In this document: positions 1 through 37,897 of the stretch, piece after piece
Layout of the letters: the number at the start of each line of letters is the position of its first letter
How positions within the stretch are numbered: position 1 is the first letter of the stretch
Assembly: GCA_016930515.1 (NCBI GenBank)
Contig: JAFGGO010000166.1
Coordinates: 1-37,897, forward strand
Reading direction: 5' to 3'
Length of the DNA stretch: 37,897 bases
Source of the DNA: Promethearchaeota archaeon
GTDB taxonomy: Archaea; Asgardarchaeota; Lokiarchaeia; Sigyniarchaeales; SOKP01
The notes under the pieces: model-generated
Databases searched by the model: none
Seen by the model: only the letters and a program-made list of their open reading frames with translations
What the model was told of the DNA's origin: nothing
Translations under genes and position numbers: made by a program

Positions 1-21
1 TATCTAAAAAGGGTGAATTAA

Positions 22-918
22 TTGAATAAATCTAAAATATTATCTGTTATAATAATAATATCCATGATCTTTCTATCCACAAGAATTCTCGTCACTCCCG
101 CTGTTTATTTAAATAATATAAATAATAAAAATGCAAACGGAGACCATTCAATTCATCTGATTCGTGTTAGCAATACAATATCTATAAAAACTCCAACAAC
201 GATTACATCTTGGTTGGCTGGTTCTACTCATATTATAAATTGGACATCAACGGGAGATATTACGAATGTGAACATTTCCCTTTATTATTCAGGAAGTTAT
301 CATGGCACAATCATCCCCAATACTCCAAATAATGGTTTATATTATTGGACTTTAACCTCTACCTACGAGAATTACGGAGATTTTTATCAAATTAGAATTG
401 AAGATTCCAGTAATAGTTCAACATTTGTAATAAGCGAGGTGTTTACTATATTCGCGATTTCTGTTACAAGCCCCGCCTATGGGACCTCCTGGGAAGCAGG
501 TACTACTCAAACAATAAAGTGGATAGCAACGGAGAGCATATCTAATGTGAACATCAAGCTCTACTATAGAGATTTCATTTTTCATTCCAATATAGCTACG
601 AATACTCCAAACGACGGATCTTATTCTTGGACATTACCAGAAACCTTTTCAGATTACGGTGATCATTACAAAATTCGAATCGAAGATGCTAGTGATTTTA
701 ATATTTACGATTATAGCTTTACTGACTTTGAGATAAGAGAGGCAGATTCAGATCCTAGTAATGATGATGATAACCAAGATGACGAACTTGGAGATTTCTT
801 AGACACAACTGGATATAACTTTCCAGGATTCGAGCCTTTCGCATTTATTTTGATATTTGGGGTTTTAGGAGCTATTATAATAATAGGTTATTACCGTAAG
901 TTCAAGAAAAGCGCTTAA
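22..918 (+). CDS. Secreted surface protein with two Ser/Thr-rich Ig-like (Kre9/KNH N-terminal-like) repeats and a C-terminal PGF-type sorting signal
   Basis: N-terminal signal peptide. Two repeats of SWxAGxTxxIxW...NVNIxLYY...NTPNxGxYxWTL...YGDxYxIRIED. Acidic linker, then FPGF + TM helix + YRKFKKSA. Confidence 0.8.
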   Translation: MNKSKILSVIIIISMIFLSTRILVTPAVYLNNINNKNANGDHSIHLIRVSNTISIKTPTTITSWLAGSTHIINWTSTGDITNVNISLYYSGSYHGTIIPNTPNNGLYYWTLTSTYENYGDFYQIRIEDSSNSSTFVISEVFTIFAISVTSPAYGTSWEAGTTQTIKWIATESISNVNIKLYYRDFIFHSNIATNTPNDGSYSWTLPETFSDYGDHYKIRIEDASDFNIYDYSFTDFEIREADSDPSNDDDNQDDELGDFLDTTGYNFPGFEPFAFILIFGVLGAIIIIGYYRKFKKSA

Positions 919-1691
919 ATAGGATAATCAACGAAATATAAAAGAAAAATCATTAGAAACATTAATACTAATAATAAGATTAATATCATAATCATCTTTT
1001 TTTTAAATTTTTTAGTTCTTCTTACTAATAAATAAATATAATAATAACCAATGAAGATTTCGGGGATTGCTTTATTAAGTAAAAGGATAAAAAATATAAC
1101 ACCACCGATAGCTGATGCAAATGATAAAATAATATGAAAAACATCGAAATTTAAGCCGATGTAAGCGAAATATAAAGTAAGGATCATGCGAATAAGGTTT
1201 AATAAATGTATCCCGACTAAGGAAACAATCAATACTAAATTCTTTCTAATATAAAATTTCTTTTTATCTATTGAGTTTAATGGGGAGGGTATGCATGTGA
1301 TAAACCCTATTGAAAAGCTGAAAATGGGTGCCGCGATACATCCTGCAGACATGAAAAGATAATGATCCAAAAAAGGAACCAAAATGGCAGGCGGACGGAC
1401 TTTATCAGGAGAAATAACAACGTGAGACCCTGATTCAAATAAAAGATTTATTAAAAATGAAACTTGATGCGATATCACATCATATATCCAGTGATTGATC
1501 TTCAGACAAAAAATAATGTAAATAATTATTGATAATATTGGTGCTCCGAAAAATAAGAATACTATTGAGCGGGTGCGAAAGATGTAGTCTTTTCCATCAA
1601 GCGTAAAAACAGGTTTTTTATTTTCATCTACATTCTTCGCATTAGTTTTAATATCCATATCATCACGATTAAGATTGACTACATTCTGCAA
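915..1691 (-). CDS. Exosortase/archaeosortase family membrane protein
   Basis: Multi-TM protein with catalytic Cys (MSAGCIA), Arg (LLNLIRM) and His (FDVFH) in family order and spacing. Confidence 0.8.
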   Translation of the reverse strand: MQNVVNLNRDDMDIKTNAKNVDENKKPVFTLDGKDYIFRTRSIVFLFFGAPILSIIIYIIFCLKINHWIYDVISHQVSFLINLLFESGSHVVISPDKVRPPAILVPFLDHYLFMSAGCIAAPIFSFSIGFITCIPSPLNSIDKKKFYIRKNLVLIVSLVGIHLLNLIRMILTLYFAYIGLNFDVFHIILSFASAIGGVIFFILLLNKAIPEIFIGYYYIYLLVRRTKKFKKKMIMILILLLVLMFLMIFLLYFVDYPI

Positions 1692-1781
1692 AAGTAATCG
1701 GGGTATTTAAATTTTAATTAATTAGTGGCTAATTCATTAAATTAAATATAGAAAAAAATGGTAAAAAAAAGCACTTTTCGA

Positions 1782-2162
1782 TTAATTCTGTTCTATTGCT
1801 TGGCGTGGGCATGAATCGAGGCATAAATTACAACCAATGCATTTATCTTCCGAAAATTCAAGCTGAAAGTTTGCGTCAAATTGCAAGGCCTCCGTTGGAC
1901 ATAAAGAGATGCAACCACCACAATTTACGCATTTTTCCTTGTCAATGGATACTCTTCCTTTTCTATTTACAAGTATGTTTCTACTTTTTAACGATTCCGT
2001 GATGGAATTTACCTTTTCTTTAGGTAAATCTAAAAGCATTTTTACTCCGCTTGAATCCGTTGAAAACTTTAAAATAGTCAACGACACGTCTTCTTTTAAT
2101 ATTTCGTTTACGATACTTGAATAGTCGTTTAGGGTTTGAATTATCCCAAAGGGAATGGTCAC
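1782..2162 (-). CDS. NIL-domain + 2x[4Fe-4S] ferredoxin (MA1822-like iron-sulfur partner of aspartate-semialdehyde sulfurtransferase)
   Basis: CVNCGGCISLCP and CIGCNLCLDSCP motifs. Directly downstream of the MA1821-like gene. The true start may lie a few codons upstream. Confidence 0.8.
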   Translation of the reverse strand: MTIPFGIIQTLNDYSSIVNEILKEDVSLTILKFSTDSSGVKMLLDLPKEKVNSITESLKSRNILVNRKGRVSIDKEKCVNCGGCISLCPTEALQFDANFQLEFSEDKCIGCNLCLDSCPRQAIEQN

Positions 2163-2178
2163 GTTTATGATCGTCGTT

Positions 2179-3651
2179 TTACATCAACTCCTCCGAAGTT
2201 ATTATGCCTACAACTTTATTCTCATCGTCTATGACGGGAAGTGCTGAAATGTTATTTGTCCTCATCCTTCTCGCCGCATTTGAGAGTGGTTCGTTGTCCT
2301 TCGTCGTGATGACTTTTTTAGTAATGATTTCTTCAAGGACTTTCTTCTCCTTGGCTATTGCTTTCGTAATATCAAAACTCGTAACGATTCCTTTTAAATG
2401 ATATTCCCTATCTGTTATCACTATATGGTTGATGTTTTTCTCGACGATTTTTTCGGCCACGATTTTTATATCGCAATCGTCGTAGCAAATTTCCGCCTTT
2501 TTTCTAAGATCTTTTACGAATTTAATTTCAGAGGACACTTTCATTGGTTTAAATATTCTATCCGTTGATAAGGTTTCTGCAGGTGGATTGAGGAAAAAAT
2601 CTCCTTTTTGAAGCCACGATTTAAGAGTTTCTGCGATCTTTTTTGCGTGATAAAACGATGAAAGAGGAGAACATTTTACTTTTTTCCCATTTATTTCAAT
2701 TGTACCACTTTTTAATTCCTTATAAGTAACTTCCCTTATCGTAGGCTTATCCTTTCTTGGAACGCCATAATCAACTACTTCTGTTACTAAGTCTTCGTCG
2801 CTTATCGCAGTTTTTCTTGCTAATCCTTCGTTTAAAATGGGGATGGGAATTCCGAGGCCTACGAACATTGTAGTTCCATAACTTTCAAAAGTTGCGCCTT
2901 TCAGATATTCAGACGACATTTGCTTGAGATCTCCTTTAACGAATAACGTTCCGAATCTATTGGTTGGGCTGTGCTGGGTGCCTTCTCCTACGACATACCC
3001 AACCCCACCACCAAGGAAGATTCTCGTGCCAATACCAATAGTCTCGTAATCAGGATCGTTGCTTAATGGATTTAAAGCGCCAGCGCCAGCAAAATGTGCG
3101 TTCCCAAAGCGCGGCAAAAGCTTTCCCATGTATGTATACAAGGTCTTATCCGTGCTATTAACGGCACACACGTATCTTTGATATCCATTTCGAGGGTTGC
3201 ATAAAATTGCTTGATTAATGTCGTTAATCGTAAATTCCGTGCTGATCTCTGCCAAGGGATAACAATCAGTGGTATATGAATTACCTCTCAGCCGTATGGG
3301 CTTACCCGCAACTAGATCTTCGATCACATGTCCTCCACCGTATTCGAAGGGGCTCACGTCTGCCATCCTCGTGCAACCGATATAGCAATCCACTGCAGCG
3401 TTACCGTGGTATGCGTGAACATCATTTAACCAAACATGTTCGAATTTTATTGGGGGATCTGAATGCCCGAAATTTAAGAAAGCACCGCTAGAACACATGG
3501 GTCCGAAGGTCCCCGTAGTAACAATATCAATTTCTTCAGCAGCAACCGCAGTCCCGTTATCTTCGACGAATTTAACCATCTCTTCGGCGGTTAAAACAAC
3601 AGCGGTTCCGTTTTTTATTTTAGCGTTGATCTCTGTGTAAGTTTTAGTCAA
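2179..3651 (-). CDS. L-aspartate semialdehyde sulfurtransferase / homocysteine biosynthesis protein (DUF39 + CBS pair, MA1821-like)
   Basis: DIVTTGTFGPMCSSGA, NPRNGYQRY, IGIGTRIFLGG, GEGTQH motifs and a C-terminal CBS pair. Start moved to TTG 3651, which follows a GGTGA RBS (3656-3660). Confidence 0.9.
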   Translation of the reverse strand: MTKTYTEINAKIKNGTAVVLTAEEMVKFVEDNGTAVAAEEIDIVTTGTFGPMCSSGAFLNFGHSDPPIKFEHVWLNDVHAYHGNAAVDCYIGCTRMADVSPFEYGGGHVIEDLVAGKPIRLRGNSYTTDCYPLAEISTEFTINDINQAILCNPRNGYQRYVCAVNSTDKTLYTYMGKLLPRFGNAHFAGAGALNPLSNDPDYETIGIGTRIFLGGGVGYVVGEGTQHSPTNRFGTLFVKGDLKQMSSEYLKGATFESYGTTMFVGLGIPIPILNEGLARKTAISDEDLVTEVVDYGVPRKDKPTIREVTYKELKSGTIEINGKKVKCSPLSSFYHAKKIAETLKSWLQKGDFFLNPPAETLSTDRIFKPMKVSSEIKFVKDLRKKAEICYDDCDIKIVAEKIVEKNINHIVITDREYHLKGIVTSFDITKAIAKEKKVLEEIITKKVITTKDNEPLSNAARRMRTNNISALPVIDDENKVVGIITSEELM

Positions 3652-3721
3652 TACATCACCTTTTTGCGGTTTTAATATAGTATTATACAACTATCTAATT
3701 AAATTAATAAATAATATTTTG

Positions 3722-3729
3722 TTTATAAA
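3722..3729. promoter_or_regulatory. Self-complementary TATA box (TTTATAAA) between divergent genes
   Basis: Palindromic TTTATAAA between the starts at 3651(-) and 3804(+). Confidence 0.5.
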
Positions 3730-3745
3730 TATGAAAGGTAAAAAA

Positions 3746-3762
3746 CATGCGTTTAACGCATG
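3746..3762. promoter_or_regulatory. Candidate operator CATGCGTT-T-AACGCATG
   Basis: Perfect 8-1-8 inverted repeat 17 bp from the TATA box, upstream of an HTH regulator. Confidence 0.65.
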
Positions 3763-3803
3763 AAAAATGCTAGAAAGAAATATTCCAAGAGTGAACAAGA
3801 ACG

Positions 3804-4361
3804 ATAAAATTTCCTGAATTAAACGAAATCAAGAAAAAACGTACTAAACTAAGCATTAGTCAGAAAGAATTGGGGCGAATTTTGAAAATACCTCAATCTA
3901 CTATTTCTCGAATTGAAAATAACGACATGGACCCTCCATATTCGAAAGTAAAAAAGATATTTGAATTTTTAGAACAAGAGAGGATCAAAAAAAACAATAT
4001 ATATAAAACTGCTAAAGAAATCATGACAAAACAAATAATTTCTATTAGTTCACATTCAAGCATTAAGGACACGATAGAATTGATGAATAAACACGATCTT
4101 TCTCAAGTTCCAATAATAGATGCCGACCAAAATTTAGGTAGCTTGACAGCGAAAAAGATTCAAAAATTCATAGCCGATCATCCCGATTTGAAAAACGTGA
4201 ATGTTTTAGACCTCAAGCAACTACCTTTTCCAGAAATAGAAAAAGATTGGTCAATAAAAGCAATCTCGAACTTGCTATCTAATTATCCTGCGATTTTGGT
4301 AAAAGAATACAATCGATTCGTAGGCATTATTACCGATGCGGATTTCCTCAAGCTTGTTTGA
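3804..4361 (+). CDS. XRE-type HTH + CBS-pair transcriptional regulator
   Basis: The frame extends upstream of TTG 3870 as IKFPELNEIKKKRTKLSISQKELGRILKIPQSTISRIE (complete HTH), followed by a CBS pair. Probable ATA start at 3804. Confidence 0.85.
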   Translation: MKFPELNEIKKKRTKLSISQKELGRILKIPQSTISRIENNDMDPPYSKVKKIFEFLEQERIKKNNIYKTAKEIMTKQIISISSHSSIKDTIELMNKHDLSQVPIIDADQNLGSLTAKKIQKFIADHPDLKNVNVLDLKQLPFPEIEKDWSIKAISNLLSNYPAILVKEYNRFVGIITDADFLKLV

Positions 4362-4437
4362 TAAATTTGAAACGCACCTTTAGATCTCACGCGAATAATA
4401 TTTATCTATTTATTTTTAAAAACTAGAAGAGTTGTTT

Positions 4438-4584
4438 ATGAACGATAAAGACTCCGTACTTGAAATCATATTAAAACTTGAAAGGAAGGATATTTTTTTT
4501 CTCCAAGATAACATTGAACAGGTAAGCTTAGAAAAAATGAAGAGAAAAATAATTGATAGACTCGTTCGAAATGGTCATTTATAA
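4438..4584 (+). CDS. Small hypothetical protein (48 aa)
   Basis: ATG..TAA ORF MNDKDSVLEIILKLERKDIFFLQDNIEQVSLEKMKRKIIDRLVRNGHL fills the gap. Below the ORF-track cut-off. Confidence 0.45.
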   Translation: MNDKDSVLEIILKLERKDIFFLQDNIEQVSLEKMKRKIIDRLVRNGHL

Positions 4585-4636
4585 AAGAAATACATTCCAT
4601 TCTCAAAAGCATTTATTATAAAAATCAATCAGATAT

Positions 4637-6559
4637 TTGAAACATCGAATCTTTAATCTCATAATGCAAGGATTGAAGCTTCAGGAGTTAAAAATCCAAC
4701 CTAATCTCGTAAAAGTACGCCAACTTGTCAATATTAAAATATCGTTTTCCCTTGAAATCCCATTACTTAATTATTCTTCTTTAATATTTCGTTTTCGAGG
4801 GGGAAGAAATAATAAAAACGATTGGTACATTTTACAAACTCGTGATTTTAACGAAAATGGATATTCGCAATTAACTACGGAACAGGAACATGACTTTTTT
4901 CCAATACTTGTTAATGGAAAGGAATTAGAAATTCATTTTTTAGTATGCAATGAAAATGGAATAGATAGTGGTGTGAATTTTACTTTCGAAATATATAAGA
5001 CTCTGGCACAATCTATCTCAGAAAAACATAAGAAAATCGAGGTGTTAATTGAAATTGATAAAAATGAAAGATTTAAGGCTCTCAACTCACCTACACTTGA
5101 GATAATTAGCGAGAAATTCGATCACATAACCGTGATTTCACCTTCAATTGTCTTTCCTGAAGAACCAATGAAAACTATTCTTAGAGTAGAAGATAAATAC
5201 AATAATATAGTCGAAGGATTAAAAGGGAATTTAAATTTCTTTTATTCCACACCTGAAGGAATTAGACAAAGGATTGATGGTGTTTCGATTGAACAACGAA
5301 CTCAAGGTATTTATCGAATAAATACAAAAGCACCGATAATACCTGGTTATTATACAATAGAAATCTCTTACCAACAAGGTTTATATTCCTCGAATATATT
5401 CGAATGCCGAAATGAGAGGAATGGAAAAAAACTTTTTTGGGGTTATCTTCATGGACACACTAACAAGAGCGATGGAATGTTAGATATTTCCGATTACTTC
5501 AATAATCTTATCAACGCAGGTCTTGATTTTGGGACGAGTACAGAACACGATCACCTTTACGAGACCTCAAATGAGGATTTCAATGAAATTAGATCTGTCG
5601 TTAAGAATTATCATAAAGACGGTGAATTCGTTTCCATTTTTGCTTACGAATATGGCACATGGTATACTGGTTATGGGGATATTTGCGTTTATCATTTTAA
5701 CGATGGTATTCCCATTCTACGCTCTGAAATAAATAAGTATAATTCCACACCCAAGTTTTTTAAAAATTTAAAACCATACGAAAATAAAGTCCTCTTAATT
5801 GGCCATCACTCGGCGTTAAGACCAGGATTTCGAAATTGGGATTATTTTGATAACACATTAGAAAGATTAGTTGAAATATATTCAACATGGGGAAACCAAG
5901 AATATTCTCATTTAGAGGGTAATCCCCTCCCTCCAAGATATAAATTTTATGGTCATGGAAAACACGCGCTTAAAAGAGGACCCATCCTCGAACGCAAGGG
6001 AAGTTTTGTTCAAGATGCCTTACAAAGGGGATACAAACTTGGATTTACGGCGGGTGGGGACGATCATTTTGGAGCATTTCCTTCTGGACCCATGGATCCC
6101 GATAATGGCTTATATCCAAGCGGAATCATGGCTATTTGGGCTGATCAATTAACTAAAGAAGCGTTATGGGACGCCATGATTAATCGTAAATGTTATGGAA
6201 CTACTGGTCCCCGAGTTATAATTGAATTTTCGTTAAATAATAATTTTATGGGAGAAATTTTGGAATTAGAGGATCATCTTGATTTAATCAATGAACGCAG
6301 GCTACAAATAGCAATCACTAGTCCTATTCCAATTAACAGAATTGAAATCATTAGAAATAACGATATCTTATTTACTAAATCAGCCAAGGAAAATATATTT
6401 TCGTTCCAATATCTGGATTCGATCCGAATAAATGAAATAATGCTGAAAAACTCCCAAAAAGACGAATTATTTTTATATTATTATCTACGAACCTTTTTAG
6501 AGGGCAGTCACATGGCCTGGTCAAGCCCAATCTGGATAATATCTTCTTTAAGTCCTTAA
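4637..6559 (+). CDS. PHP-fold metallohydrolase (DUF3604 / CehA-McbA-like)
   Basis: WGYLHGHTxxSDG, TEHD, GHH, EIYSTWG, GFTAGGDDH, YGTTG and AWSSPIW motifs. ATG 4664 is an alternative start. Confidence 0.75.
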   Translation: MKHRIFNLIMQGLKLQELKIQPNLVKVRQLVNIKISFSLEIPLLNYSSLIFRFRGGRNNKNDWYILQTRDFNENGYSQLTTEQEHDFFPILVNGKELEIHFLVCNENGIDSGVNFTFEIYKTLAQSISEKHKKIEVLIEIDKNERFKALNSPTLEIISEKFDHITVISPSIVFPEEPMKTILRVEDKYNNIVEGLKGNLNFFYSTPEGIRQRIDGVSIEQRTQGIYRINTKAPIIPGYYTIEISYQQGLYSSNIFECRNERNGKKLFWGYLHGHTNKSDGMLDISDYFNNLINAGLDFGTSTEHDHLYETSNEDFNEIRSVVKNYHKDGEFVSIFAYEYGTWYTGYGDICVYHFNDGIPILRSEINKYNSTPKFFKNLKPYENKVLLIGHHSALRPGFRNWDYFDNTLERLVEIYSTWGNQEYSHLEGNPLPPRYKFYGHGKHALKRGPILERKGSFVQDALQRGYKLGFTAGGDDHFGAFPSGPMDPDNGLYPSGIMAIWADQLTKEALWDAMINRKCYGTTGPRVIIEFSLNNNFMGEILELEDHLDLINERRLQIAITSPIPINRIEIIRNNDILFTKSAKENIFSFQYLDSIRINEIMLKNSQKDELFLYYYLRTFLEGSHMAWSSPIWIISSLSP

Positions 6560-6831
6560 TATACCGATTCTAATATTAATCCACGGTTTTTTATTTATTA
6601 AATTAGTTTTCTGGCTTTTTAATCTAATAACATTGAAAATATTAAAATTATTAAAGTTTAAAGATGAATTATTACAAAAAAGAGCCTTAAAAATCGATTT
6701 CGTTTTCCTTAAACGATCGTTTGAATAAATTTATAAAGGGCTGTTTTCTTATTATAATTATAGGGTTTTATTAATACATTTGACATTTTTTGTTTAATAA
6801 TATTTAAAAACAAATACTTAAAGAAAATACG

Positions 6832-7005
6832 ATGGCAACGCAGAAAAAACACTTTGTATCGTTTGATTACGAGCACTGTAATAAATGCGGCGGAAAAATG
6901 GCAAACCGGCTCTTAGCAACGAACGATTCAGAAGTAAAGAAATTCACAAAAATACGCCAATGCGTTATATGTAAACATTGGTTTTCTCTTGAGGGTCATA
7001 TATAA
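6832..7005 (+). CDS. Zn-ribbon microprotein 1 (57 aa)
   Basis: MATQKKHFVSFDYEHCNKCGGKMANRLLATNDSEVKKFTKIRQCVICKHWFSLEGHI. Paralogous to the next two ORFs. Confidence 0.8.
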   Translation: MATQKKHFVSFDYEHCNKCGGKMANRLLATNDSEVKKFTKIRQCVICKHWFSLEGHI

Positions 7006-7129
7006 GATATTAAAAGTTATGGTTTTCTAAGTATTTGTCGTTTAAAAGTATAGAAATAATTTCGTATCAATATCAAGTAATAGTATTTTTATCTACAGTC
7101 TTAAATAAAACAAAATAATATATACTATA

Positions 7130-7282
7130 ATGGTCGTAAATAAATCTAAATCCCCTCATTCGCCTTATTGTTGCAAATGTGGTGGTTTAATGCGACAAGT
7201 GTTGATGCCATACCAATCCGAAACCGTTAAATTCGTGAAAATTCATCAATGTACGACTTGTCGATTTTGGCACGAATTATAA
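7130..7282 (+). CDS. Zn-ribbon microprotein 2 (50 aa)
   Basis: MVVNKSKSPHSPYCCKCGGLMRQVLMPYQSETVKFVKIHQCTTCRFWHEL. Confidence 0.8.
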   Translation: MVVNKSKSPHSPYCCKCGGLMRQVLMPYQSETVKFVKIHQCTTCRFWHEL

Positions 7283-7445
7283 TCTGCTTTCTTCTCGTCT
7301 CCTCTCAACAGATATTTATTTGATGCTAAAAATTTATTAAAAAATTTCTTCATTTTTAAATCATATTATAAATAGAATATCACCGTCATATCACATTGTT
7401 TTTTAGAAGTCGGATCATTTTTTAAAAATGATAAGGTGATTTTAC

Positions 7446-7604
7446 ATGACAGTAGAATACGATTATAACACGGATAGAAGATTATTTTGCGAAAAATGCG
7501 GATCTCTCATGATTTCAAGAAGGATGATCTCCAGGACTAACCGATCTCGGTCTTTTGTTGAAATATATCAATGTGATGTCTGCCGATTTTGGCACCACGC
7601 TTAA
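7446..7604 (+). CDS. Zn-ribbon microprotein 3 (52 aa)
   Basis: MTVEYDYNTDRRLFCEKCGSLMISRRMISRTNRSRSFVEIYQCDVCRFWHHA. GGTGA RBS at 7435-7439. Confidence 0.85.
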   Translation: MTVEYDYNTDRRLFCEKCGSLMISRRMISRTNRSRSFVEIYQCDVCRFWHHA

Positions 7605-7636
7605 GCTGCTTTTTTCGTAATAAAGCAATCAAGGGT

Positions 7637-10222
7637 TTATTGTAATCCTAATTGCTGTTTTGCTTGATTTAAAACTTTAAGGGCCTCTTGGTATTGTGCC
7701 GGTCGTTCGCTTAACATGTCCCAGGATTCCAAGGCTTCTTCTAACGATTTAATACCTTTTTCGAAATCATTTATTCTAAAATAGGCCAATCCCGAATAAT
7801 ACATCGAAATTCCCGCTTGATTGTAATCCTTTCGACCTACGCTGGAAATATACGCATCTCCGTAAGCCTCGATAGCTTCAGAATAATCTTCGAGTTGAAA
7901 TAAAAATCCAGCGTAATTTATTTGAAAAGCATCTTTTAAGGCTAAAAGTTCGTATTTTTTTGCTGTTTCTATTGCGGTTTTGTATTTAATTTTTGCGCCA
8001 GCATGATCTCCCGATTGACCAAGAATGTTTGCGATGTTAAATTGATTTCTTAAAATATTATCAATGTTCTGAACTTTTTCGGATGTCTCGAGAGCCAACT
8101 CGTAGAATTTTTTAGCCTCCTCCAAGTTTCCAAGCCTGAAGTACACATTACCCATGTTACCTTGAGCTTCTGAAAGCGATTCCATCACCCTTAATCTTTT
8201 AAATATCGCTTCAGCGTCAGCATAATATGAAAGTGCTTCTTCGAGAATCCCCCGTTGTTCAAATATGATACCAATGTTTATTTTTATACCAGCAGATTTA
8301 GAATCAATACCGGCGCTTTCAGCAATTCTTACAGCATTTTCGTAGATTTTAAGAGCATCGTCTTCGTTTCCATTCATTTGATATGCTAATCCGAGGTTTT
8401 GCATAATGGCGAGCGTGAGGTCAATGTCGCCATGTTCTTCTATTTTAGAAAATATTTCTTCAAGAATGGGAATTGCTTCTGAGAAATTTCCCTTTTTAAT
8501 AAGAAAATCGGCTTTGATTTTTTTAATCCTGATTATTCGTAATTCGTCACCGACTAAATACGCTTTCTTTTCCGCTTCCGATAGCAATTCATTTGCTTTT
8601 CCTATTAAACCTTTATCGAAATATAATCGAGATAATTCCATGTAAACTTGAGAAAGATAATTAATAAATCCTAATCGCTCGAAAATCGCGATAGTATCGA
8701 TAAAAGCTCGTTCGGCAAGGTTATTTTCGCCAAGAGCATTAAGTGCCAGAGCTGCGTTAAATGTTCCCTGGGCTTTATAGAATTCCAAACCGTTTTTTTC
8801 GGAAACTTCTTCTATTTCTTTAGCTAAATTAAGCGAAGCTTGATATTGGTCTGTTTGTCTATAAAGATTGCTGAGATTTTGGAGAGCACTTAAATAATCT
8901 TCGGTATCTCCCCTTGTTTCGGAGTAATTCATATATTCACTGAAATCGTTTTCCGCTTCTTCAAAATTTCCTAAATGCAAGTTTGCGTCACCCCGCCCTT
9001 GCGAAGCCACGTGATAAGCTTCAAGTTCTCCAATTTCTCGAAAGATCTTACACGCCATATCGTAATATTCTTTAGCGCTTTTGATATTCCCCTTGTTTCG
9101 TTCTGCACTGCCTAATTGTTCGTATAATAATGCCTTACCAAAAGTAGTCAATTGCTCTTCTTCGGTTTTATCAAGGAATTCCTCGAGTAATAATTTGGTA
9201 ACATCGTAAAATCCTGCGTGGATCCCTATATCGGTAAGTACAATAGCACTTTCACCAAATCCTACATTTGAAGCCCATAATTGAACTTTCTGCTTTAGGG
9301 TAATTTCGTTTTTTGATTTAATTTCTCTGACCATATCGTCTGAGAATTTTAGTCTATCTGGGGGGAGAATTGATGGAGGCAAAATCTCACTTAAATTATC
9401 AAACCAGTCAGGTAGTAACCCATACTCAATAAATCCACGATTGGGTCCATATAAACTCGCTAAATCCTTAACCACTTGCAAAGTATTTGTCCCCTTATAT
9501 TGAAGCCACATTATTCCAGGAGCGTCGTTCATTCTTTGTCGCAGACCAAGATAATTTGGCTCCGCTTCCAAATCGGCTCCAGAATACCCAAGAAAAACCA
9601 TGAAAGTGGAGGTGCCAATTGCATTTAAAGCGTCAGTTATAATGGGGTTTAACCCCTTTTTTCTTTGCGCTAATGTATCAATACATGTGTCAGGTCTCGT
9701 TGAAGTTCCGTGAAGCTTTAAAAGCAGGCAAGGAGATTCGGGATTTGAGATAAATTCGACAATATTACCAATAGAAATATAATCTTCGGGATCCAATAAA
9801 ACCATCAATGGTGTAGCAAGTTTTTCAAAAGCCTTTTCAACTAAGGTATCGAAATTTGTAGTAATGATGACCTTAAGTAAATTAACCTTGGCTAATGTTG
9901 CAAGCCATAGGTGAGATTCGTTGGGCTGTTCGCTTTCTAACACCCTCAAGACCTCAAAATACGATTTTCCAATTCTATTGGTAACAATTTCTGAAACGAA
10001 CTCCGGGGGAAGTTGTCCGTCAGATTCTCTTTTTTTAATCAAATCAACGAGCTCCTTTACTTTAGGTATCGTCTCAAAAGTTTCATTGGCAAGAGAATCG
10101 AGAATTGCGTGATTAATCTGCCACCAACTTGGCAGGCAGGCAGGAGGGCCCATAGAAATCCCTGCTCCAAGAAAAAAGCATAATTTACCCTGTTTAAGAT
10201 AATCTCTTATAATTTTATCCAT
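7637..10222 (-). CDS. SIR2-like domain + long TPR array protein
   Basis: FFLGAGIS, IITTNFDTLVE, LLKLHGT and FLGYSGAD motifs, then about 500 aa of TPR-like repeats (e.g. NLGLAY...ALKIYENA, NMGNVY...AKKFYELA). Confidence 0.85.
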   Translation of the reverse strand: MDKIIRDYLKQGKLCFFLGAGISMGPPACLPSWWQINHAILDSLANETFETIPKVKELVDLIKKRESDGQLPPEFVSEIVTNRIGKSYFEVLRVLESEQPNESHLWLATLAKVNLLKVIITTNFDTLVEKAFEKLATPLMVLLDPEDYISIGNIVEFISNPESPCLLLKLHGTSTRPDTCIDTLAQRKKGLNPIITDALNAIGTSTFMVFLGYSGADLEAEPNYLGLRQRMNDAPGIMWLQYKGTNTLQVVKDLASLYGPNRGFIEYGLLPDWFDNLSEILPPSILPPDRLKFSDDMVREIKSKNEITLKQKVQLWASNVGFGESAIVLTDIGIHAGFYDVTKLLLEEFLDKTEEEQLTTFGKALLYEQLGSAERNKGNIKSAKEYYDMACKIFREIGELEAYHVASQGRGDANLHLGNFEEAENDFSEYMNYSETRGDTEDYLSALQNLSNLYRQTDQYQASLNLAKEIEEVSEKNGLEFYKAQGTFNAALALNALGENNLAERAFIDTIAIFERLGFINYLSQVYMELSRLYFDKGLIGKANELLSEAEKKAYLVGDELRIIRIKKIKADFLIKKGNFSEAIPILEEIFSKIEEHGDIDLTLAIMQNLGLAYQMNGNEDDALKIYENAVRIAESAGIDSKSAGIKINIGIIFEQRGILEEALSYYADAEAIFKRLRVMESLSEAQGNMGNVYFRLGNLEEAKKFYELALETSEKVQNIDNILRNQFNIANILGQSGDHAGAKIKYKTAIETAKKYELLALKDAFQINYAGFLFQLEDYSEAIEAYGDAYISSVGRKDYNQAGISMYYSGLAYFRINDFEKGIKSLEEALESWDMLSERPAQYQEALKVLNQAKQQLGLQ

Positions 10223-10541
10223 GATTGATTCAAGTTAATGGATTGGTATATCTATAAAATCTGGATTTGAATAAAAAACTTAGGAAAGTCTTTTAAATCT
10301 TCAAATAATTTCGACAGGGGTTAATAAAATGAAACACATAAAAAGCAAAAAGGATTAATTAATCCTTTCAATATGAGATTTTCTCTTTTTTTAAAATATT
10401 AATTTCCGTATTTTTTGGATTTTTAACCAATAAATAAGCACCCTGAATTAGATAAATAGCTTAATTTAGAACTTTAAGCATGATATTGCTAATATTCTGA
10501 TTTCATCAATTGAAAGGAGAATTTTGAATATTTATTAAGAT

Positions 10542-10877
10542 TCATAAATCCTTGATTTCATTTCCGCATCCTGGACAGTATTTTGCAGTATTTGTTAATC
10601 TTTCCCCACATAATGCGCAAAAATTATTGGATGGTTTTGATTCCGATTGAATTAGCACTGCTTGTTGCATGATTGGCTTTAATTCTTCCCGTGGTGGTTT
10701 GAGGAACTTTCCTCTATGACAAAACGGACACAAATCAGGTTCTTTTACTGCGTACCAAATTAAATAGATTATCCATCCTATTCCCGTAAAGAGGAGCAGC
10801 ACGAATATACAACCGTTAAAATCACGCTCAGGTTCAACATTCCGTTGACAGTTATCACAATATTTAATAATCTTCAT
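10542..10877 (-). CDS. Membrane-associated zinc-ribbon protein (LITAF-like CxxC-hydrophobic-CxxC plus C-terminal zinc ribbon)
   Basis: CDNC ... hydrophobic segment ... CPFC, then CALCGE...YCPGCG. Confidence 0.7.
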   Translation of the reverse strand: MKIIKYCDNCQRNVEPERDFNGCIFVLLLFTGIGWIIYLIWYAVKEPDLCPFCHRGKFLKPPREELKPIMQQAVLIQSESKPSNNFCALCGERLTNTAKYCPGCGNEIKDL

Positions 10878-11313
10878 TTTTTATTTGGTTAAATAAAATT
10901 ATGATTTTCATATTTTAATTCCTAACCAAATCATAATTATTTAAATATATAAATTTAATATAATTCTGACATTTTTCGTTTAGAGCAAATTTAAACTTGA
11001 GAAGGTTAAGAAAGTAGAAAGTAAAAAGATATTCACGTCACCCGACGAAATATGAAGGAGGAAGGAGAAATTAAACTTTTTCAAGTTTAATAGAGGGCGA
11101 AATCCAATTTTTATGCCGAGTGAAGTTGAGTATCTCCTTATTTGATCATAGTATTATTTTTTTTAATATAAATCCAATCGATTTATTCTTATTTCGTTCT
11201 TACCTCAACAACAAACTATAAAAAATTTTATTATTATATTTGTTCCTCTCGAAATTATATTCTTATTTCTTTTCGTGATAAATTTTAAAACCTCTTTTTT
11301 CATTATATACATT

Positions 11314-12192
11314 ATGTTGTTAAAGGGTAAAAACGTGGTAATTACTGGCTCTGGACGGGGAATTGGTAGGGCAGTTGCAATAGCTTGCGCAAGAGAAGGA
11401 GCTAATGTGGGATTAATGTCTCGAACAATAGAAGAATTAAATACTTTACGAGATAAAATCAAAAACGACTATCCTGATGTGAAAGTGGTAATAGCCGTTG
11501 CGGATGTTACGAAAATCGATGATCAAACTAAAGCTTTCACACAATATTCAGAAGAATTGGGAAAATTAAACGGCGTGATCGCTAACGCTGGATGGTCCCG
11601 CATGGGAGATTCTCACGAGTTTGATTCCGACAAATTTGCAGCAATCATCAATATCAATATATTAGGCGTTTTTAACACATTTAAAGCCGCATATCCTTAT
11701 TTAAACACGGCCAATAAGAACAACAAGGCGCGATTCATTACAACCGGGAGCGCCATATATCCGAACATCATGGTAAAGTTTGCTGCATACGCAGCTTCGA
11801 AGTTTGGCGTAGTCGGTTTGCAAAAAGAATTGGCAATAGAATACAAGGGAAAAAACATTTCATTTAACATGGTCTTGCCCACGATGGTGGATACTCGATT
11901 GTTGCGAGGAAGTAAAGCAGGAGATGGAAACAAACCCCCGGGCGTCATGAGTCCTAACGAATTAGACGATTATTACACCTTTTTACTCTCGGAACAAGCA
12001 AATTTGATTAATAACCAACTTATTCAAACTTTCGACGCACAAGAAGCAATTAAATTCCTGCAAAAATCTTCAATTGACAAAACGAGCGATTGGGATTCTA
12101 TTGCCTCATTCTTGCAAGAAAAATCACCAAAGAGCTTTGAAAAAGTTAAAGGGTATGGGGCACTATTAAAGTTCTTATATTCCAGGAGTTAA
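11314..12192 (+). CDS. SDR family NAD(P)-dependent oxidoreductase
   Basis: TGSGRGIG, NAG and YAASK motifs. Start moved to ATG 11314 (MLLKGKNVVITG). Confidence 0.9.
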   Translation: MLLKGKNVVITGSGRGIGRAVAIACAREGANVGLMSRTIEELNTLRDKIKNDYPDVKVVIAVADVTKIDDQTKAFTQYSEELGKLNGVIANAGWSRMGDSHEFDSDKFAAIININILGVFNTFKAAYPYLNTANKNNKARFITTGSAIYPNIMVKFAAYAASKFGVVGLQKELAIEYKGKNISFNMVLPTMVDTRLLRGSKAGDGNKPPGVMSPNELDDYYTFLLSEQANLINNQLIQTFDAQEAIKFLQKSSIDKTSDWDSIASFLQEKSPKSFEKVKGYGALLKFLYSRS

Positions 12193-12229
12193 TGATAAGG
12201 ATCATTATTTCTATTAATTAATATATTAC

Positions 12230-12314
12230 AATCAATTACAAGCCCATCTCGAATCCATTAATCGGCTTTAATCGTTAAAAGCACTATATATTCGTAAAAA
12301 TCAATTACAAGCCC
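12230..12314. repeat. 16-bp direct repeat AATCAATTACAAGCCC, two copies
   Basis: Identical copies at 12230-12245 and 12299-12314. Partial third copy (AATTACAAG) near 12421. Confidence 0.6.
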
Positions 12315-12472
12315 TCCCGAAGTCAATTTTCGCGCCTTCAGCACTTAAAGCCTTAATTAAAGACAAGATCGTGAGGATCGAAGAGGTGCAACTGCCCCGA
12401 TTGAGAAAAAGGGGCGTTCAAATTACAAGAGAGTAGATTTAGAATTAAATTGATTGAATTCAAAAAGTTCTT

Positions 12473-13414
12473 TCAATTTATGTTGTTTTGCTTATTATTT
12501 TTATTAATCAACAAGATCGATATGACGACCATACATACGGAAATTAATAGAACAATCGTTGGAGTTTCGTTCAATAAGAAAAAAGCAAGAACCGTGGCAA
12601 AGATCGGTTTTAAAAACGCCAAAGACATGCCTCTGGATACTTCCAAGCGTTTCAAACCAATAAATAACAAGAACAACCCTAAACCCGTAGAAATCACGCC
12701 TAAAAACAAAACTAAAGACCATTCTCGAGCATCGTGAGCAAAAAGCCTTCCTAATTCTGGTGTAAAGATTAAAATCACAAATACGGGTACCATTGCAAAA
12801 AAGCTAGAAATCATCGTAAATTTTAGGGCTATATTAGTAGTCTTGGACTCCTTTAATTGTACTTTTTTACCCAAAACTGAATAAAATCCCCATGTAATTG
12901 AACCTATCAGCACCAAAAGATTTCCTAACAAGTTCTCAATTTTTATAAGCTCAGAAAAGTTAAAATTTGTTAATAATATCGTAACTCCCAATAAACCAAC
13001 GATTATACCCGCAATTTTAAACTTCATGTTAATCTTTTCATTGAGAAAGAAAAAAGAATAGATCGTTATCCATATAGGATAAGTGGTATAGATAGTCGCT
13101 CCAATATTGGCTTGAGTATTTTGAATCCCAATAAAGTATATTATATTAGAAATCCCCCAAGCCAGAGAGCTTCCTAATATTAATAACAACCAATTTTTTT
13201 TTATAATCGACCAAATACCTCTTAGGTCTTTCATTATTGTTAAAAGTAAAAGTAAAAAAAATCCGCTAAATAAAAATCTATAAAATGATAGCGAAAGCGC
13301 TCCAATGGAATCTTGGAGGAGTTTGATAATAATTTCGCTGCAGGAAAAGGTGAATACTGCAATAATTATAGTGAGATATCCCGTAATATCCTCTTTTCGA
13401 ACCTGGAGCTTCAT
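12473..13414 (-). CDS. EamA/DMT family transporter
   Basis: About 10 TM helices in two EamA repeats (YRFLFSG, TTYPIW, FFFLNEK, LKPIFATVLAFFLLNE). Confidence 0.9.
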   Translation of the reverse strand: MKLQVRKEDITGYLTIIIAVFTFSCSEIIIKLLQDSIGALSLSFYRFLFSGFFLLLLLTIMKDLRGIWSIIKKNWLLLILGSSLAWGISNIIYFIGIQNTQANIGATIYTTYPIWITIYSFFFLNEKINMKFKIAGIIVGLLGVTILLTNFNFSELIKIENLLGNLLVLIGSITWGFYSVLGKKVQLKESKTTNIALKFTMISSFFAMVPVFVILIFTPELGRLFAHDAREWSLVLFLGVISTGLGLFLLFIGLKRLEVSRGMSLAFLKPIFATVLAFFLLNETPTIVLLISVCMVVISILLINKNNKQNNIN

Positions 13415-13576
13415 TTTAAGAAATACTTTTTTTATATAAAATGTTCTTTAATATTGTTTAAAGAGAGAGATGTAATTATCTTTAGGTCATTATAAATTAT
13501 TGAAATTTATTGTTCGTTCGTTTTTAATTGAGGCATGAAAATAAATAGATAGAATTAATTAAATGCTTAAAATTAG

Positions 13577-14677
13577 TTATATAATTTGGTAGCTAGTTGA
13601 TAAATTTATTTTTTCCGAAGTTCCTAATATGAGTTTTAAGTGAGTAATAAATTCGTTTAAAGAAATTTCATTCTTCTTGTATTTCGTTGATAAATTTTTG
13701 ATTATATAAAAGGGTTTGAATTTAACGAATCTAAAATCCAATATAAGGGCCACATAGCCCTTATTTTCGTAAATAAACCCCGTATCTAAAATATCGTAAA
13801 AAAGGTCTTCATTATTATTTAATATAACCAAACAATCGTGAACGGACAATGTCTTTTTCCGTAGTGATTTGAATAAAAAATATACTTCACTGTTTGAAAC
13901 CAGTAAATTTATCATGATCTTGTTTTCAATGTTAGGCACGATTGTCATGTTATTATAATAAGACTTGATCTTATCTTTATAAGCCTTGATGTTTTCTGAT
14001 TTGTAATCGTCCTCAGGAAATTGGGGTAACCTTTTTGGAGGTAATTGTATGATCGATATATCCTTTATCAAGAAATAGCATTCTTTGCTTCCTGGCATCG
14101 CTTTTCTAATAATGAGATCATCTCTTATAAAGGAGGTAAGCAATAAGTCAATGTTCAATGTAGAAAAACCATAATTATCTTTTAAAATTCTTACTAGCTC
14201 TGTTTTTGAAATCACTCCGTTTCTTAATATTTGAAGAATCGTGATCTTTATCTTGTCTTGAAAATAAATGATGAAATTCTTCTCACTTATGATTTTAGAA
14301 TAATCCTTAATGGTGTTAAAGGTCTCTGAAATTGCTCGCGTGATCCTATTAGTGTTTATGGATTCAATGAGATCTCCAGCGATGTTCGATAAAATGTCAA
14401 AATCGATGATGTTTTCTAAATCTGCGTTTTGGCTATATGCAAGAACTAATAAGTATAATTCGCCACTGTATTGTTGAGTTACCGAGATATACCAATGATC
14501 CCCTTCGGGTACGAATTCTAACATCGAGCGTTCTTTGTTTAACTCGTGAATAGTCCATAATTTTACAAACAAGTCGTTTGGAGGAAATTTTTCCGCGGGA
14601 GGATATTGTATGATGGGTTCCGGACCGGTATTGACACTCCAACGAACGACGATAACTCTCTCCACGATAAATCTCAC
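13577..14677 (-). CDS. Longin/uDENN-like (NPRL2-like) N-terminal domain + winged-helix-like protein
   Basis: N-terminal IVVRWSVNTGPEPIIQYP beta-hairpin motif. Central KITILQILRNGVISKTELVRIL...DLIIRK...ECYFL wHTH-like segment. Confidence 0.55.
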   Translation of the reverse strand: MRFIVERVIVVRWSVNTGPEPIIQYPPAEKFPPNDLFVKLWTIHELNKERSMLEFVPEGDHWYISVTQQYSGELYLLVLAYSQNADLENIIDFDILSNIAGDLIESINTNRITRAISETFNTIKDYSKIISEKNFIIYFQDKIKITILQILRNGVISKTELVRILKDNYGFSTLNIDLLLTSFIRDDLIIRKAMPGSKECYFLIKDISIIQLPPKRLPQFPEDDYKSENIKAYKDKIKSYYNNMTIVPNIENKIMINLLVSNSEVYFLFKSLRKKTLSVHDCLVILNNNEDLFYDILDTGFIYENKGYVALILDFRFVKFKPFYIIKNLSTKYKKNEISLNEFITHLKLILGTSEKINLSTSYQII

Positions 14678-14689
14678 TAAAGCGTTGTA

Positions 14690-16396
14690 TTATTTAAGTT
14701 TAATGGAAAAGTATTCTGGGATGAGGTCTAAATATTTACGCTTGAAATGCCTGTCGAGGATTGGATCAATTCGGTTCCTCCATTTTAACACATCCACGCC
14801 CCCTAATTCTTTTCCAATCTGATAAGTAGTCTCAATGTCTTGAATAAAATAATCCAATTTATGTCTTACAACTCTTAAATCTTCCAACAAAACGAGAGCA
14901 CATATGAAAGACTTGTTAGAACTATAACCAAAGAGAATTTTTTTACCACCGTGATCGATTATCTTGAGCCGTTGCTGTTCCTTTGTAATTTCCTCTAACA
15001 TTGATATCAACCCGATGAAACCACCACTTACTAAATCAGAATCTACGAGTTCTTTTTCAACCTCATTGAAAACATATTCGTACAATAACATGCCAGATTC
15101 GTGTATCACATACAAGCGGAGCAATTTATCTGGCCAATTTTGTTCTCTTATACTGATGATCTCCTTTGTGTTTGACAAAAAAAACATCGATATCACCAAA
15201 AAGAAGAAAGCTAGCCCTACAAGAAATAAACCCGCGGAAATCTCGTCTGGAAAGAGGGTTCCCACGGAATTTCTCAAGATTAACCAATGAAGACTATACC
15301 CTCCAAAAAAGCACCCTATGCAAGCACAGAAACAACAACCAATTACACGCCCAAGATGTTGCTTTAAAGCTACCTCGTTCATCACTAAAGGAATGGCCAT
15401 GATGATTGCTAAAAGTGCTATAAGGGTTACTACAATATTAAAATATTTAAGAGTGATATTAAACAAACTTATAAAATTAGCAATCGAAATAATTAAAATT
15501 ACATAAGATAGGGAAGATTTCCTACCGAGGAAATCGAATATAGCACCGACGGCTATTGTTGTTACGACACTTAAACCTATAACAAGAATTAAAGCGCCTA
15601 TCAATTCTAATGTCGAAAAATCAGCGATGCTCAAGTTAGAGATTTCCTCGTAAGGAAAAATTAACCCAGCTGTAAAGAATAAAAACGAAATTAAAACTAT
15701 ATAAGTAATAATATCTTTTATAAGCTTTCCCTTATTCACTTTTTCTTCTATAAATTTATATGGTTCCTCTTTTTCTCGAAATTTATATAAATAAATAAAA
15801 AACACAGAAATAGCAAGGGAGGGAAATACTAATAACGCATCGCTAAGAGCCAGAAAAAAGCAGAATACGCCAATACCAACACTTGAATAAATGAGTAAAA
15901 ATGCGATCGTCCTCCCACGCTCTAAAATCGTAGTAAAATCCAAGAAAAACATTACGAAGATAATGAACATGATCCCTCCTATAAATGAACTTAAAAAGAT
16001 TAATATCTCTATAATTATTGGGATCTTCCTGAATAAAAGCATCTGAAGTAGGTTTATAACGATAGATAAAATCAGGGTCAAAAATATCGCATTGTACTTC
16101 TTTCCTCTTAACTTATCGATAAGAACACCTCCCCCTATTAATCCTAACATAAATCCACCCCCAAAAGAAAATAGAACGAGTAAGTTTGTCCATTTTATAC
16201 CCGTCGTATCAATTACTATCAAGAAAATATTGCTTCCGATCAATAATTCGCAACATAAAAACAACAAGAGTAGAATATAAAATTGACGCTTTGAAATTTC
16301 TATGTCTTTACTTATTTCTTTATAAGCTTTTTTTAGGATTTCGATTAAAAAGTTTAATTTCTTCCTTTCCTCTTGTAATTTTTCCTTCTGGGACAT
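14690..16396 (-). CDS. 12-TM MFS-fold membrane protein fused to a C-terminal longin-like domain
   Basis: MFS motif-A copies GVLIDKLRGKK and GAIFDFLGRK. About 150-aa soluble tail LYVIHESGMLLYEYVF...LVSGGFIGLISMLEEIT...LKIIDHGGKKILFGY...ICALV...VRHKLDYFIQDIE. Confidence 0.7.
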   Translation of the reverse strand: MSQKEKLQEERKKLNFLIEILKKAYKEISKDIEISKRQFYILLLLFLCCELLIGSNIFLIVIDTTGIKWTNLLVLFSFGGGFMLGLIGGGVLIDKLRGKKYNAIFLTLILSIVINLLQMLLFRKIPIIIEILIFLSSFIGGIMFIIFVMFFLDFTTILERGRTIAFLLIYSSVGIGVFCFFLALSDALLVFPSLAISVFFIYLYKFREKEEPYKFIEEKVNKGKLIKDIITYIVLISFLFFTAGLIFPYEEISNLSIADFSTLELIGALILVIGLSVVTTIAVGAIFDFLGRKSSLSYVILIISIANFISLFNITLKYFNIVVTLIALLAIIMAIPLVMNEVALKQHLGRVIGCCFCACIGCFFGGYSLHWLILRNSVGTLFPDEISAGLFLVGLAFFFLVISMFFLSNTKEIISIREQNWPDKLLRLYVIHESGMLLYEYVFNEVEKELVDSDLVSGGFIGLISMLEEITKEQQRLKIIDHGGKKILFGYSSNKSFICALVLLEDLRVVRHKLDYFIQDIETTYQIGKELGGVDVLKWRNRIDPILDRHFKRKYLDLIPEYFSIKLK

Positions 16397-16579
16397 ATTT
16401 TATCTCATACCTATCTTCATTAAATTAGTTTGATAAGAAGATGTAGGAAATTAACTAATTTATATGATAGTTTTTTTAAAGCGTTTTAATTAGGGCCGAT
16501 TTGTTTTAAAAAGGAGAATTTTACTTCACTGTTCAAATGAAACCATAGTAATTCAACCACGAAAAGAGGAAAATTAATT

Positions 16580-16831
16580 TTAGAAAAAACGAGGATATTT
16601 TGTTCTTATGTCTTCAATTGTTTTTAATAATACCGGCACGACATTCTCATTATGGTCGTAATCAAAGGATTGGGTCATCGTGGATATTATTTGGCTTGCG
16701 CTAATAATGTCTTCCTTAGATAGTTTATCCCTTTTTTGACCATACAATTCGTCTAACTCGTCAACATGCCATTTTAACTCGTTTTTCAAGGATTCTTCCA
16801 AGATTTTATCATAATCTGCGCTTAAGTTCAT
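16580..16831 (-). CDS. Hypothetical helical protein (83 aa)
   Basis: ATG start after AGGTG, plausible composition, no recognised motif. Confidence 0.6.
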   Translation of the reverse strand: MNLSADYDKILEESLKNELKWHVDELDELYGQKRDKLSKEDIISASQIISTMTQSFDYDHNENVVPVLLKTIEDIRTKYPRFF

Positions 16832-17096
16832 TCTTACACCTAAATAATGTATATATTCTTGAGTAACTTAAATTACAAATTGTTTAAAAATAAGAAGGGA
16901 TTTTTAGTTTTTTCATATTGGTGAAACGAACTAAAATCCATTCGAAATTTTTAAAAGATAAAATCATAAATCTCTCATGTTTCACCTGTAATAATAAAGA
17001 ATCCATTTGAAGATACTTAAACTTATATATATGATTTTGTTTGAATATAGTTGGAGCGTTCAGATTTTATAATCCATTTATGAGAGTTATTCTTTC

Positions 17097-17465
17097 ATGT
17101 TATTGATTCAAATCGTAGAAGACGATTATCCAACAGCAATAATTCTCAAAAAATTGCTGGAAGCCCACGGACACAAGATTATTGGGCTTGCATTTAACGG
17201 AAAAATAGCATTAGATCAGTTTAAATCTCTTGAGATAAAACCTGACATAATTTTAATGGATTATCGAATGCCCATAAAAAACGGGCTCGAAACTTCCATC
17301 GAGATGCTCAAGATCGACGCCCACATTAACATCATTTTTATCAGCGCCGACGATACCATTAAAGACAAGATAATGGCGATTGGAGCTTTCGATCTAATTA
17401 AAAAACCGTTTGATTTTGATGAGATACTTGGTGTCATCAAAAAAATAAGAACACACGAACACTAA
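17097..17465 (+). CDS. Single-domain response regulator (REC/CheY-like)
   Basis: VEDD, ILMDYRMP (phospho-Asp), ISA and KKPF motifs. Confidence 0.92.
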   Translation: MLLIQIVEDDYPTAIILKKLLEAHGHKIIGLAFNGKIALDQFKSLEIKPDIILMDYRMPIKNGLETSIEMLKIDAHINIIFISADDTIKDKIMAIGAFDLIKKPFDFDEILGVIKKIRTHEH

Positions 17466-17534
17466 GAATTTTCACAAATGTTAATATTTAAAATTTGTTT
17501 TACTACCATTCTCGCACATAATAGGAAAAAGCCT

Positions 17535-18149
17535 TTATTTGTTAGTTTCTTGTAAATCAAGGCGTTCATACACGAGTTTCAACCGATTGGATGTTTCTTG
17601 TTTAACTTGATTATAAATGCTCTGGCCTGTCGAATCGATAGCAATAATCATAGGACCAAAATCCCTAACTTCAAAAAGCCAGAGCGCTTCGGGAGTTCCT
17701 AAATCAAGCCACTCAACTTGTTTAACCCGAGTAATTGTTTTAGCGGCTAAGACCGCCGCACCGCCCGTATATGCTGCATAGACGGCCCCATATTTAATCA
17801 ATGCGTCAGTGGTATCCTTTCCCATACCACCCTTTCCAATAATCATTTTGATACCATATAAATCTATAAACAAAGGTTCGAGCATTTCCATGCGAGCGCT
17901 GGTAGTAGGTCCAGCCGCAACAACTTCCCATTCGTCTTTTTTTTTTTTTACAACGGGCCCACAATGGTAGAGAGCAAGGTTTTTTGTTTTAAAAGGAAAT
18001 TTTTTTCCTTTTACTGCCCATTCAACTGCTCGTTTATGAGCTTCGTCTCGAGCGGTAAATAAAGCGCCCGTAAGGTATACAACATCCATAATCCTTAACT
18101 TACTTACATCGTCTTTAGAAAGAGGTGTTTTCAAATGGATTGTTGTCAT
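17535..18149 (-). CDS. Class I fumarate/tartrate hydratase beta subunit (FumA C-terminal/TtdB family)
   Basis: TARDEAHKR, YHCGP, GPTTSARM, IGKGGM motifs. Confidence 0.9.
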   Translation of the reverse strand: MTTIHLKTPLSKDDVSKLRIMDVVYLTGALFTARDEAHKRAVEWAVKGKKFPFKTKNLALYHCGPVVKKKKDEWEVVAAGPTTSARMEMLEPLFIDLYGIKMIIGKGGMGKDTTDALIKYGAVYAAYTGGAAVLAAKTITRVKQVEWLDLGTPEALWLFEVRDFGPMIIAIDSTGQSIYNQVKQETSNRLKLVYERLDLQETNK

Positions 18150-18151
18150 TT

Positions 18152-19030
18152 TTATTGCACCTCGTGGGAAATATAATTTACTTTCCCATTATTTGAAATG
18201 TTAACAGAAGCCCTTCGAGCTGCCCAACATTGCACGGCTAATCCAACTGGAAACGAAGCAGGGTGCCTCATCGCTATATCCATGTGAACATCTAACGCTG
18301 TAGTATCTCCACCAAGACCCATGGGGCCTATACCCAAGCTATTTATAGCCTCGAGTAATTCAATTTCCAATGAAGCGATGTCTTTATTTTGGTGTCTTTG
18401 ACCAAGAGGTCTTAAGAGCTGTTCTTTAGCCAATTTTAAACAAATATCGGCACCACCCCCGATGCCGATCCCAACAATTATAGGTGGACATGGCATTCCT
18501 CCCTTTTCGACAATGGAATCTAACACGAACTTTTTCATATCTCTCAATCCTTGACTTGGAGAGAGCATTCCTAACTTGCAGGCGTTTTCCGAGCCTCCAC
18601 CTTTGGGTAGCACGGTTAATTCCAAATTAGACCCTTTTACAACTTTCCAATTAATCCAAGGAATATAGGCACCTATGTTGTCTCCTGAATTCTCCCGAGA
18701 GAGTGGATCAACAGCATTAGGTCTCAGGGGTATTTTTTCAGTGCTTTTTCTAACAGCACTCACAATTATTTGTTCTAATTCGTCAATAAGTGGGAATTTT
18801 GTTCCAACCGTGAGAAAAAAAATGAGAATCCCCGTATCCTGGCAAATTGGGGCAGAATTCATTCTTGCTAATCTTATATTTTCGAGAATCGTTTCTAACT
18901 GGCTTTTTGCAATTGGATTCGTCTCTTTCAGTAAAGCGCTCTCTAATCCCTCTATGACATCATGTGGTAACTCCGTTGTTGCTAACTGTAAGATATTTTC
19001 AATAATTTCTTCCAAATGAGTGGCACGCAC
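18152..19030 (-). CDS. Class I fumarate/tartrate hydratase alpha subunit (TtdA family)
   Basis: PICQDTG, PKGGGSEN, PCPP, GIGPMGLGG, CWAARR motifs. Confidence 0.9.
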   Translation of the reverse strand: MRATHLEEIIENILQLATTELPHDVIEGLESALLKETNPIAKSQLETILENIRLARMNSAPICQDTGILIFFLTVGTKFPLIDELEQIIVSAVRKSTEKIPLRPNAVDPLSRENSGDNIGAYIPWINWKVVKGSNLELTVLPKGGGSENACKLGMLSPSQGLRDMKKFVLDSIVEKGGMPCPPIIVGIGIGGGADICLKLAKEQLLRPLGQRHQNKDIASLEIELLEAINSLGIGPMGLGGDTTALDVHMDIAMRHPASFPVGLAVQCWAARRASVNISNNGKVNYISHEVQ

Positions 19031-19061
19031 GGGATTTCCCTCTAAAAATTTCCTATATTTT

Positions 19062-20171
19062 TCAAGATTCGAAGGAAAACTTGTATTGATTTAAATTTAG
19101 CTCCTGTTTCATAACGAGGATGTCTTGTTGTAGATTCTTGTTTATGGGTATGCCGATCTTTTTTCGTTCTATTTCTGCTATATATTCTTTTTCTCCAGCA
19201 GTATATATCTTTTCGGCTCTAGGCTCTTTCTTGGCGCTTCTCAAGTCCCTCATTATATTCCCGGCTGTTTTCTTAAAACTTTCTATCGGTAAAAATCCTT
19301 CAATGTTTATGGCCAAAAAGAAGTGTCCCACTTTCAACCTTTTCTGACCTTCCTCGACGATACCAATGGTGTCTCTCAAGTAAATACCGTCCTGCAGCGC
19401 AGCAGATAATAATTCTACCAAAGTAGCGTACCCATACCCCTTGTATCCCGAAGTGTCTTCACCACGTCCACCAAGTGGTAATAAGGCAGCTTTCTTTTTT
19501 CCCATATCTTCTAAAACCTTGTTGGGATCGGTTTCTGTCGTTCCATCGTCAGTTATGATTACTCCTTCAGGAAGAAGTTTATTGATTCGACTATATACCT
19601 CCACTTTACCTCTCTGAATTATAGAAGTCGCACAATCAAGTAAGAATGGGAATTCTTCATCTGTAGGAGCTCCAAATGTTAATGGATTGGTCCCTAACAT
19701 TGGTTCGACTCCAAAAGTCGGAGGAATGGAGGGACGAGCGTTCGTAACAACCAAACCTATCATGCCCTCCTTAATGGCCATGAGCGAGTAATATCCAGCA
19801 ATTCCAAAATGCGTGGAATTTCTGACAGCAACAGCACCCAATCCATATTTCTTAGCTTTATCTATGGCCATGCTCATCGCTTTATGAGCGATCACATGCC
19901 CCATACCGTTTCCACCGTCGAGAAGTGCTGTAGTTAGCCCATTATTCACTATCGTTATATTTGTTTCGACTTCATAAATTCCTTCCTTAATTCGGTCGTA
20001 ATACATCTTACATCTTTGAATACCGTGGGACTCTATACCGCGGATATCAGAGGTAATTAAAACCTCTGCGATAATCTTGGCGTCGCTTTCGGGAACGCCA
20101 CTACCAATGAAAACGTCTTTCATGAATTGTTCGAGGGTTCCCGCATCAATGTAAGCAATTTCGTCATTCAT
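19062..20171 (-). CDS. Ldh2/Mdh2 family oxidoreductase (probable malate dehydrogenase)
   Basis: RGIESHG, NSTHFGIAGYY, GTNP and GYKGYG motifs. First gene of an operon with the fumarase subunits. Confidence 0.88.
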   Translation of the reverse strand: MNDEIAYIDAGTLEQFMKDVFIGSGVPESDAKIIAEVLITSDIRGIESHGIQRCKMYYDRIKEGIYEVETNITIVNNGLTTALLDGGNGMGHVIAHKAMSMAIDKAKKYGLGAVAVRNSTHFGIAGYYSLMAIKEGMIGLVVTNARPSIPPTFGVEPMLGTNPLTFGAPTDEEFPFLLDCATSIIQRGKVEVYSRINKLLPEGVIITDDGTTETDPNKVLEDMGKKKAALLPLGGRGEDTSGYKGYGYATLVELLSAALQDGIYLRDTIGIVEEGQKRLKVGHFFLAINIEGFLPIESFKKTAGNIMRDLRSAKKEPRAEKIYTAGEKEYIAEIERKKIGIPINKNLQQDILVMKQELNLNQYKFSFES

Positions 20172-20388
20172 TGTTATTAATTCATGTTGTTCTTTCTTTG
20201 CTAGAAAACTATTATTTATTCGATATAAGGTTTCGGCATTGAAAATCTCATGAAGATTTTAAAAAAAATTTTTAAAAATATAACTTTAAAAAAAATTTCA
20301 ATTTTAGTCCAAAGGCGTTTATAAAGCATCTTAATTGAAGTTAATTTAAGAGATTTGAAATAATTAAATACAAAAAATTGGAGAAAAT

Positions 20389-23300
20389 TTGATGAAAAAT
20401 CTTCAAAGAATAAAGAAAAACAAATTTTTTAAATTAATACTTATTATTGTTGTTTTAAATTTTGCTCTTTTCTCTTTAATTTTGCCGCATAACGATTCAT
20501 TCAGCAATACGGTAATTATTCTGCAAAGCAATCCACCATATTCTCCGCAGAGTGCTTGTTATCATAAAATCCTCGATCCCTTCGAAATTGACGAGATGGG
20601 ACCAAACGATTGGAAATGGGCAAAGGATAGTGGATTCTGCTATGGTCAAGGAACCTTTGATTGTCCATATGTTATCGAGTGGGCAATTATAGACGCAAAT
20701 CAATCTGGTTCTTGTATCACGATAAAAAACTCGATTGCTCATTTTAAAATTCGAAATTGTAATTTTTCTGGCGTTAGAGAAAGATACTATCCATACGATT
20801 CTCGACGTTCCGCTTCAGCCATTGAACTGCAAAATGTTTCAAGCGGAAATATTGAATGCAATAATTTCAATAGCGATCCAACTTTAGAGTGGTGGCAAAA
20901 TGGTGTTGGAATTTCCATGAGTCAAGCTTGCGAAAATAATCGAATTTCTAAAAATAACATAATTGCTTATTATGACGGTATAGAAATTAAAAATTGCTCG
21001 GGAAATATAATCTGCTACAATAAAATAAGCTCTAATTGGAGAAATGGAATTTACATGTATGACTGCGATAACAACTTTTTAAAAAATAATGATATCTTGG
21101 TCACGGATATGTATAGAGATTATTTCGGTCATGGAATATATTTAGAAAATAGTGAAAATAATGCAATAATTGAAAACAATATAAATGAAAACGATGGATA
21201 CGGTTTGTTTCTTGAAAATAATTGTAATAATAATGTTATAAGTGAAAATCGTGTCAATAGCAATGTATTCGGAGGATTAAAGTTGAATTCAAATTGTCAT
21301 AAAAATATCATTTCGAACAACGAGTTTAACAATAATCATGGTGTGGGAATAACTTGTTTATATAGATGCACTTCCAATAAAATAATTGGAAACGAGGTAA
21401 GTAACAATCGTGAAGGATTTTATATGCGCGATAAAAGCAACAAAAACCTATTATCACATAATAACATTACGAATAACGAATACAGGGGGATTTACTGGTA
21501 TGATTCTGATAATATCAAATTATCTTCTAATTACATGATCAATAACGGCGAATACGCACTATATCTATTAGGCTGTGTTAACGCAACCGTGTCAGGAAAT
21601 GTGGCAAATAATAATGACAAACGTGGGATATATTTATGGAACTGCGATAATGTAAATGTATCGGGAAACACGGCGAGCAATAATGGCATGCACGGAATTT
21701 ATTTACTTGGCTGCGACAACTCAACCGTATCGGGAAATATGGCAAGCAATGATGCCCAATACGGAATAATGATATCAATGTGTTATAATGGCTTATTATA
21801 TGATAACAAAATGTTTGAATGTGGTTTGTGCGTTGGAGGAAGTATCGAGGTTTATTCTTCTTATAAAATAAACACTTCAAATAAAGTAAACGAGAAACCG
21901 ATTTATTATTATGTGAACAAGACCGGATTGAAATCCAATGATTTTTACAATGCGGGACAAATCATCTTGATTGAATGCAACGATAGTCAGATATCTCAAA
22001 TAAACGCATCTAATACATCTATAGGCATTACATTATGGGGTTGTTCTAATATTAAAATATTGGAGTGTATTTTAAATAAGAATCGATTTTATGGAATTAA
22101 AGTGCTTGATTCTTCTAGCAATATGATAATTGGAAATATAATGGAAGACAATCGTGAAGATGGAATTCAATTGCAAAATTCTCCTGGAAATATATTGAGA
22201 AATAATAAAATATGGAATGGTGGTTTAGAAATTTATCAATGGGAGCCGCTGGATAATTTACGATCGAATATAATTGATGTTTCCAATCAAGTAAACGAAA
22301 AACCATTATATTACTATGTTGATAAAATAAATTTGGAGCCCACTGCTTTTCAGAACGCTGGACAGATATTCTTGATTAATTGCAATAAATGTGAAGTGTC
22401 TGGAATAAATACATTTAATACATCAACAGGTATCTTTATGTCCGCTAGTTCCAATAATAATATTCACGACAATGCTTTAAATTATCATCGAATCTCTGGA
22501 TTAATCTTATACAATAGTTCAAATAATAATATTTCACACAATATTATCACAAATAATACGAAAACGGGAATAAATATGATATCTTATTCAAGCAATAATC
22601 TTGTGTTTAATAACATGATAAGTAATAATGGCGATAGAGGGGTTTATATTTATTATGAATGCTTGAATAATGTTATTCTCAGGAATTATATCATGCATAA
22701 TCAAAACGAGGGCATTTATTTGAGCAGTTGTAAAAGCAATTCGCTTTTACAAAATAAAATTGCGTATAACAAAAGGGATGGAATCCAAATTTCAGCAAAC
22801 GCCAATAATTTTTTAGAAAATAATGTTAGCTTTAACGGTAATAACGGAATGAATTTTGAATATGGTGAAAATAACAAATTCATTAGAAACACTGTAAATG
22901 ACAATATTTTGAGCGGAATTAGTTTATATTATAGCAATAATAATTATGTATCAGAAAACAAGATAAGCAACAATTCAAACGGGATCCAAATTTATTATCA
23001 ATCTGCTAATAATATTATTTCAAAAAACGATGTTTACTCAAATAAACATAGTGGAATTTACCTCTCGAACAATGCATGTAATACGACCGTTATTGGAAAT
23101 ACTATAAGATTTAATTCGCATTCTGGTATATATCTTACAAATGTGATTGATAGCGTTTTTTTAAAAAATACCGTTAATAACAATTCTGGATATGGATTCT
23201 ATGTAAATTGGTTTTCTATGAAGAATAATTTCTCTGATAACGAGGTAAAATATAATAATTTTGATGGAATCCTAATAGGCGATCAAAATAGTAATAATAA

Positions 23301-24132
23301 TACTTATTTAAGAAATATTATCATGGGTAATATGAGAAATGGAATATACATTAATGGTTATGCTTATTACAATCAAATTGAACAAAATATGATCTGTGAA
23401 AATCAAGAAAATGGCATTTTTATCTATAATGGAAGGGAAAATTCCATTTTAAGTAACACAATAAAAAAAAACAAGAATCATGGAATAATTATAATCGGTA
23501 ATAGCTACAAAAATGTTATGTTCCTCAATATATTCGTTGAAAACAGAGTTAATGCGGTCGATAACGGATCTTTCGATCAATGGAATGATGAACCCTTAGT
23601 AAATTTTTGGGATAATGGGAGTATGGGAAACTTTTGGGACGATTATGAAGGTATCGATAACAACGGAGATGGAATTGGAGACACGCCTTATCAAATCAAG
23701 GGGTCTGTAGGATCTCGAGACATGTGCCCATTAATGGATGAAAAATCAGAAATGGTCGTGGACTTTATCGTAAACGCAACCGATGTCTTTTCAGGTCAAT
23801 GGATACAATTTTCTTTTACAGGCTTTATAGTCGGTTCCAATATATCCTTTAATTGGGAATTCGGAGATGGAACCATTTCAAATGAAAAAAATCCAACACA
23901 TCAATTTATGACTCCAGGAAATTTTGTTGTGAAATTAAGTATAATTGACGCTTGGAATAAAGTATATTCCAAAGAGTCCATCGTTGTTGTCATTGAATTG
24001 TCCAGGTCTGATAGTTATAATAATGATACATTTAAAACAACCACTCCAAATGGTCTCATTGCCTTAATTGTGAGTTTGCTGGCAATGGTGGGCATTATTT
24101 CTACGGTTCAGATCGTAAATAAAAGAAAATAA
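20389..24132 (+). CDS. Large surface protein: NosD-like parallel beta-helix repeats + PKD domain + C-terminal TM anchor
   Basis: Dozens of GIxL...NxI..N repeats. Duplicated VNEKPxYYYV...NAGQIxLI block. GNFWDDYxGxDxNGDGIGDTPY motif, WEFGDG PKD motif, TM + NKRK. Confidence 0.88.
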   Translation: MMKNLQRIKKNKFFKLILIIVVLNFALFSLILPHNDSFSNTVIILQSNPPYSPQSACYHKILDPFEIDEMGPNDWKWAKDSGFCYGQGTFDCPYVIEWAIIDANQSGSCITIKNSIAHFKIRNCNFSGVRERYYPYDSRRSASAIELQNVSSGNIECNNFNSDPTLEWWQNGVGISMSQACENNRISKNNIIAYYDGIEIKNCSGNIICYNKISSNWRNGIYMYDCDNNFLKNNDILVTDMYRDYFGHGIYLENSENNAIIENNINENDGYGLFLENNCNNNVISENRVNSNVFGGLKLNSNCHKNIISNNEFNNNHGVGITCLYRCTSNKIIGNEVSNNREGFYMRDKSNKNLLSHNNITNNEYRGIYWYDSDNIKLSSNYMINNGEYALYLLGCVNATVSGNVANNNDKRGIYLWNCDNVNVSGNTASNNGMHGIYLLGCDNSTVSGNMASNDAQYGIMISMCYNGLLYDNKMFECGLCVGGSIEVYSSYKINTSNKVNEKPIYYYVNKTGLKSNDFYNAGQIILIECNDSQISQINASNTSIGITLWGCSNIKILECILNKNRFYGIKVLDSSSNMIIGNIMEDNREDGIQLQNSPGNILRNNKIWNGGLEIYQWEPLDNLRSNIIDVSNQVNEKPLYYYVDKINLEPTAFQNAGQIFLINCNKCEVSGINTFNTSTGIFMSASSNNNIHDNALNYHRISGLILYNSSNNNISHNIITNNTKTGINMISYSSNNLVFNNMISNNGDRGVYIYYECLNNVILRNYIMHNQNEGIYLSSCKSNSLLQNKIAYNKRDGIQISANANNFLENNVSFNGNNGMNFEYGENNKFIRNTVNDNILSGISLYYSNNNYVSENKISNNSNGIQIYYQSANNIISKNDVYSNKHSGIYLSNNACNTTVIGNTIRFNSHSGIYLTNVIDSVFLKNTVNNNSGYGFYVNWFSMKNNFSDNEVKYNNFDGILIGDQNSNNNTYLRNIIMGNMRNGIYINGYAYYNQIEQNMICENQENGIFIYNGRENSILSNTIKKNKNHGIIIIGNSYKNVMFLNIFVENRVNAVDNGSFDQWNDEPLVNFWDNGSMGNFWDDYEGIDNNGDGIGDTPYQIKGSVGSRDMCPLMDEKSEMVVDFIVNATDVFSGQWIQFSFTGFIVGSNISFNWEFGDGTISNEKNPTHQFMTPGNFVVKLSIIDAWNKVYSKESIVVVIELSRSDSYNNDTFKTTTPNGLIALIVSLLAMVGIISTVQIVNKRK

Positions 24133-24331
24133 ATATTCTCCTTTACATTCTACCATTATTTTTTTAATACTGCACTTTTTCACCATATCACTTTATAAAG
24201 AAAAAGTTAATAAAGTAAAGTAAGAATTCAATTCAATTATCAAGATTAATTCAAAATTCTCTATGATTAGTTTAAATAAAGCTGATAATTGAGTTAATTA
24301 TACAATCTACTAAAAGAAGTGAATTTTTCAA

Positions 24332-26545
24332 ATGAAAAACAGTCTAGGCACAAGCAACAGAGTACTAGAGATCAAAATAGCTTTTAGATCTCTTTTAAAA
24401 AGACCTATTAGGAGCATATTTACAATCTTATCGGTTGTTCTTGGAGTTAGCATTTTTTTCGCCGTTAACATTGCAATGGACTCAATTGAACAATCAATTA
24501 TCGTCCATTTAGATGAAGAACTATTTGGTTATGTGAATCAATGGATTTATTTGTTGAAGGGCGTTTTTACGATGCTATCAACAATGTCGTTATTTATTTG
24601 CGTGATTATCATAAAAAATTTGATGGAGATGACGAAAGAAGACCAATTATACGAGTTAGGCTTACTAAGAACGGTTGGATGCTCGAAGCGCGGGATTTTT
24701 ATGGTTTTTTTCTATCAAGTAATGATTATTTCCGTTGTAGGCATGATTTTAGGGCTCTTAACTGGTTACCTGATGTCTTTCTTATTGCTCGATCCATTTA
24801 AAGAAATGCTTAGCTCCTTTGCCTCCATTACAACGGAATACGAAATTCAGTTACATATTAGCGTACAGACCGTAATTATAGGAACTCTAGCGGGTCTCCT
24901 TGTCCCTCTCATATTTGGTACGATACCTGCTATTGCGGCAGGAAGGTCTCAAATAATAGCCACCCTCAATTCCAAAGTTAACGATAAAAGCAAGATATCA
25001 AAGTCGCTCAAATTTATAGCTTTTCAAGTCATCCTTTCTTTAATTTTAATAGGATTGGGGATCTACTTGATACTCTTTAGTTTTAATAGTTTATTATCGT
25101 TTCAAATTAATCCCACCAACGAAGCCAATATTGCTGTGATATTTATCCTGATATCCTCTTTGATTTTCATTTTAGGATGCACTACATTGGGAGCATTGAT
25201 TCTTCCATATTTAACACTAGCGCTTTCTTACATTTTTAAACCTTTAATCGGAAAGATGAGAGTTATCAGCTATAGAAATCTAATTAGAAATTCGCGAAGG
25301 ACAAAGAATACATTCTTGATGATTACCATCAGCATTTCGTTTCTTATAGCCGTAAATATTGCAATTCATTCCATCAAAGCGGGAATCGTCCCAGGTGCTC
25401 GCATGCGGTTTGGTGGCGATATTATTCTTTCAAATGGAAATTGGACTCACCACCAATCGACCATTCCAATCGATACAGCCGAGTTAATAGCTGAAATTGA
25501 TGATGTGGAAGAGGTTTGTGCGTATAAAAACTCTCTTTCTTGGAATGGTTTTACAATGTGTGATGGATTTGGAATCAATTACCAAAAAGAACGTTTTGGA
25601 TTGTTAGTCATCAACACGAGTAGTTACACAAAGATGCATTCGTCTTCGATATATTCATATCAGGATTCGAAAAACTTTTTTGATTTCATCCATCAACTAG
25701 ATGATATTGGATCGGTGATTTTACAAGATGGGCTTTTAGAAACTATCGGAAAAAAGAAGGGAGATCTAATAAACGTGACTACAGCATATACAAACGATAT
25801 TTTTCCTACAATTAGCTCAAACTTGGAAGTCGTTGGAGTGTTTAATATCCTCCCTGCTGTATGGAGCAGTTGGTATCAATACGAGATCGAACATTATACT
25901 GCGATAATTTCTTGGAAAACATATTTCGCTCTGACGGGATCAAATTACAGCACATCAACCGGTAATTTTTGGGTACAATGCGACGATCCTTATAATGCAG
26001 ATATAGTTAAAAACGACATCAAGAATTTATATCAAGCATTAGGTCCCCCATGGAATAGCCCTTACATCGATTTTAGAAACCCTTGGATAGTAACGACCAT
26101 ATCGGAAGACATCTCGATAACTCGTGAAATCGTAAATGTTGTACTCATTATAATCATATCCATCTTATTGATGGCGTTAGTGGTTTCAATGTTAGGGTTT
26201 CTCATATCAATGGAGATGAGCGTAAATAAGAGAAGATCAGAATTAGGGATATTAAGATCCATTGGTTTTTCTAAAAAGCAAATAATTCGAATGATATTTG
26301 GTGAAACGGCTATAATTACTATAGCGTCTCTCATTGCAGGTATTTTAATTGGTTTGATAACGGGTTTCCTTATTTCAAGGGTTCCGTTCTTGGCATATTT
26401 ACCCTTGATTTTTACGATAAATTGGATTGATATCGCATTATTAACAATTATTACCGCTTTTTTAGGAATTGTGGCTTCTATTATTCCAGCCTTCAAGACA
26501 ACAAAATTAAATGTAATGGAATCAATTAATAAAAGGAGGGTATAA
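24332..26545 (+). CDS. ABC exporter permease (FtsX/MacB-like, duplicated)
   Basis: ELGLLRTVG and ELGILRSIG, RNLIRNSRRT, IIPA motifs. Confidence 0.88.
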   Translation: MKNSLGTSNRVLEIKIAFRSLLKRPIRSIFTILSVVLGVSIFFAVNIAMDSIEQSIIVHLDEELFGYVNQWIYLLKGVFTMLSTMSLFICVIIIKNLMEMTKEDQLYELGLLRTVGCSKRGIFMVFFYQVMIISVVGMILGLLTGYLMSFLLLDPFKEMLSSFASITTEYEIQLHISVQTVIIGTLAGLLVPLIFGTIPAIAAGRSQIIATLNSKVNDKSKISKSLKFIAFQVILSLILIGLGIYLILFSFNSLLSFQINPTNEANIAVIFILISSLIFILGCTTLGALILPYLTLALSYIFKPLIGKMRVISYRNLIRNSRRTKNTFLMITISISFLIAVNIAIHSIKAGIVPGARMRFGGDIILSNGNWTHHQSTIPIDTAELIAEIDDVEEVCAYKNSLSWNGFTMCDGFGINYQKERFGLLVINTSSYTKMHSSSIYSYQDSKNFFDFIHQLDDIGSVILQDGLLETIGKKKGDLINVTTAYTNDIFPTISSNLEVVGVFNILPAVWSSWYQYEIEHYTAIISWKTYFALTGSNYSTSTGNFWVQCDDPYNADIVKNDIKNLYQALGPPWNSPYIDFRNPWIVTTISEDISITREIVNVVLIIIISILLMALVVSMLGFLISMEMSVNKRRSELGILRSIGFSKKQIIRMIFGETAIITIASLIAGILIGLITGFLISRVPFLAYLPLIFTINWIDIALLTIITAFLGIVASIIPAFKTTKLNVMESINKRRV

Positions 26546-26552
26546 GAAAAAA

Positions 26553-27245
26553 ATGAAAGAACTAACTATTAAAAAGAACGAAATTCTTGTTTTAAAAGAC
26601 ATTTACAAGACATACAATCTTGGAAAAACTAATGTAAACGCCTTGAACGGAATTTCATTATCGATAAAGAAAGGCGAGTTCGTATCAATCATGGGTCCAT
26701 CTGGATCGGGGAAAACCACGTTATTAAATATAATGGGATCGCTGGATCACCCCACGAATGGCAAGGTTTATGTCAACGGTAAAGATACATCAAAGATGGA
26801 CGACTCCGAATTGACACGGTTAAGGCGACATGAAATTGGATTCATATTTCAATTTTTTAACCTCATTCCTGTTCTTACAAGCTATGAAAACATTGAACTT
26901 CCCTTAATAGTTATAGGAATGGAAAAAGATCAGAGAAAGAAACGAGTATTAGAATTATTAGAAAGAATGGAAATAGAACATCGAGCAGGGCATAAACCTG
27001 ACGAACTTTCTGGAGGAGAAAGACAAAGAGTCGCCATAGCTCGAGCTCTTGCAAATCGCCCAAGTATTATTTTAGCCGATGAAATTACTGGAGATCTTGA
27101 CTCTAAAACGGGAGAAAAAATCATCGATTTGATTATCGAATTAAATCGTTCTGAAAATCAATCTTTCGTCATAATTACGCACGATCTTAAAGTTGCTGAA
27201 AGCACTTCGCTCATATATAATATTGAAGATGGAAAATTAATTTAA
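26553..27245 (+). CDS. ABC ATP-binding protein (LolD/MacB-type)
   Basis: [31 protein letters not shown] motifs. Confidence 0.95.
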
Positions 27246-27250
27246 AAATA

Positions 27251-27277
27251 AATCTTTCTTTCTTTTTTTTTCTTTTA
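27251..27277 (+). terminator. T-rich archaeal terminator-like tract
   Basis: Oligo-T/pyrimidine run immediately after the ABC ATPase stop. Confidence 0.5.
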
Positions 27278-27338
27278 TTAATAATACATATTTAAACAAT
27301 TATATACTACTTATTTTCTCAAAAATGAAAATAATAAT

Positions 27339-27641
27339 TTTGATCTTACAGAGGATAAAATAGATAATTTATTTGAAACTCTTCCTGATGTAATCTGCTA
27401 TTTGGAGTCTCTCAGAGAGTTGAGATGTTCCGACAATAAAATCAAGTCGTTACCTGGCTTCTTTTCTAAATTAAGCAAACTAAATTATTTTATAGCGAAC
27501 AATAATTGCTTGACCGAATTTCCCGATGTCTTGCTGGATTTACCAATATTACGGTCGTTGGAACTTTCAGGCAATCAAATCAAAAAATTTCCAAAGCGAG
27601 TAGGCAAGGGCAAGCATGTTGGCAAGGGAATTTACGAATGA
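27339..27641 (+). pseudogene. 5'-truncated leucine-rich repeat gene fragment
   Basis: FETLPDVICYLESLRELRCSDNKIKSLP... LRRs begin upstream of TTG 27402 with no in-frame start. Confidence 0.7.
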
Positions 27642-27721
27642 ATGTTATTGGTTTTTATTGAAAATTATTTAGTTTTTATTTTCTTATGATTGAAATATGG
27701 TTTAAAGACCTGATGATGAAT

Positions 27722-28126
27722 TTATTTTGTATTTATCAACAGGATTGATATGACAAACAAGCAGATTGAAACGATAAGGGCAATGGTAGGCGTCTCGCTT
27801 AAAAGAAAAAAAGCAAGAACCGTCGCAAAAATCGGCTTCAGGAACGCAAGCGACATTCCCCTCGACACCTCGACGTGTTTTAATACTAAAAAGAGCAAGA
27901 AAAGCCCGAATCCCGTCGATATAACCCCTAAAAATAAAACTAAGGGCCATTCATTGAAGTCCATTACGAAGATTTCGGCTCGCTCGGGCGTGAACAGCAG
28001 GATCACGAACACGGGAAGGGCGGCGAAAAAGCTCGACACCCCGGTAAACTTCAAGGCCACGTTCGTCGTTCCGCTCTCGTTGAGCTGGACGCTCTTTCCG
28101 AGTACCGAGTAAAAACCACATGTTAT
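27722..28126 (-). pseudogene. EamA/DMT transporter C-terminal fragment (paralogue of 12473-13414)
   Basis: GFYSVLGK...EVSRGMSLAFLKPIFATVLAFFLLSETPT is near-identical in protein to the C-half of the intact copy. N-half is missing here. Confidence 0.85.
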
Positions 28127-28329
28127 CAAGCAGACGAGGATAAAGGTGGTTGACAATGTGGATTAGATTATTCACTTTAGGAATAAACATCTTAAATTGA
28201 GGATGTAAAACTCTATCTAAATATTAGGGAAGTTCTCGTGATTTTAAAAAATTATTGCGCAATCAGCGAAATTAAAGATGGTAGATTAACCGATTGGTTT
28301 AAATGCGTTGGTTTTTATACATTTAGTAG

Positions 28330-28533
28330 GTGATTTACATTTCAAAAATAGATCAAATCGTGAAGGAATTGACAAAATTTCCGGATAATGTTTTGGACGA
28401 AATTTTTGATTACATTCTATTTTTAAAGGGAAAACTAGTCCGTGGTAGCCTGGAAATGGCAATATTGAGCGAATCGAGCTTGGAAAAAGATTGGACCCGC
28501 CCTGAAGAGGACGAAGCATGGCACGATTTATAA
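28330..28533 (+). CDS. Antitoxin (DUF2281-like)
   Basis: PDNVLDEIFDYILFLK...SESSLEKDWTRPEEDEAWHDL. Overlaps the toxin start. Exact start uncertain. Confidence 0.75.
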   Translation: MIYISKIDQIVKELTKFPDNVLDEIFDYILFLKGKLVRGSLEMAILSESSLEKDWTRPEEDEAWHDL

Positions 28534-28850
28534 AGGGCGACGTGGTCGTCGTAACCTTTCCTTTTTCCGATCTTTCCAACGCGAAGCGTCGACCTGCGCT
28601 TGTGATTGCGAATTTGATTGGAAACGACCTCATTTTATGCCAAATTACAAGTAAGGATGTCAGCGATACATACGCTATTGCTTTAAATGAAACCGATTTT
28701 AAGACTGGTTCCTTGAATAAACCGAGTAACATTAGGCCGAATAGGATTTTTACGGCAGATAGTCGAATTATTCTCTATCAAGTAGGTAAGGTACTGGATG
28801 CTAAAATAAAGGAGGTAACTGGAAAGATAATTCAAATCGTACAAGCTTGA
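28518..28850 (+). CDS. PemK/MazF family endoribonuclease toxin
   Basis: KGDVVVVTFPFSDLSNAKRRPALVI...LCQITS...SNIRPNRIFT. Confidence 0.9.
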   Translation: MARFIKGDVVVVTFPFSDLSNAKRRPALVIANLIGNDLILCQITSKDVSDTYAIALNETDFKTGSLNKPSNIRPNRIFTADSRIILYQVGKVLDAKIKEVTGKIIQIVQA

Positions 28851-28969
28851 AATAAATCCTCTTTTTTAACGATGTATCAAATTATTCCATGCTCATCCAA
28901 AAACAAAACCCTAAAGCGTAATGAATCTTGTTTTAAGTTTTTAATGTAGATCTGAGAGTATCTAGCAAA

Positions 28970-29101
28970 TTAACGCGTGATGGAAGAAATAAAAGCAACT
29001 ACCACGTCGTTAGGTCTTTCAAGAAGGACCAAGGCGGGTCTCCTCTTGGTACTCGTCAGGTTCGTGAATGGAAACGGTAATAGTACGATTGTGCCCTTCA
29101 T
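28970..29101 (-). pseudogene. Truncated PemK/MazF toxin (43 aa)
   Basis: MKGTIVLLPFPFTNLTSTKRRPALVLLERPNDVVVAFISSITR*. ATGA overlap with the upstream antitoxin. Not in the ORF track. Confidence 0.85.
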
Positions 29102-29340
29102 TTGTATCTCTTTATCAAGTCTAAGTCCGTGTATAAATCGGGCTCGTTTTCAAGAAAGCTCTTTAAAGAGCGTTCGGAAAGCTCGTGCAACTCTTCCTTG
29201 CTAATAGGCCCTTCGTCCGATTCTAATCCCTTCACGAATTTTTTAATAGCGGCCCTTGCAATGGACGGCCAGTTAACTTCGGGATGTTCTTCCATCTTCC
29301 TTGCCAACTCTTCTGGAAGATCAATTTTTAGTTCCGTCAT
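29098..29340 (-). CDS. Ribbon-helix-helix-type antitoxin
   Basis: MTELKIDLPEELARKMEEHPEVNWPSIARAAI...SERSLKSFLENEPDLYT. Translationally coupled to the MazF remnant. Confidence 0.75.
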   Translation of the reverse strand: MTELKIDLPEELARKMEEHPEVNWPSIARAAIKKFVKGLESDEGPISKEELHELSERSLKSFLENEPDLYTDLDLIKRYK

Positions 29341-29449
29341 CTTGTTTCACGTTTTATATGGAAATAATTGAATTTATTCTTTTTGCACGAATCCTTTGAG
29401 ATTTTTCCGGAAAAGAACCTCTTTACCTCGATTTTAAAATAGTAAGGAG

Positions 29450-29810
29450 ATGTCGCTCCAGGAGACCGCGAGCAACGCCCCGCAAGGCGTCAAGACGATG
29501 CTCTCGGGAAACGCCGACACGCAATCGCAATCTCGCGCTCCAGTGGCAGAAGCGTTTAACAACGCGTACGCCTAGCACCAGGAAACTATGGAACAAGCAA
29601 ATCGCGATACTGTAATAAATTCAATTCAAGACCCAAAAACTTGTGCATTGATAGACGAATTAATGAATTCCGATTTCGATTCTATTGACACAACGCTCTT
29701 TGCGAATTTGAAAAAAACCAATCTGAAGTTGACGAACGCAAACGCGCTTCAACGCAATAACAAGATAGAAAACCTAATTAGGGACCTGACACGAAGCTCA
29801 ATCAAGACCG
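29450..29810 (+). pseudogene. Fragment of an unknown gene with an internal TAG
   Basis: AGGAG-ATG at 29450 is in frame with ORF 29588. TAG at 29573-29575. The fragment runs into the antisense of an EamA fragment. Confidence 0.35.
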
Positions 29811-30052
29811 CCTTGAGCCCCGTGTTCTGCCGTTCTTTCAGGATGATCTACGAATAAGTGGCGATCCAAGCGGGATAGGTCGTGTAAATGGTTGCTCCTA
29901 TGTTGGCTTGCGTGTTTTCGATGCCAACAAAATAGACGATGTTCGAAAGGCCCCATGCGCACGAGCTTCCCAAGAGCAAGAGCGCCCAATTGTTTTTTAT
30001 CATTGGAAACACGCCCTTCAAGTCCTTCATGAACAGTAATACGACGAGCAAA
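29808..30052 (-). pseudogene. EamA/DMT transporter internal fragment
   Basis: LLVVLLFMKDLKGVFPMIKNNWALLLLGSSCAWGLSNIVYFVGIENTQANIGATIYTTYPAWIATYS*IILKERQN matches about aa 55-135 of the intact copy. Confidence 0.85.
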
Positions 30053-30433
30053 GAGCTATTACTATACGGCTTGAACATCAAGACCCTGCCCGAATCCATC
30101 GATAACATGAAATCGCTCAAGATACTCTATTTAAACGACAACTACCTCTTGAATTCGCTTCCCGAGTCTATTAGTAAGTTAACATCGCTCCGAGAATTAA
30201 ATGTAGCAAATAATCAACTTGAATTTCTCCCAGAATCGGTAGGTGAACTTATATGGCTCGAAACATTAGATTTACGCAATAATCACTTAACAACACTCCC
30301 TGAGCCCTTACTTGATATGGATTTATTACAGGAAATAACAATTGAAGGAAACAAATTTAATTCCAATGGAGAACGTGTTTTACTGCAGTTACAAAAGAAT
30401 GGAGTTAGGGGTTATTGGAAACAATTTCATTGA
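30050..30433 (+). pseudogene. 5'-truncated LRR gene (C-terminal part), fused to antisense EamA sequence in ORF 29939-30433
   Basis: LPESIDNMKSLKILYLNDN, LPESISKLTSLRELNVANNQLEFLPESV repeats start abruptly at about 30050. Confidence 0.75.
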
Positions 30434-30489
30434 TTACAATAGTCATAATTTTTATCGTGTTTGGATTTTTTATTAACCACTTGTTAATA

Positions 30490-30629
30490 AATCCGTCCCT
30501 TCCAAAAGTTCACTCAAGATTCTCGGATTTAAACATGTTTATTTTAATATTTAACAACAATTCTTCGTCAAATCCTGTTTTTGAAACTTTGCTAGTCACG
30601 AAATCCGCCAAACCCATTTAAATAGGATT
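30490..30629 (+). promoter_or_regulatory. Conserved upstream module, copy A (diverged)
   Basis: GTCACGAAATCCGCCAAACCCATTTAAATAGGAT from 30595, with patchy similarity further upstream. Confidence 0.65.
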
Positions 30630-30886
30630 TTTCATTCATTGGCTTAGGAAATAAGAGATTGCGTTTTCATGGGAATTTTTAATCCATTTCATCCAAGATA
30701 AACTAAAATTGCAAATTATTAATTATTGATCGTGATCTTAACTCAAAAGATTGCATTTAATTCATTTAACAATTTACATTATTTATAAAAAGCAGTAAAA
30801 CGCGAGTTTAAATTAATAGATTCGTAGTTATTGTCCTCATTTAATTCACACAATATACACGCACTGCTATAGAGTTGAAAAAATAA

Positions 30887-32818
30887 ATGATATGTGTTAT
30901 CAAGCAGGTCAAGAAAAAGAAAACCCTAATAAGTCTCCTCGTGATTATAATGGGATTGTTGTTTATTTCAACGAGTAAAAATTATCTGTCCACATGCAAT
31001 TTAATGCAAGAGGAGAATTTTTCAACCAAGATAATTACAGCTAATCCACCAAGCGTGAATATCACAAACATACACGAGGGTGACCAGTTTGAAGCGCCAT
31101 ATCCCGTCATAATTAACGTGACTATCGAAGACGACGATACGAGCGTTTCTGAAGCGAAAGCGTTAATAAATAGCCCTTCAATGTCGCTAAACTTTACCAT
31201 GGAAGAAAGCATGGGAACATGGTCTGCCTCGTGGGACAACATCAGCAAATACGAATTAGGAACATATACAATCACCATCTGGGCCTCTGACGAAAACGAT
31301 GAGATAAACCAAACCCAGTCTGTCAATATCGAACTAATTGACACGACTAACCCGTATTCAAACGACCTGACTCTTGAGGAACCGTTTAGAACTTTTTCTT
31401 ATGATCTTGACTGGATTCTTTACGATAATTACGAAGCAGGAGGTGAATATAGAGTTTGGTGTAGCGATTTCCAGGGAAGCACCTCAATGGTAAGAGATTG
31501 GACGCCTTGGTCAAATGGAACTAATTTAAGGGTCGAAATTGACACAGCAATCCCTGGAATTTTCAATTACTCGATTGAATATCGCGACGGTGCGAATTTA
31601 TACGGAATATCAGATTCAGTCATCGTTAACGTTTCTGAATACATTTATCTTTCTTCTGATTATAATCCCACTATAATCGATCTCAGCACGGAGTCGGGAA
31701 TCTCACTAATAGTTAACGTGAGTTCAGACGCAGTCCTGAAAATAGACGAACAATCCGATCCTTTTTCACACATAAGTAAAGTTAATAACGGTGATAATTT
31801 CGTACGATACTATCATATTAGGATATTTAATTGGACTCGCGAAGAAACCAGCGAAATGCTCGAAAGTGCTGTCGTGAGGTTTTATTACGAACCAAATCAA
31901 ATAAAAATGCTCGATAATTTGCGAGTCTATCGTTTTGATGGGATCGACGATATGTGGACAAATATCGACTACGAAATAAATATTGCCGGTAATTACGTGG
32001 AATTCACGACAACCGATTTTCCATATTTTGCCTTTTTCGAACTCGAAGAAACGAGCGTGGGAATCAACCCTTTCGGTTCAATTGATCCATTTTCATTTTT
32101 AATCGTTGTCTTATTAAGCACGGTAGGAATATCAGCAGTATCGAGTTATGTGATTATTTCGAGAAAAAACAAGAAAAAAGGGACCACGAGCGATCTCAAG
32201 CGAAAAAAGTATTTAAAATCCACGCAAAGCCAAATCCTCAAGGCAGCAACCACGATCAAAAAGAAAAAAGTTAGTGCAATAAAAGCACCCTTGAAGGAAC
32301 CAAGTTTAACTGAAGTTAAAACAACAACTAAGGAAGTAATCGTCCAAGAAAGAGCAGATATTTGCCAAGTGCATCGCGGTCCCATAAAAGGACTTATCTT
32401 TTCTTGTCCCAAGTGTAGTTGCAAATATTGCGTCGAATGTGCATTGAACTTGGAAGAAAAAAACGAGGGGTGTTGGTCCTGCAACGAGCCTCTGGAAGTA
32501 AAAAAGAGCCTCCCCATATTAAAAGAGGTTCCACGTGGAGAGCTAAGCGTTCAGGACGTCTTAAACGCAAGCATTGACGATACCATTCCAAAAAAGGCGA
32601 GCTTTATAGATATATTACCTACCATAGAATCGTCTCTCACCGTTGTTTCAAAGGATTTCCTTGAAAGGATTGACCAAATACCTTGGCGAGACGATCTCGA
32701 AAAGGAAAGCTTTATCAAGGAGATGCTCTCTTATACCCCAGAAGAGCAAGAAGACTTTATTAACGAAATGCTAGGAGATACACTAGATTTAACTCAAGGA
32801 CGCGAGACGGGTGAATAA
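30887..32818 (+). CDS. Single-pass receptor-like protein: signal/TM, Ig-like ectodomains, TM, basic linker, RING-like Zn finger, acidic helical tail
   Basis: GTYTITIWASD and GIFNYSIEYRD Ig-like strands. TM FLIVVLLSTVGISAVSSYVII. C-x2-H-x10-C-x2-C-x4-C-x2-C-x10-C-x2-C finger. Confidence 0.75.
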   Translation: MICVIKQVKKKKTLISLLVIIMGLLFISTSKNYLSTCNLMQEENFSTKIITANPPSVNITNIHEGDQFEAPYPVIINVTIEDDDTSVSEAKALINSPSMSLNFTMEESMGTWSASWDNISKYELGTYTITIWASDENDEINQTQSVNIELIDTTNPYSNDLTLEEPFRTFSYDLDWILYDNYEAGGEYRVWCSDFQGSTSMVRDWTPWSNGTNLRVEIDTAIPGIFNYSIEYRDGANLYGISDSVIVNVSEYIYLSSDYNPTIIDLSTESGISLIVNVSSDAVLKIDEQSDPFSHISKVNNGDNFVRYYHIRIFNWTREETSEMLESAVVRFYYEPNQIKMLDNLRVYRFDGIDDMWTNIDYEINIAGNYVEFTTTDFPYFAFFELEETSVGINPFGSIDPFSFLIVVLLSTVGISAVSSYVIISRKNKKKGTTSDLKRKKYLKSTQSQILKAATTIKKKKVSAIKAPLKEPSLTEVKTTTKEVIVQERADICQVHRGPIKGLIFSCPKCSCKYCVECALNLEEKNEGCWSCNEPLEVKKSLPILKEVPRGELSVQDVLNASIDDTIPKKASFIDILPTIESSLTVVSKDFLERIDQIPWRDDLEKESFIKEMLSYTPEEQEDFINEMLGDTLDLTQGRETGE

Positions 32819-32823
32819 CGAGA

Positions 32824-33480
32824 TTGTCGAAGGTGATTCTTGACCAGGAGCAATTTGTTTACGAAATCGTTCGAGATTACGTGAATAACAATAGGGCGTT
32901 TGAAATTAGAAAAATCTTGCCAATCGCAATGTCGCAATTCGCCAAGAATTCGATCGATATTAACCAAAACGGAATTGAGAAAATTCTTCTTGCGCTTGTC
33001 AAAAAAAGGCTCATTGTTGAGGGATCAACCTTAATAAGAAGCGAAATTTTAGAAAACGAAACTCGCCAAGAGATTTATAGCTATATCTGCGATAATCCAG
33101 GAAAATACATTACTCAATTAGAAAACGAGCTAGATTTAGGCCGACACTCGGTTGTTTGGCACCTTAAAACCTTGCTTAATTTTAATTTTATCGAAAAACA
33201 GGAGTTCGATAACCACGAGTTGTATTACAAGTCGGGTCTTGATTTTTCGTTTGTGAAGATCAATTATTTAACCTTTAAAAATGGAAAGATCTTGAATTAT
33301 CTCAGAGAAAACAACATCGGTCTCTCAAAAACTCGATTATCGAGAGACCTTAACATGAGCATGACCACAATGGACAAGAACCTCAAATATTTGATTGAAA
33401 ACGACATTGTTCGTATGGAATATATTGATAATACTTACCTTTATTTCTTGAACAACAAGACTTTTTCGGACAAGAATTAA
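32824..33480 (+). CDS. Double winged-helix transcriptional regulator (ArsR-like HTH)
   Basis: NETRQEIYSYICDNPG...LENELDLGRHSVVWHLKTL and KILNYLREN..GLSKTRLSRDLNMSMTTMDKNLKYL. 5 bp after the receptor stop, with a GGTGA RBS. Confidence 0.85.
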   Translation: MSKVILDQEQFVYEIVRDYVNNNRAFEIRKILPIAMSQFAKNSIDINQNGIEKILLALVKKRLIVEGSTLIRSEILENETRQEIYSYICDNPGKYITQLENELDLGRHSVVWHLKTLLNFNFIEKQEFDNHELYYKSGLDFSFVKINYLTFKNGKILNYLRENNIGLSKTRLSRDLNMSMTTMDKNLKYLIENDIVRMEYIDNTYLYFLNNKTFSDKN

Positions 33481-33625
33481 TTTTGTCAAAATTACACATT
33501 TCCGTTAAAAATCGGAAACTGGACATTACCTTTTATCTTTCTTGAGTAATGTGCAATAATATTTGAAATTACTTGAATTTTATATAGTCAATTTCAATTC
33601 TTAATTTCAACTCATTCTATTTTAT

Positions 33626-33772
33626 CATTTTTCATTATCACATCTTTTTATCGGATTGAACGAAATCACATCATTTAAAATGCGTTCTAGAAAGCATTGT
33701 TTCAATTCTTTACAAAACAAGGGTTTTGAGAGTTATATAGTCACGAAATCCGCCAAAGCCTTTTTTATAGGA
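33626..33772 (+). promoter_or_regulatory. Conserved upstream module, copy B
   Basis: Collinear with the reverse complement of 37729-37880. Ends in GTCACGAAATCCGCCAAAGCCTTTTTTATAGGA, about 60 bp before ATG 33830. Confidence 0.8.
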
Positions 33773-33829
33773 CTGTGGTCTTTGAATATTTACTATTACA
33801 TTAAATCATATAAAAATATAGGTGAAAAA

Positions 33830-34894
33830 ATGACAAGTAGAAAAGGAATGGCTTTATCTGTCATGACAATAATTATTGCCTGCTCAGGAACTGTTTTAGG
33901 TGCGTACGCTGTTTTATCTCTCGGAGTAATAGAAGGGGATTCAGGAGAAAGTGGCACTCAAGGAAACTATCCCGCCATTTATTGCGCCTCTGGGGCAGAG
34001 GTACAGGAAGCTATCGATTCAATTGGTTTAACTAAAGGATTAATCGTGATTACTCAAGATTTCTCAGTTAGCGAGCCAATTAATATTGATGGCGGAGGGG
34101 AGTACATCATCCAAGGAGCAGAAATGGCGTTAATAACAATAGATGGCGATTTTAGCGCATTTAACATATCCCGAGCATTATCGTGCGTTATCAAGCAATT
34201 AACCCTTGATGGGTCAGCAATAACTTCAGATGATGTCCCGATGATAAGTGTCAATGAACGCGATAACAATCCCGTGCACATTGAAAACATTCAATTTATT
34301 GGAGGCGTGAGTAATGACGAAGCTCGTGGTGTTTATGTTAATAGCGACCATGTTTGGGTAGAAGACTCCTCCTTTGCAAACCTTTATCAAGGAATATGCA
34401 GTGAGGATGCTTATTATTGTCACATCCTTGATAATTATTTCAACGAGATTAAATATAGCGCAATTTTTGGTACGGGTTTTAGCAGAAATGTTTTGCAAGG
34501 GAACATAATGTTTAATGTTAGACGTGGAATTCGCTTATATGACTACTCTAACAGCAATTCTATTATAAGTAACATAATTCGGAATTTTACTCAATATGGA
34601 GTGTTAATTTCGTATTGTTATTTGAATTCAATAGTTGGAAATTCGTTAAATAATGATTTGGGAAAACTTGAAAGCAATAAATACGGGATATATATTGGTA
34701 ATTCTGAAAAAACCGCGATTACTGGAAATACTGTTAATTATGTACAAGCGGACGCTCCCGGAACGGGCTATGGATTTTACATGCTAGATTCTGACTATAA
34801 TACCGTGGTTGGCAATGTCTTTACTCTTAATGATGTACCATTGTATAACGCTAGTTCTTATTACAATGAAATTGATCTCAATGTAATTTCTTAA
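33830..34894 (+). CDS. Membrane-anchored parallel beta-helix (NosD/pectin-lyase fold) protein
   Basis: Start moved to ATG 33830 after GGTGA. N-terminal TM, short GxxGxxGxxG linker, VQEAIDS motif, GIxL..N repeats. Confidence 0.8.
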   Translation: MTSRKGMALSVMTIIIACSGTVLGAYAVLSLGVIEGDSGESGTQGNYPAIYCASGAEVQEAIDSIGLTKGLIVITQDFSVSEPINIDGGGEYIIQGAEMALITIDGDFSAFNISRALSCVIKQLTLDGSAITSDDVPMISVNERDNNPVHIENIQFIGGVSNDEARGVYVNSDHVWVEDSSFANLYQGICSEDAYYCHILDNYFNEIKYSAIFGTGFSRNVLQGNIMFNVRRGIRLYDYSNSNSIISNIIRNFTQYGVLISYCYLNSIVGNSLNNDLGKLESNKYGIYIGNSEKTAITGNTVNYVQADAPGTGYGFYMLDSDYNTVVGNVFTLNDVPLYNASSYYNEIDLNVIS

Positions 34895-34933
34895 TTTTTT
34901 TATTATACTACCACTTTTTTTTTATTTCTAATT

Positions 34934-34970
34934 ATATGGTCGCTGAAACCGCCAAAACTATTTAAATTGG
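34934..34970 (+). promoter_or_regulatory. Conserved upstream module, copy D (core only)
   Basis: ATATGGTCGCTGAAACCGCCAAAACTATTTAAATTGG versus ATATGGTCACGAAAACCGCCAAACCCATTTATATAGG. Confidence 0.55.
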
Positions 34971-35151
34971 AATGAAATTTAACAATAAATCTTCTTTAAT
35001 GCATTTTGTATTAAGTATCGTTCTGAATTTCCACAAAAAGGACCTTTTCAAATTTGATTAGTCTATTTTTTCACCAGATCCCTTTAAATTGCTAATCAAG
35101 TAATTGAAGTATAAAATTTAAAAAAATTAACATGAAAAAGGTGATGATAAA

Positions 35152-35361
35152 ATAGTAACTTGTAGAGAATGCAGTAATGAGGCTAACATAGTGTGCATAA
35201 GGTGTAATGAGGCGGTATGCAGGGTCCATGCTACTCCAGTAAGGGCAAGTTTTATGTGCATGCGATGTTTAAAAAGGCGATTTGGATTATATGGCATTAT
35301 TATTGCAATGATACCAATTATAGTAGTTATAATAGCTATTTTTGTGCTTATACCATTATAA
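35152..35361 (+). CDS. B-box-like Zn-finger microprotein with a C-terminal TM anchor (69 aa)
   Basis: IVTCRECSNEANIVCIRCNEAVCRVHATPVRASFMCMRCLKRRFGLYGIIIAMIPIIVVIIAIFVLIPL*. GGTGA 7 nt before ATA. Absent from the ORF track. Confidence 0.75.
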   Translation: MVTCRECSNEANIVCIRCNEAVCRVHATPVRASFMCMRCLKRRFGLYGIIIAMIPIIVVIIAIFVLIPL

Positions 35362-35609
35362 ATATAGTTTAATAAACTTTTTAAATTGAAATCTTCACGA
35401 AAAGGTGATTACATCATATAAGGAGCGGGAATGATTACAATTTCAATTGGAGAGGATTTGAGACAACAATATTTACACCTAAACTTTTTTTTTCTTTCAA
35501 CATAATTTCTCAAAAATAGTGCTTATTTTTTTTTCTTTTTAAACGATCGATCTTCATAATTGGGATCATTGGAATTACTGGATTAATTTCAATACTCCGC
35601 AGAAAACAT

Positions 35610-36215
35610 CTACAAAAATAAGTTATTTTTTCCTAATTTTTTTTTATTTTTTAGTAATTGGTTATTACTTAAATATAATCCTTCGAGTGATGATAAATTA
35701 CAAATGGATTGTGGAAGAGTTGTTAATTGATTATCCATTATTCTTAACTCTTTAAGAGAGGATAGGTTTCTAATTGATTCGGGAAGATTCGTTAATTTAT
35801 TCTCGTTCAAATCTAAATATTGTAGTGATTTTAAATTACCGAATGATTCAGGAAGTGATGTTAAATTATTCTTTTCTAAATTCAAATCATAGAGAGATGA
35901 TAAATAACAAAGAAATTCGGGAACAATAGTTAATTGATTATCTGTTAGATTTAAAATCTTGAGCGAATTAAGTTGCTTTAATGTCTCAGGAAATATCTCC
36001 AATTTATTTCTATCTAAATCGATTCTACAAAGTGATGTTAAGTTTCTTAAGGATTTTGGTAGGTTTGTTAATTTATTTTCGCATAAATATAATTCTAAAA
36101 GTGAGGTAATTTTACAGATGGATTCGGGAAGAACAGAGAACTTGTTCTTGCTTAAATCCAAGTATTCGAGCGCTGTGAGGTTAGAAAAGGAATGTGGAAG
36201 AGTTGTTAATTGATT
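35610..36215 (-). pseudogene. Internal LRR gene fragment (about 8 repeats of 23 aa)
   Basis: Repeats continue upstream of the listed start (NQLTTLPHSFSNLTALEYLDL) and stop at 36216. The 3' end decays into poly-A. Confidence 0.8.
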
Positions 36216-36268
36216 AATTCGTTAGAAAGACGTGATATTTGCAAGAATGAAGTGTCATTACTATTAAA
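36216..36268 (-). repeat. 53-bp exact direct repeat of 37845-37897 (distal part of the conserved module, copy E)
   Basis: AATTCGTTAGAAAGACGTGATATTTGCAAGAATGAAGTGTCATTACTATTAAA occurs at both sites. Confidence 0.95.
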
Positions 36269-36315
36269 CGAAATGACATTCGTTTTAGTAAAAAAAGAAA
36301 TAAAAAAAATAGGAG

Positions 36316-37695
36316 TTAAAGATATGTTCTATCCCCTAGCGAATAGAATGATTCCCAATACATTGGAAGATCGTCATACTTTGATAGCATTTCTTGAGGT
36401 GCCCACCTCCAAGCGTTTTCCGCTGACATATCGTTGTTGTCTCGAGCGTAAACAAACGCTTCTTTCATGGAAATCATGTGATTCTGCCACACATCCGGAC
36501 TATTTCCCGTGAATCGCCCTGGCTCGTATTCTGCCGAGAGATCCCTTAGCGAAGTGGGACTTAGGGGCTTTAGCGCGTCAATAAGGCGTTGAGAGAATCC
36601 TCTATCGTTCCATGTATGACCGTCCCTGTTATCCTGACTAGTCATGACTATTATTCTCTTTTCTGGATCGTCCGCCAAGTCGTTCAGATTAGGCCTGTCA
36701 TCAGAGTCGCCTGGAAGTGGTTCCAGACCAGTACTGGGGCCCAAAACGCTCCCACCTTGATCTTGCACGATCGATGGATCGAGAAATCCCCCTGAATGGC
36801 AGCAATCAATGCAAAACGTGAGTTGTGCGCAAGAGTACTCCGAAAATAGCGTATAAAGCTCGAAATCGTATAAATATCCTCCTTCCATGAGGGAAAATCC
36901 CGAGCACTGTATTCCAGGTCCACCATGCCCACTATAATAGAAAAAGACCGAATCGTCTGAAGTAACCACTTGGCTCAACATTGCGAGGGCCCAAATGACG
37001 GTGTTTCTGCTTGAAGGACCATCGATCATGTCGCGATGCGTTTCAATGGACTCCTCACTAATGTATTGCAACTGGTCATCCCTTATGAATTCACCAGTAG
37101 GTGGTCCTCCATCTCCGTAGAGCACGATGACGTTCTCCTTTTTATAACCATAGTCCTCTATTAACAAGTCGTACATGTCGCATAAATCAAGCCAAAACCA
37201 CGCTAAATCGGGATTTCCCCCTAATAGAACGGCGTATCTCTCGTTGGGATAGATAGATTCCTGCCATCCACCTTCAAAATTGGCGATTACCTCGTACCCG
37301 TCGTACATTCCATCAAAGTCCGTGTCTGGAAAAAGCGGGTTGGTGCAAAAGAAGTATTCTTGCTCGCCAACCAATCCGTCGCGATCGAAATCGCTAGCCC
37401 GAAACTCTGGATAGGTTAATGCAATGCTTGCCAAGTACCACCAATCAGAAATTTGGGGATACAAAAAAGGAATCTCCCACCACGTGAGGGAAGGGCTCAA
37501 TACGGGCTCGTCTTCTATAATTTCAGTCTGATTGGTTTGAATGGGCCTCATTGAAACGACCGTCCCGCACGCTATTGCCGCGATCAACACGGCGCTCACG
37601 AGAGCGATCTTTACTTTCTTGTTTTTTCGCAATAAATTCACTTTTAAATTCACCAAAACTCGGTCAACTCTTGGTTTTACAAAAAGCAAAACCAA
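36316..37695 (-). CDS. Secreted caspase/legumain-fold (clan CD, C13-like) cysteine peptidase with Ca-binding DxDxDG repeats
   Basis: RYAVLLGG, FFYYSGHGG (His), IDCCHSGGF (Cys), DFDRDG and DTDFDGMYDGYE, N-terminal TM. True start probably a GTG slightly downstream of 37695. Confidence 0.8.
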   Translation of the reverse strand: MVLLFVKPRVDRVLVNLKVNLLRKNKKVKIALVSAVLIAAIACGTVVSMRPIQTNQTEIIEDEPVLSPSLTWWEIPFLYPQISDWWYLASIALTYPEFRASDFDRDGLVGEQEYFFCTNPLFPDTDFDGMYDGYEVIANFEGGWQESIYPNERYAVLLGGNPDLAWFWLDLCDMYDLLIEDYGYKKENVIVLYGDGGPPTGEFIRDDQLQYISEESIETHRDMIDGPSSRNTVIWALAMLSQVVTSDDSVFFYYSGHGGPGIQCSGFSLMEGGYLYDFELYTLFSEYSCAQLTFCIDCCHSGGFLDPSIVQDQGGSVLGPSTGLEPLPGDSDDRPNLNDLADDPEKRIIVMTSQDNRDGHTWNDRGFSQRLIDALKPLSPTSLRDLSAEYEPGRFTGNSPDVWQNHMISMKEAFVYARDNNDMSAENAWRWAPQEMLSKYDDLPMYWESFYSLGDRTYL

Positions 37696-37728
37696 GAGTT
37701 GACGCTTGTTAGGTTAATCGAAAAGGGG

Positions 37729-37897
37729 ATCCTATATAAATGGGTTTGGCGGTTTTCGTGACCATATCATTCTCAAAACCTTTGTTTTGTAAAGAATTGA
37801 AACCAACCTTTAAATCACGCAACTTAAATGAAGGGATATTGTTCAATTCGTTAGAAAGACGTGATATTTGCAAGAATGAAGTGTCATTACTATTAAA
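37729..37897 (-). promoter_or_regulatory. Conserved upstream module, copy C (runs off the window end)
   Basis: Minus strand reads ...GTTTCAATTCTTTACAAAACAAAGGTTTTGAGAATGATATGGTCACGAAAACCGCCAAACCCATTTATATAGGAT, directly upstream of the peptidase. Confidence 0.8.

Follow-up and report, generated by a model that had tools for sequence, protein, structure and literature searches.

A candidate split transmembrane transcription regulator in a Sigyniarchaeales archaeon: a receptor with a RING-fold finger and a predicted docking tail, paired with a three-winged-helix protein

The window analysed here, a stretch of 37,897 nucleotides from a Promethearchaeota archaeon of the Sigyniarchaeales (assembly GCA_016930515.1, contig JAFGGO010000166.1), carries on its forward strand a receptor gene followed at once by a regulator gene. 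The receptor gene (30887..32818, +), taken from the open reading frame list and its translation, encodes 643 aa in a layout common to its paralogs. An N-terminal hydrophobic signal or anchor at residues 12-30 (30920..30976, +, from a hydropathy scan) is followed by an ectodomain (residues 31-401) that is rich in glycosylation sequons and includes an Ig-like domain, Pfam Big_7, at residues 55-131 (31049..31279, +; E 1.2e-5, 26.3 bits against a cut-off of 24.1); we propose that the ectodomain is variable and adhesin- or lectin-like. Hydropathy and sequence place a TM helix at about residues 402-425 (32090..32161, +), with the basic stop-transfer motif SRKNKKK directly C-terminal of it and with 11 N-x-S/T sequons outside compared to 1 inside. 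A Lys-rich juxtamembrane linker (residues 426-485; 32162..32341, +; net charge +15 by charge count) then leads to a zinc finger spanning C493-C532 (32363..32482, +) and to an acidic domain of three helices at residues 573-629 (32603..32773, +), here called the tail; the net charge of residues 560-643 is -13. Each part listed by the first-pass annotation (ectodomain, single TM helix, Lys-rich linker, eight-ligand finger, and acidic helical tail) is present in the translation, as is the transcription factor gene that it had placed 5 bp downstream: 5 nt separate the receptor stop codon TAA (32816-32818) from the TTG start codon at 32824 of the regulator gene (32824..33480, +; 218 aa), and GGTGA lies 10 nt upstream of this TTG. 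Conservation of residues 1-35 in 15 paralogs, four fused forms among them, supports the TTG start; a public gene call places the start at M36.

Pfam models HTH_HVO_0163_N (38.1 bits, cut-off 31), HTH_5 (27.1 bits, cut-off 22), and HTH_24 match the regulator, and its AF2 model (pLDDT 95.8, pTM 0.87) comprises an N-terminal winged-helix-like domain and two canonical wHTH domains, giving three winged helices (WH1 to WH3) rather than the double wHTH originally described. WH1 (residues 3-60; 32830..33003, +) is a WH-like three-helix domain in the AF2 model and forms part of the predicted tail-docking surface. WH2 (residues 79-136; 33058..33231, +) is ArsR/Phr-like by Pfam and VIA, superposing on P. 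furiosus Phr with Z 11.0 and rmsd 1.9 Å over 70 residues; it is acidic (net charge -6), and its recognition helix, with a near-invariant W112-H113, forms the core of the predicted tail interface. WH3 (residues 141-209; 33244..33450, +; net charge +4) is MarR/IclR/ArsR-like by Pfam HTH_24 and VIA (Z 10.7 and rmsd 1.7 Å over 65 residues to a MarR-type regulator), keeps a T-x2-K-x-L signature in its recognition helix, and is the likely DNA reader. With Pfam scores above cut-off and a modelled wHTH fold, the protein falls among the ArsR/SmtB-type and HVO_0163-type wHTH proteins. The single WH domains match DNA-binding regulators best, and the array of three as a whole resembles the non-regulator scaffolds RPC34, ESCRT-II, ScpB, and UFL1-DDRGK1 about as closely as it does any other protein. 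An identity as ESCRT-II was considered and rejected: neither PF04157 nor PF05871 matched at E up to 1, the structural match 3cuq_B has an rmsd of 8.2 Å, and the genome has its own EAP30 and Vps25 genes elsewhere, on contig C85. Genes for beta-helix and LRR proteins neighbor the pair; their control by the regulator was proposed in the first-pass annotation, but a search for a shared operator, comparing 11-mers across seven of the window's intergenic regions, turned up nothing except AT-rich words attributable to chance. Scans of the window for Rfam families and tRNAs had no hits.

The eight ligands of the finger (C493, H496, C507, C510, C515, C518, C529, and C532) are spaced C-x2-H-x10-C-x2-C-x4-C-x2-C-x10-C-x2-C, exactly as first reported; C512 is an additional Cys that is not conserved. 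Since all eight ligands are invariant across 24 ORFs of the genome and ligand 2 alternates between His and Cys in more distant copies, the finger is not a chance arrangement. Its assignment to the RING/U-box cross-brace fold, which had been suggested from the spacing, is borne out at the level of models. The AF2 model of the finger (pLDDT 95-97) has strands at 504-506 and 513-515 and a helix at 516-524, a beta-beta-alpha core whose helix carries the third ligand pair at its N-terminus, and it superposes on RING/U-box folds in both Foldseek, led by RING1B, TRIM37, Prp19, TRAF, and MDM2, and VIA, in which 46 of the 50 top matches are RING or U-box domains (RNF146 RING at Z 6.4, below 8, with rmsd 1.7 Å over 53 residues). 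Sequence profiles give weak matches, to p44, RBBP6, and MDM: the best RING match in Pfam is PF07975 (E 0.08, 13.6 bits against a cut-off of 28.9), no other RING family matched at E up to 1, and the top of a profile search of the PDB consists of RING proteins only, at E 0.02-0.1. Outside the ligands, conservation is highest at V (C1+2), L (C6+4), and W (C7+1), residues that occupy what we take to be the classical E2-contact positions of c-Cbl-type RINGs; after the last Cys, the paralogs do not conserve a basic 'linchpin' residue. A double zinc ribbon (DZR), which the spacing permits, was rejected: no DZR or zinc-ribbon family in Pfam matched at E up to 1, the third ligand pair leads straight into a helix in the model, and the top structural matches include no ribbon. 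The relative P0003 does match DZR, through two separate ribbons upstream of its finger. Both the tail and the regulator are missing from 16 of the 24 RING-bearing ORFs, and the RING therefore has a role independent of the regulator.

The tail is a motif of about 55 aa (pLDDT 93-95 in the AF2 model) found in 20 ORFs of the genome. Four of these are fused ectodomain-TM-tail-regulator proteins (on contigs C27, C45, C98, and C172), 14 of the 16 unfused ORFs directly adjoin a regulator gene (binomial P 1.7e-25, given that the genome has about 3,800 genes, 23 of them for regulators), and the remaining two lie within a cluster on contig C157. The pairing recurs at about 25 loci in other genomes: a regulator adjoins the tail gene at loci L026-29, L040-44, and L073 of relatives and at 12 of 12 further sampled loci, with one exception, L039, where a tail gene has no adjoining regulator. 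Public sequences also include ectodomain-TM-tail-regulator fusions (P0008, P0009, and P0011-13), a 5TM-tail-regulator fusion (P0041), and 2TM-regulator fusions in at least 18 clusters. In two fusions from other genomes (P0019 and P0038) the RING is carried by the regulator and not by the receptor, and 20 nt upstream of each is an ectodomain-TM-tail receptor without a RING. Over 16 cognate pairs, the similarity matrix of the tails correlates with that of the regulators (Mantel r 0.69, p 2e-4), so the pair appears to diversify as a unit. Fold relatives of the tail were sought with little return: VIA gave only two low, unrelated helical matches, a feature search of the ESM Atlas no usable match for the tail fold, and an Atlas shape search RING-type matches and no tail relatives. 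Word-index homology searches returned few relatives, and a related-locus search with a single protein returned one locus.

Family recurrence, adjacency, and fusions mark the tail as a candidate docking domain, and structure prediction supports binding of the tail to the regulator. The predicted complex of regulator and tail scores 0.73, which 58 of 80 solved complexes and 2 of 110 mismatched pairs also attain, and the best of three controls scores 0.46; an interface between tail and transcription factor, proposed on first inspection, is thus predicted above its controls. The runs share at least 76% of contacts, with partner pLDDT of at least 67. The interface involves WH1 and, at its core, the recognition helix of WH2, leaving WH3 free, and it takes in W112 of the regulator and F609 of the tail, each among the most conserved residues of its family; conservation is not significantly higher in the interface than elsewhere in the regulator (p 0.23), a neutral outcome. 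Docking on WH1 and WH2 is a prediction whose evidence is the confidence score of the model. In the fused forms the tail may be a mere structural part of the regulator, for which 'sequestration' would be a misnomer.

The genome has genes for E1, JAB, and ubiquitin-like proteins, along with three E2-like genes that score above the Pfam cut-off; the E1 and an E2 lie on contig C26. A paralog of the regulator and a TM-tail-Ubl protein stand divergently beside a Ubl-E1-E2-JAB operon, an arrangement shared by five further genomes in three genera, including the genus of this genome, and the Ubl domain of the TM-tail protein occupies the place where receptors have their RING. No RING-receptor gene adjoins an E2 or ubiquitin gene in this genome. 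From gene order, the operon suggests that the tail/regulator module is linked to the ubiquitin system. Together with the occurrence of the RING on either partner, it lends contextual support to the ubiquitin part of the first-pass annotation.

Layout, RING fold, recurrent pairing, fusions, predicted interface, and operon link each have in silico support, and on them we build a model to which DNA binding, signal dependence, the direction of regulation, and any ubiquitylation are added by inference. We consider it reasonably probable that the pair forms a split transmembrane transcription regulator, consisting of a receptor and a tail-docked three-WH regulator, with the RING linking it to a ubiquitin-like system. 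The receptor would expose its variable ectodomain and hold the RING-fold finger and three-helix acidic tail inside the cell, where the tail would serve as a dedicated docking site for the regulator encoded immediately downstream. Packing of the tail on WH1 and the WH2 recognition helix would therefore hold the regulator at the membrane, with WH3 free. Events at the ectodomain may then alter docking or activity of the regulator, which could change transcription either upon release or from the membrane, and the RING would tie the complex to the ubiquitin-like system of the lineage. Together, the pairing, the fusions, and the link to a ubiquitin operon suggest an undescribed route of signalling from membrane to gene; the papers searched contained no description of this receptor/tail/regulator system.

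How such a complex would work could be explained in several ways. The RING might be an active E3 that brings in E2 charged with ubiquitin or a Ubl and modifies the regulator or the tail, leading to release, degradation, or activation, much as membrane-tethered transcription factors of eukaryotes are processed in a ubiquitin-dependent way. The RING/U-box fold with its homogeneous structural matches, the V, L, and W at the presumed E2-contact positions, the E1, E2-like, JAB, and ubiquitin-like genes, the occurrence of the RING with either partner of the complex, and the module inside the ubiquitin operon with Ubl replacing RING are all consistent with such a switch, but the missing linchpin residue, the sub-threshold Pfam RING models (best PF07975, E 0.08), the lack of any RING-receptor gene beside an E2 or ubiquitin gene in this genome, and the closest relative in spacing, TFIIH p44, whose RING serves mainly protein-protein contact, argue against it, and we hold it to be possible though on the unlikely side. 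The wider proposal of an Asgard family with a ubiquitin-linked receptor pathway, in which a RING on the receptor or the regulator, or the Ubl of the operon-encoded version, uses E1, E2, and JAB to switch the docked regulator on or off, is more doubtful. Much the same doubt attaches to a permanently bound regulator that acts from the membrane like ToxR or CadC, with the RING as a dimerisation or clustering module, a use in keeping with the many RINGs that dimerise. Covalent fusions (tail-regulator and 2TM-regulator) are common, and permanent tethering is therefore compatible with function; WH3 is also free in the predicted complex, and membrane-bound regulators of the single-polypeptide kind are widespread in archaea (PMC10269533). 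However, the tail is predicted to cover the recognition helix of WH2, an arrangement that looks inhibitory should WH2 be a DNA reader, and repeated gene fission exactly between tail and regulator (14 pairs) suggests a use for their being separable.

Two further explanations question the regulator or the pairing itself. The three-WH protein could be a tandem-WH adaptor of the ESCRT-II, RPC34, or UFL1 kind that couples tails to ubiquitin- or ESCRT-type sorting and is no transcription factor; whole-protein Foldseek matches led by RPC34, SelB, ESCRT-II Vps22/36, ScpB, and UFL1-DDRGK1 (E 8e-5 to 2e-3), the conserved paralog in the ubiquitin operon, and the acidic WH2 fit this idea. These whole-protein matches reach only TM 0.2-0.3 at rmsd above 9 Å, whereas the domains taken singly superpose on Phr, MarR, ArsR, and IclR regulators with Z 10-11 and rmsd 1.1-2 Å, and with HTH_5 and HTH_HVO_0163_N above cut-off, no EAP30 or Vps25 match at E up to 1, ESCRT-II genes located elsewhere, on C85, and the T-x2-K-x-L signature kept by WH3, an adaptor seems improbable. 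Incidental adjacency of an unrelated surface protein and a generic ArsR-type regulator, favored only by wHTH genes being common in archaea at large, is refuted by the binomial P of 1.7e-25, the fusions, the conservation across genera, and the correlated divergence.

How archaea pass signals from the cell surface to their genes is poorly understood, and no known archaea are more closely related to eukaryotes than the Asgard group. The parts described here (variable ectodomain, TM helix, RING-fold finger, docking tail, and three-WH regulator) define a modular, lineage-expanded system that is shuffled between two polypeptides and has one conserved copy inside a ubiquitin operon. If the docking is true, the split transmembrane regulator would be a new build of its class, with a private docking domain. 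A functional RING/Ubl link would connect ubiquitin-type modification with archaeal receptor-to-gene signalling, with a bearing on the origin of eukaryotic ubiquitin signalling, and if the ubiquitin-linked pathway is true, prokaryotes would have a counterpart of the receptor-E3-transcription factor signalling known from eukaryotes. The small size and solubility of the system put direct biochemical tests within reach.

Among the closest known systems are the transmembrane transcription regulators (TTRs; ToxR, TcpP, and CadC), of which Demey et al., 2023 (PMC10269533) give a survey, together with ArnR/ArnR1 of Sulfolobus, which are archaeal membrane-bound regulators according to Bischof et al., 2019, as cited in PMC13286277. 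In both, as here, an outside sensor on a membrane protein is coupled to a cytoplasmic DNA-binding-type domain without a kinase. The fused paralogs (ectodomain-TM-tail-regulator and 2TM-regulator) fit the definition of the TTR class, and C27, C45, C98, C172, and the public P0008-13 have TM and DNA-binding-type domains in a single polypeptide, whereas the pair in the window consists of two genes in different frames whose products would be joined by a docking domain; the receptor also adds a RING-fold finger, and the regulator is a three-WH array and not an OmpR/PhoB-type domain. A different parallel comes from membrane anti-sigma factors paired with ECF or SigI-type sigma factors, such as RsgI-SigI of cellulolytic clostridia, which are co-transcribed, multiplied per genome, and equipped with carbohydrate-binding or adhesin-like ectodomains that differ across copies, and in which a small cytoplasmic domain of a single-pass protein covers the DNA- or RNAP-contact surface of the transcription protein. 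The window pair resembles these in its paired and multiplied genes, variable ectodomains, and cytoplasmic domain predicted to hold a transcription protein, but has no sequence or fold kinship with them: the partner is a wHTH protein and not a sigma factor, the receptor gene comes first, a RING or Ubl module is present, and no regulated proteolysis is indicated.

Other likenesses concern the RING. The spacing of the finger is nearly identical to that of the TFIIH p44/Ssl1 C4C4 RING (PF07975, C1_4; PDB 1z60), a resemblance already pointed out by the first-pass annotation, and all eight ligands align in a profile-sequence alignment, with a structural match to 8ebs_E at Z 4.7. This likeness is one of spacing and fold only, as the finger falls below the family threshold (13.6 bits against 28.9 in Pfam; E 0.05 in the PDB search), and it differs in its His at ligand 2, its membrane-receptor setting, and the lack of a vWA domain. 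Eukaryotic ectodomain-TM-RING E3 ligases of the RNF43/ZNRF3 and GRAIL/RNF128 type share with the receptor a type-I topology, an ectodomain, one TM helix, and a cytoplasmic RING-fold finger; the receptor differs in its C-H-C6 finger with p44-like spacing and no Pfam RING match at threshold, in lacking a PA domain, and in its coupling to a predicted docked transcription regulator. Finally, membrane-tethered transcription factors are activated in a ubiquitin-dependent manner in the case of yeast Spt23/Mga2 and of mammalian NRF1 with HRD1, ER proteins that are integral or tethered as dimers and are released by proteasome/Cdc48 processing. These pathways, like the one proposed here, combine a membrane-held transcription factor with a ubiquitin-ligase module, but the regulator in the window would be tethered through the predicted docking domain of a plasma-membrane receptor.

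The receptor/regulator feature of the window is real and recurrent. ORF A, the receptor (30887-32818, forward strand, 643 aa), ends in a TAA 5 nt before the TTG start of ORF B, the regulator (32824-33480, forward strand, 218 aa), with a GGTGA lying 10 nt 5' of the TTG. The layout of ORF A suggests a type-I membrane protein: an N-terminal hydrophobic anchor (residues 12-30), an ectodomain with a Big_7 Ig domain (residues 55-131, Pfam E 1.2e-5), a single TM helix (residues ~402-425) with SRKNKKK and a linker of charge +15 after it, an eight-ligand zinc finger (C493-x2-H496-x10-C507-x2-C510-x4-C515-x2-C518-x10-C529-x2-C532), and a helical tail of charge -13, with 11 N-x-S/T sequons in the ectodomain versus 1 in the cytoplasmic part. 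A public gene call for ORF B starts at M36; we take the long form to be correct because residues 1-35 align with 15 paralogs, in four of which the domain runs on from an upstream tail within one ORF. The first-pass annotation was accurate here except in calling the product a double-wHTH regulator, since the structure model has three winged-helix-type domains (WH1-WH3).

In the window's own genome (4.0 Mb in 190 contigs, 94% complete), the cytoplasmic part of ORF A as query gives 33 matches, and iterated local HMMs on six-frame ORFs tell three modules apart: the finger (52 aa, 24 ORFs), nearly always at the extreme C-terminus of signal-ectodomain-TM proteins; the tail (~55 aa, 20 ORFs; consensus L-T-x2-S-x-E-F-L-x-K-I-D ... 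E-K-x2-F-x2-E-M-L-x-L-x-P-x-E-R); and the three-WH regulator domain, full-length in 23 ORFs. The ectodomains of the paralogs are Ig/Big_7, PKD, right-handed beta-helix/NosD or SBBP propeller repeats, or lack a Pfam match. Four of the 20 tail ORFs (on contigs C27, C45, C98, and C172) are fused ectodomain-TM-tail-basic linker-regulator proteins. Among the 16 that are not fused, 14 directly adjoin a regulator gene (binomial P 1.7e-25, given 23 regulator genes among ~3,800), and the other two lie within a cluster on C157 that itself has one regulator. The junctions are operon-like (overlaps of 4-11 nt or gaps of 2 to ~50 nt), and the similarity matrices of tail and regulator correlate across 16 cognate pairs (Mantel r 0.69, p 2e-4), so that the pair diversifies as a unit. 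The pairing, which the first-pass annotation had proposed to count, also recurs in other genomes: a regulator adjoins the tail ORF in L026-29, L040-44, and L073, and in 12/12 further loci chosen from tail matches across the family. One tail locus, L039, has no regulator within its flank, and loci with a finger only lack the regulator.

Several loci depart from the simple gene pair. At C157:22269-31242 (L018), five finger-bearing genes cluster around one regulator gene, which carries a 75-aa N-terminal extension; three of the five are finger plus tail, with short N-terminal anchors only and no large ectodomain. Some receptors of other genomes, in L029 (G020:C70), L042 (G021:C38), and L087 (G162:C4), have two tandem tail repeats followed by a single downstream regulator gene. 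At C48:44154-44621 (reverse strand), two neighbouring small soluble ORFs (69 and 83 aa) hold little beyond a divergent finger in which C-x2-H is replaced by C-x2-C.

A regulator profile searched against 1.84 billion cluster representatives reaches E ≤ 1e-30 in 134 clusters. The best 150 clusters, annotated locally, include free regulators (~215-230 aa), 2TM-regulator forms (~330-375 aa, at least 18 clusters), ectodomain-TM-tail-regulator fusions (P0008, P0009, P0011-13), a 5TM-tail-regulator protein (P0041), and three soluble regulator-finger fusions (P0019, P0038, P0040). On the contigs of P0019 and P0038, an ectodomain-TM-tail receptor without a finger lies 20 nt ahead of the fusion gene, in the same orientation. 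Either partner can thus bear the RING (in the window it is the receptor), and the tail/regulator gene pair is constant in both cases. Of the genomic arguments for finger, tail, and regulator acting in one complex, this swap is the strongest.

The named relatives are Promethearchaeota MAGs. The tail occurs in 24/25 genomes of the window's family and in 1/125 sampled elsewhere in the phylum (26 other families), and is thus close to family-restricted; the finger is distributed somewhat more widely. Most genomes have about two tail copies, each with its own regulator: a copy in a ubiquitin operon and a ~540-aa 6TM-tail protein. Two genera, the window's among them, show expansions.

Around the locus, genes for a MacB/FtsX-type permease (737 aa) and its ABC ATPase (230 aa) come after that for a 1,247-aa beta-helix/NosD and PKD surface protein (20389-27245, forward strand). 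The short ORF 28330-28533, likely an antitoxin gene, overlaps the MazF/PemK-type toxin gene that follows it (28518-28850, forward strand, Pfam E 2.7e-11). Two small leucine-rich-repeat proteins lie on either side (29939-30433, forward; 35610-36161, reverse), and a 459-aa protein downstream (36316-37695, reverse) weakly matches the peptidases legumain (C13) and caspase (C14). The next gene past the regulator (33656-34894, forward) encodes a membrane-anchored beta-helix/NosD protein, the ectodomain type of several receptor paralogs; its start is listed at a TTG that probably lies too far 5', as judged from an internal Met ahead of the hydrophobic segment. The intergenic regions of the window yielded no shared operator motif by which target genes could be named, and the control of neighbouring beta-helix/LRR genes that the first-pass annotation proposed is hypothetical.

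The finger and tail of residues 480-643 are predicted with confidence from a 45-row alignment (pLDDT 95-97 and 93-95), the linker between them being of low confidence. Foldseek against the PDB returns weak E-values only (0.04-0.25); the rows confined to the finger (~50 columns, rmsd 1.6-2.0 Å) are RING/U-box proteins (TRIM37, Prp19), with longer alignments at higher rmsd to the RINGs of RING1B, TRAF, MDM2, and TRIM21, and long, poor ones to spliceosome chains, mostly the Prp19 U-box. An independent VIA search places RING/U-box domains in 46 of its top 50 rows (RNF146 RING, Z 6.4, rmsd 1.7 Å over 53 residues; TFIIH p44, Z 4.7); Z values below 8 are middling, in a list that is homogeneous and covers the whole finger. 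The sequence profile against the PDB has only RING proteins at the top (RBBP6 0.02, MDM4 0.03, p44 (1z60) 0.05), with all eight ligands matched in p44, and Pfam yields only PF07975 (E 0.08). On these structural and profile matches, the predicted finger is a RING-superfamily fold with p44-like spacing, as first proposed, outside any curated family by score.

The tail-regulator interface anticipated in the first-pass annotation is also predicted. The complex scores 0.73, with the highest of three controls at 0.46; 58/80 solved complexes and 2/110 mismatched pairs attained this mark. Contact agreement between runs is at least 76% and partner pLDDT at least 67. Tail residues 582-589 and 598-629 (including W600, F609, F624, M628, and L629) meet WH1 helix 1, linker 62-70, and the WH2 recognition helix 106-116 with its near-invariant W112, leaving WH3 free. 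Interface conservation is not significantly higher than in the rest of the regulator (p 0.23). The model supports tail-regulator binding, short of showing it.

We consider it reasonably probable, as the best reading, that the pair is a two-part transmembrane transcription regulator (TTR) whose tail would dock the regulator at the membrane. That the winged-helix protein is instead an adaptor without DNA binding seems quite unlikely. In the predicted structure (pLDDT 95.8, pTM 0.87), the best matches of single domains are DNA-binding regulators (WH2 to P. furiosus Phr, Z 11.0, rmsd 1.9 Å over 70 residues; WH3 to MarR/IclR/ArsR types, Z 10-10.7, rmsd 1.1-1.7 Å); the three-WH array aligns only loosely (TM 0.2-0.3) to RPC34, SelB, ESCRT-II, ScpB, and UFL1-DDRGK1. 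An ESCRT-II identity is ruled out, the genome's EAP30 and Vps25 genes being on C85. Within the favoured two-part TTR, docking could be inhibitory and reversible, a sequestration as with anti-sigma factors, or permanent, as in the ToxR/CadC-type TTRs (PMC10269533).

That the RING is a working E3 seems less likely than not. Beyond the ligands, its conserved residues are V at C1+2, L at C6+4, and W at C7+1, positions at which classical RINGs contact E2s; the finger family alignment lacks a conserved basic 'linchpin' after the last Cys. E2-like genes, three of them scoring above the Pfam cut-off, and Ub-like genes are present in the genome. On C26 (L053:290-8377), five genes come first, for a multi-TM protein with a zinc finger at its C-terminus, JAB/MPN, E2, E1 (ThiF), and a ubiquitin-like protein (Ubl). 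Next, and divergent from these, are a regulator paralog and a fusion of TM, tail, and ubiquitin-like domain (PF00240, E 3.9e-6); a second Ubl and a coiled-coil protein complete the order. Regulator and TM-tail-Ubl included, this nine-gene arrangement recurs in five further genomes (L066-L070), one from the window's genus and four from two other genera (two apiece). The free Ubls on C26 end in ...AGKV and ...AGYF, not GG, and the fused Ubl has no Gly-Gly. The multi-TM protein at the operon's end (L053:290-1429, reverse strand, 379 aa) carries its own Cys/His-rich finger at the C-terminus (C-x2-C ... C-x2-C ... H ... C-x2-C), with no match to Pfam or to the receptor-finger profile, and is possibly the operon's membrane E3. 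For archaea, there is a reconstituted E1/E2/RING cascade, that of Caldiarchaeum (Hennell James et al. 2017, cited in PMC9192718).

In the literature that we searched, neither RING-tailed archaeal receptors, nor the tail domain, nor a regulator/TM-tail-Ubl pair in Asgard Ub operons is described. The receptor/regulator feature joins known principles, those of the TTR, of anti-sigma-like docking, and of the TM-RING, in a new combination.
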